Assembly (NCBI GenBank): GCA_963802225.1
Contig: CAWDHZ010000036.1
Coordinates: 79,343 to 143,342, forward strand
Direction: 5' to 3'
Origin: an uncultured delta proteobacterium
Lineage (GTDB): Bacteria; Desulfobacterota; Syntrophia; Syntrophales; UBA2192
DNA length: 64,000 bases
Part shown: piece by piece, positions 1 through 64,000 of the stretch
Position numbering within the stretch: the first letter of the stretch is position 1
How the letters are laid out: every line of letters begins with the position of its first letter
Notes under the pieces: model-generated
Seen by the model: the letters and a program-made list of their open reading frames with translations, nothing else
What the model was told of the DNA's origin: nothing
Database searches by the model: none
Program-made: the position numbers and the translations under genes

Positions 1-96
1 GCGCTGACCGCTTTCCACACCGTGAATCACCAGTGCCGGCAGGCCGGTTTCTTTTTTCTTCTTCAGGGAAGCTTTTCGGGTTGCCACGTCATTCAT
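1..96 (-). CDS. partial CDS (first 32 aa only, continues off the left edge); possibly the third subunit of the split glutamate synthase
   Basis: ATG at 96..94 preceded by GAGG, 4 nt after the TAA stop (103..101) of the upstream gene. Translation MNDVATRKASLKKKKETGLPALVIHGVESGQR. Function is guessed from operon context only. Confidence 0.4.
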   Translation of the reverse strand, partial: MNDVATRKASLKKKKETGLPALVIHGVESGQR

Positions 97-100
97 CCTC

Positions 101-1735
101 TTAGACGACATATTTGATCTGCAGCCTCTCTGCGGCGTTCCGGTCGGAGATGCCGAGGGCATCGGACATCCCGATGGGGAGCGACGTCGAACGGCCCAGG
201 GGGGCCACGACCTTTTTCAACTCCGTATCAAAACTCAGGTAGACATCCACAAGGCGCTGGGCGACATGCTCCGGATCGAGGCGCCTGTAGAGGCGAGGAT
301 CCTGCGACGTGATCCCCTTGGGACATTGACCGATATTGCAGATGTTGCAGCGGTCGCTCTCCGACCCCAGGCAGCCCGCAGCGGCCTGCATGAGGTACTT
401 GCCCACCTGGACGCCGCTGGCGCCGAGCATGATGAGGGCCGCCGCGTTGGCTCCCAGGTTTCCGTTTTTTCCGATGCCACCGCCCGCAAAGAGGGGAATC
501 TCGTTCTGCTTGCCGATTTTGACGAGGTTCAGGTAGGCGTCCCGGATATTGCTCGCGATGGGGTGGCCCATGTGGTCCATGGAAACATTGTAGGCCGCCC
601 CGGTGCCTCCGTCCTCTCCGTCGATGGCAAGACCCGCGGCGATGGGGTTTCTGGCCAGGTTGTTCAGGACGGCGAGCACCGTGCTGGTCCCGGAAATCTT
701 GGGGTAGACGGGGACCCTGAAGCCCCAGGCCATGTACATGGACTGGATCATCTTTGCCACGGATTCCTCGATGGAATACTTCGTCTGGTGCGTGGGCGGA
801 CTGGGCAGGCTCACGCCGGCAGGGACTCCGCGAACCTTGGCGATGAGGCTGTTGACCTTGTACCACATCAGCAGGCCCCCGTCTCCGGGCTTGGCGCCCT
901 GGCCGTACTTGATCTCCACGGCGCAGGGGTCTTCCTTCATTTCGGGGATGGCACGGATGATCTCGTCCCAGCCGAAGTATCCACTGGCAATCTGGAGGAT
1001 GACGTACTTGAGGAAGCGAGAGCGCAAAAGCCTCGGAGGGCAGCCGCCCTCTCCGGTGCACATCCGCACAGGCATGCCCAACTCCTCGTTGAGGTAGGCC
1101 ACCCCCATCTGGAGTCCCTCCCACATGGTGGGGGAGAGTGCGCCGAAGGACATGCTGCCGACGATCAGGGGGTAGATCTCCCGGACGGGCGGGATCCATC
1201 CGTTTTCGCGGCTGAACTTCAGGGCCTCCTCGGGGGGCAGGATGCGCCCGAGAAGCGTTCGCATCTCGAATTCGTGCCGGCCCGCGTCCAGGGCGGGGTC
1301 CGTCAGCATGGAGATGCGGACGAATTTGATCTGGTCCAGGAAGCTCCCGGGGGCGTTGCGCCTACCGCCGCGGCGGCGAGGGACGCCCCCGGTGTTGATG
1401 TGAAAGCGCTGCTTGTCGACGTCCTCGTTGAGAACGGGAATGATCGCATCGTTGGGGCAGACCATGCCGCACATGCCGCAGCCGACGCATGCGAAGGCGG
1501 GATCGGTGCGCTGATCGATGCCGTGATATACGCTCAGGGCCGTTGCGGGCGAGTCCTTGATCCCCAGGGGCACGTTGACGATGCGCTTGCGGTGAACGCC
1601 CAGTTCGATGGCCTGCACGGGGCACACCGCCGTGCAGCGCCCGCAGAGGGTGCACTTGTCCTTGCTCCAGAGGATCCGCCAGTGCAGGTCCTTCGTGCTC
1701 AGTGTGGATGGGTGAAGGGTTCCCATTGGTTCCAT
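101..1735 (-). CDS. glutamate synthase-like FMN subunit (archaeal-type GltB domain 2) with N-terminal 2x[4Fe-4S] ferredoxin domain
   Basis: Two CxxCxxCxxxCP motifs (CTLCGRCTAVCP, CVGCGMCGMVCP) followed by a GltS FMN-domain-like sequence (GEGG, GDGG, GGTGAA). Start taken at MEPMG (1735); the ORF-track start at 1840 overlaps the upstream gene. Confidence 0.8.
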   Translation of the reverse strand: MEPMGTLHPSTLSTKDLHWRILWSKDKCTLCGRCTAVCPVQAIELGVHRKRIVNVPLGIKDSPATALSVYHGIDQRTDPAFACVGCGMCGMVCPNDAIIPVLNEDVDKQRFHINTGGVPRRRGGRRNAPGSFLDQIKFVRISMLTDPALDAGRHEFEMRTLLGRILPPEEALKFSRENGWIPPVREIYPLIVGSMSFGALSPTMWEGLQMGVAYLNEELGMPVRMCTGEGGCPPRLLRSRFLKYVILQIASGYFGWDEIIRAIPEMKEDPCAVEIKYGQGAKPGDGGLLMWYKVNSLIAKVRGVPAGVSLPSPPTHQTKYSIEESVAKMIQSMYMAWGFRVPVYPKISGTSTVLAVLNNLARNPIAAGLAIDGEDGGTGAAYNVSMDHMGHPIASNIRDAYLNLVKIGKQNEIPLFAGGGIGKNGNLGANAAALIMLGASGVQVGKYLMQAAAGCLGSESDRCNICNIGQCPKGITSQDPRLYRRLDPEHVAQRLVDVYLSFDTELKKVVAPLGRSTSLPIGMSDALGISDRNAAERLQIKYVV

Positions 1736-2829
1736 TTTTTGATCTCCCTGCGTTTCTTGTCCACGTAAGCGATGTCGTATTTCATGGGCTGGAAGTCCTC
1801 GTCGCGGTCCCGGTCGGGAATGGCGGCATCGAGGCCGCAAATCTCGGAGGAGCAGCAGTAGACACCGGGTTTTCCTCCGATGACCCCGGGTCGCAGCTTC
1901 TTGCTGTCATGGACCATGAACAGGGTCTGATCGGGCAAAAACCCGATGACGCAGTTGGGGCCGTCGATGATCAGCGGCCTGCAGGTATGCTTCAGCAGCC
2001 TCAGGCGGGACGTCTCGGGGTGCCTGGCCAGTTCGTCATCCTTGAGGGGGGTGATGATGTGCTTGTAGGCCTCGAGCCCCATGCCCAGATTGTAGTAGGT
2101 GTAATGGAGGATATGGGCGAACACCTCGGAATCGGACTGATAACCGACGTAGCCCGGGAAATTTCTGGACATGAGGAATTCGCGGATGGGGACGAAGGCC
2201 GTATTTTCTCCGTTGGTCATTGTGGCCACGCCCTGGACGAAGAAGGGGTGGCACGCGTAGAGGGTGATGGCGTAGTTCGTGTTCTGCCGCCCCTGGGACA
2301 GAATGTTCCGGGCGAGGATGTTTCGGTCATTCAGGTCGAGATAGTCGGCGATCTCCAGGGGATCCCCGATCTCCTTGAGCATGATTGTGTCAGGCCAGAA
2401 GCTGAAGACCATCATCGATCCGTCCTCGATACCCATCTGGCGAAGCGTGACCCGCGTGAGCATCAGACGCAGCCGTACCTCGGCCTTGGGGATGTATTTC
2501 CAGTCATCGGGGTAGTCGTAGACGCTGATCAGGTACACGTCACGCCTGGGCGTTCCCGCCGGGGCGGGCTTTGCAGGGCGTATCGCCCGTTCAAATTTCG
2601 GCCTGAACCCCCGGGCCAGCATGTAGTCATCCAGCTTTTTCATTCCCGCATTGCTGAATATGCCGGAGAGAATCGGGTAGTCTTTGTAGGGTTCGAAATC
2701 TCCCGCCAAGTCGCTCAGGTACAGGCCCACCCCGGAGCCGTCGTGTCCCTCTTTCATGAGGTTGAGCGCCTCGAGGGCGACCATGGGGGTGAGGGGATCC
2801 TGGCTTGTCATCGCAAAGAGTCGGCACAT
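1699..2829 (-). CDS. class-II (Ntn) glutamine amidotransferase, archaeal-type GltB domain 1
   Basis: Begins MCRLFAM, with the Cys2 nucleophile typical of Ntn amidotransferases. 376 aa, immediately upstream of and overlapping the FMN subunit. Confidence 0.8.
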   Translation of the reverse strand: MCRLFAMTSQDPLTPMVALEALNLMKEGHDGSGVGLYLSDLAGDFEPYKDYPILSGIFSNAGMKKLDDYMLARGFRPKFERAIRPAKPAPAGTPRRDVYLISVYDYPDDWKYIPKAEVRLRLMLTRVTLRQMGIEDGSMMVFSFWPDTIMLKEIGDPLEIADYLDLNDRNILARNILSQGRQNTNYAITLYACHPFFVQGVATMTNGENTAFVPIREFLMSRNFPGYVGYQSDSEVFAHILHYTYYNLGMGLEAYKHIITPLKDDELARHPETSRLRLLKHTCRPLIIDGPNCVIGFLPDQTLFMVHDSKKLRPGVIGGKPGVYCCSSEICGLDAAIPDRDRDEDFQPMKYDIAYVDKKRREIKKWNQWEPFTHPH

Positions 2830-2951
2830 GATGTTCGTTCCTCGGTTGTTGCTGTGGCCCGTTTGGGACCAGAATACGTATTCCGGCTATCCTTCAGCCC
2901 ATGCCCTGAATTTCGATTCGGGGAGCCGGGCCGGTCCGCGCGCTGATATGG

Positions 2952-2963
2952 AACAATATTGTT
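2952..2963. promoter_or_regulatory. perfect 12-bp palindrome AACAATATTGTT upstream of the glutamate synthase operon (candidate activator/Fis-type binding site)
   Basis: Self-complementary sequence about 125 bp upstream of the 2829 start codon. Related in half-site (GAACAA/TTGTT) to the palindrome at 3452..3465. Confidence 0.3.
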
Positions 2964-3016
2964 ATTTGACATTTTCGATATACGAAATTGTAATTATTAG
3001 ACATGGCCGGAGAGAT

Positions 3017-3226
3017 CTAATTTCTCATCCTGAAACGTCGCGGATCGATTCCGAACTTGTGTATCTTGTAATGAATGACGCGCTTGGATGTGCCCAGGAG
3101 TTTGGCAGCCTGACTCTGGTTTCCCTGTGTGCTCACGAGGGCGTCGATAATGAGAGCCCGCTCATAAGCGTTCATCAGACTAGCCAGGGAAGACACATTC
3201 CGGCTTTCCATTTTATTCGCTTCCAT
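3017..3226 (-). CDS. small stand-alone Fis-type HTH DNA-binding protein
   Basis: 69 aa. About 57% identical (32/56 by eye) to the C-terminal HTH of the neighbouring sigma-54 activator (AYER.LIID.L...GNQS.AAK.LG..KR.I.YKI.K..I.P.RF). Confidence 0.6.
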   Translation of the reverse strand: MEANKMESRNVSSLASLMNAYERALIIDALVSTQGNQSQAAKLLGTSKRVIHYKIHKFGIDPRRFRMRN

Positions 3227-3279
3227 GACTTTTCACCCCGTCTGGTCATTGTGTATCATGAACTGTGACAACGAACAAT

Positions 3280-3295
3280 GACAAGAAGCGTGCCA
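3280..3295 (-). promoter_or_regulatory. weak sigma-54-like -24/-12 element (TGGCAC-gcttc-TTGTC)
   Basis: The minus strand reads TGGCACGCTTCTTGTC about 55 nt upstream of the 3226 start. The -24 box is perfect; the -12 box has GT instead of GC. Confidence 0.25.
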
Positions 3296-3451
3296 CGCGG
3301 TGCACATGCATGAATGGCGTCCCCGTCACGATCGGCGTGCAATCCACAATACAATGTTATTATTACATAATATTGGATCTGCATGGTCCCAAACGTGAGT
3401 GAAGGTGAAAGGGAATGGCAAACATCAACGAGCAGAAAGGCATGGGAACAT

Positions 3452-3465
3452 GAACAAATTTGTTC
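3452..3465. promoter_or_regulatory. perfect 14-bp palindrome GAACAAATTTGTTC in an AT-rich intergenic region (candidate UAS)
   Basis: Self-complementary. Lies about 160 bp upstream of the sigma-54-like element at 3280..3295, a typical enhancer distance. Confidence 0.3.
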
Positions 3466-3532
3466 CATATAGACAAAGAGTTGCAATCTGCGAGGGTTTA
3501 ATCTTGGCCCCGGCAGCCTCGTGCCGATCGCA

Positions 3533-5056
3533 TCAGGAGATCCGCTTCGTCTTGAATCGCTGGGGCTCGATAGCGTATTTAGTGATCTTGTACTGGATGA
3601 TCCGCTTCGTCGTCCCGAGGAATTTGGCCGCCTTGCTCTGATTGCCGCGTGCGTCCTTCAGGGTGTCTATGATCAGGGAGCGCTCGTAGGCACTGACGAG
3701 AGTCTCGAGCTTTCCCCTTTCCTTCTTTGCTGCGTCTCTTGACTTCATCTGGAGCGAAGGCGGCAGATGGACGCTCTCGATGGAGTCCCCCGGTGCCAGG
3801 ATCACGGCCCGCTCGATGCAGTTTTCCAACTCGCGGACATTTCCCGGCCAATGGTAGGCGAGAAGCATGTCCAGTGCAGGCGTGGATATCCGCTTCACCT
3901 TCTTTCCGAGGATCTTTGCATATTTCAAGATGAAGTGGTCCGCCAGGAGAATGATGTCGCTTCCCCGCTCCCGCAGCGTCGGCATGAAGATGGGGAATAC
4001 GTTGAGGCGGTAGAAAAGGTCCGCCCGGAACCGCCCCTCGGTAACATCCTGTTCCAGGTTGCGGTTTGTTGCCGCAATGATGCGAACGTTGACCGTGATC
4101 GTCCGCGATGAACCCACGGGCTGGAGCTGTTTTTCCTGGAGGACGCGCAGTACCTTGGCCTGAGCCGCCTGGGAGAGCTCCCCGATCTCGTCGAGGAAGA
4201 TCGTCCCGCCGTGGGCCTCCTCGAAAAGGCCGCGGCGCCGCTGAATGGCACCGGTGAAGGCACCCTTTTCATGGCCGAAGAGTTCGCTCTCAATGAGAGT
4301 GTCGGGCATGGCGGCGCAGTTGACCTGGACGAATGGGCCCTCCTTGCGGGGGCTGTTGGAGTGGAGCGCCCTCGCCACAAGTTCCTTCCCCGTTCCCGTC
4401 TCGCCGTTGATGAGGACCGTCGTGCCCGAATCGGCCACCTGTGAGATCATGTTGAGCACGTCCAGCATCGGCTTGGAATTCCCGATAATATCCGTGGAGA
4501 TGGTCCTTGTCCGGCTGAGCATCTTGCGCAGGCTGCGATTCTCCTCCTCGAGGCCCAGGCCGTGGACGGCCTTGGCGATGAGGTCGGCCACGGCCGAAAG
4601 GATGGCCACCTCCTCCTCGAGGTCTGTGACCTTGTGGGTCAGTTTGTCGGCCGAAAGAACACCGGCGACGTTCCCGTTGTATACAATGGGAACGCAGAGG
4701 AAGGACAACTGGGAGCGGTCCAGATGCTTGCGGGCGCCAGTGCGGTCGAGGAAGAGGTTTTCCTTTCCCAGGTTGGCGATGGCCATGGGCCGCCCCGTCT
4801 GGGCAACCTTGCCGGTGATGCCTTCGCCTGGCTTGTAGCTGATGTCGAGGCCCTCGATGTCCACCCCCCGGGCCACCTCCAGCCAGGTCTCGCCGGTTTT
4901 CTGGTCCAGGATGGAGATCATGCCGCGCTCCATTCCGAGTCGCTTGCTCATCTCGGTCATGATCTTCTCGAGCTGCTCGCGCAGCTCTCCTGACTGTGTC
5001 AGGATCTTTGCAATGGTGTGCAGGGTGGCGAGTTCCTCGTAGTTGAATCGGCTCAT
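3533..5056 (-). CDS. sigma-54-dependent transcriptional activator (GAF - AAA+ - Fis HTH)
   Basis: GETGTGKE Walker A, GAFTGA loop (EKGAFTGA), ELFGHE, a WPGNVRELEN arginine-finger region and a C-terminal Fis-type HTH. Start taken at MSRFNYEE (5056). Confidence 0.9.
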   Translation of the reverse strand: MSRFNYEELATLHTIAKILTQSGELREQLEKIMTEMSKRLGMERGMISILDQKTGETWLEVARGVDIEGLDISYKPGEGITGKVAQTGRPMAIANLGKENLFLDRTGARKHLDRSQLSFLCVPIVYNGNVAGVLSADKLTHKVTDLEEEVAILSAVADLIAKAVHGLGLEEENRSLRKMLSRTRTISTDIIGNSKPMLDVLNMISQVADSGTTVLINGETGTGKELVARALHSNSPRKEGPFVQVNCAAMPDTLIESELFGHEKGAFTGAIQRRRGLFEEAHGGTIFLDEIGELSQAAQAKVLRVLQEKQLQPVGSSRTITVNVRIIAATNRNLEQDVTEGRFRADLFYRLNVFPIFMPTLRERGSDIILLADHFILKYAKILGKKVKRISTPALDMLLAYHWPGNVRELENCIERAVILAPGDSIESVHLPPSLQMKSRDAAKKERGKLETLVSAYERSLIIDTLKDARGNQSKAAKFLGTTKRIIQYKITKYAIEPQRFKTKRIS

Positions 5057-5253
5057 GGAATATCCTGTCGGGGGCGCGGTTTTTATTACGGAATTGTTCC
5101 TATAGCGAAAAAACATACAAAAAACAAGAGGTCTTCGCATGCATGGACAAAAATGTGAAGCTTTTCGCCCAGAAGGCGAAGCTTCCCGGCAAGGAATGAA
5201 CCGGACATGGTTGCGCGCCCTGACGGGATGCGCCCCCGGTCACCTGCAAACAA

Positions 5254-5284
5254 GGGTAAAGGGTCCGGGGTCAAGGGTACAGGG
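5254..5284 (+). repeat. G-tract array (5 runs of G3-4 separated by 3-4 nt)
   Basis: GGGTAAAGGGTCCGGGGTCAAGGGTACAGGG, in the divergent region between the activator gene and the VIT-vWA gene. Confidence 0.7.
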
Positions 5285-5430
5285 CACAGAACTGGGAAAT
5301 AACTGTCCCGTCTTGCTCTTCAGTCAAACACTAAGACACTCAGGCACTTGTACACTTGGCTCGGCCGGGAACTTTTCCGGGGTCGACCTTGTCTAACCCG
5401 TCAGAAGACACGAAACCAAGGAGGTACCCC

Positions 5431-7749
5431 ATGAAACCGGCGATTCGACTTTTGATGCTTTTCCTGCTGGTCGCCTCGATGCTCCCGTGGAGCGCGGCCC
5501 ACGCCCGCCCGGAGGCAACCGATGACCGGACCCTGTCCCCCTATTTCTTCGTGAAAAGTGACGATCCCGCCCTGGACCGGCTTCCCCTTAAGGCCACATC
5601 GGCGTCGGTCCGGATTTCGGGCGTGATCGCCGATATCCTCGTCACCCAGCTCTACAGGAATGAAGGGAAAAAGCCCCTTGAGGCGATCTACGTATTTCCC
5701 GCCTCGACGCGGGCAGCCGTTTACGGGATGAAGATGACCATCGGCAAGCGCGTCATTGAGGCGAAGATCAAGAAGCGCGACGAGGCCCGGCGAGACTACG
5801 AGCGGGCCCGCGACCAGGGCCGGAGCGCCTCACTGCTCGAGCAGCAGCGGCCCAATGTCTTCCAGATGAACGTGGCCAACATCATGCCCGGCGATGAAAT
5901 CAAAGTCGAAATGAGATACACGGAACTGATCGTCCCGACGGACCGTGTCTATGAGTTCATCTATCCCACCGTCGTTGGCCCCCGTTACTCCAACCAGAAG
6001 GCCGAGACGGCGACTCCCTCCGAGCATTGGGTGCAGAACCCCTATCTGCACGAAGGGGAAGCAGCCCCCTATGGCTTCGACATCACGGTGGATGTTGCTG
6101 CGGGGCTCCCGATCCGGGAGCTTGCCTGCACGTCCCACAAGGTGAATACTGCCTACGGCAGTCCCTCTGCCGTGAAGGTTTCACTCGATGCCGCGGAAAC
6201 CCGGGGCGGCAACCGCGACTACATCCTGCGTTACCGGCTCGACGGCGACAGGATTCAATCCGGGCTCCTTCTCTTCGAGGGGAAAAGGGAGAACTTCTTT
6301 CTCCTCATGATGCAGCCCCCGAAGCGGATCGCGGAGGCCGACATCCCCGGCCGCGAGTACATCTTCATCGTCGACGTGTCGGGGTCCATGCACGGATTCC
6401 CGCTGGAGATCTCGAAGAAGCTCATGGCCAACCTGATCGGGAACCTGAGGCCCACGGACCGGTTCAACGTCCTTCTCTTCTCGGGCGGATCATCGGTCAT
6501 GGCCGAGGAGTCCCTCCCGGCCACGCAGGAAAACATTGCGCGGGCCATCCAACTCATCGATCGCCAGAGGGGCGGCGGGGGCACTGAGCTCCTGCCGGCC
6601 CTGAAGCGGGCCCTGTCCCTGAAAAAAGCGGCGAGTACCTCCCGGACCATCGTCATCGCCACCGACGGCTATGTAACCGTCGAGGAAGCAGTCTTCGATC
6701 TCATCCGGAACAATCTGGGCAATGCCAATATGTTCGCCTTCGGCATCGGCACGGCCGTCAATCGCCACATCATCCAAGGGATGGCGCACGTCGGAATGGG
6801 TGAGCCCTTCGTGATCACAACGGCGGCCGAGGCCCCGGCGAAAGCAGAAAAATTCCGCAGCATGATCCAGTCGCCGGTTCTTACGCAGGTAAAGGTCGAT
6901 TTCAAGGGCTTCGAGGCTTACGACGTGGAGCCGCCAACTATCCCCGATGTTCTCGCCGATCGTCCCGTCATCGTCTTCGGCAAGTGGCGCGGAAAGGCGA
7001 GGGGGAGCATTACGCTGAGCGGGATTCCCGGGGAGGGCCGGTATGCCGAGACCATCGACGTGGGAAAGGTGAAACCCTCGGAGGCCAACTCGGCCCTTCG
7101 GTACCTCTGGGCGCGACACCGGATCACGGTGCTCTCGGACTACAACATGCTGCGGGCAAGCGACAAGCGCATCCAGGAGGTGACCGAACTCGGTCTTCGC
7201 TACAATCTTCTCACGGCGTACACGTCCTTCGTGGCGATCGACTCGGAGGTGCGCAACACCGATGGGAAGCCCACGACGGTGAAGCAGCCGCTGCCGCTTC
7301 CCCAGGGTGTCTCCGAGTACGCCGTGGGCGGCAAGATGATGCACGCCTATGCACCCATGGCGCAGGTGGCCAAGAGAGAGGCCCTCGGGACATCGGAAGA
7401 CAGGGCCCTCGCGAAAGAGAAGCGGGCAAAGGACGAAGAGAAAGACAAGAAGGCAGCCATCGCCATCGTCGATGTGACCGTGTCGCAAGGGCTTTCTAAA
7501 GAAGACATTCTCAAGAATCTCAAAGAGCAGACCGCAAAACTGGACTCCTGCCTCGCCGGCGCAAAGGGAAAGATTGTGCTCAGGCTGACCATCAGCCCTG
7601 ACGGTACCGTGAAGAGCGTGCAGATCCTTTCCAGCACCCTGAAGAGCGGCAGGGCTTCCCAGTGTATCGCCGATCAGATCAGGAAGATGAGACTGCCCGC
7701 CATGCCGGACGGGAAGGAGGGGAGGGTGGTGATCACATTGACTGCCTGA
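5431..7749 (+). CDS. secreted VIT + von Willebrand factor A domain protein with AgmX/PglI (TonB-C-like) C-terminal domain
   Basis: AAGGAGG RBS; signal peptide MKPAIRLLMLFLLVASMLPWSAAHA. VIT-like N-terminus, vWA MIDAS motif (DVSGSM) and a C-terminal G.LSKEDI...C....GK.VLRLTI.PDG.V block. Confidence 0.75.
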   Translation: MKPAIRLLMLFLLVASMLPWSAAHARPEATDDRTLSPYFFVKSDDPALDRLPLKATSASVRISGVIADILVTQLYRNEGKKPLEAIYVFPASTRAAVYGMKMTIGKRVIEAKIKKRDEARRDYERARDQGRSASLLEQQRPNVFQMNVANIMPGDEIKVEMRYTELIVPTDRVYEFIYPTVVGPRYSNQKAETATPSEHWVQNPYLHEGEAAPYGFDITVDVAAGLPIRELACTSHKVNTAYGSPSAVKVSLDAAETRGGNRDYILRYRLDGDRIQSGLLLFEGKRENFFLLMMQPPKRIAEADIPGREYIFIVDVSGSMHGFPLEISKKLMANLIGNLRPTDRFNVLLFSGGSSVMAEESLPATQENIARAIQLIDRQRGGGGTELLPALKRALSLKKAASTSRTIVIATDGYVTVEEAVFDLIRNNLGNANMFAFGIGTAVNRHIIQGMAHVGMGEPFVITTAAEAPAKAEKFRSMIQSPVLTQVKVDFKGFEAYDVEPPTIPDVLADRPVIVFGKWRGKARGSITLSGIPGEGRYAETIDVGKVKPSEANSALRYLWARHRITVLSDYNMLRASDKRIQEVTELGLRYNLLTAYTSFVAIDSEVRNTDGKPTTVKQPLPLPQGVSEYAVGGKMMHAYAPMAQVAKREALGTSEDRALAKEKRAKDEEKDKKAAIAIVDVTVSQGLSKEDILKNLKEQTAKLDSCLAGAKGKIVLRLTISPDGTVKSVQILSSTLKSGRASQCIADQIRKMRLPAMPDGKEGRVVITLTA

Positions 7750-7876
7750 GCGTCAGTGGAACGGATACCCAGGCCGGAGTCATGGCGTCCGACGTACGCC
7801 GTGGCACCGGCCTGGAAGTTTTCTCTTGACAAGATAGCCGCCGGTACGGGAAATCGGGGGAACGAAAATACCTGAG

Positions 7877-8503
7877 ATGATGGATCCCGTGGTTGCTGCC
7901 CTGCACCGAATGACCGACGACGAGGACGTGAAAGCAGTCTTGCTGTGCCAGAAGGGCGAACCGGACGCCTTCGAGGTCCTCGTCGAGCGGCATCAGAAGC
8001 GCATGCTCAACGTCGCCTACCGGATGCTGGGGGACTATGAGGAGGCCTGCGATGTCGTGCAGGAATCTTTTCTTGCGGCATACCGTGCGATCGGGTCCTT
8101 CAGGAGGGAAGCGAAATTTTCAACATGGCTCTATGGGATAGTCGTGAATCACGCACGGAACCGGATCAAGCAGACGCAGGGCCGGTCGCGGCACGAAACC
8201 CGTTCGATCGATGACCCCGTTGGGCTCAAAGAAGGGAGCCTGCAGCGCGAGGTCCCGGATTGCGGGGAATCGGCCGTTGAACAGTTGGAGAAAAAGGAAA
8301 TCGAAGCCCGGGTGCAGGAGTGCATCGGGGCGCTTGAAACGGAATACCGGGAGGTCCTTGTTCTGCGGGACATCCAGGGGTTTTCCTACGACGAGATCGG
8401 CGAGTTGCTGAAGCTGCCCGACGGGACCGTGAAATCGAGGCTTTTCAGGGCGAGGGCTGCCATGAAAGACTGCCTCGTCAAAGTTCTGGGTGATTGGCCA
8501 TGA
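7877..8503 (+). CDS. ECF-type RNA polymerase sigma-70 factor
   Basis: Region 2 (FE.LV.RH....L..A...LGD..EA.D..QE.F..A) and region 4 (L....REV..L....G.SY.EI...L....GTVKSRL.RAR) are recognisable. Confidence 0.9.
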   Translation: MMDPVVAALHRMTDDEDVKAVLLCQKGEPDAFEVLVERHQKRMLNVAYRMLGDYEEACDVVQESFLAAYRAIGSFRREAKFSTWLYGIVVNHARNRIKQTQGRSRHETRSIDDPVGLKEGSLQREVPDCGESAVEQLEKKEIEARVQECIGALETEYREVLVLRDIQGFSYDEIGELLKLPDGTVKSRLFRARAAMKDCLVKVLGDWP

Positions 8504-9558
8504 CGTGCAAAGAGATTGAAGACCTCCTTCCCGGCATGATCGACGGCGCACTGCCCGAGACGGAGAAAAAGCGCATCGAGGCGCACCTGGAGACGTGCGC
8601 GTCCTGCCGCAAAACGTTTGCGGACTTGAGAATATCCGATGAGCGGGTAAAGAGCCTCGAGGAAGTGGAGCCGCCTCCCTGGCTGAAGACAAGGGTCATG
8701 GCCCGAGTGCGGGCAGAGGCGGAACAGAAAGAAGGGTTCTTGAGGAAATTCTTCTATCCGCTTCACATCAAGGTACCCATCCAGGCCCTTGCCACGGTTC
8801 TCATTGCCGTTGTCGCATGGAATGTCTACAAGACGGGGGAGCCCGAGTTCAGGCAGATGGCCCCGCCTCTGACGACAGTGCGGGAAGTCCCGCAGGTCCA
8901 GGCCCCGCCCGTGCCGGCTGCAGGGAAAGAGAAAAGGGATGAAAGCCATGCAGCCCGGGAGAAGAAGGCCTACGCACCGCCCCCCGCGCCCGCGCAAGAA
9001 CCGGTGCCGCAGCGAGCTGCAACTGTTCGTGAAGAAACAACGGCCGATGCCGAAAAACCGGTTGAGCGGTTGAAGGCTGCGAAGCGTGCGGCGGAGCCTC
9101 CGAAAGACGAGGACGCCTGGAAAGGCACGGGCGCGGCGAGATCGGAGGAGGCGGACCGGGTCCTGGAGGCCCGGGCCCTGGACCAGAAACAGAAGGCCCT
9201 GAAAGCCCCGGTCGGTGCCGTGGCAAAGGAGGCGGGAAAACAGGAAGCCCCGCCTGCCGCAGGGCCCATGCTATCTGCGGCAGTGCCGCCTCGGCCCGAT
9301 CTGGAAATAACTCTCCGTGCCCGCGATCCAGCGTCGGCTGCAGCGGAGGCGGAAACCCTCTTGAGTCAGCTCAACGCAAAGACCATGGACAGGCAGACCC
9401 GCGAAGGACGGGTGATCCTCACGGCGAGGATCAAGACGGAGCGCCTCGAGGCCCTTCGCGAAAGCCTCAAGTCCCTCGGTCCTGTGCAGGAGAGCGTCCA
9501 TGTTGCCCCGCGCCCTGGGGGTTCTCTGACGATCAGGATAGAAATCCGGCCCGATTAG
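8500..9558 (+). CDS. anti-sigma factor (zf-HC2), single transmembrane helix, Pro/Ala-rich extracytoplasmic region
   Basis: ATGA start/stop overlap with the sigma gene. Has the H..-C..C motif (HLETCASCRK) and a TM helix (PIQALATVLIAVVAWNVY). Confidence 0.75.
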   Translation: MTCKEIEDLLPGMIDGALPETEKKRIEAHLETCASCRKTFADLRISDERVKSLEEVEPPPWLKTRVMARVRAEAEQKEGFLRKFFYPLHIKVPIQALATVLIAVVAWNVYKTGEPEFRQMAPPLTTVREVPQVQAPPVPAAGKEKRDESHAAREKKAYAPPPAPAQEPVPQRAATVREETTADAEKPVERLKAAKRAAEPPKDEDAWKGTGAARSEEADRVLEARALDQKQKALKAPVGAVAKEAGKQEAPPAAGPMLSAAVPPRPDLEITLRARDPASAAAEAETLLSQLNAKTMDRQTREGRVILTARIKTERLEALRESLKSLGPVQESVHVAPRPGGSLTIRIEIRPD

Positions 9559-9684
9559 TCATGCTCCCGACATTTATTCCCCCGTTTCCATGTTCGCACC
9601 GAAACGTCGTAACCATCCCGCCTACGGCGTGAAACGAATCTTCCGCCGATCAGAAATGCAGTTGAAGCTCCCCGTCAACAGGGC

Positions 9685-9783
9685 GGGGCTTCCCGGTAAT
9701 GATGGTTCGACAGGCTCACCATGACAAAACACGAGACGTATTCAGTCTTTCGAAGGGGTGCCTGTCCTGAGCTTGTCGAAGGA
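9685..9783 (+). repeat. dispersed intergenic repeat, copy A (GGGGCTTCCCGGTAAnGATGGTTCGACAGGCTCACCATGAC ... CCTGTCCTGAGnTnnTCGAAGGA)
   Basis: The 41-nt block 9685..9725 is near-identical to the reverse complement of 20061..20101. The second block 9761..9783 matches the reverse complement of 20016..20038. Confidence 0.8.
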
Positions 9784-10118
9784 CGCGCCCCGGTCACGTG
9801 GTCTGGAATTTGCAAGAAGCTACAAGGGTAAAATTGTATCTTTTTCTTCTTCACAGAAAGAGTTGAAGGATCGGGAGTACATTACTCCTTTTGATAACCT
9901 GCCGTTGAATAGGGGCCGCAACAGGCCGGTGGTCAGTCGTCACTCCATCACCAGCCTGGCGGGCTATTCTGCGGACGTGGCGACACTTTCTGCATCTTCC
10001 TGTCTCTGTGCGCAAACCGGGGAAACATTCTGTTGGAAGGTCGCATCGGCGGGGTGGCCCGCTAACGGGAGTCAGAGGGCGTAATCCGGTCCGAGGGGTT
10101 CGTCTGCACGAAAGCAGC

Positions 10119-10147
10119 CCTGCGGGCCGGGAAGACCCGGCCGCAGG
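10119..10147 (+). other. strong GC hairpin in the long leader upstream of the sCache/MCP genes
   Basis: CCTGCGGGCCGGG-AAGA-CCCGGCCGCAGG, followed by the 14-bp palindrome CACTCACGTGAGTG (10155..10168). Confidence 0.5.
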
Positions 10148-10262
10148 CGTCAGTCACTCACGTGAGTGGCGATGCAAGCAGGGTTGCCGGGATGCGGAGG
10201 GTGTCGAAGGGAATCAAGGAACGAAACCGAATCGCATGACAGAGAACAGGAGGTATGAAAAG

Positions 10263-10712
10263 ATGAAGAAAGTATGGATCGGGCTGTTGATCGTCGCGTT
10301 GACCGCAGGCTTTGCATTTGCCCAGGCGAAGGGGACGACCAAGGATGCGCAGGCGATGTTGGCCAAGGCCGTGGAATTTTACAAGGCCAACGGCCAGGCC
10401 AAGGCCTTCGCAGCATTTGACGACACCAAGGGCAAGTTCGTGGATCGAGACATATACATCTATGTGTCGGACCTGAACGCCAAGATCCTCGCACACGGGG
10501 CCAATGCCGCGCTCATCGGGAAGAATCTCATCGAGCTCAAGGACTCGGACGGCAAGCAGTTCATGAAGGAACTGGTCGACAAGGCAAAGAGCTCGAGCAG
10601 CGGATCAGTCGATTACAAGTGGACAAACCCCACGAGCAAGAAGGTGGAGGCCAAGACAGTTTTCTTCCAGAAGGTCGGCGATGTCGTGCTTGTCTGCGGC
10701 GCCTATAAGTAA
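10263..10712 (+). CDS. periplasmic single-Cache (sCache_2-like) domain protein
   Basis: Signal peptide MKKVWIGLLIVALTAGFAFA and a Cache-like pattern (FDD.KGKFVDRDIYIYV.D.N...LAHG....IGKN....D..GK.F......Y.W..P). Upstream AGGAGG. Confidence 0.7.
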   Translation: MKKVWIGLLIVALTAGFAFAQAKGTTKDAQAMLAKAVEFYKANGQAKAFAAFDDTKGKFVDRDIYIYVSDLNAKILAHGANAALIGKNLIELKDSDGKQFMKELVDKAKSSSSGSVDYKWTNPTSKKVEAKTVFFQKVGDVVLVCGAYK

Positions 10713-10781
10713 TCAACGGGACAGCAGGGCCGGACGGGGACACTCCCCGTCCGGTTTCCGCATCAAAAAGGGGACGGGAAC

Positions 10782-12386
10782 ATGAACAAGATCCTTCGCA
10801 ACCTGAAGCTGGCAAAAAAACTCCTGATCGGTCCCGTAGCGGTTTCCCTGTTCCTTCTGCTCCTGGCCGGCGGCACCTACCATGGCATGACCACCCAGAA
10901 GGCGGCCATGGACGACCTCTACAACAACCGCTTCCAGGGATATCAGAACAGCTCCGAAGTCAACCGCACGATCGCAAACGTCCATGCCAATCTCTACAAG
11001 GTGGTGAGCTGGGCCGGCGCGAATTACGAGGCCGCCAAGGTGGAAGCCCTGGGAAAAGAGCAGAAAGTCTCCATCGAGAAGAGCATTGCCTTCGTGCAGA
11101 ATCTTCAGAAGAGCGCTCAGATCACCCCGGAGGAAAAGAAGCTCTACGAAGCCACACTGGCGCAGCTCAAGGCGTATCAGGAGCCGGCTATGGGACTGCT
11201 CGACATCGCCGCTGCGGATGTGAACGGGGCCGCCCTTTTCATGACGGTGACCGACGAAAAGTACCAGGCGCTCAGCAAGACCCTGTCGGACCTCATGGCC
11301 CTGGAGAACCGGCTGAGCAAGGATAATTACGAGAGCTCCATCAAGAATTCCAACCAGCTGATGAGCGTCTTTGCCGTGGTGCTCGTCGTGGTGATCATCT
11401 CGGCCATCGCCATCAACCTGATCATGGCCCGGCTGATCACGAGGCCGGTTAAGGAATCGGTGGAGGTCATCAAGAAGGTTGCCGAGGGGGATCTGACCCA
11501 GGACATCCTGGTACTTTCGAAGGATGAGATCGGGGAGCTGGCCGAATCGGTCAACGCCATGCGCAAGAAGATGGGGCAAGCGGTAGGGCAGTCCATGGCC
11601 ATCTCCAGTGTGCTCTCGGATTCGTCGTCGCAGCAGGCGGCCTCCATCGAGGAGACTTCGGCATCCCTGGACGAGATGGCCTCCATGACGAAGCAGAATG
11701 CGGAAAATACCACGGCCGCGAACCACCTCATGATATCGGTTCGGGAGGCCATCGAAAAGGCCAACAACGCCATGACGGAGCTGACGCGATCCATGACGGA
11801 TATCGCCAGGGCGAGCGAGCAGACCCAGAAAATCGTCAAAAATATCGATGAGGTGGCCTTCCAGACGAATCTGCTGGCGCTCAATGCAGCCGTCGAAGCG
11901 GCGCGGGCCGGCGAGGCCGGTGCGGGTTTTGCCGTGGTGGCCGACGAGGTGCGGAATCTGGCGCTGAGGGCTACGGATTCGGCCAAAGACACTGCAAGCC
12001 TCATTCAGGACATCGTCAACAAAGTCCGCGGCGGGGAGAAACTGGTCACGGTGACCAACGACGCCTTCGGCAGCGTGATCGGCAGCTCCAGGAAGGTGCA
12101 GGAACTGATGGAGGAAATTGCCGCGGCCTCCCGGGAGCAGTCCGACGGGATCCACCAGATCAACAGTGCCGTTGCGGACATGAATCAAGTGACGCAGCAA
12201 AACGCGGCCAATGCGGAGGAACTGTCTTCGGTCATGTCGATGTTCCGGGTTGAGGATGTACAAAAGGCATCCGCGAGCGGCCCCCGGAAGCGGGGCAGGG
12301 GAAGCGAACAAGCGTCAAAGCCGGTTGATTTCACGAGCCGGAATCCCGAAACCGTCATCCCCATGCAGGAGTCCGGGAAGTTCTGA
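10782..12386 (+). CDS. methyl-accepting chemotaxis protein (4-helix-bundle sensor, HAMP, MA domain)
   Basis: Two TM segments, a HAMP domain, and the highly conserved signalling hairpin ([40 protein letters not shown]). Confidence 0.9.
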
Positions 12387-12446
12387 GAAAGCAAGTTCGC
12401 TGCGTGCGGCTTGCTTCCCTTGGACACCCGATGGACGTTTCAAAAT

Positions 12447-12477
12447 AAAAAGGCAGGGCGAAAACCCTGCCTTTTTG
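12447..12477. terminator. bidirectional rho-independent terminator between convergent genes
   Basis: AAAA-AGGCAGGG-cgaaaa-CCCTGCCT-TTTT. Confidence 0.8.
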
Positions 12478-12497
12478 TTGATGTGTCGTCGTGGGGT

Positions 12498-13346
12498 CTA
12501 GGTCGACCCGGCTTTGAACGTGTCGCACTGATTCAGATCGCCCGTCTCGAAGCCTTTCTTGAACCAGCGCACCCTCTGCTCCGATGTGCCGTGGGTGAAG
12601 GCATCGGGGACAACCGTGCCGCGGGTCTGCTTCATGATCCGGTCATCGCCGATGGCGCTGGCGGCACGCAAGGCCTCCTCCAGGTCACCCGCCTCCAGCA
12701 TCTTGCGGGATTTATCCGCATGAAATCCCCAGACACCCGCCAGGCAGTCGGCCTGAAGTTCCATCCTCACGGAGAGGCGATTGGCCTCGGCCTTGCTTGC
12801 GCGCTGCATGGCCCCCTGGACCTTTCCGGTGATCCCCAGCAGGTTCTGCACGTGATGCCCCACCTCGTGGGCGATCACGTAGGCCTGGGCGAAATCGCCG
12901 GGTGCCTTGAAGCGGGTTTTCAGGTCCTCGTAAAAAGCCAGGTCGATGTAGACCTTGTGATCCTCGGGGCAGTAGAATGGCCCCATGGCCGCCTGGGCAA
13001 AACCGCAGGCGGACTGAACGGCCCCGGTGAAAAGGACGAGCTTCGGCTCTTCATAGGTTTTCCCGTAACTGCGAAATACGCCGTGCCACGTCTTTTCCGT
13101 GTCGGCCAGGACAACCGAAACGAATTGGCTCATGGGGTCTGCCCCGGGCTTCTGCTGCTGTTGCGTCACAGGGGGCGGCCCGCTCTCGGGAACGGATTGC
13201 AGGATCACCGAGGGGTCGATGCCGAAATAGAGCGCCACGAGCACCAGGATCACCGTACCAATCCCGCCGCCCATCATGCCTCGTGAGACGGGCATCCCTC
13301 GCCGGTCTTCCACATTGTCGCTTTTCTGTTCATCTTCCCAGCGCAT
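12498..13346 (-). CDS. YpfJ-family neutral zinc metallopeptidase
   Basis: N-terminal TM segment after MRWEDEQKSDNVEDRRG; HEVGHH zinc motif; about 280 aa, typical of the family. Confidence 0.8.
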   Translation of the reverse strand: MRWEDEQKSDNVEDRRGMPVSRGMMGGGIGTVILVLVALYFGIDPSVILQSVPESGPPPVTQQQQKPGADPMSQFVSVVLADTEKTWHGVFRSYGKTYEEPKLVLFTGAVQSACGFAQAAMGPFYCPEDHKVYIDLAFYEDLKTRFKAPGDFAQAYVIAHEVGHHVQNLLGITGKVQGAMQRASKAEANRLSVRMELQADCLAGVWGFHADKSRKMLEAGDLEEALRAASAIGDDRIMKQTRGTVVPDAFTHGTSEQRVRWFKKGFETGDLNQCDTFKAGST

Positions 13347-13376
13347 AGAGGCCCTCCTTTTCCTGCGTTGCCCGCA

Positions 13377-15281
13377 TCATTTATTCGATAACGGGGATGC
13401 TTGAGCGGATGCCGTCGATTCCATCTCCCTCTTCTTTAAGGTGACCAGTATCGCCGCCAGGGCCGCCTGGGTCATCCCGGGGATACGCTGGGCCTGGCCG
13501 AAACTGGCTGGCCGGATCGCGTTGAGCTTGCCTTGTAGCTCATTGGAGAGGCCGGGGATCCCGGAATAGTCGATGTCGGAGGAGATCTTTTTCCGCTCCA
13601 TCTCGCGGAACTTCCCGACGGTCTCGTTCTGGCGCCGGATGTACTCCTCATAGCGGGCCTCGATCTCGATCTGCTTCTTCACGGCCTTCCCGACGGTCGG
13701 CAACTCCGCATCGAAGATCCTGAGATCATCATATTTCATATCGGGCCGCTTGAGAAGATCATAAAGAGTCAGGGGCTTGCGGATCGGCTGCGAACCCCGG
13801 TCCGCCAGGACTGCATTGGTCTGGCTCGAGGGGTAGATCCTCTTCGAGGACAGATGCCGGATCCCCTCTTGGATCTGCCGGACCCGGTCCTGCAGCTCCC
13901 TGTAATGTTCGTCCGGCACGAGCCCCATCTCGTGGCCCTTGCCCATGAGACGGATCGTGGCGTTGTCCTCCCGGAGCAAGAGGCGGTATTCCGCGCGGGA
14001 GGTGAACATCCGGTAGGGCTCGTCGACGCCTCGTGTAACCAGGTCGTCGACCATGACGGCCATATAGGCCTCGGATCGCTCCAGAACGAAGGGGGGACGC
14101 CCTTGGACCTGAAGGGCGGCGTTGATCCCCGCCCAGAGTCCCTGGGCGGCGGCCTCTTCGTAGCCGGAGGTGCCGTTGATCTGTCCGGCGAGGAAAAGCC
14201 CCCCAACGCGTTTCGTTTCCAGGGTCTGCTTGAGTTCCGTCGGCTGGACGTAATCGTACTCGATGGCGTAGGCCGGTCGCATGATCTCGGCCTTCTCCAG
14301 CCCGGGGACGCTGTGAACGATCTGTTCCTGCAACTCGAGAGGGAGGCAGTTGCCGAGCCCCTTGGCGTAGACCTCTTCCGTGTCAAGCCCCTCGAACTCC
14401 AGCGTGACGGGGTGGCGGCCCTTGTCGGAGAAGCGCACCACCTTGTCCTCCAGTGACGGGCAGTATCGGGCGCTGATTCCCTGGATGGTCCCCGAGTACA
14501 GGGGCGAGAGGTGGATGTTTTCGCGAATCAGGCGGTGTGTCTCATTCGTCGTATGTGAAAAAAAGGAGGGCAGGCGCTCCTCCCGGAGCGTTGCAGTCGT
14601 GTAGGAGAAGGGCTCAGGGCAGGGGTCGCTGTCCTGGCGCTCGAGCCGGTCGAAATCGATGGAGGAGGCCTTGAGCCGCGGCGGGGTCCCTGTCTTCATC
14701 CGGCCCATTTCGAAGCTCAACCCGCGGAGGGATTCGGCCAGGTCGACGGAGGCGATCTCACCGGCTCGCCCGGCAGGAGTCCGGAAGGTTCCGATGTGGA
14801 TGAGCCCGTTGAGAAAGGTGCCCGTGGTGATGACAACGGACTTGCCCGGATAGAAGAAGCCCGTGCTGTCCACGACGCCAGTGACCCTGCCGCCCTCGAC
14901 GGCAATGCGGTCCACGAGGCCCTGTCGGAGCTGCAGGTTCTTCTGATGCTCCACGACGGCCTTCATGGCCAGGCGGTAGAGCTGCTTGTCGCACTGGACG
15001 CGGGAAGACTGGACGGCAGGTCCCTTCGAGGAGTTCAGGAGACGGAAGTGGACGGCCGTCCGGTCGGCGATCTTGCCCATCTCGCCGCCCAGGGCGTCGA
15101 TCTCCTTGACGAGCTGTGCTTTGGCAAGCCCCCCGATGGCAGGGTTGCACGACATGAGCGCGATGGAGTCGAGATTTATGTTGAAGAGAAGAGTTTCGCA
15201 ACCCATGCGCGCGGCGGCAAGAGCCGCCTCGCACCCGGCATGACCGCCACCCACAACGATTACGTCATAAAGCTTCGACAT
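13377..15281 (-). CDS. mnmG: tRNA uridine 5-carboxymethylaminomethyl modification enzyme MnmG (GidA)
   Basis: N-terminal FAD fold [16 protein letters not shown], 634 aa, MnmG-like throughout. Confidence 0.95.
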
Positions 15282-15446
15282 TCTCTACCGCCACTCACGT
15301 TCACTCGGCTGCGATCGAAACGGGAAAGGGACCAGGGTGCAGGAACGAAGCCCAGCGGGTACCACTGGTTACGGGCACGATCGCCCTTGCTTTTGCATGA
15401 ACGATTCTATAACATCGCCTCAAAAATACAACCGAATTGTCCTTCT

Positions 15447-16397
15447 ATGCGGAAGCCAGACTTCTGGAACAACCAAAAGCGCTACTACGATTTCAAGAGC
15501 TTTCTTGTCAATCGATTCGGCTGCCGGGTCCACAAGCTCCAGATCGATGCGGGGTTCACCTGCCCGAACCGCGACGGGAAGGTCGCCGCGGGCGGCTGTG
15601 CCTACTGTGACGGCCGGGGATCGAGTCTGAGGCAGAAAGGGCCGCTACCTTCGGTGGCAGAGCAGATTCGATCCGGAAAGGGCCTCTACCGAAATCTCCG
15701 GGGCGCGGCGAAGTTCATCGCCTACTTCCAGACGTTCACGAACACTTACGGCCCCGTCGAGAAGCTCAAGGCGCTCTACGACGAAGCGATCCTGCAGGAA
15801 GATGTCATCGGGCTTTCCATCGGCACGAGACCCGACTGCATAGACGAGGAGATTCTGAATCTGCTGCAGGATTACGTGAAGAGGTCGCACGTCTGGATCG
15901 AGTATGGGCTGCAATCCATCCATGACCGGACGCTGGGGCGGATGAATCGCGGTCACGATGCGGATGCCTTCATCGAGGCCGTCCGGAAGACGGCAGGCAG
16001 GGGACTCTTCATCTGCACGCACATCATCGTGGGCCTGCCCGGCGAGACACGTGAGGATGTCCTGGAGACAGCCAGGGCCGTGGCAGCTCTCCCCATCGAC
16101 GGCATCAAGATCCACTCCCTGCTCGCGCTGCGCGGGACGGAAGTAGGGCGACTCTACGATGAGGGGGCCATCACGCTTCCGGGGTTGGGCGACTACGTTG
16201 CCACCGTCTGCGATATCCTGGAGGTCCTGCCCCCGACGATGGTGATCCAGAGGCTCACGGCGGAGGGCTACCGGGACATCTACCTCGGCCCGGACTGGGC
16301 GGCGAACAAGCTACGGGTGCTCAACGCCATTGACAGGGAACTCGAAAAAAGGGATACGTGGCAGGGCGCGAAATACAAGGTAACAGGTAGCAGGTAA
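15447..16397 (+). CDS. radical SAM protein, TIGR01212-like (Elp3-related)
   Basis: FTCPNRDGKVAAGGCAYCDG cluster motif. Start taken at MRKPDFWNNQKRYYDF; the longer ORF-track start overlaps mnmG antisense. Confidence 0.8.
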   Translation: MRKPDFWNNQKRYYDFKSFLVNRFGCRVHKLQIDAGFTCPNRDGKVAAGGCAYCDGRGSSLRQKGPLPSVAEQIRSGKGLYRNLRGAAKFIAYFQTFTNTYGPVEKLKALYDEAILQEDVIGLSIGTRPDCIDEEILNLLQDYVKRSHVWIEYGLQSIHDRTLGRMNRGHDADAFIEAVRKTAGRGLFICTHIIVGLPGETREDVLETARAVAALPIDGIKIHSLLALRGTEVGRLYDEGAITLPGLGDYVATVCDILEVLPPTMVIQRLTAEGYRDIYLGPDWAANKLRVLNAIDRELEKRDTWQGAKYKVTGSR

Positions 16398-16441
16398 CAG
16401 GGACTAGCAGGCTACAGGCTACAGGCTACAGGCTACAGGCT
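16381..16441 (+). repeat. heptamer tandem array (TAnCAGG x3, then CTACAGG x4) beginning inside the last codons of the upstream CDS
   Basis: taacagg tagcagg taacagg gactagcagg ctacagg ctacagg ctacagg ctacagg; the stop codon TAA 16395..16397 lies within the array. Confidence 0.9.
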
Positions 16442-16493
16442 TGAATCCCTATTGACTTCTTTTCATAACACATAACACGCATCCGGAGTCTGC

Positions 16494-17555
16494 ATGATCA
16501 ATTTTCGGGACAATGTAAAGAATATGGAAGGCTATGTGCCGGGGGAGCAGCCCCCGCCGGGCTCGAGGGTCATCAAGCTCAACACCAACGAGAACCCCTA
16601 TCCGCCCTCGCCGGAGGTCATGAAGGTCCTGAAGGGATTCGAAGGGGAGTGGCTCCGGCGCTACCCCGATCCGATGGCAACGATGGCCCGGGAGGCTGCC
16701 TCGCAGGTCTATGGTGTTCCTGCGGATTGGATCATGGCGGCAAACGGAAGCGACGAGATGCTTGCGCTCCTGGCCCGGGCTTTCCTGGAACCGGGCCGCA
16801 GGATCGCTTATCCCATGCCCACCTATTCGCTTTACATCACACTGGCCGAGATGCAGGACGCCACGACCGTGGAGGTCGCTTACGACGAAGATTATCATGT
16901 GCCCGTGGAGGGGCTGCTGGCGGCCCAGGCCGATCTCACCTTCATCTGCACGCCGAACAATCCCTCGGCGACGGTGGCTCCGGTAAAGGATCTCGAGAGG
17001 CTTGCCGCAGGTCTCAATGGGGTTCTGGTCATCGATGAGGCCTATACGGATTTTGCCGATGAGAATGCGCTCGGCCTGGTCTCCCGGTATGAGAATGTCA
17101 TCGTATTGAGGACGCTCTCAAAGGCTTACTCCCTGGCGGGGCTTCGCGTGGGCTTCGGCGTGGCGCAGCCCAAGCTGCTGGAAGGGCTCATCAAGATCAA
17201 GGACAGCTACAATGTAGACTCCGTGGCGCTGAGGCTCGCGGCTGCCGCCATGAATGACCAGGGCTGGATGAAAGCCAATGCCGAACGGATAAAAGCCGAC
17301 AGGTCAAAACTGGCCAAAGCGCTCGAGCAGATGAAATTCAAACTCTGGCCCTCGCAGGCAAACTTCATCCTGGCGCGGCCGCCCGGGGGAGATGCCCGGT
17401 ACCTGTATCATGAGCTGCGAGACAGGGGGATCCTGGTCCGCTACTGGGACCGTCCGAGGCTTGACGACAAGATCCGCATCACCGTCGGCACGGAGGAGGA
17501 GAACCAGGCACTCCTCGAAGCCCTGAAAGGTCCTCTCGTGACCAGCGGCAATTGA
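16494..17555 (+). CDS. hisC: histidinol-phosphate aminotransferase
   Basis: Class-II aminotransferase pattern, LNTNENPYPPSP, and a PLP-lysine region (LRTLSKAYSLAGLRVGF). Confidence 0.9.
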   Translation: MINFRDNVKNMEGYVPGEQPPPGSRVIKLNTNENPYPPSPEVMKVLKGFEGEWLRRYPDPMATMAREAASQVYGVPADWIMAANGSDEMLALLARAFLEPGRRIAYPMPTYSLYITLAEMQDATTVEVAYDEDYHVPVEGLLAAQADLTFICTPNNPSATVAPVKDLERLAAGLNGVLVIDEAYTDFADENALGLVSRYENVIVLRTLSKAYSLAGLRVGFGVAQPKLLEGLIKIKDSYNVDSVALRLAAAAMNDQGWMKANAERIKADRSKLAKALEQMKFKLWPSQANFILARPPGGDARYLYHELRDRGILVRYWDRPRLDDKIRITVGTEEENQALLEALKGPLVTSGN

Positions 17556-17572
17556 TTCGTGGCTGGTGAAAG

Positions 17573-17623
17573 AAAATCCCCCTCGTTCCCCCTTTTGCAA
17601 AGGGGGATGTAAGGGGGATTTTT
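17573..17623. terminator. nested hairpin / bidirectional terminator between hisC and the convergent gene
   Basis: AAAATCCCCC...TCCCCCT-tttgca-AGGGGGA...GGGGGATTTT. The 5' arm motif GAAAAT(T)CCCCCTCGTTCCCCC recurs at 22438..22461. Confidence 0.7.
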
Positions 17624-17656
17624 ATTGCCTTGAGGCTTGTTGCTGGGGCTTGCGGC

Positions 17657-18784
17657 CTATGCCTTTAACCACGTCTTGATGCGCGGGATCTCCTCCGACA
17701 TCCACTGGGGCGAGAGGCGGCGCTTGAGGAAAAAGGCGAATAGCTCGTCCATGGTCTTCATGGCTGTCTCCACGAGATAGACCCTCTCGAGGATGCCGCC
17801 TTCCTTTTCCTCGTCTTCCTCATCGAACCCGCCCGTAGCAGGGAGTTTCATCGACTGGAACTGAAACCGGTCGGCCTTGAGAGTGAATTCCCATCGCTCG
17901 CTGTCCTTCTCCAGTCGAAGCCGGGCCTCCCGCACCTTTTTGCCTTCGCGGATCGCGGCCTTGCCTTCCCGCAAATCCGCGTGAAGGCCCTGGCAGGCCA
18001 CGGTCTCCGAATATTCTCCCTCGCCGGACTCCAGGACGACCCTTTTCTCGAAGGTGAGCGAGACATCTGTCTGGCCGGGTATCGAAATCGTCCCGTCGCG
18101 CTCCTCCGATTTGAACCAGAGCCAGGTCAGGAACTCCCGGGCCAAAAATGCCGGGTCAGCCTTATCGCCTGCGCCCCTGCCGGGCTCCAGGAAATTTCCC
18201 CCCTCCATGGCCGCAATCGCGGCGGCGGTTTTCGTGTCGAGAGAATCGGGATCCCAGGGCAGGAAGGGGGCAAATCGCATGTTGAAGGAGACTTTGAAGA
18301 GATCCTCGAAGATCTCGAAAACCTTATCGGCGTGGGAACCGACGAGGAGCCAGCCGCCGGAGGGGGCCCATAGAACGTCATGGAAAGACGGAATCGGATA
18401 GGCCCTTGTCAGAAGATGGAGGTACACGCGCTCCTTGATCTCCTTGGTCTGCTCGCGGAAGAGTCGCTTCTTGCCGCTGTCCTTGAGGGACTTCCGTTCC
18501 TCCTCGAGACATTTCAAGCGCAGCAGGGCCGGCGGGATGGACTTTTTGTCGACGCGGAGGGCGAAATAGAAAAAATCCGCTGCGCTATAGCGGGCGCCTT
18601 CGAAGCGCGTGTCGAGGGGATTCTCAAGGCTGGTCCAACCGAAGGCTCGATCCTCTGCGGAGGCCGTCAATTCCTGGAAGGCGTACTTCTTGATCTGTTT
18701 GTCGAAGAAGGGGCGGAATTCAGCGGGGAGCTCCCCTTTGACGCGATATCTCGAAAAAGTGAGCGATCCTTTCAACAGTCCCAT
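17657..18784 (-). CDS. RdgC-like recombination-associated protein
   Basis: 375 aa. The N-terminus MGLLKGSLTFSRYRV and overall pattern resemble delta-proteobacterial RdgC-family proteins; this is recalled similarity only. Confidence 0.5.
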   Translation of the reverse strand: MGLLKGSLTFSRYRVKGELPAEFRPFFDKQIKKYAFQELTASAEDRAFGWTSLENPLDTRFEGARYSAADFFYFALRVDKKSIPPALLRLKCLEEERKSLKDSGKKRLFREQTKEIKERVYLHLLTRAYPIPSFHDVLWAPSGGWLLVGSHADKVFEIFEDLFKVSFNMRFAPFLPWDPDSLDTKTAAAIAAMEGGNFLEPGRGAGDKADPAFLAREFLTWLWFKSEERDGTISIPGQTDVSLTFEKRVVLESGEGEYSETVACQGLHADLREGKAAIREGKKVREARLRLEKDSERWEFTLKADRFQFQSMKLPATGGFDEEDEEKEGGILERVYLVETAMKTMDELFAFFLKRRLSPQWMSEEIPRIKTWLKA

Positions 18785-18883
18785 GTGTGTTCCTCCTGAA
18801 GGCAGGCACGGTAGCGCACGGGGGGGGCTTTGTCAATGGTCATGTCACTGCGGGCAGTCGACCGGGGACATTTACTGCTGGAT

Positions 18884-18999
18884 GAGAGAAGTTAAGAGGG
18901 TGAGAGGGTAAGAAGGTAAGAAGGTTGGATGAGCCGGCGGCCAAATGCAAGGTTCCTGCTTCTCCAGACTTCTCAACTTCAAACCTTCTCACCTTCTGC
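18884..18999. repeat. pair of inverted degenerate octamer arrays (GGTAAGAA-type 18884..18928; CCTTCTCA-type 18955..18999)
   Basis: gagagaag ttaagagg gtgagagg gtaagaag gtaagaag gttgg ... cttctcc agacttctc aacttcaaa ccttctca ccttctgc. Lies in the divergent region between the RdgC-like gene and nadK. Confidence 0.7.
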
Positions 19000-19078
19000 T
19001 TTTCGAGGGCACATCCATGATGGACAGTAAGTTAGATTTATGTTACTTTTCTGCCGAAATTCTAAGGGGTTCTGGCAG

Positions 19079-19957
19079 ATGGGCATCAAGAGAATCGGTA
19101 TTGTCGGAAACGCGAGCAAGGGCCATGTGGTGGAAAGCATCGCCCGACTCTCCGAATGGGCGAAAGGCAAAGGCCTGGAGGTCCTCCCGGAGAAGGAGGC
19201 GGCCGGTAAGCTCGGAGCCCGGGGCTATCACGGGGATGAGCTCGGCACCCTTGCCGACCTGGTTGTCACCATGGGCGGGGACGGTACACTCCTGCAAGCT
19301 GCACGGCTCATGCGGAAATCGGACGTCCCCATTCTCGGCGTCAACATGGGGACCTTCGGTTATCTGACCGTCATCAACCTCAACGAGATGTTCGACGCAC
19401 TGGAGGCGGTGCTGGCGGGGGATTACCGGACGGAGCAGCGCATGATGCTCGATGTCGCCGTCCACGATGAGGGGGGCGAGAACTTTGAGTGTACCGTGCT
19501 GAACGACGCGGTCATCAACCGAGGCAATTACTCGCGCATGGTGGACCTGGAGACCGTCGTTGACGGCGAGTACCTGACCACCTATCGGGCCGACGGCCTC
19601 ATCATATCGACACCGACGGGTTCCACGGCCTATTCGCTTTCGGCGGGGGGGCCCATTGTCTTTCCCGTGCTGAACACCATTATCCTCAACCCCATCTGTC
19701 CCCACACGCTGACGAACCGGCCGGTCATCCTGCCGGAGACGGCTGTCCTGAAGGTCGTGCTCTGGACGCGTGAGGCGGGGGCCATCCTGAGCTGTGACGG
19801 ACAGGTGACTTACAACCTGAAACCAGGCGATGCCATATCGGTTTGCAAGTCGGACTGTGTGACGAACCTGATCGTTTCCCCCAGGAGGGATTATCTGCAG
19901 ATCCTCCGATCCAAGCTCGGGTGGGGAGGATCCCCCACGGCAGCGAACCGCAAGTGA
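19079..19957 (+). CDS. nadK: NAD+ kinase
   Basis: GGDGTLL motif and NE/TPTGSTAYSLSAGGPI motifs. Start at MGIKRIGIV. Confidence 0.9.
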   Translation: MGIKRIGIVGNASKGHVVESIARLSEWAKGKGLEVLPEKEAAGKLGARGYHGDELGTLADLVVTMGGDGTLLQAARLMRKSDVPILGVNMGTFGYLTVINLNEMFDALEAVLAGDYRTEQRMMLDVAVHDEGGENFECTVLNDAVINRGNYSRMVDLETVVDGEYLTTYRADGLIISTPTGSTAYSLSAGGPIVFPVLNTIILNPICPHTLTNRPVILPETAVLKVVLWTREAGAILSCDGQVTYNLKPGDAISVCKSDCVTNLIVSPRRDYLQILRSKLGWGGSPTAANRK

Positions 19958-20015
19958 GTGGGGGCGCCTCGGGGAAATCAAACCCCTGATCTCGGGGTGA
20001 GGGGGTCCTTCGATA

Positions 20016-20101
20016 TCCTTCGATGAACTCAGGACAGGCGCTCATGATGACATTTCCATCGTCATGGTGAGCCTGTCGAACCATCCTTACCGGGAAGCCC
20101 C
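20016..20101 (-). repeat. dispersed intergenic repeat, copy B (inverted relative to copy A)
   Basis: The reverse complement of 20061..20101 is GGGGCTTCCCGGTAAGGATGGTTCGACAGGCTCACCATGAC. The reverse complement of 20016..20038 is CCTGTCCTGAGTTCATCGAAGGA. An extra TCCTTCGAT copy sits at 20006..20014. Confidence 0.8.
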
Positions 20102-20123
20102 ACCATGAGGGCACTGGATTCAC

Positions 20124-21815
20124 ATGTTGAAGGAACTGGGCATCACCAACTTTGCCATCATCGACAGGCTCAACCTGGCCTTTCATGACGGCCTGAATGT
20201 CATATCGGGCGAGACAGGGGCAGGCAAGTCGATCCTCATCGGGGCCATCGGGCTTCTGCTCGGGGAGAGGGCCTCGTCGGATCTGATCCGATCCGATGAG
20301 GACGCGGCCATCGTGGAAGCGGCCTTCGACATCGGTCCCCACAAGCTCCTCAAGGCAAAGCTTTACGGGATGGGCTTTCGCCCGGGCCGTGAGCTTGTCG
20401 TGAAACGGGTCGTGTCCCGGTCTGGCAAGAACCGGGTCTACATCGATGGCAACCTTGCTACCGTGGCCATGCTCGGCGAGATCAGCGAAGCGCTCGTCAA
20501 TATCTGCAGCCAGCACGAGCACCAGGCCCTGCTCGACCCGGAGAGTCACATCGACATCCTCGATGAGTTCGGAAACCTGGGCCCGCAGCGAAGCGCCTTC
20601 ACCGCACTCTACGAGGAGCATCAGGGACTGAAGGCGAGGCTGGATGCGTTGGCGGCAAAGAACCGAGACCGTGCCGAGAGGGAGGAATTCCTCCGTTTCC
20701 AGGCCAGCGAGATCGAGAAGGCGGCCCTCAAGCCCGGCGAGGACGTTTCTCTTCAGGAGGAGAAAAAAATCCTCGCAAACGCCGTGAAGCTGACGGAGCT
20801 CGCCCGCGAGTCTTACGAGATCCTCTATGGAAAGGAGGAATCGGTCCTGGGCCAGTTGAGCCGTGTGACCGGCCACATCCGGGAAATCCGCCGCATCGAT
20901 CCGAATTTCAAGGTCTCGGACGAAGAGGTGAAATCCCTTGCCATCCAGCTCGAGGATGCGGCGAGGGTCCTGCAGGATTACCTGAATAAAATCCACGCGG
21001 ACCCGGCGCGGCTCGAGGAGATCGACGACCGGCTCGAGGTCATCGGGAGACTGAAAAAGAAATACGGCGGCTCCATCGAGAGCATACTGAAGACGGGGAC
21101 GACGCTGAAGACCGAACTGGAAGGGCTCTCGAGCGCTGCCGAGGATCTGGAGGGTCTGGGGCGGGAGCTGAAGCTGAAAAAAGCCTCCCTGCAGGAACTT
21201 GGGGAAAAGCTTACCGTCGAGCGCAGGCGTGTGGCCTCATCCATGGAGAAAGCCATCGAAGAGGAGATCCATGACCTGAAGATGGAAAAGGCGCGCTTCG
21301 AGGTCTCATTCAAGGAGCCGCAGCTGGACGACGGGAACATCCCGCGCTTTCACACCAGGGGCGTCGACCATCTGGAGTTTTACCTGTCCACAAACGTGGG
21401 GGAACAGCTGAAGCCTCTCAACCGGATCGCCTCGGGCGGGGAACTCTCGCGGATCGTGCTGGCCATGAAGAAAGTGCTCGCCCGGGCGGGATCCGTCGGG
21501 ACGGTCATCTTCGACGAAGTGGACAGCGGCATCGGTGGAGCCACGGCGGAGATCGTGGGACGAAAACTCCGGGACATTGCGAAAAACCATCAGGTCATCT
21601 GCATCACGCACCTGCCCCAGATTGCCTCCTTCGGCTCTACGCACTACCAGGTCGTGAAAAGTGTAAACGACGGGCGGACGAGAGCGGACGTACGGACCTT
21701 GTCCGAAGAGGAGAGACTCGAGGAGATCACGCGGATGCTGGGCGGTGTGGAAATCACGGACAAGACCCGGGCTGCTGCGAAGGAAATGTTGAAAGCAGCA
21801 AGAAAAAAAGATTAG
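20124..21815 (+). CDS. recN: DNA repair protein RecN
   Basis: Walker A GETGAGKS, long coiled-coil, C-terminal SGGELSR signature and Walker B (VIFDEVDSGIGG). Confidence 0.95.
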   Translation: MLKELGITNFAIIDRLNLAFHDGLNVISGETGAGKSILIGAIGLLLGERASSDLIRSDEDAAIVEAAFDIGPHKLLKAKLYGMGFRPGRELVVKRVVSRSGKNRVYIDGNLATVAMLGEISEALVNICSQHEHQALLDPESHIDILDEFGNLGPQRSAFTALYEEHQGLKARLDALAAKNRDRAEREEFLRFQASEIEKAALKPGEDVSLQEEKKILANAVKLTELARESYEILYGKEESVLGQLSRVTGHIREIRRIDPNFKVSDEEVKSLAIQLEDAARVLQDYLNKIHADPARLEEIDDRLEVIGRLKKKYGGSIESILKTGTTLKTELEGLSSAAEDLEGLGRELKLKKASLQELGEKLTVERRRVASSMEKAIEEEIHDLKMEKARFEVSFKEPQLDDGNIPRFHTRGVDHLEFYLSTNVGEQLKPLNRIASGGELSRIVLAMKKVLARAGSVGTVIFDEVDSGIGGATAEIVGRKLRDIAKNHQVICITHLPQIASFGSTHYQVVKSVNDGRTRADVRTLSEEERLEEITRMLGGVEITDKTRAAAKEMLKAARKKD

Positions 21816-21845
21816 GGTGTGGGGTGTGGCGTGTAGGGTGTGGGC
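21813..21845 (+). repeat. GGGTGT(A/G)-type heptamer array starting at the recN stop codon
   Basis: TAGGGTGTGGGGTGTGGCGTGTAGGGTGTGGGC, with four G3+ tracts. Confidence 0.75.
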
Positions 21846-21882
21846 AAAAAGGATAAAAATGGGCGAAAAGGCTGCTCGACGG

Positions 21883-21926
21883 AATAACGAAACAAACGAA
21901 ATCAACGAACAAACGAAATAGACGAG
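21883..21926 (+). repeat. degenerate AACGAA(A/C)-type tandem array
   Basis: aataacgaa acaaacgaa atcaacgaa caaacgaa atagacgag, upstream of the GNAT gene. Confidence 0.7.
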
Positions 21927-21933
21927 TGTCGAA

Positions 21934-22392
21934 ATGTTGAGAAAAGCGAAGACCAGCGATGTGAAGGCGATGCACCGGACGATCAACCTCTCGGCGGCCA
22001 AGGGCGAGATGCTGCCCCGGTCGCTCGTGGATCTCTACAACAGCCTGCGGGACTTTTACGTCTACCTGGAGGAGGACAAGGGGCCCATCGTGGGGATTGT
22101 CGGCATGCATCTGTTCTGGGAGAACCTCGCCGAAATCCGCTCCCTTTATGTGTCCGATGACTACAGGCACAAGGGCATCGGAAAGAAGCTGGTCGAGGCC
22201 TGCATTTCCGAAGCAATCACCCTGGAGATCTACCGCATCTTCGCACTCACGTACCAGAAGGATTTCTTTGATGCGATGGGGTTCCACGAGGTCCAGCGCA
22301 CGGAGCTGCCGGAGAAGATCTGGTCGGACTGCTTCAAGTGCTGGAAGTACCCGGATTTTTGCGACGAGTATGCAATGATCATCGAGTTATAG
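21934..22392 (+). CDS. GNAT family N-acetyltransferase
   Basis: 152 aa; acetyl-CoA binding motif region (YRHKGIGKKLVEA). Confidence 0.7.
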   Translation: MLRKAKTSDVKAMHRTINLSAAKGEMLPRSLVDLYNSLRDFYVYLEEDKGPIVGIVGMHLFWENLAEIRSLYVSDDYRHKGIGKKLVEACISEAITLEIYRIFALTYQKDFFDAMGFHEVQRTELPEKIWSDCFKCWKYPDFCDEYAMIIEL

Positions 22393-22406
22393 CGGCTTTC
22401 GCCGCA

Positions 22407-22440
22407 GTGTTAAGTTTCACGTGTTAAGTGTTACGTGAGG
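22407..22440 (+). repeat. GTGTTAAG-type degenerate array
   Basis: gtgttaag tttcac gtgttaag tgttac gtgagg, just after the GNAT stop. Confidence 0.6.
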
Positions 22441-22480
22441 AAAATTCCCCCTCGTTCCCCCAAGGCAGCTTCGCTGCAGG

Positions 22481-22580
22481 AATTGGTTGACTGGGTAATT
22501 CGTTGATTGGGGAAGAACAGAAAGACTACAGCTTCTCTGCCCTTTCTTCCTTATCAACTAATCAACCAATCACCAGTTAC
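22481..22580 (+). repeat. composite element: ATTGGTTGA-word array, 36-nt spacer, inverted TATCAAC-word array
   Basis: aattggttgactgggtaattcgttgattgggg (22481..22512) and ccttatcaactaatcaaccaatcaccagttac (22549..22580) are about 65-70% complementary. The same architecture is found at 47979..48090 on the minus strand. Confidence 0.75.
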
Positions 22581-22611
22581 TGCGATGTACGGGGGATTTA
22601 CATTGGCGCCC

Positions 22612-23838
22612 ATGAAGAAAACGATACTGATCATCCTCGTTTTGCTGCTCCTGCTCATCGGCGGTTGTGCGTTCTTCAAGAAGCCGCCTGTCGTGCCTGC
22701 GCCTCCTCCACCGCAAAAGGAAGGCCCGCCGCTTGCCGTTGTCACCGGCAGCGATCTTCCCGCCTTTCGCGACGATCTGGACCGGGAATCTCTTGTCCGG
22801 GCCGTTCGCAAGAGCCTGGAGTATTACACCAGGCTCCCGGAGCGCACCACGTACCGGCTGGCGGCGGAGCGTTTCACGGTAAGCGACATGAAACAATCGC
22901 TGGGGGCTTTCCTGGAGATCGTCGAGACGAGTGATTCCCCCGCGACGATCGAAAGAAGGGTGCGGGAAACATTTGACGTCTACAGGGCCTCGGGCGGCGC
23001 TCCCTCGGGCAGGGTGCTTTTTACAGGCTACTACGAGCCGGTCCTCAAGGGCTCACCCGAACGAAGCGAGCAGTACCGGTACCCCATCTACCGCAAGCCC
23101 GACGACTCCGTCGTTGTCCAGCTTGGTAAGTTTCGGGAAAAATACCGCAATGAGCGGCTGGTGGGCCGGATTGAGAAAGGCGAGCTGGTTCCCTATTTCA
23201 CACGCGAGGAGATCGACGGGGCGGGGGTCTTGGAAAACAGGGGGCTGGAGATCGCCTGGTTTGCGGATCCCGTCGACATCTTTTTCCTCCACATCCAGGG
23301 CTCGGGGATGATCTGCCTGCCCGATGGGATGTGCTTCCAGGTGAGTTATGCCCAGTCGAACGGAAGGGCCTACAGGAGCATCGGGAGGCTCCTGATCGAT
23401 TCGGGCAAGGCCACCCGGGAGAACCTGTCCATGCAGGGGATCAAGAAGTATCTCCGCGAGCATCCCGAGGAGGCCCGGGAGATCCTCAACTACAACGAAA
23501 GCTATGTGTTTTTCCGTACCGTTGAGGAGGGACCCGTGGGCAGTATCGGCGTGGCGCTCACAGGCGGCCGCTCCATCGCCACGGATCAGACGATCTTCCC
23601 GCGGGGGGCGCTTGCCTTCATCAAGACCCGGAAGCCCGTTATCGGCCCCGGCGGCGATATCCGGTCCTGGGTCCCGTTCTCACGGTTCGTCCTGAACCAG
23701 GACACGGGCGGAGCGATCACGGGCCCCGGGCGTGTGGATCTGTTCTGCGGAAGGGGCAACGAGGCGGAGATCACGGCGGGTCACCTCAAGGAGGAGGGTG
23801 ATCTGTATTTTCTCGTTCTGAAAAAAGGAAAAAAATGA
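22612..23838 (+). CDS. mltA: membrane-bound lytic murein transglycosylase A (lipoprotein)
   Basis: Lipobox LLIGGC, an MltA-specific domain and a C-terminal 3D domain (DTGGAI.G..R.D.F.G). Confidence 0.85.
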   Translation: MKKTILIILVLLLLLIGGCAFFKKPPVVPAPPPPQKEGPPLAVVTGSDLPAFRDDLDRESLVRAVRKSLEYYTRLPERTTYRLAAERFTVSDMKQSLGAFLEIVETSDSPATIERRVRETFDVYRASGGAPSGRVLFTGYYEPVLKGSPERSEQYRYPIYRKPDDSVVVQLGKFREKYRNERLVGRIEKGELVPYFTREEIDGAGVLENRGLEIAWFADPVDIFFLHIQGSGMICLPDGMCFQVSYAQSNGRAYRSIGRLLIDSGKATRENLSMQGIKKYLREHPEEAREILNYNESYVFFRTVEEGPVGSIGVALTGGRSIATDQTIFPRGALAFIKTRKPVIGPGGDIRSWVPFSRFVLNQDTGGAITGPGRVDLFCGRGNEAEITAGHLKEEGDLYFLVLKKGKK

Positions 23839-23875
23839 AGAAACTCCGGGGCGATACGAGGCACGGGGAATTTTC

Positions 23876-23904
23876 TTGCCTGCACCTGGTTTTTCGTGAT
23901 AATT
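23876..23904 (+). promoter_or_regulatory. sigma-70-type promoter candidate for the HU gene (TTGCCT-17-ATAATT)
   Basis: 17-nt spacing; it would give a leader of about 175 nt. Confidence 0.45.
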
Positions 23905-24027
23905 AACAAAGACTTTCCGTGTGTCAGACTCCGAGACAAACAATTCCCTGAACCCCTAACAAGAGAAAAACCCGTTCTGCGCCTGGTGGTACAAGGGGGG
24001 AGACGCGCCTGCGTGGTTCTTTTCATT

Positions 24028-24060
24028 GAAATCGGTTGGAAATAGGTTGGAAATCGGTTG
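24028..24060 (+). repeat. 3 x 11-nt direct repeat GAAATCGGTTG / GAAATAGGTTG / GAAATCGGTTG
   Basis: Perfectly phased 11-mers ending 10 nt before the RBS of the HU gene. Confidence 0.9.
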
Positions 24061-24084
24061 CCGTGAGCGAAAGGGGGACACGTG

Positions 24085-24360
24085 ATGACTAAGTACGACA
24101 TGATCAACGTGATGGCAAAAGATGCCAGGATTTCGAAAGCCGCAGCCGGAAGGGCTCTCGAGGCTTATCTCCAGGCTGTCGGCGGGGAGCTCAAGAGAAA
24201 CGGGAAGCTGAGCCTGGTCGGGTTCGGGACCTTCATCTGCGCACAGCGCAAGGCGAGAACCGGTCGGAACCCGAAGACGGGCAGCGCCATCCACATCCCT
24301 TCCAAAAAGGTCGTGCGATTCAGGGCCGGCAAGGGGCTGAGCGACGTCGTGAACATCTGA
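24085..24360 (+). CDS. hup: HU family DNA-binding protein
   Basis: LVGFGTF....R.ARTGRNP.TG..I.IP....V.F..GK.L. ATG at 24085 (GTG at 24082 is also possible). Confidence 0.9.
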   Translation: MTKYDMINVMAKDARISKAAAGRALEAYLQAVGGELKRNGKLSLVGFGTFICAQRKARTGRNPKTGSAIHIPSKKVVRFRAGKGLSDVVNI

Positions 24361-24386
24361 TGGAAGGCCATCATCCGTCCACTGAA

Positions 24387-24421
24387 GACCTCCGCCTGCG
24401 GGAACCCGGAGGTCTTTTTTT
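24387..24421 (+). terminator. rho-independent terminator after the HU gene
   Basis: GACCTCCG...CGGAGGTC followed by TTTTTTT. Confidence 0.85.
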
Positions 24422-24457
24422 AAACATACGTCGACAGGACGCGCAGGGCATGACCCG

Positions 24458-25267
24458 ATGACGAACATCACGGAAAGAATCAGACAAGCGGTGAGCCCGA
24501 CTCTGCAGGGTGTCCTCCGGGAAGCCGGGAATCTGGCCGACGAGATGGGATTCAGCGCCTACGTCGTGGGTGGCATGGTCCGGGATCTCCTGTTGGAGCT
24601 TCAAACGATCGACGTGGACATCGTCGTCGAAGGGCAGGGGATCCATTTTGCCAGGAGCCTGGCCGATCGCCTGCATGCAAAGGTGAGGTGCCACGAACGA
24701 TTCGGGACGGCCACCCTCTCTCTTCCCGATCAGCTCCGGGTGGACGTCGCCACGGCACGCACCGAATTCTACGAGCGTCCCGCGGCACTGCCCCGCGTGT
24801 CTCCCGGTTCGATCCGGGATGACATGGTTCGGCGTGACTTCACGATCAACGCGCTGGCCGCCTCGCTGATGCCCGCGGAGTTCGGCCGACTTCTCGATGA
24901 TTTCGGCGGGCTCCGCGACCTGCGGGAGACGCACATCCGGGCCCTGCATGAACGAAGCTTCATCGACGACCCGACGAGGATCTTCCGGGCTGTCCGGTTC
25001 GAAAAAAGGCTCGACTTCCGGATTGTCCGCTCTACGGAGCAATGGATCGTCGAGGCCCTGTCGAGGTCCCTCCTCGAGGAGCTGGAGGATTACCGGATTG
25101 CCACGGAACTGCGGCTGATCCTCGAGGAACCCGATCCGGCCGGGCCGTTGAGGCGGTTGTCGGAGCTCGGAATCATTGACCGGCTGAAGGGGAGGCCGGC
25201 TCGCGGGAAAATTCTGGAGAAGCAAATGAAAAAGGCGGAGCAGATTCTCCAGCGCGAAGGGCCATGA
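24458..25267 (+). CDS. poly(A) polymerase / CCA-adding nucleotidyltransferase family protein (short, head domain)
   Basis: GG.VRD glycine motif (VVGGMVRDLLL), DxD (DVDIVV) and RRDFTINA motif. Only 269 aa. Confidence 0.7.
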   Translation: MTNITERIRQAVSPTLQGVLREAGNLADEMGFSAYVVGGMVRDLLLELQTIDVDIVVEGQGIHFARSLADRLHAKVRCHERFGTATLSLPDQLRVDVATARTEFYERPAALPRVSPGSIRDDMVRRDFTINALAASLMPAEFGRLLDDFGGLRDLRETHIRALHERSFIDDPTRIFRAVRFEKRLDFRIVRSTEQWIVEALSRSLLEELEDYRIATELRLILEEPDPAGPLRRLSELGIIDRLKGRPARGKILEKQMKKAEQILQREGP

Positions 25268-25310
25268 GGAAAATTGCCCTGTTTTATCTTGACCTTGGCC
25301 AGTCCTGCCG

Positions 25311-25339
25311 TTGACATGGGCAGGCAATTCTGTTATACG
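25311..25339 (+). promoter_or_regulatory. sigma-70-type promoter candidate for trpS (TTGACA-17-TATACG)
   Basis: Perfect -35 box, 17-nt spacer, about 90 nt upstream of the start codon. Confidence 0.4.
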
Positions 25340-25428
25340 AGCTGGACGCTTGGGTCGGGCCCGGGCGATTTCCGATCCAAGGGTTCGCCGGCGTTGCACG
25401 GCGGCCTCGCGGCATACATAGAGGAGAC

Positions 25429-26422
25429 ATGGGAGCGAAGCGAAGGATATTGAGCGGGATGCGGCCGACGGGCAAGCTGCATCTGGGAAACTACCTCGGG
25501 GCCCTGAAGAACTGGGTGGATCTGCAGAACGATGGCGGCTACGAGTGCTTCTACTTCATCGCCGACTGGCACGCCCTTACCTCAGACTACAACCGCACCG
25601 AGGAGATCCGCGAGAACCGGATCGACATCGTCGTCGACTGGCTGGCCGCCGGCCTCGACCCGAGGCAGAGCACCCTCTTCGTCCAGTCCTCCGTCGTGGA
25701 GCATGCGGAGCTCTTCGTGCTGCTGTGCATGATCACCCCGCTTCCCTGGCTCGAGCGCAACCCCACCTACAAGGAGATGAAGCAGGAGCTCATAGACCGG
25801 GATCTCTCCACCTTCGGGTTTCTCGGCTACCCCGTTCTCCAGGCGGCGGACATCATCATGTACAAGGCCTACGGCGTGCCCGTGGGCGTTGACCAGCTGC
25901 CCCACGTGGAGCTGACCCGGGAGATCGCAAGGCGCTTCAACTTCCTCTACCGGGAGATCTTCCCCATCCCGGAGCCGCTCCTGACGGAGGTGCCGAAACT
26001 TCTGGGGATCGACGGACGCAAGATGAGCAAGTCCTACGACAACGCCATCTACCTGAGCGACCGGGGCGAGGAGCTCCGCAAGAAGATCGAGTCCATGTTC
26101 ACCGACCCGCAGCGCCAGAAAAAAAGCGACCCCGGGCGGCCGGAGATCTGCAACGTCTTCAGCTTCCATAACCTGTACTCCCCCGCGGCCGAGGTCGACG
26201 AGATCGAAAAAGACTGCCGAAAGGCCGCCATCGGCTGCGTTCAGTGCAAGAAGCGGCTGGCCCTGCGCATTGCGGAAGGGCTCAAGCCGATCCACGAGAA
26301 GCAGGACTACTACCGGGCTCACATGCAGGAAGTGCACGACATCATCGCCGACGGCAACGAGACGGGCCCGGAAAGTGGCCCGGGCGACGATGGCCGAAGT
26401 GCGGGAGGCCGTCCGGATCTGA
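25429..26422 (+). CDS. trpS: tryptophan--tRNA ligase; last ~20 codons readable only after a +1 frame change near 26363
   Basis: HLGN (HIGH-class) and KMSKS motifs. The conserved C-terminal helix ARKVARATMAEVREAVRI-stop (TGA 26420..26422) is in the +1 frame. In the literal frame the ORF continues into scpA (ORF 25429..27159). Confidence 0.85.
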
Positions 26423-26427
26423 TCGCC

Positions 26428-27159
26428 ATGAGCTATGAGGTCAAACTCGACATTTTTGAGGGGCCGCTCGATCTTCTCCTTTACCTGATCCGGAAGAACG
26501 AGCTCGACATCTACAACATCCCCATGGCCCTCATCACGGAGCAGTACCTGGCCCATCTCGAGATGATGAAGGCCCTCAATCTCGATCTGGCCGGGGAATA
26601 CCTCGTTCTGGCGGCAACGCTTGTCCACATCAAGTCGAGAATGCTCCTGCCCGTCGAGGAAGGGGAGAAGGAAGGCGAGGAAGAGACAGACCCCCGCGCG
26701 GAGCTGGTGAGGCAGCTGCTCGAGTACCAGGCCTTCAAGGAGGTGGCCCTCAGCCTGGACAGGCGCAATCTCCTGGACCGGGACGTTTTCAAGCGGATTC
26801 AGGCCGTCGAGGAGACGACTGACGAGCAGGAAGACCCCCTGGTCGAAGTGACCCTCTTCGAGCTGATCGAGGCCTTCAAACAGGTCGCCGAGCGGATGGA
26901 CAAGGAGGACCTGCTGGAGATCGACACGGAGCGGATCTCGCTATCCGACCGGATCAACGAAATCCTGGAGGACCTCTTGCGGGAGAAGAGCCTGTCCTTC
27001 ACGGATCTGCTGAAGACGAGCCGCACCAGAAAAGGCATTATCTACACGCTCCTGGCCATCCTCGAGCTCATGAAGATGCGGGTCGTCAGGGCTTTCCAGG
27101 CCGATCCGTTCGGGCCGATCCGAATTTTCCCGGCAGTGGAGGAATCAACCGATGGATGA
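26428..27159 (+). CDS. scpA: segregation and condensation protein A
   Basis: MSYEVKLDIFEGPLDLLLYLIRKNELDIYNIP... is a typical ScpA N-terminus. ATG 26428 lies 5 nt after the reconstructed trpS stop. Confidence 0.9.
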   Translation: MSYEVKLDIFEGPLDLLLYLIRKNELDIYNIPMALITEQYLAHLEMMKALNLDLAGEYLVLAATLVHIKSRMLLPVEEGEKEGEEETDPRAELVRQLLEYQAFKEVALSLDRRNLLDRDVFKRIQAVEETTDEQEDPLVEVTLFELIEAFKQVAERMDKEDLLEIDTERISLSDRINEILEDLLREKSLSFTDLLKTSRTRKGIIYTLLAILELMKMRVVRAFQADPFGPIRIFPAVEESTDG

Positions 27160-27673
27160 TGTGAGAGCCATTGTCGAAGCGCTGATCTTCGCCTCGGAGA
27201 CACCCCTCTCGGTGGAACGTTTGAAAGACATTGTGGGGGACATGGATCGCAAGGCGATCCTGGAGATCCTGCAGGACATCGAGCTGGAGTACCGTCAGCG
27301 AAGCGGCGGCCTGTGCCTCATGGAGGTTGCCGGGGGCTACCAGTTCAGGACGAAGACGGAATATGCCCCCTGGATCAAGAAGCTGAGAGGCATCCGGCCC
27401 ATTCCCCTTTCCCCCGCAGCCATGGAGACCCTGTCCGTGGCTGCCTATCGGCAGCCCGTGACGAGGCAGGAGATCGAGAAGATCCGCGGAGTCGACGTGA
27501 GCGGATCGCTCAAGGGACTTCTGGAAAAGAAACTCATCCGGATCGTGGGACGAAAGAACGTTCCGGGTAAACCCATCATGTACGGCACGACGAAACGATT
27601 TCTCGAGGTATTCGATCTGAAAGATCTTTCGGAGCTCCCCACACTGCGGGAAATCACGGAGATGGAGGAATAG
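27152..27673 (+). CDS. scpB: segregation and condensation protein B
   Basis: EALIFAS..PL pattern and tandem winged-helix pattern; overlaps the scpA stop. Confidence 0.9.
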   Translation: MDDVRAIVEALIFASETPLSVERLKDIVGDMDRKAILEILQDIELEYRQRSGGLCLMEVAGGYQFRTKTEYAPWIKKLRGIRPIPLSPAAMETLSVAAYRQPVTRQEIEKIRGVDVSGSLKGLLEKKLIRIVGRKNVPGKPIMYGTTKRFLEVFDLKDLSELPTLREITEMEE

Positions 27674-27678
27674 CCCTC

Positions 27679-28407
27679 ATGGAGGAGCGGATCCAGAAAA
27701 TCATCGCCGCCGCGGGCATCTGCTCGAGGAGGGCTGCCGAGGAACTCATCCTTGCCGGGAAGGTTCAGATCAACGACCGTGTCATCCGGCAGCTGGGGAC
27801 CAAGGCAGACGCCGATCGGGATGAAATCCGCGTGGACGGCAAGCTGATCACCACCGAGGTCGAGCGCCTCTATGTCGTCCTGAACAAGCCGGCGGGGTAT
27901 GTGACGACCATGAAGGACCCCGAGGGCCGGCCCGTCGTCTCGGATCTCCTCTACGCCATCGGCGAAAGGGTCTATCCCGTAGGAAGGCTCGACTATGACT
28001 CCGAGGGCCTGTTGATCATGACCAATGACGGCTCGTTTGCCGAACGCGTCCAGCACCCCCGGTACGAGATCCCGCGCACCTATCTCGTCAAGGTCAGGGG
28101 GCGGCTCGCCCGGAAAGAAATCCAGGCCATGCTCAAGGGGATCAAACTGGAGGACGGGCCCTTCTCGGTAAAAGAAGTGCACGAGGAGAAATCCAACGAG
28201 AAGAGCCAGTGGCTCCGGGTCACCATCGTCGAGGGCCGCAACCGCATCATCCGGCGGGCCATGGTGGCCCTGGGGCATCCCGTTGCAAGGCTGATCCGGG
28301 TCGGCCTGGGAAAGTTGGAGCTGGGCAACCTCAAACCGGGAGAATACCGCCACCTTCGGAAGAGGGAAATCGAAGATCTTCTCGGCCAAAAACCGAAAAA
28401 AGGTTAA
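27679..28407 (+). CDS. rluB: pseudouridine synthase, RsuA/RluB family
   Basis: S4 domain (RIQKIIAAAGICSRR.AE.LI..G.V.IN) plus the catalytic motif GRLDYDSEGLL. Confidence 0.85.
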   Translation: MEERIQKIIAAAGICSRRAAEELILAGKVQINDRVIRQLGTKADADRDEIRVDGKLITTEVERLYVVLNKPAGYVTTMKDPEGRPVVSDLLYAIGERVYPVGRLDYDSEGLLIMTNDGSFAERVQHPRYEIPRTYLVKVRGRLARKEIQAMLKGIKLEDGPFSVKEVHEEKSNEKSQWLRVTIVEGRNRIIRRAMVALGHPVARLIRVGLGKLELGNLKPGEYRHLRKREIEDLLGQKPKKG

Positions 28408-28415
28408 AAATGTTC

Positions 28416-28445
28416 TTGACATTCCATCATGACCGAAACTAATAT
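28416..28445 (+). promoter_or_regulatory. sigma-70-type promoter candidate (TTGACA-18-TAATAT) for the IHF-beta-like gene
   Basis: Perfect -35 box, good -10 box, about 85 nt upstream of ATG 28529. Confidence 0.5.
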
Positions 28446-28528
28446 CCAATGAAAACGCGCAATTAATCCCTTTTTAGTTTTGCATCGACAAGCCCTTGCG
28501 GCTTATTTCGCTTTGATACGGGGGGACT

Positions 28529-28825
28529 ATGAACAAGTCGGGATTGATCGAGGAGCTGGCAAGGCGGGAGAACCTGACGGAGAAGAAGGCCACCGACGTG
28601 GTCAATCTCATATTTAAGGGATTTACGGAAGAGCTGAAGATCAGCGGCCGGATCGAGATCCGCGGATTCGGAAGCTTCGTGGTCCGGGATTACGAGTCCT
28701 ACACGGGCCGAAACCCCAAGACGGGCATGAACATCACCGTTTCCCCGAAGCGGCTCCCCTTCTTCAAGGTCGGCAAAGAGCTTCGCGACAAGGTGAACCT
28801 GGACGACGACGACGGCGAAGAGTAA
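28529..28825 (+). CDS. ihfB: integration host factor beta-like protein (HU/IHF family)
   Basis: KS.LIE.LA......., RIEIRGFGSF......R.GRNPKTG......K..P.FK.GKELRD.VN closely follows the E. coli IHF-beta pattern. Acidic tail. Confidence 0.8.
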   Translation: MNKSGLIEELARRENLTEKKATDVVNLIFKGFTEELKISGRIEIRGFGSFVVRDYESYTGRNPKTGMNITVSPKRLPFFKVGKELRDKVNLDDDDGEE

Positions 28826-28867
28826 ATTCTATCTCTTGAGCCGCAACCGGACAACGTGATAGGAAAT

Positions 28868-28897
28868 GGGGGATCATATAGAGCTATGATCCCTTTT
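28868..28897 (+). terminator. rho-independent terminator
   Basis: GGGATCATA-tagagc-TATGATCCC followed by TTTTT. Confidence 0.85.
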
Positions 28898-28902
28898 TAT
28901 TT

Positions 28903-29787
28903 ATGGGACTGAAATCGACATTTCGCAGAATCCTGTCAAGCCGCGGGTTCAACCACCCCCTGGTCCCCGCCGGGCTTTTCGCCGTCACCGTGCTGACCAC
29001 CCTCATGGCGGGCGCCCTGCAGGCCGGGGTGAATCCAATCGAAAACCCCTGGGGAATCTGGAAGGGCGTCCCTTTTTCCTTCACGCTGATGCTCATCCTG
29101 GGTTGTCACGAGCTGGGCCACTGGCTGGCATCCAGGAGGCACGGGGTGGACGTGAGCTTTCCCTATTTCATCCCGGGGCCCACCCTCGTGGGGACCTTCG
29201 GGGCCTTCATCGCCATGAAGTCTCCTATCTCGGACCGAAACGCACTCATCGACATCGGGGCGGCGGGGCCGCTGGCAGGTCTTGCCGTGACCATTCCCGT
29301 CCTGTTCGTGGGACTTGCGCTCTCCCAGGTCGTCCCTGCGGTACAGACGGAAGGAGTCGGTATCCACCTCGGCGAATGCGCCCTGTTTTCGGCCGTCAAC
29401 TGGATCGTTCACGGGACCATAGGACCGGATCAGGACGTGATCCTCCACCCCGTGGCCTTTGCGGGCTGGATCGGCCTTCTGGTCACCTCTCTCAATCTCA
29501 TTCCCGTGGGGCAGCTCGACGGCGGCCACATCGTTTATGCGATTTTCGGAGCTCGACAACGGGAGGTGGCCTGGATGGTGGTGGCGATGCTGCTGGTCCT
29601 CGGGATCGTGGGATGGGAGGGATGGCTCATCTGGGGCGGGATCCTGCTCATCCTGGGAGTGAGCCACCCGCCGGTGATCTACGAATGGGGCGAGCTGGAC
29701 AACAGGCGCCTGGCAATCGGGTATTTGGCAATGTTCTGCTTTGCCCTGACCTTTATGCCCATCCCGTTTACGAGCATAAATCTATGA
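28903..29787 (+). CDS. site-2 protease family (M50) membrane metalloprotease
   Basis: HELGH zinc motif within a TM segment, several TM helices, and an LDGG-type motif (GQLDGGH). Confidence 0.8.
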   Translation: MGLKSTFRRILSSRGFNHPLVPAGLFAVTVLTTLMAGALQAGVNPIENPWGIWKGVPFSFTLMLILGCHELGHWLASRRHGVDVSFPYFIPGPTLVGTFGAFIAMKSPISDRNALIDIGAAGPLAGLAVTIPVLFVGLALSQVVPAVQTEGVGIHLGECALFSAVNWIVHGTIGPDQDVILHPVAFAGWIGLLVTSLNLIPVGQLDGGHIVYAIFGARQREVAWMVVAMLLVLGIVGWEGWLIWGGILLILGVSHPPVIYEWGELDNRRLAIGYLAMFCFALTFMPIPFTSINL

Positions 29788-29827
29788 CAGGGTCCAGGGT
29801 AAAGGGGACAGGGTTCAGGGTCAAAGG
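29787..29827 (+). repeat. GGGT-heptad array (5 G-tracts), sense 3' end of the M50 protease gene
   Basis: acagggt ccagggt aaagggg acagggt tcagggt caaagg, starting at the stop codon. Confidence 0.85.
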
Positions 29828-29848
29828 AATGAATTCTTTTTTTCTCTT

Positions 29849-29880
29849 CCCTGTACCCTTAACCCTGTACCCTGTACCCC
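29849..29880 (-). repeat. GGGT-heptad array on the minus strand, sense 3' end of radC
   Basis: Plus strand ccctgtacccttaaccctgtaccctgtacccc; the reverse complement is ggggtacagggtacagggttaagggtacaggg. Inverted relative to 29787..29827. Confidence 0.85.
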
Positions 29881-29884
29881 GTCT

Positions 29885-30568
29885 TCAGAGGATTCCCTCC
29901 TCCCGGAAGCTGAAGAAGCGATTCTCGCCCACAATCAGGTGATCGTGCAGCACGATGTCCATGACCCGTGCCGCATCTTGAAGTACCCGCGTCAGGCGAA
30001 TGTCCGCGTCCGAGGGGCGCACGTGCCCCGAGGGGTGATTGTGGACGAGGATGATGGCCGATGCCTTGTGCTTGAGGGCTTTCTCGAGGACCTTGCGGGG
30101 GTAGACGACGGCCTGGTTCACGATCCCCTCCTGGATGGTCTCCACCTGGATGATCCGGTTTCTCGCATTCAGGTAGATCACGGCAAAATGCTCGTCTTTC
30201 AAGCCGCCCATGGAGGCCAGGCAGTAATCGATCAGCTCCTTCGTCGAGGAGATTTGATCCTTCAGCTCAGCACCCTGTCGAAGGTAAAGAGTGCGGACAT
30301 CTCTCACGACCCTGAAAAACAGCGACGAGTGCTCTCCGATGCCCGGAACCTCCCTCAGTGCCTTGAGATCGGCGTCCAGGACGCCTTTCAACGACCCGAA
30401 TCGCTTCAGAAGTTCCTTTGCCCGGGCCTTCACGTCTCCCTGCGGAATGGCGTAGAATAGAAGAAGCTCCAGGATCTCATAATCCTGCAGACCCTCCATT
30501 CCCGCTTTTTCGTACCTCTCTTTCAGGCGCTTCCGATGCCCGAGATGGTGGGGTGCCTCTTTTTCCAT
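29885..30568 (-). CDS. radC: RadC-family JAB/MPN domain protein (UPF0758)
   Basis: HLGHRKRLKERY N-terminus, HhH region, and JAMM motif (HNHPSGHVRPSDAD). Confidence 0.85.
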   Translation of the reverse strand: MEKEAPHHLGHRKRLKERYEKAGMEGLQDYEILELLLFYAIPQGDVKARAKELLKRFGSLKGVLDADLKALREVPGIGEHSSLFFRVVRDVRTLYLRQGAELKDQISSTKELIDYCLASMGGLKDEHFAVIYLNARNRIIQVETIQEGIVNQAVVYPRKVLEKALKHKASAIILVHNHPSGHVRPSDADIRLTRVLQDAARVMDIVLHDHLIVGENRFFSFREEGIL

Positions 30569-30583
30569 ACAGAAGGACCTCTC

Positions 30584-31414
30584 TCAGGATTTAGCGGCAT
30601 GAGACCGTTGACGGGCGACGCGAAACGCGAAGGCGGTCAGGAAAAGAAGAAAATTCGTCATGACAATCGTTGCCCCCGTGGGAAGATTCATGGCCAGAGA
30701 GATGAAAACCCCGCCCACGACGGAAGCGAGGGCCGCGCAGGCCGAGATCAGCATGGCGTCTTTGAAACCCCTCGCAAGCTGCAAAGCGGTGACGGCCGGC
30801 AGGATGAGCAGGGCCGAGATGAGCATGATCCCCACGACGTTCATGGACAGGACGACCGTGACGGCCGTCAGAAGAACCAGGATCGTGTTGAGCCTCTCCG
30901 TGCCGATGCCGGAGACGCGGGCAAACTCCTCGTCGAAGGTCATCGAAAAGATATCGTTGAAGAACAGGAGGATGACGGCCAGCACGACGATGGAAAGGGC
31001 AACGGAGATGACCATCTCGCCTTGGCCGATGGCCAGGATGTTTCCGAAGAGGTAGCTGAAAAGATCCACGTTGAACCCGCCGGCCACACTGGCGAGCAGT
31101 ACGCCACCGGCGATTCCGAAGGACGAGACGACGCCGATCGCTGCGTCGCCATAGAGCCTCGCCCGTTGCGTGAGTTTGAGAATGCCCAGGGAGCACAGCA
31201 TGACCAGCGGAATCGAGACGTAAAGGGGGTAGACGCGAAAGAACAATCCCAGGGCCACGCTGCCGAAAGTGACGTGGGCGAGCCCGTCGCCAATGAGCGA
31301 GAAGCGGCGCAGTACGAGGATCACGCCCAGTGTTGAGCATAACAGCGCGATGAAGGAGCCGCAGATAAGCGCCCTCTGAATGAAGCCATATTGCAGATAC
31401 TCTAAAAAATCCAT
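30584..31414 (-). CDS. znuB: metal (Zn/Mn-type) ABC transporter permease
   Basis: ABC-3 family pattern, about 8 TM helices. Start taken at MDFLEYLQYGFIQRAL (31414). The znu assignment follows operon context (Zur-like regulator, His-rich binding protein). Confidence 0.8.
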   Translation of the reverse strand: MDFLEYLQYGFIQRALICGSFIALLCSTLGVILVLRRFSLIGDGLAHVTFGSVALGLFFRVYPLYVSIPLVMLCSLGILKLTQRARLYGDAAIGVVSSFGIAGGVLLASVAGGFNVDLFSYLFGNILAIGQGEMVISVALSIVVLAVILLFFNDIFSMTFDEEFARVSGIGTERLNTILVLLTAVTVVLSMNVVGIMLISALLILPAVTALQLARGFKDAMLISACAALASVVGGVFISLAMNLPTGATIVMTNFLLFLTAFAFRVARQRSHAAKS

Positions 31415-31418
31415 CCGT

Positions 31419-31451
31419 CCCTGTACCCTGTGCCCTGAACCCTTTGTCCCC
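31419..31451 (-). repeat. GGGT-heptad/G-tract array inside the operon, between the ATPase stop and the permease start
   Basis: Plus strand CCCtgtaCCCtgtgCCCtgaaCCCtttgtCCCC, giving 5 G-tracts in the minus-strand mRNA. Confidence 0.85.
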
Positions 31452-31464
31452 GGCGCCGTGCGCA

Positions 31465-32217
31465 TCAGTGCCGATGGCAGATGATGTGCTGGGATTCGGC
31501 CCCGAAGAGGCGGGTCATGCGGTCCGATTGGCAGAACTCATCGAATCCCCCGTAAAAAAGGAGCTTCCGGTCGATCCACAGGAGGTGATCGGCATATTTC
31601 CCGATGTTGCCGATATCATGTGTGACCAGGATGATGGAGGTGTCCCTGGTTTCCTGAAGGTCCTTCAGGATGCTGAAAAAAGAATCACGCGCCTCGGGGT
31701 CGAGAGCGGCCGTGGGTTCGTCGAGGATCAGCAGCGCCGGTTTGTTCACCATGGCCCGGGCGATGAGGACACGCTGCTGCTGCCCCCCGGAAAGCTCCCC
31801 CACCCGGGTGTCGCCGATCGACGCGATGCCGAGCAGGTCGAGGACCCCATCGATGACCCGCTTGTCCGAGCGGGCAATGGTTCTGGGGAAACGTTTCCCG
31901 GACAGGAGACCGAGGGCGACGATCTCGCGAACCGTCGACGGGAAATACGGGTTGAGCGCGGAAAGGGACTGGGGCAGATACCCCACCTTCGCCCAGAGCC
32001 GAAAGTCGGAAATGTCCTGGCCGAACAGGCGAATCGCTCCGCGCCTGCATGTCGCAAGGCCGAGGATCAGCTTGACGAGAGTTGTCTTTCCCGAGCCGTT
32101 GGGTCCCACGAGGCCCACGAAACTGCCCGCCTCGACGCAGAAGGATACGTCCTCGAGAACGGGGATCGAGTTGTAGGAGAAATGGAGATGATCGACTTCG
32201 ATGATCTTCACGGGCAT
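31465..32217 (-). CDS. znuC: metal ABC transporter ATP-binding protein
   Basis: Walker A GPNGSGKTT, LSGGQQQR signature, Walker B LLILDEP. Confidence 0.9.
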   Translation of the reverse strand: MPVKIIEVDHLHFSYNSIPVLEDVSFCVEAGSFVGLVGPNGSGKTTLVKLILGLATCRRGAIRLFGQDISDFRLWAKVGYLPQSLSALNPYFPSTVREIVALGLLSGKRFPRTIARSDKRVIDGVLDLLGIASIGDTRVGELSGGQQQRVLIARAMVNKPALLILDEPTAALDPEARDSFFSILKDLQETRDTSIILVTHDIGNIGKYADHLLWIDRKLLFYGGFDEFCQSDRMTRLFGAESQHIICHRH

Positions 32218-33176
32218 TTCAATCCGGTTTTGAGGCTTTCGAGATTCCGATCCATCAGCGTGATGAAGGTTTCCCCCCTGTCGAACTGTTCCTTCGCAAG
32301 GTTTCCCGCGGGGTGGAGCTTCAGCAGGGTGGCACCCGTCTCCCTTGCAAGGGTTTCGGCGACCCGGGGGTTGATCAATTCTTCATGGAAAATGGTATCG
32401 AGGCGGTTTTCCCGGATCAGTTTCGTGAGCTTCACGAGGGTCGCCGCTGTCGGTTCGGCATCCGGTGAGACGCCGTAGACGGAGACATAGCGGAAGCCAT
32501 AGCGCTTCGCCATGGTATCGAAAGCGAAGTGTCCGCCGTTGACGAGGACTTTCTTTTCACAGGTTTGCAGGCCCTTGCGGAACCTCTCGTCGAGCGCCTT
32601 CAATTGCTCGATATAAGAGACGGCATTTTTCTCGTAGACATCTTTTCCCTCGGGGTCATTTTTCGCGAGCCCGTCACGGATGTTTTCCACCATCTTCACG
32701 GCGTTGGCGAAGTCGAGCCAGATGTGAGGGTCAATTGCACCGGAGTGATCGGGATGCCCATGTTTTTGCTTTTCCTGGAGGTCGTGCCGGTGCTCCTTAT
32801 TCTCCTGGCCTTCCCCCGTGATTACGCCCTGGCTCGTGTTGATGACTTCGAGATTCCTGTTCTGAAGGCCTTTCAGGATATCCGCCGCCCAGGGTTCCAT
32901 GTCGGGGCTTGTGTACAGAAAGACATCGGCCTTGTTGAGCCTCACGATGTCTGCCGGCTTGGGCTCAAAGCCGTGAGGCTCGGCGCCCGGGGGAAGAAGA
33001 AGGGTCACTTCCGCCCGCTGACCGGCCACGTTCTTCGCAAAGTCGTAGAGCGGGAAGAGGGTGGCAACCACAACGAGCCTCTTCATCTCCTGCTTTTTCT
33101 CCTCTTGCCGCGCACAGGAAGAAAACGCGAGGGCAACGAACAGAGAGAAGAAAAAAAGAAGAGCCCGCTTTCTCAT
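32208..33176 (-). CDS. znuA: metal ABC transporter substrate-binding lipoprotein with His-rich loop
   Basis: Signal/lipobox (LAFSSC), cluster-9 binding-protein pattern, and a His/Glu-rich insert (EGQENKEHRHDLQEKQKHGHPDHSG). Confidence 0.85.
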   Translation of the reverse strand: MRKRALLFFFSLFVALAFSSCARQEEKKQEMKRLVVVATLFPLYDFAKNVAGQRAEVTLLLPPGAEPHGFEPKPADIVRLNKADVFLYTSPDMEPWAADILKGLQNRNLEVINTSQGVITGEGQENKEHRHDLQEKQKHGHPDHSGAIDPHIWLDFANAVKMVENIRDGLAKNDPEGKDVYEKNAVSYIEQLKALDERFRKGLQTCEKKVLVNGGHFAFDTMAKRYGFRYVSVYGVSPDAEPTAATLVKLTKLIRENRLDTIFHEELINPRVAETLARETGATLLKLHPAGNLAKEQFDRGETFITLMDRNLESLKTGLKCP

Positions 33177-33201
33177 GCTGAGATCCTTTTTGCGTGAATG
33201 G

Positions 33202-33654
33202 TTATTCCTTCGCTCGACGATGACCGTCCTTGCTCAGATTGCAGGGTCCGCATACCCCGGAGAGGTTGAGCGTGATCCCGTCGACGGTCTGGTTGCCAGT
33301 CAGCAGATGTTCGAAGCGTCTTTCGCGGAGGACCTGCTCGGGCAGGCAGGACAGACTCCGGCAGATGCGGCAGTAGAAATGGGGGTGGGTCGGGTTGTGC
33401 CGGCACGCCATTTCATAGAAATTCACGCCGTGATCCGTCGCGATTTCCCGGATGATGCCCTCGGCTTTGAAGGAAGCCAGGATCCGGTAGACCGTGACCT
33501 TGTTGATCTGGCCTTCACCGCAGACCCGGTCGAGGATGTCCTTTACCCTCAGCGGGGTCTGAGCATGAACGAGTACCGTCAGGACGGCCACGCGCTGGGA
33601 TGTTTTCGAAAGGCCCGCATGCTCGAGCGTGGTATGGATGTCGCAGTGTTCCAT
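33202..33654 (-). CDS. zur: Fur family regulator (Zur-like by context)
   Basis: Winged HTH (TSQRVAVLTVL....PL.VKDI), HHHF-type and CxxC motifs (HFYCRICRS...). Sits at the head of the znu operon. Confidence 0.75.
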   Translation of the reverse strand: MEHCDIHTTLEHAGLSKTSQRVAVLTVLVHAQTPLRVKDILDRVCGEGQINKVTVYRILASFKAEGIIREIATDHGVNFYEMACRHNPTHPHFYCRICRSLSCLPEQVLRERRFEHLLTGNQTVDGITLNLSGVCGPCNLSKDGHRRAKE

Positions 33655-33678
33655 GGCTGAGAAAGACTATACGATAAA

Positions 33679-33693
33679 TGCAACTGATTTGCA
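33679..33693. promoter_or_regulatory. candidate Fur/Zur-type operator TGCAA-ctgat-TTGCA
   Basis: AT-rich inverted repeat in the divergent zur / ccdA intergenic region. Confidence 0.3.
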
Positions 33694-33775
33694 AATGCTT
33701 TTCCGCGATGACCCTGTCGCTGCACTTGCACGGCTCGTTGATTTGCGTTATGGGAGAACAGGGTGAAAACGATCC

Positions 33776-34486
33776 ATGGATATGATTGAACATTTAATCG
33801 GGCAATTCGAGTTCTATCTCGGGCAATCCCTTCTGCTTGCCTATGGCGCAGCATACCTGGCAGGCGTCCTTGTCAGCTTCACCCCCTGCATCTATCCCGT
33901 CATTCCCATAACGGCAGCCGTCATCGTCGGACAGGGGGACGTATCCGCAGCCAGGGGCTTTGTGCTGTCGCTGTTCTTTGTCTTGGGCCTTGCGCTGACC
34001 TACACGGCACTCGGGGTCTTCGCGGCCTTGACAGGCAAGCTCTTCGGGACGATACAAACGAGCCCTCTGACCCTGGGGGTTCTGGGGGGGCTTTTCATCC
34101 TCATGGGGCTTGCCATGCTGGATGTATTTCAATTGTCCCTGGAACGATACGCGCCCCGGGGACTGACAGGCGGAAATCGCAAAGGCGTCTTCGGGAGTTT
34201 CATGATCGGGGTGACGTCGGGCTTCATCCTGGGCCCCTGCACTGCGCCCGTTCTGGCTGTCATCCTCGGAGTTGTGGCGGCCAGGCAGAGCGTATTCTTC
34301 GGTGGATCGCTGCTCTTCGTGTTCTCGCTCGGCGTAGGCTCGCTGCTCGTCCTCGTCGGCACGTTCGCGGGGATCCTTGCCAGCCTTCCGAAATCGGGTG
34401 CCTGGATGACCGGCGTAAAAAAGCTGTCCGGGATCGTGATGCTTGCCGCCGGCGCTTATTTTCTGTACAGTGCCTACATCGCCTAA
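33776..34486 (+). CDS. ccdA: cytochrome c biogenesis / thiol-disulfide transporter CcdA (DsbD family)
   Basis: FTPCIYPVIP and GPCTAPVL motifs; 6 TM helices. Confidence 0.85.
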   Translation: MDMIEHLIGQFEFYLGQSLLLAYGAAYLAGVLVSFTPCIYPVIPITAAVIVGQGDVSAARGFVLSLFFVLGLALTYTALGVFAALTGKLFGTIQTSPLTLGVLGGLFILMGLAMLDVFQLSLERYAPRGLTGGNRKGVFGSFMIGVTSGFILGPCTAPVLAVILGVVAARQSVFFGGSLLFVFSLGVGSLLVLVGTFAGILASLPKSGAWMTGVKKLSGIVMLAAGAYFLYSAYIA

Positions 34487-34504
34487 ACGAGAGGTTCTGA
34501 AACG

Positions 34505-34999
34505 ATGAACTGGAGACTGCCGTTCCTTCTGCTCTTCTGCTGCGCCTTTGCGTTCGCCTGCTCCATCGGCGAAGAACCCAAGAAAGGCCCGCCGGCGGTG
34601 ATCGCCGTGAATGCCGCGGGGCCGGATTTCAAGCTCAAGGACCTCAAGGGGCAGGAGGTGAGTCTCGGCAGCTATCGGGATCGTCCCGTTCTGCTCGTTT
34701 TCGGAACGACGTGGTGTCCCTACTGCCGTGAGGAAATCCCGCGTATCAAGGAAATCTTTGAGAAGGGAAAGGAGAAGAAGCTGGAGGTTCTCAATATCTA
34801 CATCAATGAGCCGGAGGCCAAGGTCTCCGATTTCGCATCAAAATACAAACTCCCTTATCCTGTCCTGCTCGACAAAGACGGGCAGGTGGCCGAGCGCTAC
34901 CAGGTCCGCGGAGTCCCGACGCTCGTCCTGCTGGACAGGCAGGGCAAGATCGTGTGCTATCAGTGCAGGAACCTGGATGCCATGCTCAATGGCCTGTGA
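34505..34999 (+). CDS. TlpA/ResA-like thioredoxin-fold thiol-disulfide oxidoreductase
   Basis: Signal peptide with lipobox-like FAFAC, WCPYC active site, and a GVPT cis-Pro loop. Confidence 0.85.
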   Translation: MNWRLPFLLLFCCAFAFACSIGEEPKKGPPAVIAVNAAGPDFKLKDLKGQEVSLGSYRDRPVLLVFGTTWCPYCREEIPRIKEIFEKGKEKKLEVLNIYINEPEAKVSDFASKYKLPYPVLLDKDGQVAERYQVRGVPTLVLLDRQGKIVCYQCRNLDAMLNGL

Positions 35000-35066
35000 G
35001 GGTTCGAGGCCCGAGGATTGACAAGGGAAGGGCGAACGGCGAACGGATCTCCGACTTTCTGAATCA

Positions 35067-35104
35067 CCTTATCAACTTCTTAACCAGTCAACTCATCAAC
35101 TCAT
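35067..35104 (+). repeat. TATCAAC-word degenerate octamer array
   Basis: ccttatcaac ttcttaac cagtcaac tcatcaac tcat; the same word as in 22549..22580 and 47979..48013 (minus-strand sense). Confidence 0.75.
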
Positions 35105-35164
35105 TTCCCAATATTTTCTCTTGATTACCCTTGCTTTTTCACCCCGCAAAAGATAAATTGCAAT

Positions 35165-35179
35165 TGAGAATCATTCTCA
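35165..35179 (+). promoter_or_regulatory. Fur box candidate: perfect 15-bp palindrome TGAGAATCATTCTCA
   Basis: Resembles the Fur consensus core (GATAATGATAATCATTATC). Ends 12 nt upstream of the feoB start. Confidence 0.65.
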
Positions 35180-35191
35180 GAATATAGGGAA

Positions 35192-37171
35192 ATGAGTGTG
35201 CAGGACATTTCAGCAGCGGCGATAACAGAAAACAGCGGGGAGGAAAAGCGTCTCGTCCTGGTCGGTCACCCGAACGTGGGGAAAAGCAAAATCTTTTCTC
35301 TTCTGACACACCAATATGTCATTGTGTCCAACTACCCGGGCACGACGGTGGAGATCCGTTCCGGGAAGGCCACTGAGCTGGACTACCATGTAGTCGACAC
35401 GCCGGGGATAGGAGGTGTTGTACCCCGCAGTGAGGAGGAACGGGTTGCCCTCCAGACCCTCTTGAGCGATCATGTCGCGGGCATCCTGCAGGTCGGGGAT
35501 GCCAAGAACCTCCGGAGGACACTCCTTTTGACGCTTGGTCTCATCGAGACGGGTCTGCCGCTCGTCCTGGATCTCAATATGGCCGACGAGGCGGAGAAGA
35601 AAGGGTACCGCGTCGATAGGGCAAGGCTGTCCCGGAGCCTGGGGTTTCCCGTTGCCATGACGGTCGCCACGGAAGGCAGGGGCAAAGATGAACTCCTGGA
35701 TGCCCTGCGACGACCGGCGAGATCGCCGATACGAATCACCTACGATCCGCGGGTGGAAGCTGCCGCCCTGCAGATCGCGGATCACCTGCCGGATTATCGC
35801 ATATCCAAGAGGGCCATCGCCCTGACGCTTCTGTCGGCCAACCCCTCCCTGGTGGATAATCTGCTGGGTAGGCATGAAAAGGCATGCCGCGCAGTCAAGG
35901 AGATCATCGCCCGGACGCAGAGCGAGGTTCTCGAACCCCTGCAGCAGTTGATCATGAATGCCAGGACTGCCTGTGTCGAAAGGCTGATCCGCGAATGCCA
36001 GACGATGGCGAAAGGGCCAGGCTTCCGATCACGATTCGCCGGGTTCCTGGACCGGGTATCCATCCACCCGCTGTGGGGCGCAGTGATGCTGTTCGGCATT
36101 CTCTTTGTGATTTATGAATTTGTGGGTGTCTTTGCCGCCGGCACGGTCGTCGACTTTTTCCAGGAAGTCATCTTCGGGGAGGTTCTTCTCCCGCCGGTTG
36201 TCCAGCTCGTATCCCATATCCCGTTCGTTGTCCTCCGAGATTTCCTCGTGGGGCCCTACGGTCAGATCACCATGGGCATCACGCTGGCCCTCGGCATCGT
36301 ATTGCCGACCGTGACAGCCTTCTTTTTGGTGTTTTCCATCCTCGAGGATACCGGCTACCTTCCCAGGCTGCAGGTGATGCTGAACCGTATTTTTTCGTTC
36401 GTCGGGCTGAACGGCAAGGCCGTCATACCCATCGTCCTGGGATTCGGGTGCGGCACGATGGCTGTGATCGTGACGCGGATCCTGGAAACCAGGCGTGAAA
36501 GGATTATCGCCACACTGATCCTCGCGCTCGGGATTCCCTGTGCCCCGCAGATGGGCCTCATTCTCGGTCTGTTCGCAAAGATCGGTTTCATCCCTCTCGT
36601 TCTTTTCTTCGCCTTCCTGACAGGTCAACTGATCGCAGCCGGCTGGCTGGCCTCGAAGCTGTTCCCGGGGGAGACGACGGCTTTCGTCACGGAGCTGCCG
36701 CCCTATCGGCTCCCGCAGGTAAAAAATATCGCCAGCAAGACGGTCTATCGATCCTACTGGTTTATCCGGGAGGTGATACCCTGGTTTCTCGTGGGGACGG
36801 CCATGCTCTTCCTGGCTGATCTTACGGGGGTGCTTCCGGAGCTCAAGAGGCTTCTGGAGCCCGTCGTCGTCGGGATGCTCGATCTGCCGGCACAGACCTC
36901 GGAAGGCTTCATCCTGGGCTTTCTGCGCAGGGAATATGTGGCGGCGTATTTTTTTGACATGTACGGAAAGGGCCTGCTGAACAATCTCCAGGCTTTTGTC
37001 GCCACCATGGTGATGACGCTGTTCATTCCCTGCACGGCAAGCACCTTTGTGATCATCAAGGAGAGAGGCATCGGGGTAGGACTCGCCATCGTAAGTCTGG
37101 TTACGGTCTATGCCATTGTTGCCGGAGCGATCATCAACGTTGTGCTTCGGCTCATGCACATCACTTTCTGA
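35192..37171 (+). CDS. feoB: ferrous iron transporter FeoB
   Basis: N-terminal G domain (GHPNVGKS, DTPG) followed by a polytopic membrane domain; 659 aa. Confidence 0.95.
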   Translation: MSVQDISAAAITENSGEEKRLVLVGHPNVGKSKIFSLLTHQYVIVSNYPGTTVEIRSGKATELDYHVVDTPGIGGVVPRSEEERVALQTLLSDHVAGILQVGDAKNLRRTLLLTLGLIETGLPLVLDLNMADEAEKKGYRVDRARLSRSLGFPVAMTVATEGRGKDELLDALRRPARSPIRITYDPRVEAAALQIADHLPDYRISKRAIALTLLSANPSLVDNLLGRHEKACRAVKEIIARTQSEVLEPLQQLIMNARTACVERLIRECQTMAKGPGFRSRFAGFLDRVSIHPLWGAVMLFGILFVIYEFVGVFAAGTVVDFFQEVIFGEVLLPPVVQLVSHIPFVVLRDFLVGPYGQITMGITLALGIVLPTVTAFFLVFSILEDTGYLPRLQVMLNRIFSFVGLNGKAVIPIVLGFGCGTMAVIVTRILETRRERIIATLILALGIPCAPQMGLILGLFAKIGFIPLVLFFAFLTGQLIAAGWLASKLFPGETTAFVTELPPYRLPQVKNIASKTVYRSYWFIREVIPWFLVGTAMLFLADLTGVLPELKRLLEPVVVGMLDLPAQTSEGFILGFLRREYVAAYFFDMYGKGLLNNLQAFVATMVMTLFIPCTASTFVIIKERGIGVGLAIVSLVTVYAIVAGAIINVVLRLMHITF

Positions 37172-37182
37172 GAGGATGCGAA

Positions 37183-37917
37183 ATGGAAGAAACCTGCAAA
37201 CCCTGCACGGCCGAGGAACGGGAGGAAATTCTCGAGGAGATCTGGACAACCCTCGAGTTGGACCGGATCACCCCCCAACCGGGATCCCGCATAGGGCTTG
37301 CAAAGCTCGGCAACGGGCAGAGACTTTCTTCCCTCATTCAGGGGGGAGACATCCGCACCGAGGCTGACAAAGCCGTCCTGACGGAGCAGGGGTATCAGAA
37401 GGCAAAGGAGATCATGAGGAATCACCGGCTGGCGGAGAGGCTTCTCCACGATGTCCTGAATCTCCAGAGCGACGAGATGGAGCGTTCGGCCTGCCGCTAC
37501 GAACACATGCTGGACACAGAAGCGGCCGACTCCATCTGCATCCTGCTCGGCCACCCCAGGACCTGTCCCCATGGCAAATTCATCCCGCCGGGGGAGTGCT
37601 GTGACGCCGGCGAAACATCGCTGAGGCCCCTCGTGGTGCCCCTGACGGAGCTCGATTCCGGGGAAGACGCGACGGTGGCCTACGTGGGAACCCGGGACAA
37701 CGGAAGGCTTTCGTATCTCACGTCTCTAGGCGTGGTCACGGGGAGGCCCCTGCAGCTTGTGCAGAAGAGGCCTTCGTTCATCGTGAAGGTTGATGAGAAT
37801 TCCGTGGCTTTCGATGAATCCATCGCCAGGGAGATTTTTGTCAGACCCGCCTTGAGGCGACGATCGCAGGACAGAGGGGGGCACCGCTGGAGGCTGCGGT
37901 GGGGCGGCGGCAGGTGA
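37183..37917 (+). CDS. DtxR-family metal-dependent regulator with C-terminal FeoA (SH3-like) domain
   Basis: HRLAERLL dimerisation/metal-site region, EHMLD, CPHG, then a FeoA-like L.EL..G....V block. Arg-rich tail. Confidence 0.7.
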   Translation: MEETCKPCTAEEREEILEEIWTTLELDRITPQPGSRIGLAKLGNGQRLSSLIQGGDIRTEADKAVLTEQGYQKAKEIMRNHRLAERLLHDVLNLQSDEMERSACRYEHMLDTEAADSICILLGHPRTCPHGKFIPPGECCDAGETSLRPLVVPLTELDSGEDATVAYVGTRDNGRLSYLTSLGVVTGRPLQLVQKRPSFIVKVDENSVAFDESIAREIFVRPALRRRSQDRGGHRWRLRWGGGR

Positions 37918-37967
37918 TCGGGAAACCGGACGACGGACAATGGATACGGTGAGAAGGTAGAGGAGCC

Positions 37968-38366
37968 ATGGAACAATCGATCCGGTTGACAAAGCGCAGG
38001 AGTCTCGTCCTCGACATTCTTCGGGAGCACGGCCATCTCGATGCCTACGAGCTCCTGGAGCTGGCCCGTCAGAAGGACTCCCGGATCAGTCTTGCGACGG
38101 TGTATCGTGCCCTGGCCTATTTCCGGCAGCGGGATGTGATCCGCGGGCGGACCTTCGGCGAAGGACACACCCATTTCGAAATCCACGACGCCGAAACGGG
38201 CAGCCATGCCCATTTTATCTGCACGGGCTGCGGCAGTCTCCGGGAGATCACCGGCCGGTTCATGGGGGATCTGGAGCAGCTGGCAAAGAAAGAAAAATTC
38301 CGCATCTCCAGGGTCCATCTCGACATGTTCGGGCTCTGTGAAGAGTGCGCTGTCAAAGAACCTTGA
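37968..38366 (+). CDS. fur: Fur family transcriptional regulator
   Basis: LT.RR..VLDIL......DAYEL.......D.RISLATVYR.L, HTHFEIH, and CxxC...CxxC. Confidence 0.85.
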   Translation: MEQSIRLTKRRSLVLDILREHGHLDAYELLELARQKDSRISLATVYRALAYFRQRDVIRGRTFGEGHTHFEIHDAETGSHAHFICTGCGSLREITGRFMGDLEQLAKKEKFRISRVHLDMFGLCEECAVKEP

Positions 38367-38391
38367 AAGGATTCCGGGAGGATGAGAAGAC

Positions 38392-38982
38392 ATGGCGGTG
38401 GCGAGACGATTTGACGAGGTGATGTGCCGGTACTTCAGAAAAGCCGGGAAAGGCAATACGAAGGATGTTCTCGAGGCGGCAGGAAAGCACGCACGTGAGC
38501 GCGGCATCGAAACGATTCTTGTCCCTAGCGTAAGCGGCAGTACGGCGCTCGCTGCCGCAGAGGCATTTGGCGGGGGTGTGCGCATCATTGCCGTCACTCA
38601 CGTGGCGGGGTTCGAGGGGCCCAATGTCCAGGAAATGGGCATGGGAAACCGGAAACGTCTCGAATCGTCAGGGGTGCGCATCTTCACAGGCCAGCACGCT
38701 TTCGGGGGCGTGGGGCGGGCGGTGCGGAACAAGTTAGGGACCTACCAGGTCGATGAGATCATGGCCTGGACGCTGCGGACCTTCGGGCAGGGGACCAAGG
38801 TGGCCGTTGAGATTGCGCTTATGGCGTGCGATGCCGGTCTCGTGCGAACCGATGAGGATGTCATCTCGATGGGCGGGACCTGGAAGGGCGTGGACACGGC
38901 CCTTGTCATCCGTCCGGCAAACAGTTATCATTTTTTCGACATGAAGGTCCGGGAAGTCATCTGTAAGCCGAAGGAATTCTGA
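38392..38982 (+). CDS. pyruvate kinase C-terminal (alpha/beta) domain-like protein
   Basis: About 195 aa. Pattern G..NT...L..A...A.E.GI..I.V.S.SG.TA and a later G.GTKV..EI..MA.DAG, recalled as the stand-alone PK_C-like family. Confidence 0.5.
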   Translation: MAVARRFDEVMCRYFRKAGKGNTKDVLEAAGKHARERGIETILVPSVSGSTALAAAEAFGGGVRIIAVTHVAGFEGPNVQEMGMGNRKRLESSGVRIFTGQHAFGGVGRAVRNKLGTYQVDEIMAWTLRTFGQGTKVAVEIALMACDAGLVRTDEDVISMGGTWKGVDTALVIRPANSYHFFDMKVREVICKPKEF

Positions 38983-38985
38983 ATC

Positions 38986-39015
38986 GAGGGTAGCGGGTAT
39001 AGGGTCTAGGGTAAG
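38986..39015 (+). repeat. GGGT-heptad array (GGG-tagc-GGG-tata-GGG-tcta-GGG)
   Basis: Canonical G3N4G3N4G3N4G3 pattern, 4 nt after the upstream stop codon. Confidence 0.85.
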
Positions 39016-39039
39016 GACAAAGAAAAGAGGAGAAGAATC

Positions 39040-40239
39040 ATGCTGTCGGAGAGACTGCTGGAGAGTTATGCCGAGGTGCTCATCTGGGGTTTGAATACGG
39101 CAAGAAAAAAAAAGATCAGGAAGGGCGAAATCGTAAGGGTCAGTTTCGACTATCCGGCCATTCGGCTGGCGGAGATCCTCCAGAAAAAACTGATCGAGAG
39201 GGGAATCAACCCCATCCTCCGGTCCGGGCTGACACCGGCCATGGAAAAAAATTTCTATGGTCTTTCGGACAAAAAGCAGCTCACCTTTCTTGCCCCCGGC
39301 GACCGGGAGCTCTGCGAGCACATCCACGGCAACATCTATCTCTACGCCCCGGCGTCGCTCACACACCTGCGGGAGGTTGATCCCAAGAGGATCGCCACGG
39401 CCACCGTCGCCCGGAAAGTCCTGAAAGATATTCTGGACCGGCGGGACAGCGAGGGGAGCTTCGGGTGGACCCTGTGCATGATGCCAACCGATGAGCTTGC
39501 CCGGCAGGCGAAGCTGACGACGGCGCAATACGCAAAGCAGGTCGTCAGGGCCTGCTACCTCGATTGCGATGACCCGGTAGGGGAATGGGTGGAAATCTAC
39601 CGGGCAGTAAGCGGAATCAAGAAATGGCTCAATGGGATGAAGGTTGCCTTCTACCACATCGAGGGGGAAAGCGTGGATCTGAAGATCACACCCGGGGAGC
39701 ATCGCAAATGGGTGGGCATATCGGGGCACAATATCCCGAGCTTTGAGATCTTCCTCTCGCCGGACTGGAGGGGAACCGAGGGGCGTTATGTTGCCAATAT
39801 GCCGTCCTTCCGGAGCGGCAATTACGTGGCAGGGGTTGTCCTCGATTTTCGAAAGGGAATCGGGTCTGTCGTTCGGGCCGACGAGGGAGGGGAATTCACC
39901 CGAAAGCAACTCGCCATGGATGAGGGGGCAAACCGGATTGGAGAGTTCTCGCTGACGGACCGGCGATTCTCCCGGATCGACCGCTTCATGGCCAATACCC
40001 TCTACGACGAGAATTTCGGTGGGAAATACGGCAACTGTCACATTGCCTTCGGCTCATCCTACGCGGACACGTACTCGAAAAATCCGGCCGATCTCACGCC
40101 GGCCATGAAAAAAGACCTGGGATTCAACGACTCGGCGCTGCACTGGGACCTTGTCAACACGGAGTCCAAGACCGTTACGGCACAACTGACAACGGGAAAA
40201 AGGGTGATGGTCTATGATGAGGGGGTGTTTAAATACTGA
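39040..40239 (+). CDS. M29 family aminopeptidase (AmpS/PepS-like)
   Basis: 399 aa. C-terminal NTLYDENFGGKYGNCHIAFGSSY and HWDLV motifs resemble thermophilic metalloaminopeptidases. Confidence 0.65.
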   Translation: MLSERLLESYAEVLIWGLNTARKKKIRKGEIVRVSFDYPAIRLAEILQKKLIERGINPILRSGLTPAMEKNFYGLSDKKQLTFLAPGDRELCEHIHGNIYLYAPASLTHLREVDPKRIATATVARKVLKDILDRRDSEGSFGWTLCMMPTDELARQAKLTTAQYAKQVVRACYLDCDDPVGEWVEIYRAVSGIKKWLNGMKVAFYHIEGESVDLKITPGEHRKWVGISGHNIPSFEIFLSPDWRGTEGRYVANMPSFRSGNYVAGVVLDFRKGIGSVVRADEGGEFTRKQLAMDEGANRIGEFSLTDRRFSRIDRFMANTLYDENFGGKYGNCHIAFGSSYADTYSKNPADLTPAMKKDLGFNDSALHWDLVNTESKTVTAQLTTGKRVMVYDEGVFKY

Positions 40240-40287
40240 AAGGGTAAAGGGTATAGGGTAAAGGGTATAGGGTATAGGGTATAGGGT
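40239..40287 (+). repeat. GGGT-heptad array, 7 units (A(A/T)AGGGT)
   Basis: aaagggt aaagggt atagggt aaagggt atagggt atagggt atagggt: seven GGG tracts each spaced by exactly 4 nt, starting at the stop codon. Confidence 0.95.
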
Positions 40288-40346
40288 TTGATACCGTAGA
40301 GGATCCGTTCCGCAACAAGGTGGAATCGTCAGGTGAGGCCAGCCGC

Positions 40347-40538
40347 TTATTCTTCGATTTCGATCGCCTCGACGGGGCAGGACTCGGCGGCTTCGCGGCA
40401 GGCATCTTCGAGTTCCTCGGGGATGTCTTCGTCGAAACGGCAGACCGCAAGTTCATCCTGCATCTCGAAGACATCCGGGCAGATATCGGCACAGCTCTCA
40501 CAGCCGATGCAGAGATCCTCGATGACGTTGGCTCTCAT
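40347..40538 (-). CDS. small [4Fe-4S]/[3Fe-4S] ferredoxin
   Basis: CIGCESCADICP ... CP motif. AGGAGG RBS before MRANVIEDL (start 40538). Confidence 0.8.
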   Translation of the reverse strand: MRANVIEDLCIGCESCADICPDVFEMQDELAVCRFDEDIPEELEDACREAAESCPVEAIEIEE

Positions 40539-40693
40539 TTCCCCTCCTTTTTCCAACACCGGGTGGCTGACTCGAGGGCAGCCGCTGGAAAAGATCGAAA
40601 ATATGGGACGCGACGCTGTTTATGGATGATGTACCCTGGGAAAGTCAACTTTATTTTGTTATTATTTTTTGAGGAGCAGCGGCCGCAAACCCC

Positions 40694-40722
40694 TTGACAG
40701 GGTGAACAATCTGCCGATATTA
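40694..40722 (+). promoter_or_regulatory. sigma-70-type promoter candidate for sufC (TTGACA-17-ATATTA)
   Basis: Perfect -35 box and 17-nt spacer, about 75 nt upstream of the sufC start. Confidence 0.45.
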
Positions 40723-40797
40723 AATGAAATTTGATGTTCTGTGTGAATCAGTGCGCAAGGAACTTGAGCAAGCAAAGATTTTGCAAAGGAGGCAGGG

Positions 40798-41556
40798 ATG
40801 CTTCTCATTGAGGATCTTCAAGTAAAGCTGGGCGAGCGGGAGGTGCTGCGGCACATCGACCTGCAGATCAACTCCGGCGAGACTCACATCCTTTTCGGGC
40901 CGAACGGGTCCGGGAAGACGTCGCTTCTGATGACCATCATGGGCTATCCCCAGTACCGGGTGACGGCAGGGAAGATCACGTTCAAGGGAGTCGATATCAC
41001 GAACATGCCCATCAATGAGCGGGCGAAGCTCGGCATCGGCATGTCCTATCAGCGCCCGCCGACGGTCCACGGTCTCAAGACAAAACAGATGGTTCAAATC
41101 TGCAGCTCCGGCATGGACGTGGACATCGAGGGCATGGCGACGAGAATGAACTTAACGGACTTCCTCGAGAGGGACATCAACGCGGGCTTCTCGGGGGGTG
41201 AGATCAAGCGCTCGGAGCTGCTGCAGCTCATGGCGCAGAAGCCCGATCTGCTTCTGTTCGACGAGCCCGAATCGGGTGTCGACCTCGAGAATATCTCTCT
41301 CATCGGGAACACGATCAGCGAGCTTCTTCAGCGGGATGTCCATCCGTCGCCGGACAAGTCGCAGCGCCAGGTGCGCAGGGAGCGCACCCGGATGGGGCTC
41401 ATCATCACCCACACGGGTTTCATCCTGGATTACGTCACTGCCGACAAGGGGCAGGTTCTTTTCAACGGCGTGTTGTCCTGCTCGAACAATCCTACGGATA
41501 TCTTCATGTGCATCAAGGAAATGGGGTACGAGGAGTGTGTCAAATGCGCAATCTGA
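40798..41556 (+). CDS. sufC: Fe-S cluster assembly ATPase SufC
   Basis: GPNGSGKT Walker A, FSGGE signature, LLLFDEPESG Walker B, AAGGAGG RBS. Confidence 0.9.
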   Translation: MLLIEDLQVKLGEREVLRHIDLQINSGETHILFGPNGSGKTSLLMTIMGYPQYRVTAGKITFKGVDITNMPINERAKLGIGMSYQRPPTVHGLKTKQMVQICSSGMDVDIEGMATRMNLTDFLERDINAGFSGGEIKRSELLQLMAQKPDLLLFDEPESGVDLENISLIGNTISELLQRDVHPSPDKSQRQVRRERTRMGLIITHTGFILDYVTADKGQVLFNGVLSCSNNPTDIFMCIKEMGYEECVKCAI

Positions 41557-42755
41557 GCGAAAGAGCCCAGGGGGCCAAAGATAAGAAAGCCGCCATCGGT
41601 CCCGATGTGGACCTGTCCAGCTTTACCGCAGAGCCGGTCCGGCACGATTACGTGGAGGATCTGAAGAAGATTCCCGAGACAGACCGCCTGAGAATGATCC
41701 AGTCCGGGATCGACACCGCCGAGAGCGGGAGGTCGGGGACCTACATCCAGATGGACACGGCCGTTGTGCACTCCCACGCCAGACAGGAGGGCCTCGAGGT
41801 AATTCCCATTAAAGAGGCCCTCAAAAAGTATGAATGGGCCAGGGAGTACTACTGGAAGCTCGTCTCCGTCGATGCCGACAAGTACACGGCAGCAGCAGAG
41901 CTTCATCTGCATGACGGATACGTCATCCGGGCCCTGCCCGGCGCGAAGGCGATCTGGCCCGTGCAGGCCTGTCTTTACCTGGACAAGGAAAACATCAGCC
42001 AGTATGTCCACAACCTGATCATCGCCGAGGAAGGCTCGGAGCTCCACGTCATCACCGGCTGTGCGACGTCGCCGCATCTCAAGCGCGGACTTCACGTCGG
42101 TATCTCCGAATTCTTCGTCAAGAAGAACGCCAAGCTGAGCTTTACGATGATTCACCACTGGGCGGAGGAGGTGATGGTGAGGCCCCGCTCCGTGGGCATT
42201 GTCGAGGAGGGGGGACTTTTCCTGAACAACTACATCTGCATGAAACCCGTAAAGAGCCTGCAGATGTACCCCACGACACACCTCGTGGGCAAGGGTGCCG
42301 TCGCCCGCTTCTACAGCATTCTCGTCGGCTCCCCCGGCTCCGAGATGGACGTGGGCGGAAGGATCCTTCTCAAGGCCGAGAACACGAGGGCCGAGATTAT
42401 CGCGCGGGCCATCACCAACGGCGGGACGATCATCAGTCGCGGCGACCTCGTTGGCGAGGTCGCCGGTATCAAGGCCCACCTCGAGTGCAAGGGCATGATT
42501 CTCAACGGCGGCATCATTCACGCCATCCCTGAACTCCAGGGAAAGGTGGACGGCGTCGAGATGTCCCATGAGGCAGCCGTGGGCAAGATCGCCCAGGAAG
42601 AGATCATGTACCTCATGTCTCGCGGGCTATCCGAGGAAGAGGCAACTTCCACGATCGTCCGGGGATTCCTGAGCGTGGATATCCCGGGGCTGCCCCCGAA
42701 GCTCAAGGCTGAGATCGATCGGGCCATCGATCTGAGCTCGAAGGATGTGATGTAA
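41544..42755 (+). CDS. Fe-S cluster assembly SufB/SufD family protein
   Basis: SufBD beta-helix core pattern (ISRG...G....I.AHLEC.G.IL......HAIPEL.....DVEMSHEA.VGKI..EE..YLMSRGL.EEEA...IV.GF). Overlaps the sufC stop. Confidence 0.85.
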   Translation: MRNLSERAQGAKDKKAAIGPDVDLSSFTAEPVRHDYVEDLKKIPETDRLRMIQSGIDTAESGRSGTYIQMDTAVVHSHARQEGLEVIPIKEALKKYEWAREYYWKLVSVDADKYTAAAELHLHDGYVIRALPGAKAIWPVQACLYLDKENISQYVHNLIIAEEGSELHVITGCATSPHLKRGLHVGISEFFVKKNAKLSFTMIHHWAEEVMVRPRSVGIVEEGGLFLNNYICMKPVKSLQMYPTTHLVGKGAVARFYSILVGSPGSEMDVGGRILLKAENTRAEIIARAITNGGTIISRGDLVGEVAGIKAHLECKGMILNGGIIHAIPELQGKVDGVEMSHEAAVGKIAQEEIMYLMSRGLSEEEATSTIVRGFLSVDIPGLPPKLKAEIDRAIDLSSKDVM

Positions 42756-42812
42756 AGGAAGGATCGAGGAACGAGGATCGAAGGTACGAGGACAGAAACA
42801 GCAAGGATCGGG
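42756..42812 (+). repeat. GGA-rich degenerate array in the suf 3' UTR (7 GGA triplets)
   Basis: aaggaaggatcgaggaacgaggatcgaaggtacgaggacag...gcaaggatcgggga, directly after the stop codon. Confidence 0.7.
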
Positions 42813-42834
42813 GAATGCTCTCCGGTCCTTTTTT
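42805..42834 (+). terminator. rho-independent terminator after the suf genes
   Basis: GGAUCGGGGA-augc-UCUCCGGUCC (10 bp including 2 G-U pairs) followed by UUUUUU. Confidence 0.75.
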
Positions 42835-42857
42835 ATGAGAGGTGTCATCAACAACCT

Positions 42858-43697
42858 GTGATTGATTCCCGGGAGACTCTGGGATATGAACGATCCATGA
42901 TCCAGGGGCTCCCCGAACCGGTCCGCGCCATCCTTGACACCCTGAGAGATGTCACGGGCAGGGATGTGCAGTTTGTCCGAAAGCCGGACCTGAAGTCCCT
43001 CGCCCGGATCCGGATGACCGGCGGCGCCTCGGCCGCCCACGTGCTGTTCTACCGTGACGAACAGGACCCGCGCATCCATCATGTGATTGCCAACGAGTGC
43101 GGCCATTTGATCCGTCTGTTCGTCGCTCCGCCGGGCAAGCGCCTCGTGGCCGTCGCCAACGAGCGGACCCAGGCGAGCTACCGCGAAGTGATCCGGGAAG
43201 ACATCCAGAGGCTCTCGCTCATCCATGGGCTCGATACGCTGAGGACCTTCATCCCGCTGTGGTATGAAAGTGTGGTCTTCCAGCTTACGCGAATGCCCCC
43301 CGACATCATGATCGAGCGCTGGCTCTACGAAGAGTACCCTGACATGCGCGACATTCAGCTCGCGGCCCTGCGGGAGCAGCATGAAAAGGCCGTTTCGGTC
43401 CTGTCCGGAAATTACCGCCGCATGACACCCGGGAAGATATACGAGGTCTCCCAGGTCATGAATTATGTCTTTTTCAGGCTCGCGGGAGAGCTTATGGGGA
43501 TCCGTCTCATCGACGCTTACGAGAAAAGCCGCTACATGCTGGAAGGGGAGGAGCTGGCGATCTGGACGGCCGGACATTACAGCGAGGACCACGAGGGGGA
43601 TGTGTCCGTCATCGACACCTGGGCCCGAGCGCTTCAACTCTCGGAATGGTTCGAATGGCGGCGCTTCGACGAGATATCCCAGGACCCGCTGCACTGA
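42858..43697 (+). CDS. hypothetical protein (279 aa from GTG 42858; ATG alternative at 42897)
   Basis: Long ORF with normal codon usage and no strong antisense competitor in its 5' half. No motif I recognise except a degenerate HExxH-like NECGH. Confidence 0.5.
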   Translation: MIDSRETLGYERSMIQGLPEPVRAILDTLRDVTGRDVQFVRKPDLKSLARIRMTGGASAAHVLFYRDEQDPRIHHVIANECGHLIRLFVAPPGKRLVAVANERTQASYREVIREDIQRLSLIHGLDTLRTFIPLWYESVVFQLTRMPPDIMIERWLYEEYPDMRDIQLAALREQHEKAVSVLSGNYRRMTPGKIYEVSQVMNYVFFRLAGELMGIRLIDAYEKSRYMLEGEELAIWTAGHYSEDHEGDVSVIDTWARALQLSEWFEWRRFDEISQDPLH

Positions 43698-43725
43698 GCC
43701 GCCATGCCGGATGATCCGAAAAGTT

Positions 43726-44826
43726 CTACCCGAGCGGCCTGTACTCGATTCCGAAGGCTTCGGCGACAGACCGGTACGTCACGTTGCCGCGGTGGACATT
43801 CACGCCCCTTGCGAGATCGGGATTCGATGCAAGCGCACCCGGCATCCCGAGAGAGGCCAGCTTGACCACATAGGGAAGGGTTGCATTGGACAGGGCGGCG
43901 GTGCTTGTCCTGGGGACGGCACCGGGCATGTTGGTGACCCCGTAGTGCAGGATGCCGTCGACGAAATAGATCGGGTCCGAGTGCTTCGTCGGGCGGATGG
44001 TCTCGACGCACCCTCCCTGGTCGACGGAGACGTCGATGACAACGCTCCCCTTCGCCATGCGGGCCACCATCCGGCGCGTGACCACGCGCGGCGTTCGTGC
44101 CCCCTTGACGAGGACGGCTCCGACGAGAAGATCGGCCTCGGCGACGGCCTCCTCGACGGCGAGGGGGTCGGCGCTCCGGGTGATCAGCCGCTCATGGAGG
44201 ACCTCTTCGAGATGGCGGAGCTTGTCTATGTTCATATCCAGGACCGTGACCTCCGCCCCCATGCCAAGAGCGATCCTGGCGGCGCTCGCCCCGACGATGC
44301 CGCCACCGATGATCGTCACCCGGGCGGGCTCCACCCCTGCGACCCCGCCGAGGAGCTTCCCCGATCCCCCGCGCGGCTTCTCCAGGTAGAACGCTCCTGT
44401 CTGGACGGCAAGGCGCCCCGCCACCTCGCTCATGGGCTTCAGCAGGGGGAGCTGGCCGTCTGCGAGCTCCACCGTCTCGTAGGCGATTCCCGTCACCCCC
44501 CGTTTCAGCAGCTCGAGAGTCAATTCGCGTTCGGCGGCAAGGTGAAGGTAGGTGAAAAGGACAAGATCGGGCCGCAGGAAGCCATACTCCCCGGGCAGCG
44601 GTTCCTTGACCTTGACGACCAGTTCTGCGCCCCATGCATCTGATGCAGACGGGACGATCAGGGCCCCGGCGTTGCGGTAATCGGAGTCGCTGAAACCGCT
44701 TCCCTCGCCGGCGCTCGTTTCCACGACCACCCGATGCCCCGCCTCGACGAGTTGCCGAACCCCTCCGGGGGTCATGGACACCCGGTACTCCTGATCCTTG
44801 ATTTCCCTTGGAACCCCGACCGTCAT
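43726..44826 (-). CDS. ald: alanine dehydrogenase
   Basis: VGVP.EIK..E.RV..TP N-terminus and NAD fold ([10 protein letters not shown]). Confidence 0.95.
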
Positions 44827-44934
44827 TGCTCAAACCCTCCTTGTCCCGGGACAGTTTGCGCTTGTCGTTTACAGCTTCCATAGTTACTATAACGGGCGGA
44901 GGGCAAAAAGGAAAGGGTGGAGTAAGGGTGCGTT

Positions 44935-45222
44935 ATGAAACGATGCCATGCTTGCGGAAAAGAGCTTCAGATCGAAAGGAAGGTAGGACGCTCCGAGAAC
45001 TGTCCCCACTGCGGGGCGGACTTGCACGTCTGCCTGAACTGCCTGTTCTTCAGCCCCACGGACTACAACCAGTGCCGGGAACCCCAGGCCGAACGTGTTG
45101 TGGAGAAAAGCAGGAGCAACTTCTGCGACTACTTCACCCTGGCCGACGGTGCGACCCGGGGGCGGGAGGCGTCGAAAAAAAATGACGCCCGCAGCCGTCT
45201 CGACGGACTATTCAGGAAATAG
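44935..45222 (+). CDS. Cys-rich zinc-ribbon protein of unknown function
   Basis: 95 aa with CHAC, CPHC and CLNC pairs plus two further Cys residues. Confidence 0.6.
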   Translation: MKRCHACGKELQIERKVGRSENCPHCGADLHVCLNCLFFSPTDYNQCREPQAERVVEKSRSNFCDYFTLADGATRGREASKKNDARSRLDGLFRK

Positions 45223-45297
45223 CCGTCACGGCGCAAGCCCGATAAGGCCGGCTCAGTAAGGTTTCCGACGAAAACCTGCTCGACCCTTGATCTGCCC

Positions 45298-46935
45298 CTA
45301 CGGGCGGAGCGCCTGATGGCCGTGGTAAGACTCCGGCCTGCTCATCGAGATGTTCCCCTCATCCAGATAGTCGTCGTATCCCGTCATCCGGTCGATGATC
45401 CCGTCGGGGGTGATCTCGACGATCCTGTCGGCCACCGAAGAGACCAGTTGATAGTCATGGGAGCAGAAGAGAATCACTCCCGGAAAGGCGATCAGCCCAT
45501 CGTTCAGGGCGATGATGGATTCCAGGTCCAGGTGGTTGGTCGGCTCGTCGAGGATGAGGGCGTTGGCGCCGGAGAGCATCATCCTGGAGAGCATGCATCG
45601 GACCCGCTCCCCGCCGGAGAGGACTGAGGCCTTCTTCAACGCCTCTTCACCGGAGAAGAGCATCTTCCCGAGAAACCCCCTGGCGAAGGTCTCCCCCTCG
45701 GTTTCGGGGCAGAACTGGCCGAGCCACTCGACAAGGCTCAGGTCGTTATTGAAAAAGCCGCTGTTTTCTTTGGGGAAATAGGAGTGGCTGATGGTGACCC
45801 CCCAACGGAAGCTTCCGCTGTCCGGCTCCATTTCACCGGCGAGGATTTGGAAGAGGGTGGTCTTCGCCAGGCTGTCTTCCCCCACAAAGGCGATTTTGCC
45901 TCCCCGGTTGACGTTGAGGGTGATGTTGTTCAAGACGGCAACGCCCTCGATCTTTTTGGAGAGCCCGCTGATCTCCAGAATGACATCGCCGCAGGGCCGC
46001 TCGGGCTTGAATGCGATGAACGGATATTTGCGGGACGAAACCGGCATGTCCTCGAGGGTCAGTTTCTCCAGGAGGTTTCTTCTTGAGGTGGCCTGCTTGG
46101 CCTTGGAGGCGTTGGCGCTGAAACGCTGGATGAACTGTTTCAGCTCTTCGGCCTTGGCGGCGATCCTCTTGTTGTCGTTCTGTCTCTGTTTCAGATGGAG
46201 CTGACTCGCCTGGTACCAGAAGTCGTAGTTTCCCGAATACACCTGGATGCGCCCGAAGTCTATATCGGCAACGTGGGTGCAGACCTGGTTCAGGAAGTGG
46301 CGGTCGTGGGAGACGATGATGACCGTGTTCTGGAAACGGGAGAGGAATTCCTCGAGCCAGGCGATGGACTTGAGGTTCAGCTGGTTGGTCGGTTCGTCCA
46401 GCAAAAGGACATCCGGGTTGCCGAAGAGTGCCTTGGCGAGCAGAACCCTGACCTTGTCGGCCCCGTCGAGTTCCTTCATCCTTTTTTGGCGCAACTCCTC
46501 CGATATGCCAAGACCGCTCAAGAGCACCGCCGCCTCGGACTCCGCTTCATAGCCGTTGATTTCGCCGAATTCAGCCTCCAACTCCCCGCAACGGATACCG
46601 TCGGCCTCCGAGAATTCGGTCTTGGCGTAGATCGCTTCCCGTTCGGCCATCAATGCGTAGAGCTGCTCATGCCCCATGATGACGGTGTTGAAGACCGTCT
46701 CCTCGTCATAGGCGAATTGATCCTGGCTCAGGACCGCTATCCTCTCCCCGGGACCGACGGAGACCGTGCCCTGGTCCGGCTCGATCTCGCTTGCGAGAAT
46801 CTTCAGGAAGGTCGATTTTCCGGAGCCGTTGGCGCCAATCAGTCCGTAGCAGTTTCCCGGGGTGAACTTGATGTTGACGTCTTTGAAGATCACCCTCTTG
46901 CCGTAGGAGAGGGCCACATTCGATGCGATTATCAT
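45298..46935 (-). CDS. ABC-F family ATPase (YbiT-like, two ABC domains, no TM domain)
   Basis: Two Walker A motifs (GANGSGKST; the second is degenerate), two LSGGE/LSGGER signatures and an inter-domain linker. Confidence 0.9.
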   Translation of the reverse strand: MIIASNVALSYGKRVIFKDVNIKFTPGNCYGLIGANGSGKSTFLKILASEIEPDQGTVSVGPGERIAVLSQDQFAYDEETVFNTVIMGHEQLYALMAEREAIYAKTEFSEADGIRCGELEAEFGEINGYEAESEAAVLLSGLGISEELRQKRMKELDGADKVRVLLAKALFGNPDVLLLDEPTNQLNLKSIAWLEEFLSRFQNTVIIVSHDRHFLNQVCTHVADIDFGRIQVYSGNYDFWYQASQLHLKQRQNDNKRIAAKAEELKQFIQRFSANASKAKQATSRRNLLEKLTLEDMPVSSRKYPFIAFKPERPCGDVILEISGLSKKIEGVAVLNNITLNVNRGGKIAFVGEDSLAKTTLFQILAGEMEPDSGSFRWGVTISHSYFPKENSGFFNNDLSLVEWLGQFCPETEGETFARGFLGKMLFSGEEALKKASVLSGGERVRCMLSRMMLSGANALILDEPTNHLDLESIIALNDGLIAFPGVILFCSHDYQLVSSVADRIVEITPDGIIDRMTGYDDYLDEGNISMSRPESYHGHQALRP

Positions 46936-46950
46936 GTCATCATCCCTTAC

Positions 46951-46984
46951 AAAAAAAGCTCCCCCTGCGACGGGGGAGCTTTTT
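46951..46984 (-). terminator. rho-independent terminator after cspA
   Basis: AGCTCCCCC-tgcgac-GGGGGAGCT flanked by A7/T4; on the minus strand the stem is followed by TTTTTTT. Confidence 0.85.
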
Positions 46985-47006
46985 CATGCAAAATAAGGTT
47001 CAGGTC

Positions 47007-47207
47007 TTACAGCTTGCGAACGTTTGATGCAGCCGGACCTTTAGGACCGGCGACCACTTCGAAGCTTACGCGTTCACCCTCGGCCAGCGATTTGAAACCA
47101 TCGGCCTGGATAGCGGAATGATGAACGAAAACGTCCTTGCCGCCGTCCTGCTCGATAAAGCCAAATCCCTTTGAATCATTGAACCACTTCACTTTTCCTT
47201 CAGGCAT
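47007..47207 (-). CDS. cspA: cold-shock protein (CspA family)
   Basis: [18 protein letters not shown]...DVFVHHSAI, with RNP1/RNP2 motifs. About 200-nt leader upstream, as usual for csp genes. Confidence 0.95.
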
Positions 47208-47424
47208 CGTAACTACTCCTTTTTTGTATGGGGCTCCTCCAGGGAACCGTATAATAATTTCGCCGAACGATTCGGCGGGCAGACCTTTTTGAAACCAAAA
47301 AAAACGCACATTCCATAATTTCGGTCTGTGCGGTCGACTTCTCTGTAATTTGGCAACTACAAACAGGTACTGCACATCAATTTTGGATTGAATATATGAT
47401 CTTTCAAGCAAATGCAAGCTTTTT

Positions 47425-47962
47425 TTATAGTCCGCTCAGCTTCTTGAGTTCCTCCGCGAAGACGTCGTAAGCGGGTTTGCCGAAGAGGACGAAGCGCACC
47501 TGTTTGATATCGGCATGTTTCTCCAGGTAGTCGATGGCCGTTTTCAGGGCGATGCAGGCGGCCTCGGACACCGGGTAGTCATAGGCGCCCGTGCTGATGG
47601 CCGGGAATGAGAGGCTCTTGAGCCCTTTCTTCGATGCAAGCTTCAGACTCTCCAGGTAGGCGCTCTTCAGAAGCTCCGCCTCGTTTCGGCCTCCGCCGCT
47701 GTATACGGGCCCCACGGTATGGATGACGTATTTCGCTTTCAGGTTGCCGCCCGTTGTGATGACGGCCTGGCCCGCGGGGCAATAGCCGATCATCCTGCAC
47801 TCTTCCATAATGGCAGGGCCGCCGGCCCTGTGGATCGCACCGTCCACGCCCCCTCCGCCCTTCAGGCCCGAATTGGCAGCGTTCACGATGGCATCGGTCT
47901 CTTCCCGGGTGATATCCCCCTCAAGGATGGCCAGCGTTGCATTTTCCGATCTGGACTTCCAT
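47425..47962 (-). CDS. macro domain protein (ADP-ribose / O-acetyl-ADP-ribose hydrolase-like); N-terminus interrupted by an apparent 1-nt frameshift
   Basis: [20 protein letters not shown]...G motif. The RBS (GGAGGG) plus ATG at 47962 is out of frame by +1 with the domain. Shortening the A4 run (47942..47945) by one base restores [30 protein letters not shown]. Confidence 0.7.
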
Positions 47963-47978
47963 TGTATACCCTCCGGGT

Positions 47979-48090
47979 GGTTGATTAAGTATCAGTTGAT
48001 AAGTTGATAGGGGAAATCTACGAGCAATAAATTTACAATGCCCCAATTCCCTAATGGCCTACTCAGCCAATTATCCAATCAACCAATTAC
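47979..48090 (-). repeat. composite element (minus-strand sense): ATTGGTTGA-word array, spacer, TATCAAC-word array
   Basis: Minus strand reads gtaattggttgattggataattgg...gggaattgggg - spacer - cctatcaacttatcaactgatacttaatcaacc. The first array begins inside the last codons of the iPGM-like gene. Confidence 0.75.
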
Positions 48091-49659
48091 TTTCACGGCG
48101 AATCCGTCCCCGTAAACCAGCATCCGGTAAGTTTTTTCGATGCGGTCCCAGTTCTCCTCGCGGTCCATGGACCAGTAGCGGCCGATGACGGAGACGACCC
48201 GGCCCAGATTCAACTCCCCGCACTTGTCCTCGATTTGCTTCACGTAGTTGGCCCCGCTCTCGGGCATCTCTCCGCGGCGCCCGAGCATGGCGTGGATGTA
48301 CATCTCGCCCACACCTTCTTTCTTCGCCATGTCCATAAGGGCGATCAGGTGGTTCATCATGCCGTGAGAGCTGAAAAAGGACACGATCCCCATGAGGTGC
48401 AGAGCCGACCCTCGTTTGCGGGCTTCGGCCATTGCATTGCGAAACGCCTCGTTCGAGAAGAATTCCCCGCTTTCGATGGCGCGGTCGATTTTCAGCCGGT
48501 CGGACCAGACACGCCGCCCTGCGCCGATGTGGAGATGCCCCGCCTCGGAATTGCCGACGGTTCCTGCAGGGAGCCCCACCGATTCGCCGGCGGCGGCCAG
48601 TGATGCGAACGGGTACAAACTCCGCAGTCGGTCCATGGCCGGCGTGTTTGCCCGGGCGATGAGATTCCCCTTCGTCTCGGGGTTGTGGCCCCAGCCGTCG
48701 AGGATGAGGACAACGAGACGCCGGGTGGGCTTCGGCGGATTGCTCTTCAGCAGCGAGCGGCCCTCCATGCATCCCGGTGATTCGATCCCGAAGAGATGGA
48801 GGATGGTGGGTGCCACGTCGGTCAGTTCGCCCTCCCTGCGGATGTCCAAAGGAGCACCGTCGGTCACGATGACAAACGGCACCGGGCTCGAGGTATGTCC
48901 CGTGTCGACGACGCCGTCGGGGTAGAGCCACTGCTCCACCGTGCCGTGGTCGGCCGTGACGAGGACCGGGACCCCGGATTTACGCGCCTCGTCAATGACG
49001 CGGCCCATCTCGAAGTCGACCGCCTCAACGGCACGGATCACGGCGACTTCGTTTTCGATGTGGCCGACGACATCCACGTTGGCGAAGTTTGTCAGGATAA
49101 AATCGTGCCGGCCTTCCCGGATCTCGCGGATCGTGGTGTCGGCCACTTCGCTTACGGACATCTCCGGGGCCTCGTCGAAGAGCTTTACGTCCTTTCGCGT
49201 CGGCACGATGATGCGGTCCTCGCCGGGGAAGGGGTCCTTTCGCTTGCCGCTCAGGAAATAGGTCACGTGAAATGCCTTTTCGGCTTCGGTGATCTTCACC
49301 TGGCGGATGCCGCGGCGGGAGAGGACCTCGCTCAGGGTGTCTTCCAGGTCCTCCTCGGGCGGGAAGGCGACTGCGGCCCGGAGGTCCTTCGAGTACTCGA
49401 TCATGGTGGTGTAGTGAAGGCCGAGCGGCCCTGCGTTGGGAAACTCGTGAAAGTCGTCTTCGACAAGGCTCCGCGAGATCTCCACCTCGCGCTCTCCGCG
49501 GATATTGTAGAAGATCACCACATCCCCCGGCTTGATCCGTCCGACGGGTTTGCCCGACGGGTCGGCGAGCACCAGGGGGTTTAGCGTTTCGTCGTCCTCT
49601 CCGCGGCGGTAGGCATCTCGCACCGCCAGGGACAGGGTATTGGGAAAGAGTGTTTTCAT
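48079..49659 (-). CDS. circularly permuted homolog of cofactor-independent phosphoglycerate mutase (iPGM/GpmI family)
   Basis: All iPGM hallmark motifs are present but in swapped block order: (EAEKAFHVTYF, FANVDVVGH, TADHGTVEQ, DVAPTILHLFG) precede (LILDGWG, GNSEAGHLHIGAGR, LHLMG, GRYWSMDRE). Start at MKTLFPN (49659), 526 aa. The 123-aa N-terminal extension in the ORF track is rejected. Confidence 0.8.
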   Translation of the reverse strand: MKTLFPNTLSLAVRDAYRRGEDDETLNPLVLADPSGKPVGRIKPGDVVIFYNIRGEREVEISRSLVEDDFHEFPNAGPLGLHYTTMIEYSKDLRAAVAFPPEEDLEDTLSEVLSRRGIRQVKITEAEKAFHVTYFLSGKRKDPFPGEDRIIVPTRKDVKLFDEAPEMSVSEVADTTIREIREGRHDFILTNFANVDVVGHIENEVAVIRAVEAVDFEMGRVIDEARKSGVPVLVTADHGTVEQWLYPDGVVDTGHTSSPVPFVIVTDGAPLDIRREGELTDVAPTILHLFGIESPGCMEGRSLLKSNPPKPTRRLVVLILDGWGHNPETKGNLIARANTPAMDRLRSLYPFASLAAAGESVGLPAGTVGNSEAGHLHIGAGRRVWSDRLKIDRAIESGEFFSNEAFRNAMAEARKRGSALHLMGIVSFFSSHGMMNHLIALMDMAKKEGVGEMYIHAMLGRRGEMPESGANYVKQIEDKCGELNLGRVVSVIGRYWSMDREENWDRIEKTYRMLVYGDGFAVKVIG

Positions 49660-49843
49660 GGCATCCTTTCGTTTCCGTACGATAGCGGCAAGCGCCTGGC
49701 GAGGGGTCTCGAAAGGCCCATCTCTTCCGCGGTGCCGGCCCATCATACTGGAAAACAGGTCCGCGGTCAAAGGGACCTTTTCGGTTGCAATGGGGGAGTC
49801 GAAGTGATAAAAATCACTCGAAAAAGCGGGATTTGCGCGCGGT

Positions 49844-50176
49844 ATGAGGAAGTCGGCCTGGGAGAAAACCCAGGAAGAATTATTGAAGGAACGGGCCGAG
49901 GTGCTCGGCAGGGCGGGCGAGGCGCTCTCTTTGGCGCTTTCCGATCTCGAGAAAATAGGACGTTCCATCACCGAGAGGTTCCGTGAGGCCGGTGAGTACC
50001 CGGGACCGGAGATTCTGACGGAGATCAACGGGGAGATCCGGCACTACAACAGTGCCCGCGAATACGCGCAGCTTCGTTACTTTTACCTCATCGTCACCAG
50101 GGAGGCCATGGGGATCCGTCGCCACAAGACGGTCGAAGAAGTCTACAAAATCCCTCCCAAGAAGAAGTATCTATAA
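49844..50176 (+). CDS. hypothetical protein (110 aa)
   Basis: ORF with charged helical composition, ending 6 nt before pcm. No motif recognised. Confidence 0.5.
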   Translation: MRKSAWEKTQEELLKERAEVLGRAGEALSLALSDLEKIGRSITERFREAGEYPGPEILTEINGEIRHYNSAREYAQLRYFYLIVTREAMGIRRHKTVEEVYKIPPKKKYL

Positions 50177-50182
50177 TCCCCC

Positions 50183-50845
50183 ATGGATCGTTACGCCAAG
50201 CAAAGAAAAAAGATGGTCGACTCCCAGATACGCTCGCGAGGCGTCCGGGACGAGCGCGTCCTGCGGGCCATGGAGAAGATCCCCCGTCATCTCTTCATCG
50301 ACGAGGGGCTCATCGACCAGGCCTACAACGACAACCCGCTGCCCATCGGCGAGAAGCAGACCATTTCGCAGCCCTACATCGTGGCGCTCATGGCGGAAGC
50401 CCTGAAGCTCAAGGGGCGCGAGAAAGTCCTGGAGCTTGGTACCGGATCGGGCTACCAGGCGGCTATCCTGGCGGAGCTGGCCGACCGGGTGTTTACCGTC
50501 GAGCGGATCGCCTCGCTTGCCCAGAAGGCAAGAAAATTGCTTGAGTCCCTGAATTACTACAACGTGGTGATCCGGGTGGGAGACGGGACGTACGGGTGGC
50601 GCGAGGAATCCCCTTTCGATGCCATCGCGGTTTCGGCGGGCTCGCCGTCGATACCCCGGATGCTGGTGGAGCAGCTGGCCATAGGAGGGCGTCTCGTGAT
50701 CCCCGTCGGGGGCCGCCATTCGCAGAGCCTGATAAAGCTGACCCGCCTCTCCGAGAATCCCGACGATGTGAAAAAAGAGGACCTCGGCGGATGCCGGTTT
50801 GTGAGCCTGATCGGGGAGCACGGCTGGAAGGTCGAACAGCAATAG
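50183..50845 (+). CDS. pcm: protein-L-isoaspartate O-methyltransferase
   Basis: SAM motif [13 protein letters not shown], and a typical IS.P..VA.M.E.L pre-motif. Confidence 0.95.
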
Positions 50846-50911
50846 GGCAGAAGGTATGAGGTCTTTCTCAGCTTCTTACCCTCTGCCTTTTGGGAGATCG
50901 TAATCGAACAG

Positions 50912-52004
50912 ATGAAGTCTATCTCGAACATATCGAAAATCTTTCTGTTTGCCTTACTCAGCGTATTTCTTTTTTCCTGTTCCATCCAGATCGTCGATCG
51001 GGGCAGCGTAAAGTCATCCGAACGGATGCGCGGCGTGTACCATCGGGTGAAACCCGGGGAGACGCTCTGGCGGATCTCGAAGGCCTACAACGTCGATCTC
51101 CAGGAGCTGGCCGAGATCAACAACATCACCGATGCCTCCCGCATCAGCGTGGGAAACGTCGTCTTCATTCCGGATGTACCCCAGGTCATCGATCTGCCCC
51201 CGGTGAAACCCACTGTCGAGACAAGGCCTGCGGCCGTGAAGCCGCCGGAAAAACCGGTGACCGCAAGGGCGGAACCGGAGGCGGGACGGGCGGGAAGCCA
51301 AGCGGCAGGCGCCGCCGCCGGAGCTGTGTCTGCCGGGGGACGAAGCAAGGTGAAAGAGGAGAGCATTACGGACCGGGCGACGGCCACAAAAACAGACAGA
51401 AGCCCGGCATCGACAAAGCCCCCGGAAAAAACAATGCCCAGGCCTGTCGAGACGCCCGAGAAAGCGGATGCAGCAAAGACCCAGGTAGCCATGAAGCCGC
51501 CGGTTACGCCACCGCCGGTCAAGACCCCCGACGCGGGTCTGACGGAGAGGGCCGCTCGTATCGCCCCCGCCGAAGAAGCCCGAGCCGGCTCCCAGGGCTG
51601 AAGAGCCCCAGGGTCAGATCCGTGTCGACAAGGGCCGATTCATGTGGCCCCTGAAGGGCCCCGTGATCACCCGATTCGGCATCCAGCCCAGCGGGATGAA
51701 GTACAACGGGATCAAGATCGCCGCGAAAGAGGGGGCGCCTGTCCAGGCGGCAGCGGCCGGGACGATCATCTATGCCTCTTACGTCAAAGGGTACGGTGAC
51801 ACCATCATTGTGAAGCACGACGAAAACTACACCACCGTCTATGCCTACCTGAAAAGCAGCGTTGCGAAAAAAGATGACCGTGTGAAGAAGGGGGAAAAGA
51901 TCGCTTCCGTGGGACCGTCCGAGGAGCCGGGCGGCGAGCCCCATCTTTATTTTGAAATCAGGGAGAGGAATAAGGCCCGCAACCCTCAGTTTTTCCTGCC
52001 GTGA
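50912..52004 (+). pseudogene. nlpD: NlpD-like lipoprotein (LysM + Pro-rich linker + M23 peptidase) split by an apparent frameshift between 51543 and 51598
   Basis: ORF 50912..51601 has a lipobox (LFSC) plus a LysM domain. ORF 51642..52004 is the M23 domain (WPLKGPVITRFG...HLYFEIR). The second frame stays open back to 51543 and reads as linker (SPPPKKPEPAPRAEEPQ). A C5 run sits at 51564..51568. Confidence 0.7.
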
Positions 52005-52007
52005 AAT

Positions 52008-52051
52008 ACAGGGACCAGGGTGTAGGGTGTAGGGTGTCGGGTACAGGGGGG
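52008..52051 (+). repeat. GGGT-heptad array (6 G-tracts)
   Basis: acaggga ccagggt gtagggt gtagggt gtcgggt acagggggg, 4 nt after the nlpD stop. Confidence 0.9.
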
Positions 52052-52151
52052 AATTCCCATACGGGGTAAAATTGACGGAAAGCCGAGTAGTGCCTATAAT
52101 AAGTCTGAGTGACAAGTCTGCACTAAATCCAAAGACTGGAAAAACGAACCC

Positions 52152-53306
52152 ATGACCCTGAATGCCTGCTTTGAGCAGGGACCCATACGGCCGCCCAGCG
52201 AGGCGAAAAGTCTCCTGATCCGGCCGACGCGGAATTGCCCCTGGAACAAGTGCGCTTTCTGCCACACCTACAGGGACACCCGATTCCAATTGCGCCCCGC
52301 CGAGGAGATCAAAAAGGATATCGATGCCGTCCGCGACATGGCAGACGCAATCGGGGAGATTTCCTGGAAGCTCGGCCAGGGGGGAAAGGTCAATGACGCC
52401 GTTGTCTCCCATGTCTTCGGAGATGACTCTATGTTCAACGATGCCTTCAGGCACGTGGCGGCCTGGCTTTACTACGGCGGTCAGACGGCCTTCCTCCAGG
52501 ATGCCGACACGCTGATCATGAAGACCGACGACCTCCTCGAAGTGCTGCGCTACCTGAAGGGGAAATTCCCCCATATCAGCCGCATCACCTCCTATTGCCG
52601 GTCCAAGACGGCCAGACACAAATCAGTGGAGGATCTCAGACGCATCCGCGAAGCCGGCCTGGTCCGGATCCACGTCGGACTCGAGTCGGGCAGTGACCCT
52701 GTTCTAAAGTTTATCCGCAAGGGGGCGACGGCGGCGGACCACATCGAAGGGGGACAGCACCTCGTGGCGGCGGGGATCTCACTTTGCGAATATGTCATGC
52801 CCGGGCTCGGAGGACAACTCTGGTCGCGCGAGCACGCCGTCGAGACGGCCAGGGTCCTGAACGAAATCAACCCCGATCACATACGTCTGCGCACCCTGTC
52901 GGTGCGCCGGGGGACGGCCCTCTACGAGATGATGCAGCAGGGCGAGTTCCAACCCATCGGCGATGAGGAAATCCTCAAGGAAATCCGAATGTTTATCGAT
53001 CATCTCGACGGGATCGAGAGCCGAATTGTGAGCGATCACATCCTGAATCTCCTGGAAGAGCTGGAGGGAAAGCTGCCGGAAGACAAGGAGAGGCTCCTGG
53101 GAATCATCGACCGTTATTTCGCGATGGCCGAAGAGGACCGCCTCATCTTCCGTCTGGGCCGTCGGCGCGGGCTTTATCGGTCCCTTGACGATCTTTCGGA
53201 ACCAAACACCTACCGGCAGCTTAAGGGGGGAGTCGAGCGCTACCAGCGGGAAGAGCCGGGAAAGCTCGACAGGGACCTCGACCGTATCCGGCAGAATTTT
53301 ATCTGA
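52152..53306 (+). CDS. radical SAM domain protein (Cx4Cx2C cluster motif)
   Basis: GPIRPPSEA.SLLIRPTRNCPWNKCAFC near the N-terminus and TIM-barrel-like G-rich motifs downstream. Confidence 0.7.
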   Translation: MTLNACFEQGPIRPPSEAKSLLIRPTRNCPWNKCAFCHTYRDTRFQLRPAEEIKKDIDAVRDMADAIGEISWKLGQGGKVNDAVVSHVFGDDSMFNDAFRHVAAWLYYGGQTAFLQDADTLIMKTDDLLEVLRYLKGKFPHISRITSYCRSKTARHKSVEDLRRIREAGLVRIHVGLESGSDPVLKFIRKGATAADHIEGGQHLVAAGISLCEYVMPGLGGQLWSREHAVETARVLNEINPDHIRLRTLSVRRGTALYEMMQQGEFQPIGDEEILKEIRMFIDHLDGIESRIVSDHILNLLEELEGKLPEDKERLLGIIDRYFAMAEEDRLIFRLGRRRGLYRSLDDLSEPNTYRQLKGGVERYQREEPGKLDRDLDRIRQNFI

Positions 53307-53435
53307 GGGCGTCCCGGTTGTCGCCGGAAGGAACCCCCTGGCTGTTTGCAGTACATCCCCAACCTGTAACTGTTCGGAATGACTTGAAATGTATTCATGA
53401 CCTGCCAAAATGCACCCTTGGTCCCGTCCCGCCGG

Positions 53436-53451
53436 GTCAATTTAAATTGAC
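53436..53451. promoter_or_regulatory. perfect 16-bp palindrome GTCAATTTAAATTGAC upstream of carD
   Basis: Self-complementary, about 80 nt upstream of ATG 53531. Confidence 0.3.
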
Positions 53452-53530
53452 TTTTCAGGCAAATTCGTTTATGATTCCTAGGCTATTGGAGTGCCATAGG
53501 GGTAAATCCAAGAGAGGTGGTAACGGGGCA

Positions 53531-54016
53531 ATGTTCAAGGTAGGCGAATTGGCTGTTTATCCAGCGCAGGGAGTCGGCCTCATCGAGGCCATCGAAGACA
53601 GAGAGATCATGGGGGCCTGGCAGAAATTCTACGTGATGAAGATTCTAGGCAACGGCATGAAGATCATGATTCCCACCGACACGGCCCGGGCCATCGGATT
53701 GCGGGATCTGATCTCTTCCAAGGAGATTCCCAAGATTTACGAGATTCTACGGACCCGCGACGTCACGATCGACAAACAGGCTTGGAACAAGCGTTATCGC
53801 GAGTACTTGGAGAAGATCAAGACGGGAAGCGTCTACGAGATTGCCAAGGTCCTGCGGGACCTCTTCATCCTCAAGCACGGAAAGGACCTTTCCTTCGGCG
53901 AGAGGAAGATGATGGATACCGCGAAGCACTTGTTGATCAAGGAGATCTCGATCGCCAGCCGGGCGGCGGAGGCAAAGGTCGAAGCAGAGATCAATGCCAT
54001 GTTCCCCGTTCAGTGA
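53531..54016 (+). CDS. carD: CarD/CdnL family transcriptional regulator
   Basis: MFKVGELAVYPAQGVGLIEAIE (a Tudor-like RID) and a C-terminal helical domain. Confidence 0.9.
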   Translation: MFKVGELAVYPAQGVGLIEAIEDREIMGAWQKFYVMKILGNGMKIMIPTDTARAIGLRDLISSKEIPKIYEILRTRDVTIDKQAWNKRYREYLEKIKTGSVYEIAKVLRDLFILKHGKDLSFGERKMMDTAKHLLIKEISIASRAAEAKVEAEINAMFPVQ

Positions 54017-54246
54017 GCGGTGACGACAGAAAACATACCGCACGAAAGCTCTGAGAACTCACAGCGTCGCAGTCTGTTTTATCATAAGGCGCTCCTTCTC
54101 CAGGGAAGGGGGTCTTATTATTTCGGCTTGTCGCGCAGTGATCGGGAATGGATGACCGGGGTATTCCGGAGCTTTTTCATTTCCAATGTGACAGGGTTCT
54201 TTGAAAACGGTTGCACGCGCAATCCCCGCAGTGACAGACGTGAGTG

Positions 54247-54283
54247 CCTGTTCTGAGCACTTGTTCTGAGCCTGTCGAAGGAT
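54247..54283 (-). repeat. partial copy C of the dispersed TTCGACAGGCTCA / CTGAGC..TCGAAGGA repeat family
   Basis: cctgttctgagc acttgttctgagcctgtcgaaggat; the reverse complement contains TTCGACAGGCTCAGAACAAG. Confidence 0.6.
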
Positions 54284-54414
54284 GTCACGGTTTTTACGGG
54301 ATAAGCGAGCATCATAAAAGCATAAAACGACCTTGAGTTTCTCAATTCCCGGCCCCAAGCGCCGGGAATTTCAAAATCTGGACAGGAAAATAATTCAGAA
54401 AGGAGGGATGTTAT

Positions 54415-55440
54415 TTGCTTATCCGTTCGATACTCATTATCGCCTGCTCGATCAGCGGATATTTTATTGCGTACAAATATTTGGCTTCATTAGAGCTTTC
54501 ATTAATCGGCCTTTTATTAGGATTTATTGCCGCTGTCATCGTTATCCAGATCGAGCAGATCATCCGGAAGATTTCGCTCCGGATCATTTTAGGGGGTGTC
54601 ATCGGGACGATCATCGGTCTCCTGATCGCCATCCTGCTTTCCTACGGGCTGAGTTTCGTCAGCATCTGGGAAAAACAGGAGATCGTTCCCTGGGCGTACG
54701 CCCTGATGGCCTGTATTCTCGGTTACCTCGGACTCGTCATCGGTTCCAAGAAGAGCGAGGAGATATCGCTTCCGTCCTTCGGGCCCTTCAAAGGGTCCCG
54801 GGGCGTGTCGGACTACCGGATCCTCGATACGAGCGTCATCATTGACGGCCGGATCGCCGACATCTGCGATACGGGGTACATGGAGGGCAACCTCATCGTC
54901 CCGAGGTTCATCCTGGATGAGCTGCAGCATATCGCCGACTCTTCGGATTCCATGAAACGATCCCGGGGAAGGCGGGGGCTCGACATCCTCAACCGGATGC
55001 AGAAAATCCACAGCATCAACATCGAAATCGTGGATCAGGACTTTCCGAAAATCAAAGGGGTTGATGCGAAACTCGTCGCCCTTGCGAAGAAGATGAACGG
55101 GAAGATCATTACCAATGACTTCAACCTCAACAAGGTGGCGGAGCTGCAGGGCATCAAGATCCTCAATGTAAACGAGCTTGCCAATGCCCTGAAGCCGGTC
55201 GTGCTGCCGGGTGAGTTGATGGTCGTGAAAGTCATCAAGGAAGGCAAGGAACCCGGACAGGGAGTGGCCTACCTCGATGACGGGACCATGGTCATCGTCG
55301 ATCATGCCAGCAGGCATCTGGGGGAAACGGTGGAAGTTGCCGTGACCAGCGTGCTGCAGACTACGGCGGGCAGGATGATCTTCACGGAGATGAAGGCCGT
55401 CGTGCACGACAAGAAAGTGCACACCATCGAAGCCTTGTAA
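54415..55440 (+). CDS. membrane-anchored PIN + TRAM domain protein (YacL-like)
   Basis: TTG start 7 nt after AGGAGGG. 3-4 N-terminal TM helices, a PIN domain (ILDTSVIIDGRI...) and a C-terminal TRAM-like beta domain. Confidence 0.85.
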   Translation: MLIRSILIIACSISGYFIAYKYLASLELSLIGLLLGFIAAVIVIQIEQIIRKISLRIILGGVIGTIIGLLIAILLSYGLSFVSIWEKQEIVPWAYALMACILGYLGLVIGSKKSEEISLPSFGPFKGSRGVSDYRILDTSVIIDGRIADICDTGYMEGNLIVPRFILDELQHIADSSDSMKRSRGRRGLDILNRMQKIHSINIEIVDQDFPKIKGVDAKLVALAKKMNGKIITNDFNLNKVAELQGIKILNVNELANALKPVVLPGELMVVKVIKEGKEPGQGVAYLDDGTMVIVDHASRHLGETVEVAVTSVLQTTAGRMIFTEMKAVVHDKKVHTIEAL

Positions 55441-55532
55441 CCTGCGTCGTTAAAGAGCCCGGGAGGCCAAAGGATCCCGGGCTTTTCTTTTAGGGAAACG
55501 CTCACGCCCCGGAAATCCACAGAGGGAAAGCC

Positions 55533-56234
55533 ATGCGGACGGTGGCCATCATCCCGGCAGCCGGATCGGGAAACCGGATGAACCGCGATGTGTCCAAGCA
55601 GTATCTTACGCTTGCGGGCAAGCCCATTCTGGTTTGCACCCTGGAGGTATTTGAGGCCTCCCCGCTCGTCGACGCCCTGCTTGTCGTAGTGCCCTCGCAG
55701 GACATGGAATCGGTGCGCACCGACATTCTGGCCCCCTGGAATCTGAAGAAAGTGGCCGGAATCATTCCCGGGGGGCAAGAGCGCCAGGACTCTGTCCGGG
55801 CGGGGATCGAGGCCCTCGATGCGGACACGGAGCTCGTGATCATTCACGATGCCGTCCGGCCGTTCATTACCGTCGGGCTGATCGAGAGTTGTATCCGGGC
55901 TGCCGCGGCGGAAGGTGCCGTAACCGTCGGGGTGCCGGTGAAGGACACCGTCAAGGAGGTCGGGCCCGACGGCCGGATTTTGCGGACCTGTGACCGGAGC
56001 CTGTTGTGGCTCACCCAGACGCCACAGGTCTTCCGTCGGGACATCATCGAGAGCGCTCATCGTGCCGCCGTCCGTGACGGATTCAGAGGGACCGATGATA
56101 CCGCGCTGGTGGAGCGCCTGGGAATCACCGTCCGGATGATCCGGGGTGACTACGGCAACATCAAGATCACGACCCCGGAAGATCTGGTGATCGCGGAGGC
56201 CCTGCTCGCCGCTTCGCGGCAGGCTAAAGGCTAA
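55533..56234 (+). CDS. ispD: 2-C-methyl-D-erythritol 4-phosphate cytidylyltransferase
   Basis: AIIPAAGSG.RM motif and HDAVRPF. Confidence 0.95.
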   Translation: MRTVAIIPAAGSGNRMNRDVSKQYLTLAGKPILVCTLEVFEASPLVDALLVVVPSQDMESVRTDILAPWNLKKVAGIIPGGQERQDSVRAGIEALDADTELVIIHDAVRPFITVGLIESCIRAAAAEGAVTVGVPVKDTVKEVGPDGRILRTCDRSLLWLTQTPQVFRRDIIESAHRAAVRDGFRGTDDTALVERLGITVRMIRGDYGNIKITTPEDLVIAEALLAASRQAKG

Positions 56235-56255
56235 AGGCTAAAGGCTACTAAGGCT
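56220..56255 (+). repeat. AGGCTAA heptamer microsatellite (about 5 units) containing the ispD stop codon
   Basis: c aggctaa aggctaa aggctaa aggctac taaggct; TAA 56232..56234 is part of unit 2. Confidence 0.9.
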
Positions 56256-56302
56256 GGAAATGGCCCCCTCTACAAAGCACTGATTCGTGAAAAGGTATTG
56301 CC

Positions 56303-56794
56303 ATGAGAATCGGGTTCGGCTATGACAGCCACCAATTTGCCGAGGGCCGCCGGCTGATCCTCGGCGGGGTGGAGGTGACCTACGAGAAGGGGCTGCTGGG
56401 GCATTCCGATGCCGACGCCCTGATCCATGCCATCGTGGATGCCATTCTCGGGGCCCTGGGGGAAGGGGACATCGGCAGGCACTTCCCCGATACGGACCCG
56501 CACCTCAAGGGCATATCCAGCCTCGTCATGCTCAAGCGCGTATCCGACCTAGCCGTTCAGCGGGGGTATACCATCAACAACGTGGACTCGACCGTCATCC
56601 TGGAGAAGCCCCGGCTTTCCCCTTCCGTCGAGGAGATGCGCCGGAATATCGCGAAGGTCCTCGGGACGGACTATTCCCGTATCAACGTGAAGGCCAAGAC
56701 GAACGAAAAGATGGGGTTTATCGGGCGGGGCGAGGGCATCGCGGCCTTTGCCGTCGTGACCCTCGGAAGGGCAGACGCAGACGGCGTTGCCTAA
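56303..56794 (+). CDS. ispF: 2-C-methyl-D-erythritol 2,4-cyclodiphosphate synthase
   Basis: RIG.G.D.H and HSDADAL.HA..DA.LGA motifs. Confidence 0.95.
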   Translation: MRIGFGYDSHQFAEGRRLILGGVEVTYEKGLLGHSDADALIHAIVDAILGALGEGDIGRHFPDTDPHLKGISSLVMLKRVSDLAVQRGYTINNVDSTVILEKPRLSPSVEEMRRNIAKVLGTDYSRINVKAKTNEKMGFIGRGEGIAAFAVVTLGRADADGVA

Positions 56795-56849
56795 GAACAA
56801 ACAGCACCCTGATCTTCCTCTCCCTACGAGGAAAGTTACCTTTTAGGTG

Positions 56850-56884
56850 CCCTCTCCCTTGAGGGGAGAGGGTCAGGGTGAGGG
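56850..56884 (+). repeat. hairpin CCCTCTCCC-ttgag-GGGAGAGGG merging into G-tract run (GGGG..GGG..GGG..GGG)
   Basis: ccctctcccttgaggggagagggtcagggtgaggg, downstream of ispF. Confidence 0.7.
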
Positions 56885-56895
56885 TGATGAAAAAA

Positions 56896-56921
56896 CGGGG
56901 GAGCCGATTGCGGCTCCCCCG
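56896..56921 (-). terminator. rho-independent terminator after the carboxyltransferase gene
   Basis: CGGGGGAGCCG-attg-CGGCTCCCCCG with A6 on the plus-strand 5' side, which reads TTTTTT after the stem on the minus strand. Confidence 0.85.
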
Positions 56922-56951
56922 TTCTGCGTCAACAGCTCTTGAATGTGTCCC

Positions 56952-58505
56952 TTACAGCGGGATGTTGTTGTGCTTCTTGTCGGGCAGGCTCTGCTCCTTG
57001 TCCTTGTAGGCCTCGAGCAGCGCCGCCACGCGCTTGCGCGTCTCGCGGGGGGCAATGACCTCCTCGATGATGCCCATCTTGGCCGCGAAGTAGGGGTTGT
57101 TGAACTGCTCCTCGTAGGCGGCGATCAGTTCGGCCCGCTTGGCTTCGGGGTCTGCGGCCGTGGTGATCTCCCGGCGGTAGACGATGTTGCAGGCGCCGGC
57201 GGCGCCCATGACGGCGATTTCGGCAGACGGCCAGGCCATGACGTAGTCGGCGCCCAGCTGCTTGCTGCACATGCCGATGTAGGCTCCGCCGTAATCCTTG
57301 CGGGTCACGACGGTGAACTTGGGCACCGTGGCCTCGGAGTAGGCGTGGAGGAGCTTCGCGCCGTGGCTGATGATGCCGTTCCACTCCTGGTGCGTGCCGG
57401 GCATGTAGCCGGGCACGTCGGCGAAGGTGAGCAGCGGGATGTTGAAGGCGTCGCAGAAGCGGATGAAGCGCGATGCCTTGTCGGAGGCGTTCACGTCGAG
57501 CACACCGCCGCCGAACATCGAGTTGTTGGCGATGACGCCCACGGTCCGACCCATGATGCGGATGAAGCAGACAAACATGTTCTTGGCCCAGTTGGCGTGG
57601 GGCTCGAAGAAGGCGCCGCCATCGGCAATAGAGGCGACCACTTTTTTCATGTCGTAGCCGCGGGTGGCGCGGTCGGGGATGATCTTGTCGAGCTCGGGGC
57701 ACTCGCGGTCGGGGGTGTCCGTGGTGGACACGACCGGCGGCATCTCGTGGCAGTTGTCGGGCAGATAGCTGAGAAGGTCCTTGATCTGCTGGATGCAATC
57801 CTCGTCGCTCTCCGCGACGAAATGGCATACGCCGCTCTTGGAGGCGTGGGCCATGGGGCCGCCCAGGTCGTCGTGGGTCACTTCCTCGCCGATGACCGCC
57901 TTGATGACATCGGGGCCCGTGATGTACATGTAGCTCTTTCCCTTGATCATGAAAACCCAGTCGGTGAGCGCAGGCGAATAGACGGCGCCTCCGGCCGTGG
58001 GGCCCATGATGGCCGTGATCTGGGGGATGTAGCCCGAGCAGATGGTGTTGCGGTAGAAGATTCCGCCGTAACCTTCCAGGGCGGGCACGCCTTCCTGGAT
58101 GCGGGCGCCACCGGAGTCGTTCATCGCGATGAAAGGCTTCCGGGCGTCCTTGGCCATGTCCATGACCTTCCAGATCTTGCGGGCGTGCATCTCTCCGAGG
58201 CTCCCGCCGGCGCTGGTGAAGTCCTGGGCGGCGGCGAAGACGGTGCGCCCGTTCACGCTGCCGAAGCCGCAGACGACGGCGTCGGCGTTGATCTGCTTGT
58301 CGCCGAGGCCGAAGAGGGTGGAGCGCTTCTCGACGAAGAGCTGCACTTCCTGGAACGTCCCCGCGTCGTAGAACTTCAGAAGCCGCTCACGGGCCGTCAT
58401 CTTGCCCGATTCGTGCTGCTTCTTGATAGCGGCATCGCCGCCTTGGGTCATCAGCTTCTCGCGTTTTGCTTCAAATGCCTTGATTCTGTCTTCTGTCAGT
58501 CCCAT
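56952..58505 (-). CDS. acyl-CoA carboxyltransferase subunit (propionyl-CoA carboxylase beta / methylmalonyl- or glutaconyl-CoA decarboxylase alpha family)
   Basis: 517 aa. Typical MTARERL N-terminus, crotonase-fold pair, and GGAY...M motifs. Substrate cannot be assigned from sequence by eye. Confidence 0.85.
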   Translation of the reverse strand: MGLTEDRIKAFEAKREKLMTQGGDAAIKKQHESGKMTARERLLKFYDAGTFQEVQLFVEKRSTLFGLGDKQINADAVVCGFGSVNGRTVFAAAQDFTSAGGSLGEMHARKIWKVMDMAKDARKPFIAMNDSGGARIQEGVPALEGYGGIFYRNTICSGYIPQITAIMGPTAGGAVYSPALTDWVFMIKGKSYMYITGPDVIKAVIGEEVTHDDLGGPMAHASKSGVCHFVAESDEDCIQQIKDLLSYLPDNCHEMPPVVSTTDTPDRECPELDKIIPDRATRGYDMKKVVASIADGGAFFEPHANWAKNMFVCFIRIMGRTVGVIANNSMFGGGVLDVNASDKASRFIRFCDAFNIPLLTFADVPGYMPGTHQEWNGIISHGAKLLHAYSEATVPKFTVVTRKDYGGAYIGMCSKQLGADYVMAWPSAEIAVMGAAGACNIVYRREITTAADPEAKRAELIAAYEEQFNNPYFAAKMGIIEEVIAPRETRKRVAALLEAYKDKEQSLPDKKHNNIPL

Positions 58506-58626
58506 GTCTCTGTTACTCCCTGTCTCTTTAGTGGTCGAAAACTCGACGTTTCCATCTCTCTGTAAACCCGCCGCGTGATATCATTTCTCGCGTACTTTTT
58601 TCAATACAAAAGAGAGGAAATCCTCC

Positions 58627-58655
58627 TTGATTTAGGACGACACCTGGGCTATAAA
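58627..58655 (+). promoter_or_regulatory. sigma-70-type promoter candidate for pgk (TTGATT-17-TATAAA)
   Basis: 17-nt spacing, about 70 nt upstream of ATG 58728. Confidence 0.45.
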
Positions 58656-58727
58656 ACCCATGCCCGCAACCTCGACTGCAAGGGGGTGCGCAAACGGTCC
58701 CCCAACGAACCCTCCAGAGGTGAAAGA

Positions 58728-59912
58728 ATGAAATATATCGATGAGATGGATCTGAAAGGGAAACGGGTGCTGTTCCGGTTCGACTTCAACGTCCCCCTCG
58801 ACGGAAACCAGAACATCACCGATGACACGCGAATCCGTTCCGTACTGCCCACCATCAACTACGCCCTCGATGAAAACGCAAAAATCATCATTGCCGCCCA
58901 CCTCGGCAGGCCGAAAGGCAAGTTCGTTGAGAAGATGAGTCTGGCCCCCGTGGCCAAGAGGCTCTCGCGGCTCCTCGGCAAGAACGTGACCCTGACGAAG
59001 GACGTCATCGGACCTGAGGTCAAGAAAACCGTCGATGCCATGAAACCGGGCGACATTGTCATGCTGGAGAACCTGAGATTCGATGCCAGAGAGGAGAAAA
59101 ATGACGATGAATTCTCCAGGGAACTGGCGAGCCTCGCCGATGTCTACGTCGACGACGCATTCGGCAATGCGCACCGCAGCCACGCTTCGAATGTAGGGAT
59201 CACGAAGTTCGTCAAGCATTGCGGGGCCGGCTTCCTCATGAAGAAGGAGCTGACTTACTTCAGCCAGGCCCTCGAGAAACCGGCGAGACCGCTTGTGGCC
59301 ATCGTCGGGGGCTCCAAGGTGTCGGGCAAGCTCGAGGCCCTGGCGAACCTGGTCAACCGGGTCAACAAGATCGTCATCGGCGGCGGCATGGCTTTCACCT
59401 TCCTGAAGGCGCAGGGCTTTGATATCGGAAAATCCATCGTCGAGCCGGAACTCATCGAAAAGGCCAAGGAAGTTCTGGAGACGGCGAAAAACCTGGGCGT
59501 GAAGGTCTACCTGCCCGTCGACTGCGTCATCGCCGAGAGCATGGAGCCCGAGGCGGAGACGAAGATCGTTCCCATACAGGAAATCAACCCGCAGTGGATG
59601 GGACTCGACATCGGGCCCGCCACGATCACCCTCTTCACGGAAGCCCTGAGCAACGCAAAGACCATCGTCTGGAACGGCCCCATGGGCGTTTTCGAAATCG
59701 ATGCCTTCAGCCGCGGGACGTCGGCCCTGGCCCACAGCGTGGCCAATTCCTACGCACTCTCCATTGTCGGGGGCGGGGATACGGACGTGGCCATCGACAA
59801 GGCGGGCGAGCGCGACAACATGTCCTACATTTCCACGGGCGGCGGCGCCTTCCTGGAGTTGCTGGAAGGGAAGGAGCTTCCCGCCGTCAAGGCGCTCAAA
59901 GAGTGCAAATGA
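58728..59912 (+). CDS. pgk: phosphoglycerate kinase
   Basis: RVDFNVP-type N-terminus ([10 protein letters not shown]), AHLGRPKG, and GGGDT near the C-terminus. Start at MKYIDEMDL. Confidence 0.95.
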
Positions 59913-60031
59913 TCCTCTGACGAGGCGTTCGCAAGGGAGCAGAAGAGCCCCTTCTGCTCCCTTTTTTTATCGATTCCGCTCATTCTTCCATTTTCAGAGA
60001 GCTGTTTTATTTGTAACATGCCGTGAAGCAC

Positions 60032-60772
60032 ATGAGGAATATCAAGCTCATCATCGAATACGACGGGACGGCCTACAACGGCTGGCAGCGGCAGGCCGAC
60101 GTTCTCACCATCCAGCAGGTGATGGAGGACGCCCTTTCGCGGATCGTCAACGACAGGGCGGTCCTGATTGCATCGAGCCGGACCGACACGGGGGTCCATG
60201 CCCTGAACCAGGTGGCGAATTTCCGCACGGCCTCGCAGCTTCCCCTTCGCAATCTCCACATGGGCGTCAACAGCCTTCTTCCCCCGGATATCGTGGTAAA
60301 GGAAATGAGCGAGGTGCCCTGGGAATTCCACTCGCGCTATCATGCCCGCAGCAAGATCTACCATTACCGGATCTTCAACGGCCCGGTCCGGACGGCGCTG
60401 CGCAGGGGCATCTGCTGGTTTGTCCGTCACCCGCTCGACCTCGAGGCCATGAGACGGGCGGCAGGTTACCTTCTGGGCACCCATGACTTCAATTCCTTCT
60501 GTGCGGCCCAGTGCGAGGTGGAGGACCGGGTGAGGACCGTGATGGACGTTTCCCTGGACCGGGAAGCACCGGAGATGATCGTCTTCCGGATCGAGGCGGG
60601 CGGATTTCTGCGCCATATGGTCCGAAACATCGTGGGGACCCTCGTGGATGTCGGTAAAGGGAAAATTCCTGAAGAAGACATGGTCCGCATCATCGAGGCG
60701 CGGGACCGCAGGGAGGCCGGGCAGGCGGCTCCGGCCCGGGGGCTCTGCCTCATGGAGGTGAAATACGAATGA
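60032..60772 (+). CDS. truA: tRNA pseudouridine(38-40) synthase TruA
   Basis: MRNIKLIIEYDGT.Y.GWQRQ and the catalytic RTD.GVHA motif (SSRTDTGVHA). GTG at 60023 is an alternative start. Confidence 0.9.
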   Translation: MRNIKLIIEYDGTAYNGWQRQADVLTIQQVMEDALSRIVNDRAVLIASSRTDTGVHALNQVANFRTASQLPLRNLHMGVNSLLPPDIVVKEMSEVPWEFHSRYHARSKIYHYRIFNGPVRTALRRGICWFVRHPLDLEAMRRAAGYLLGTHDFNSFCAAQCEVEDRVRTVMDVSLDREAPEMIVFRIEAGGFLRHMVRNIVGTLVDVGKGKIPEEDMVRIIEARDRREAGQAAPARGLCLMEVKYE

Positions 60773-61623
60773 GAATTCTCGTCATGGGTCACAAGGGCAT
60801 GCTGGGCAGCGACCTCATGGACGTCCTGGGCAGGGACCACGAGGTCAGCGGAGTCGATATCGGTGAGTTCGACATCACGTCGGCCCCGGATTGCCTGCGG
60901 GTCGTCGGGATGTTCAACCCCGAGGTGATCGTGAATGCCGCGGCCTACACCGACGTCGATGGCTGTGAAACGAATCGAGATGCCTGCTTTGCCGTCAATG
61001 CCGAGGGCGTGCGCAACATCGCTTATGCCTGCAAGGATAGCGGCGCAAAGATCGTCCATTACAGCACCGACTACGTCTTCGACGGGACAAAGGGGGAGCC
61101 TTACCTCGAGGACGACCCCTGCCGGCCCATCAACACCTACGGCGCCTCGAAGCGCAAAGGCGAGGAGTTGCTGATCGAGACGGCGGAAAACCACGTACTC
61201 ATCCGCACGGCCTGGCTCTATGGCCGCCAGGGGAAGAATTTCGTCAAGGCCATCCTGGCAAAGGCCAGGGACGAAGGGATGCTGCGGGTCGTCGACGACC
61301 AGGTGGGCTCCCCCACCTTCAGCTTCGATCTTGCCCAGGCGACAAAACTGCTCGTCGAACGCGACTGCCGGGGCATCTACCACGTCACGAACCGGGGCGT
61401 CTGCAGCTGGTTCCAGTTCGCGCAGAGGATTCTCGAATACGCGCAGGTGTCCGGCGTGACCGTGGAGCCCATAAAGTCTCATGAACTCAGCCGGAAGGCC
61501 GCACGCCCGGCCTACTCGGTCCTGAGCAACAGCAAATTCATGGAAGCCACACAAAAAACCATGCGGCCCTGGCAGGTGGCCCTGAACGATTACCTCACAG
61601 GCCAGAGCCACATCCACCGGTGA
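60769..61623 (+). CDS. rfbD: dTDP-4-dehydrorhamnose reductase
   Basis: MRILV.G..G.LG, STDYVFDG, YG.SK..GE. ATGA overlap with truA. Confidence 0.9.
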   Translation: MRILVMGHKGMLGSDLMDVLGRDHEVSGVDIGEFDITSAPDCLRVVGMFNPEVIVNAAAYTDVDGCETNRDACFAVNAEGVRNIAYACKDSGAKIVHYSTDYVFDGTKGEPYLEDDPCRPINTYGASKRKGEELLIETAENHVLIRTAWLYGRQGKNFVKAILAKARDEGMLRVVDDQVGSPTFSFDLAQATKLLVERDCRGIYHVTNRGVCSWFQFAQRILEYAQVSGVTVEPIKSHELSRKAARPAYSVLSNSKFMEATQKTMRPWQVALNDYLTGQSHIHR

Positions 61624-61626
61624 AAA

Positions 61627-61655
61627 CAGGGTATCGGGTTTCGGGTATCGGGTAA
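61627..61655 (+). repeat. GGGT-heptad array (GGG-tatc-GGG-tttc-GGG-tatc-GGG)
   Basis: Canonical G3N4 x4, 4 nt after the rfbD stop and just before mutL. Confidence 0.9.
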
Positions 61656-61663
61656 CGCGAGGT

Positions 61664-63454
61664 TTGGATTTGAACCGAAGGATCACAATACTTCCCGAGG
61701 AGGTCGCCTCGAAGATCGCGGCCGGCGAAGTCGTCGAAAGGCCCTCGTCCATCGTGAAGGAGCTCCTGGAAAATGCCCTCGATGCGGGCGCCACGGACAT
61801 CACGATTGAACTGCGCGGTGGCGGCAAGGAGCTGATCCGGATCGCCGACAACGGGGCGGGCATCGCGCCTGGCGACGTCCCCCTTGCCTTTGAGCGGCAT
61901 GCAACGAGCAAGATCCTCACCGTCGACGATCTCTACGATGTGAAATCCTTCGGCTTCCGGGGGGAGGCGCTGCCGAGCATCGCAGCCGTCTGCCGCGTCG
62001 AGATGTCCACGCGGCGCCGCGGTGAGGTGGCAGGGACGCGAATCGCCGTGGAGAGTGGCCGCATCCTCGAAAACGAGGCCGTGGGCTGCCCCGAGGGGAC
62101 CTCCATTGCCGTGAGCCGCATCTTCGACTCGCTCCCCGTGCGCAAGAACTTCCTGAGACAGGATGCCACGGAGCAGGGGCACTGCCTGGACATCATCGTC
62201 CGGGTCCTGCTGCCCCATGGCGCAGTCAGGGCCAAGGTTCTCACCGGAAGCAAAACCCTCCTGGAGATCCCCCGAACGGAAAACCTCTACGAGAGGATCG
62301 TTTTGCTGCTGGGGAGCGACCTGCGGAATCACCTTGTTTCAGTGGCGGAGAAAAGTCCCGGGATGAGCCTTTCGGGATTTGTATCCAGGCCCGACTTCAC
62401 CCGCTCCTCGACGAGAAACATGTTCTTTTACATCAACGGCAGGTATGTCCGGGACGTTCTTCTCTCCCAGTCGGTCATGGGCGCTTACCGCAACCTCCTC
62501 GAGGCGCGCAAATACCCCGCCTGCGCCCTGTTCATCGAAGTGCCCCCCGAGACGATCGATGTCAACGTCCACCCGGCGAAGCTCGAGGTCCGCTTCCGGC
62601 GACCTCAAGAGGTCCGGGAGCTGCTCCAGCGAAGCCTTTCGGGGGCCCTCGCGGGGGTGCGGCCGGCGTCACATTCAACCCCGGCCATTTCGGCAACGGG
62701 GAGGCCGGCAGCCCTGGGGCGCACCGGCGTTTACGAGGCCCTGAGGCGCTACAGCCTGTCGGCGGGTATTGCCGCCCATCAGCCCATGACCACGGCTGCG
62801 AGAGCTCTCGAGGATGTGCCCGACTTCAGCCCCGGTCAGGACGGCCTCTTCCCGTCAATGGCGGGTGGAAGAGAGCAGGTTTCCTTTGCCTCTCTCGACT
62901 ACCTGGGCCAGATCGAAGGGACCTATCTTGTCTTTTCGGCGCCGGGCGTGATGATCCTTCTCGATCAGCATGCCGCCCACGAACGGATCCTCTACGAGAG
63001 GTTGAAACAATCGACGGGCGGGAACCTGGAAGTTCAGAGCCTCCTCATTCCCGAGGTGTTGGAGATGAACCCCCGGGACTTCAATCTGCTTGTCGCATCG
63101 TGCGACCTGCTGCGGGAGGCCGGTATCGAGGTTGAGGCCTTCGGAGAGAACACCGCTGTCGTGAAATCCCTACCGGCCCTGCTCGGCCAGGCGGACGTGA
63201 AGGCCCTCGTGCGGGAGATCCTGGACGGCATCACCGATTCGGGGCTTCCGCGGGCCGAAAAACGCAACCGGATCCTCATCGGCATGGCCTGCCGGGGGGC
63301 GATCAAGGCGAACCAGGCGCTTACGGCCGATGAAGTGCGGCACCTGTGTCGCGACCTCGACAGCATCCCCTTCGCCTCCAACTGCCCTCATGGAAGACCT
63401 GTTTTCATCGAGTTTCCTGCCGTCGTGATCGAGAGGATGTTCAAAAGAATTTAA
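61664..63454 (+). CDS. mutL: DNA mismatch repair protein MutL
   Basis: IAAGEVVERP, ENALDAGA, and a GFRGEAL GHKL ATPase N-terminus. TTG start; 596 aa. Confidence 0.95.
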   Translation: MDLNRRITILPEEVASKIAAGEVVERPSSIVKELLENALDAGATDITIELRGGGKELIRIADNGAGIAPGDVPLAFERHATSKILTVDDLYDVKSFGFRGEALPSIAAVCRVEMSTRRRGEVAGTRIAVESGRILENEAVGCPEGTSIAVSRIFDSLPVRKNFLRQDATEQGHCLDIIVRVLLPHGAVRAKVLTGSKTLLEIPRTENLYERIVLLLGSDLRNHLVSVAEKSPGMSLSGFVSRPDFTRSSTRNMFFYINGRYVRDVLLSQSVMGAYRNLLEARKYPACALFIEVPPETIDVNVHPAKLEVRFRRPQEVRELLQRSLSGALAGVRPASHSTPAISATGRPAALGRTGVYEALRRYSLSAGIAAHQPMTTAARALEDVPDFSPGQDGLFPSMAGGREQVSFASLDYLGQIEGTYLVFSAPGVMILLDQHAAHERILYERLKQSTGGNLEVQSLLIPEVLEMNPRDFNLLVASCDLLREAGIEVEAFGENTAVVKSLPALLGQADVKALVREILDGITDSGLPRAEKRNRILIGMACRGAIKANQALTADEVRHLCRDLDSIPFASNCPHGRPVFIEFPAVVIERMFKRI

Positions 63455-63458
63455 AAGC

Positions 63459-63516
63459 GTGTAGGTTGGCAGGCGTCCCGCCTGCCAACCTACACGGACA
63501 GGCGAGACGCCTGTCC
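63459..63516 (+). repeat. twin perfect hairpins (17-bp stem/3-nt loop, then 9-bp stem/3-nt loop) sharing the core CAGGCG-N3-CGCCTG
   Basis: GTGTAGGTTGGCAGGCG-tcc-CGCCTGCCAACCTACAC followed directly by GGACAGGCG-aga-CGCCTGTCC. No T-run follows. Confidence 0.9.
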
Positions 63517-63529
63517 TACCGTGGTAAAG

Positions 63530-64000
63530 ATGGAAGAGAAACCCAAGATTGTCATCATACTGGGGCCGACGGCCGTCGGGAAGACGGGGCTTGCCCTGGA
63601 TGTGGCCTCGGCTTTTGACGGAGAGATCATCAGCGCCGATTCCATGCAGGTCTATCGGCACCTCGACATCGGCACCTCGAAGCCCACCCGCCAGGAGCAA
63701 GAGCGGGTACCCCAGCATCTCATCGACATCGTCAATCCCGACGAAGAGTTCAACGCGGCCCTGTTTCACAGCCTGGCCGACGCCGTCATCGGGAAACTCC
63801 AGGGGAAAAAAAACATCTTTGTCGCGGGGGGTACGGGGCTCTATATCCGGACCCTTACCGGGGGGATCATCGAGGGCCCGGGGCCCGACGAGGCCCTCCG
63901 AAAGGACTACCGGGATGCCCTGGAGAAGGAAGAAAGGGAAGCCCTTTACGGTCGTTTACGGAAGCTGGATCCCCGGGCGGCCGAGAGGATTCACCCCCAC
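63530..64000 (+). CDS. miaA: tRNA dimethylallyltransferase MiaA (partial, continues off the right edge)
   Basis: P-loop ILGPTAVGKT and SADSMQVYR.LDIGT.KP motifs. Confidence 0.9.
   Translation, partial: MEEKPKIVIILGPTAVGKTGLALDVASAFDGEIISADSMQVYRHLDIGTSKPTRQEQERVPQHLIDIVNPDEEFNAALFHSLADAVIGKLQGKKNIFVAGGTGLYIRTLTGGIIEGPGPDEALRKDYRDALEKEEREALYGRLRKLDPRAAERIHPH

Follow-up and report, generated by a model that had tools for sequence, protein, structure and literature searches.

Heptad arrays in the window

The window analysed here, a stretch of 64,000 nucleotides from an uncultured delta proteobacterium of the order Syntrophales, carries a family of short head-to-tail arrays whose 7-nt units are built around GGGT. 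The exemplar, (A[A/T]AGGGT)x7 at 40239..40287 on the plus strand (TRF score 80), lies behind an M29 aminopeptidase gene (39040-40239, assigned from Pfam); its first A doubles as the end of the TGA stop codon, a gap of -1, and the gene downstream is a convergent ferredoxin gene. A scan for GGGT at an exact 7-nt period in at least three units recovers eight arrays in the window, the exemplar among them, whereas 200 dinucleotide shuffles yield 0.025 on average and never more than 1. The comparison with shuffled sequence thus shows that the GGGT heptad arrays are a genuine family rather than a product of chance.

Several of the arrays occupy compact spacers. The four-tract array at 38986..39015 (+), also returned by the strict scan and composed of GGGTAGC, GGGTATA, GGGTCTA and a final GGGT, begins at +3 nt from a TGA and fills part of the 57-nt spacer that leads from a PK_C-domain gene to the aminopeptidase gene. 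Two five-tract arrays face each other, one at 29787..29827 (+), which runs from the A of the TGA stop codon of an M50 peptidase gene (gap -1), and one at 29849..29880 (-), which begins at +4 nt from the TGA stop codon of radC (29885-30568, -) and is present in 11 of 12 relatives; together they fold as a hairpin of -51.7 kcal/mol (z = -5.0). Another five-tract array, at 31419..31451 (-), separates an ABC ATPase gene (31465-32217, -) from an ABC-3 permease gene inside an operon of the znuC-znuB type. Its last tract probably acts as a Shine-Dalgarno sequence because it sits 4 nt before the ATG, and five to six tracts are kept in the relatives L001, L026, L004, L005 and L008.

At 21813..21845 (+), in an array of the (T[A/G]GGGTG) type, the recN TAG stop codon lies within the first unit (gap -3). 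The six-tract array at 52008..52051 (+) begins at +3 nt from the TGA stop codon of an M23 peptidase gene and is followed by a promoter-like site at 52072-52100; its orthologues in L202 and L204 are five-tract arrays. The rmlD-mutL spacer holds (GGGTATC/GGGTTTC)x4 at 61627..61655 (+), again at +3 nt from a TGA. A five-tract array at 5254..5284 (+) lies between the divergent genes for a sigma-54 activator and a VIT/vWA protein; no gene precedes it, and it is the sole exception to the rule that arrays follow genes.

Ten loci had been listed in the first-pass annotation, and at all ten the sequence is as described there. Nine are true members; the tenth, at 56863..56884 (+), was rejected because its period is 6-7 with 3-nt loops, it lies 68 nt from the ispF stop codon, and it is a hairpin plus a G-run, the first tracts being the 3' arm of the conserved hairpin CCCTCTCCC/GGGAGAGGG. 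The description of most loci as satisfying G3+N1-7 x4 is accurate for nine of the ten, 21813 failing the strict pattern through one GGCG tract. Without exception, an array located behind a gene has its G-rich sequence on the sense strand of that gene, as the strand rule demands. The reported proximity to stop codons is right for most arrays, which begin at -3 to +5 nt, but not for 31419, which begins at +13.

The earlier list omitted five comparable heptad arrays of the non-G type, at 16378, 16408, 35000, 42760 and 56221. The stretch 16378..16441 (+) consists of AGGTAAC x3.4 and, ten nt on, CAGGCTA x5; by the Pfam match, a radical-SAM gene ends inside the first of these, which provides its final codons and TAA stop, and the end of this gene is at least one error among the gene calls, which are crude. 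Degenerate CGAGGNN-type heptads lie directly after a TGA stop codon at 35000..35021 (+), where relatives have clear CGAGGNN arrays. The CGAGGAN x3 array at 42760..42781 (+) is placed between the SufBD stop codon (42755) and an intrinsic terminator (42803-42830), and is therefore inside the 3'UTR; its orthologues carry CAGGCNN or NCAGGGT arrays. In the ispD-ispF spacer, AGGCTAA x4 at 56221..56247 (+) overlaps the end of ispD, both its final 14 nt and its TAA stop codon.

At or above the gathering score, Rfam gives no match at the arrays; the cspA thermoregulator, at 46951-47280, is the one family that it recognises in the window. An exact search with the aminopeptidase protein gave no record, and a megablast against plasmids no match; the source is a chromosomal sequence of the metagenome-assembled type, absent verbatim from both collections. 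The earlier statement that no annotated feature explains the arrays is correct for the annotation, but the class itself had already been published (PMC4692102).

Distribution and turnover in the clade

A period of 7 dominates among related genomes. Strict arrays number 17 at lag 7 and 0-1 at lags 5, 6 and 8-12; a permissive scan gives 70 at lag 7 against 1, 7, 14, 3 and 0 at lags 5, 6, 8, 9 and 10. Though 86% of the sequence is coding, 67 of the 70 arrays are intergenic. The G3 type, with one tract per 7-nt unit arranged head-to-tail, accounts for 38 of them. The other 32 are non-G3 arrays that obey the same rules of position and strand, with a modal size of 3-4 units, a figure shaped by the detection threshold. 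By the strict GGGT scan, arrays are present in all loci of at least 82% protein identity except L007, and they are essentially absent from L206. Loci of at most 65% identity (n = 66), some of equal GC content, contribute only two 3-unit matches in 1.04 Mb. A metagenome scan for AGGGTNN x4 is dominated by telomere-like TTTAGGG/TTCAGGG repeats and provides no usable independent sample; among the handful of matches that look prokaryotic, an ORF of at least 300 codons lies upstream on the G strand in five cases and on the C strand in one.

Sense orientation of the G-rich strand is seen in 45 of the 46 arrays that follow one gene, 10 of these behind minus-strand genes; the counts pool orthologous arrays of related genomes and are not independent, and they correspond to about 15 independent gene ends, all sense. 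A general purine or G loading of 3' flanks was rejected as the cause, array-free flanks showing no G/C bias (75 vs 66). An explanation by replication strand was also rejected: genes on the minus strand have their arrays on the minus strand. The observations support an orientation that follows transcription, not replication. The position is likewise nonrandom, 38 of the 70 arrays starting within -20..+12 nt of a stop codon, compared with 17.9 +/- 3.0 when arrays are placed at random in the same spacer. The share of spacers with an array is 26% for codirectional, 32% for convergent and 12% for divergent gene pairs.

Comparison of orthologous sites in relatives, proposed in the earlier reading, reveals that the same gene ends are occupied across the clade, in genomes that span 57-67% GC, and that the units turn over (AAAGGGT, AAAGGCT, GAAAGAC, CGAGGNN). 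At the site of the exemplar, orthologous arrays range from 0 to about 12 units of at least five types; relatives have AAAGGCT x2-5, GAAAGAC x8 or no array, and neither AAAGGCT nor GAAAGAC contains a G3 tract. The SufBD site has CGAGGNN or CAGGCNN units in relatives. A quadruplex is therefore not required at a given site, and the notion that G-tracts are needed there fails at the exemplar itself. The 38986 site retains four to five G-tracts with different loops in 8 of 11 syntenic relatives; in the other three, A-rich heptads run into the Shine-Dalgarno sequence. Behind mutL, the window has two perfect hairpins in the place of the five-tract arrays of four relatives. The replacement of array by hairpin suggests that the two may be equivalent at a gene end, and this counts in favor of the explanation preferred below. 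An origin as a mobile element or MITE was considered and is not supported, the arrays lying at conserved orthologous sites and evolving in place.

Predicted quadruplex competence and possible roles

A three-tetrad G-quadruplex of about -8.4 kcal/mol is predicted for the GGGT arrays and is retained in the minimum free energy structure with flanks at 8 of 10 loci. For the exemplar, the value is -8.9 kcal/mol for the array alone, and the quadruplex persists with flanks. If quadruplexes are disregarded, the hairpin energy of single arrays is almost nil (0 to -6 kcal/mol). In G3 arrays the G columns are 98.6% uniform, compared with 77.5% for the loop columns (Fisher p = 3e-25); in non-G3 arrays, base-specific differences in column uniformity extend only from 83 to 92%. 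Chains of in-phase intergenic tracts are near expectation at two tracts (59 observed, 53 expected), but 8 chains of three tracts (2.3 expected), 11 of four (0.09) and 18 of five (0.01) were counted, along with 4 of six and 1 of seven. Because the G columns are uniform and the number of tracts peaks at 4-5, the G3 arrays point to quadruplex competence, and the G3 type looks to be under selection for it. The A on the 5' side of GGG and the T on its 3' side are conserved at 78% each. A quadruplex alone does not account for this conservation, which counts against the explanation that follows, as do the sites where relatives have no G3 tract and the 32 non-G3 arrays that obey the same rules.

The arrays are a lineage-specific family of heptanucleotide simple sequence repeats (SSRs), and on balance it is somewhat more likely than not that this family is kept as a hairpin-equivalent structure at the 3' ends of cistrons. 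The dominant form of the unit is (A-Y-A-G-G-G-T)4-7. Arrays would arise and change by replication slippage, and transcripts would carry them at the very start of the 3'UTR or of the intercistronic spacer; operon-internal positions, and the placement of 42760 between a stop codon and a terminator, suggest such transcription. Selection may then keep the number of G-tracts sufficient for a three-tetrad quadruplex, formed either by the RNA or by the non-template DNA strand when it is displaced. At the cistron 3' end the quadruplex would act like a hairpin, blocking 3'->5' exonucleases and serving as a local insulator, and would be neither a terminator nor a stop pad. Where non-G heptad arrays occupy such sites, they would be decayed or re-homogenised derivatives, so that the function would be dispensable at any single site. 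The first-pass interpretation, which offered 3'-end protection, termination or insulation, ribosome rescue and protein binding as roles of an RNA-level element, is as a whole partly supported.

A more specific proposal is that RNA quadruplexes form a selected, genome-wide cap at cistron 3' ends in this Syntrophales clade. The cap would lie so near the stop codon that the terminating ribosome must unfold it; it would shield the upstream cistron from 3' exonucleases and would expose the next ribosome-binding site only as upstream translation allows. This proposal is tentative and, taken as a whole, rather unlikely to be correct.

That the arrays are transcription terminators or three-frame stop pads is barely credible, although they do lie at gene ends. 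Units with TAA or TAG, as in the exemplar and a few others, do place stop codons in all frames, as had been pointed out, but the property is not family-wide: 4 of 46 array-bearing flanks cover three frames, against 0 of 154 array-free flanks, and 27 of the 46 add no stop codon, the common units ACAGGGT, TCAGGGT and GGGTATC containing none. The stop-pad option was rejected on these counts. A role in termination might be read from GGGT arrays that have no hairpin terminator after them, but it is unlikely because several arrays are inside operons, where they fill spacers of 40-57 nt (znuC-znuB, ispD-ispF, rmlD-mutL, and the PK_C gene-aminopeptidase gene pair). In addition, a canonical terminator follows the 42760 array. 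The terminator scan of the window lists no GGGT array, nor does a hairpin plus T-run come after any of them; real intrinsic terminators are found elsewhere, at 28868, 42803 and 59933. Termination was therefore discarded as a general role.

The main rival holds that the arrays are neutral or selfish SSRs, by-products of slippage without function, whose position and strand merely mark where they are tolerated, namely outside promoters and ribosome-binding sites, and never with the C-rich strand in mRNA, where it would load Rho. Heptamers would be the favored slippage unit since 7-nt loops escape mismatch repair, and the dominance of heptamers in long SSRs has indeed been credited to polymerase slippage (Mrazek 2007, as quoted in PMC4679880 and PMC4692102). 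Among close relatives, at 98-91% identity, copy number and unit sequence change fast, the same rules apply to many unrelated units, arrays have been lost outright in L005 and L008, and arrays are scarcer than expected between divergent genes; the Xanthomonas GGGAATC repeats, moreover, serve as hypervariable VNTR markers. Slippage, however, predicts a monotonic fall in tract number rather than a mode at 4-5 with 2-3 at chance, and equal decay of all columns rather than G columns about 20-fold less variable than loops. Nor would it be expected to hold arrays at the same gene ends in genomes of 57-67% GC, and without the assumption of Rho loading, tolerance does not explain why C-rich mRNA is avoided. 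Neutrality is possible, if on the whole not likely.

Protein or ribosome binding could instead set the period. An (A/G)GG core every 7 nt might be the target either of a multimeric RNA-binding protein or of the ribosome's anti-Shine-Dalgarno tail, which would hold ribosomes or 30S subunits after termination and couple translation of the next cistron. HutP binds UAG-N4 repeats and is a precedent for the 7-nt period. An AGG, GAGG or GGG core is common to nearly all unit types, and the conserved A and T beside GGG would fit such recognition. About 10 of the 70 arrays adjoin the next start codon; in the znuC-znuB and mutL-miaA spacers the last tract is 4-11 nt before the ATG, and in L045 and L002 the array grades into a true Shine-Dalgarno sequence (AAAGGTT, AAAGGGT, AAAGGAG, AAAGGAG, then ATG). 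Yet the terminal genes of convergent pairs, with no downstream cistron, have arrays at least as often (32% of spacers); in long spacers the array is near the upstream stop codon and not the downstream start; the units GAAAGAC, AGCGTGT and CAAACAG lack the core; and no candidate protein was found. This alternative is quite improbable, and less probable still is an antisense insulator, for which there is little room. Rho prefers C-rich, G-poor RNA and suppresses antisense transcription. Both properties are established (cf. PMC11551753), and the complement of the arrays, (ACCCTRT)n, could be a C-rich, G-free Rho loading site that terminates antisense transcripts at the gene 3' end. The G-rich-sense rule is equally a C-rich-antisense rule, exactly at the gene boundary; C exceeds G on the antisense strand in most non-G3 units too; and in convergent pairs, where each gene has its own array, each transcript meets its partner's C-rich array first. 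At 25-50 nt, however, the arrays are below the typical length of a rut region, those inside operons would rarely meet antisense transcripts, and the 7-nt phasing, the 4-5-tract mode and the constraint on G columns are explained no better than by a quadruplex.

Related repeats and significance

The closest known counterparts are the quadruplex-forming heptameric repeats of Xanthomonas (GGGAATC) and Nostoc PCC 7120 (GGGGA[C/T]T), which form quadruplexes in vitro by CD and are found in transcripts (Rehm et al. 2015, PMC4692102). By sequence features the Syntrophales arrays match this class: they share a 7-nt unit with one G3-4 tract arranged head-to-tail, a mode of about four units, the minimum for an intramolecular quadruplex, and a strong intergenic bias in which spacers between aligned ORFs are favored and divergent ones under-represented. 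Both lack any tie to gene function, and both occupy the same intergenic sites in relatives with varying length and sequence. The GGGTATC units of the 61627 array fit the Xanthomonas-type GGGNATC. Differences are nevertheless apparent. The dominant unit, AYAGGGT, and the host, a clade of uncultured anaerobic Syntrophales (Desulfobacterota), are particular to the present arrays, which are also closer to the stop codon (-3 to +5 nt) and have non-G heptads in place of G-rich ones at orthologous sites. Whereas in vitro quadruplex formation and transcription are known for the Xanthomonas and Nostoc repeats, the quadruplex in Syntrophales is a prediction from sequence.

Broader surveys of heptamers offer looser parallels. 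Heptanucleotide long SSRs (LSSRs), and reportedly also the cyanobacterial STRR heptamers that Mazel described in 1990, resemble the Syntrophales arrays in a period of 7 that stands out among unit lengths 5-12 and in a sporadic, lineage-specific, intergenic spread in GC-rich genomes. The surveys (Mrazek et al. 2007, known through PMC4679880 and PMC4692102, and Mazel 1990) are not known to describe anchoring at stop codons, a sense-strand rule or a differential constraint on G columns. The TAACTGA direct repeats of marine Beggiatoaceae, cyanobacteria and Bacteroidetes (MacGregor 2015, PMC4679880) are also intergenic heptamer repeats (2-6 copies) oriented with the neighboring gene, show no functional pattern in the genes beside them, and are suspected of a post-transcriptional role. 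They have one fixed unit without a G-tract and lie a few nt before start codons, over the ribosome-binding site; the Syntrophales units differ, and their anchor is the upstream stop codon, not the downstream start.

In Geobacter metallireducens, itself a deltaproteobacterium, GGACCGG elements of four tandem G-rich heptanucleotides occur many times per genome (Aklujkar et al. 2009, PMC2700814). These are also found inside genes, have a C-containing unit with no G3 tract, and form a 49-member BLAST family that includes flanking sequence, the behavior of a dispersed element, unlike that of the Syntrophales arrays. The enterobacterial REP/BIME palindromes are likewise structured and lie immediately 3' of stop codons or between cistrons, where, according to work attributed to Newbury in 1987 and Liang in 2015, they are said to stabilise the upstream cistron. 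A REP within about 15 nt of a stop codon reportedly interferes with termination. REPs, however, are palindromic hairpins spread by RAYT transposases, whereas the Syntrophales arrays are non-palindromic tandem repeats in which a hairpin arises only where two arrays face each other, as at 29787 and 29849.

A few scattered lineages were already known, from work of 2007-2015, to carry G-rich heptamer repeats at gene ends. The same architecture is now seen in a third, unrelated and uncultured lineage, with clean rules (a start at the stop codon, and sense orientation in all but one of the 46 arrays). Three kinds of comparative evidence are new here, namely the persistence of arrays at gene ends with turnover of units, the constraint on G-tracts with drift of loops, and the exchange of a hairpin for an array; they therefore make a convergent origin and a selected structural role more credible. 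For annotation, it is of practical use that some real genes end within an array, which provides their final codons and stop codon; the arrays are also likely hot spots of assembly and indel errors in metagenome-assembled genomes.

RNA quadruplexes are thought to be rare and harmful in bacteria. Guo and Bartel (2016, via PMC8191793) are reported to have seen them depleted in bacteria and detrimental once introduced, which weighs against the explanation preferred above. If the proposal of a cap at cistron 3' ends were true, these Syntrophales would make dense, natural use of sense-strand RNA quadruplexes, against the view that bacteria purge them, and the heptamer repeats of Xanthomonas, Nostoc and other lineages would acquire a function.

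Heptad arrays in the window and their gene context

The array at 40239-40287 (plus strand) consists of seven A(A/T)AGGGT units (TRF: period 7, 6.7 copies, 92% matches), and its first A closes the TGA stop codon of a Peptidase_M29 aminopeptidase gene (ORF 39040-40239; Pfam, E = 2e-97). The first-pass annotation, which described this exemplar correctly, listed nine further loci, and G-rich arrays with a period of ~7 nt are present at all of their coordinates. The motif (G3+N1-7)x4, said to be satisfied at most of the ten, is found at nine. A strict scan of the window (GGGT, exact 7-nt period, at least three units, one gap allowed) returned 8 arrays, versus a mean of 0.025 and a maximum of 1 in 200 dinucleotide-preserving shuffles, which bears out the claimed enrichment.

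The TAG stop of recN is contained in the first unit of the array at 21813. The array at 29787 has as its first base the A that ends the TGA stop codon of an M50 peptidase gene, and it faces the minus-strand array at 29849, 4 nt past the radC stop, in the spacer of these convergent genes; the pair folds as a hairpin (-51.7 kcal/mol, z = -5.0), an automatic consequence of one unit occurring on opposite strands. Three arrays lie 3 nt past a stop: 38986, in the 57-nt spacer preceding the aminopeptidase gene; 52008, behind an M23 peptidase gene; and 61627, behind rmlD in the short rmlD-mutL spacer. The minus-strand array at 31419 is operon-internal: an ABC ATPase gene ends 13 nt before it, and 4 nt separate it from the ATG of the ABC-3 permease gene that follows. 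The array at 5254, in a divergent-gene spacer, is downstream of no gene.

The earlier list was neither exact nor complete. The G-run at 56863 is rejected as an array: the ispF stop is 68 nt away, the loops measure 3 nt, and the run serves as the 3' arm in a hairpin (CCCTCTCCC/GGGAGAGGG) kept in relatives. The segment 56850-56925 carries this conserved hairpin, CCCTCTCCC-ttga-GGGGAGAGGG, then GGGTCAGGGTGAGGG, then a strong terminator hairpin (GGGGGAGCCG...CGGCTCCCCC, minus-strand T-run) that serves the convergent carboxyltransferase gene. Five heptad arrays with non-GGGT units, at 16378, 16408, 35000, 42760 and 56221, had been overlooked. The array at 16378-16401 encodes the C-terminus (...KVTGSR*) of a radical-SAM protein, the ORF ending at 16397 taking its last codons and TAA stop from the array; the AGGCTAA array at 56221-56247 provides the final 14 nt and stop of ispD (C-terminus ...RQAKG*). 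Copy-number slippage would thus alter both C-termini.

Two proposed roles are not upheld. A stop pad covering three frames is rejected, as all frames are stopped in only 4 of 46 array-bearing flanks and 27 add no stop within 30 nt. A general terminator role is likewise rejected, since several arrays are operon-internal and the array at 42760 follows a stop codon and precedes the canonical terminator at 42803; none of the canonical terminators in the window (28868, 42803, 59933) is downstream of a GGGT array. No Rfam family matches the arrays. A full-length Rfam match to the cspA thermoregulator (46951-47280, minus strand; 84 bits, gathering score 78) stands upstream of a cold-shock-domain gene region.

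Other repeats in the window include a period-8 family at 18887-18997, with (GAGAAGKT)n on the plus strand and, ~40 nt on, the complementary (ACTTCTCA)n; the pair, which lies between divergent genes, folds as a ~120-nt hairpin (-62 kcal/mol, z = -5.8). Among loci from other genomes, the paired architecture recurs in L045 (5960/6028), L010 (243/315) and L011 (8036/8109, 10441/10522), and L009 and L006 have lone arrays of the GAGAAGKT unit. Some 35 nt beyond the recN array and ahead of a GNAT acetyltransferase gene, at 21879-21925, is a tandem repeat rich in A, with period 9/17 (AACGAAATA / ACGAAACAAACGAAATC). The imperfect 7/14-nt repeat 13 nt past the stop of that gene (22406-22437; AGTGTTA / GTGTTAAGTGTCAC, with CACGTG) is a doubtful member of the heptad family, and may be an operator-like site.

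Distribution and turnover among relatives

An aminopeptidase search recovered syntenic loci from uncultured Syntrophaceae/Syntrophales MAGs at 98, 96, 94, 93, 91, 89 and 82-84% identity, beyond which the next matches fall to 65% or less. Strict GGGT arrays occur in every one of the 14 loci with at least 82% identity (hereafter the clade) except L007. In the 66 loci of lower identity they are essentially missing, with two 3-unit matches over 1.04 Mb, although several of these loci match the clade in GC content; a complete 4.77 Mb genome (79% identity) has no such arrays. A unit-agnostic census, scoring self-similarity per lag over 341 kb of clade sequence, found 17 arrays at lag 7 under strict settings, against one at most for each other lag from 5 to 12; their density was 17-fold less in the distant loci. 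The permissive scan gave 70 arrays at lag 7 and 1, 7, 14, 3 and 0 at lags 5, 6, 8, 9 and 10. Although coding sequence makes up 86% of the total, 67 of the 70 are intergenic. Only 38 are of the G3 type, with GGG tracts; other units include AAAGGCT, CAGGCTA, CGAGGAN, GAAAGAC, AGCGTGT and CAAACAG.

Behind the aminopeptidase stop, AWAGGGT is repeated seven times in the window, five in L026, four in L011 and twice in L004 and L009. The same site holds AAAGGCT x2-5 in L001, L002, L003 and L045, ~12 units of AAAGGGC in L006 and GAAAGAC x8 in L007; L005 and L008 have no array there. In the spacer upstream of this gene, 4-5 G-tracts with differing loops are retained in 8 of 11 syntenic genomes, and in L045 and L002 the heptads merge gradually into the Shine-Dalgarno sequence. 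Heptad arrays with differing units mark the M50 peptidase, radC, znuC, 34505-34999 and sufBD gene ends in most of the clade, and the M23 peptidase, ispD and rmlD ends in six further loci. Four relatives carry 5-tract G3 arrays after mutL; at this position in the window, directly past the stop in the mutL-miaA spacer, there are instead two perfect hairpins (63458-63516; 18-bp stem, -36.8 kcal/mol; 9-bp stem, -17 kcal/mol). These comparisons indicate that sites persist while their units turn over, and that an array can be replaced by a hairpin. Conservation at orthologous sites thus holds for the gene ends; units and copy number change, and some sites are empty.

Several observations accompany this comparison. 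The post-mutL site of L205 has an array together with the second of the two hairpins seen in the window. The window shares the ~60-nt segment past the exemplar (40288-40346) with L004, L009 and L011, whose protein identity is 91-83%; L001, L002 and L003, although its closest relatives, lack it and have a different segment in common. This disagreement between intergenic "alleles" and the protein tree suggests recombination. Degenerate period-8 ATTGGNNN repeats follow the stop of the minus-strand gene 48079-50028 in the window (48036-48087, minus) and in L002 (19711-19735); in L201-L203, L009, L011 and L006 this gene end has 4-tract G3 heptad arrays. Many genes (rmlD, truA, pgk, ispD, valS) are fragmented in the L201, L202 and L204 contigs, as is typical of long-read indel errors, and irregular 6-nt array spacings there may be artefacts.

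Orientation, position and G-tract composition

The claim that the G-rich strand is the sense strand of the preceding gene holds in 45 of 46 clade arrays that lie no more than 30 nt past the stop of exactly one gene. These counts, like those for position, pool orthologous sites across related genomes; the independent gene ends number ~15, all with sense orientation. Ten of the 45 stand behind minus-strand genes, so orientation tracks transcription rather than replication. Array-free 3' flanks are unbiased, 75 being richer in G and 66 in C. Gene calls were crude, and an apparent exception at 16378/16408 vanished once Pfam identified the radical-SAM gene. The proposed concentration at stop codons is also borne out: 38 of 70 arrays begin between -20 and +12 nt from a stop, versus 17.9 +/- 3.0 (maximum 29) in 1000 random placements inside the same spacers. 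The share of spacers with an array is 26% for codirectional, 32% for convergent and 12% for divergent gene pairs.

Isolated arrays are predicted to form a quadruplex (G4) of three tetrads at ~-8.4 kcal/mol (ViennaRNA, quadruplex energies included). When 30-nt flanks are added, the MFE structure retains it at 8 of the 10 loci and loses it at 29787, which pairs with its facing array, and at 56863. In G3 arrays, detected independently of any given unit, consensus agreement is 98.6% in the G-tract columns versus 77.5% in the two inner loop columns (Fisher p = 3e-25), and 93% and 89% for the A and T flanking the tract; in non-G3 arrays, base-specific agreement spans only 83-92%. Loops are poor in G, with consensus T-A-Y-A. 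Chains of G3 tracts at an exact 7-nt period in clade intergenic DNA were observed 59, 8, 11 and 18 times for two, three, four and five tracts, versus 53, 2.3, 0.09 and 0.01 expected; six tracts occur four times and seven once.

Origin and possible role of the arrays

Heptanucleotides were described as the commonest long SSR class in scattered genomes and ascribed to polymerase slippage by Mrazek et al. 2007, as cited in PMC4692102 and PMC4679880. The intergenic repeats of Xanthomonas (GGGAATC) and Nostoc (GGGGA(C/T)T) favor spacers of aligned ORFs and are rare between divergent ones, occur in transcripts and form G4 in vitro by CD; Xcc and Xac share repeat sites that vary in length and sequence (Rehm et al. 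2015, PMC4692102). The Xanthomonas repeats serve as VNTR markers, and our literature search found no functional follow-up. Geobacter has GGACCGG elements of four heptads (Aklujkar 2009, PMC2700814). TAACTGA repeats lie upstream of start codons (MacGregor 2015, PMC4679880), whereas the clade arrays lie near stop codons. It is well supported that the latter are another lineage's member of the G4-capable heptameric class known from Xanthomonas and Nostoc, and equally that the G4-type arrays belong to a wider habit of forming tandem repeats of 7 nt at the 3' ends of genes.

The observation made in the first-pass annotation is sound; its interpretation is supported only in part. On balance we lean toward a scheme in which slippage during replication would generate and remodel the arrays, which would be transcribed as the first bases past the stop codon; selection would favor four or more G-tracts separated by short loops free of G, and the folded array would act as a hairpin-equivalent block at the cistron 3' end. 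That last step is the most doubtful. The main rival, that the arrays arise by slippage, have no function and survive only where the genome tolerates them, seems rather unlikely: the mode at 4-5 tracts departs from the neutral slippage prediction, and Rehm et al. likewise argued against neutral slippage from a unit-number mode (PMC4692102). That some genomes carry non-G3 arrays at the orthologous sites argues against an obligatory G4, and RNA G4s in bacteria have been reported, in one account, as depleted and deleterious (PMC8191793). Recognition of an AGG core every 7 nt by a protein or the ribosome is improbable, and loading of Rho on the C-rich antisense strand more improbable still. The clade shows unusually clean array rules.
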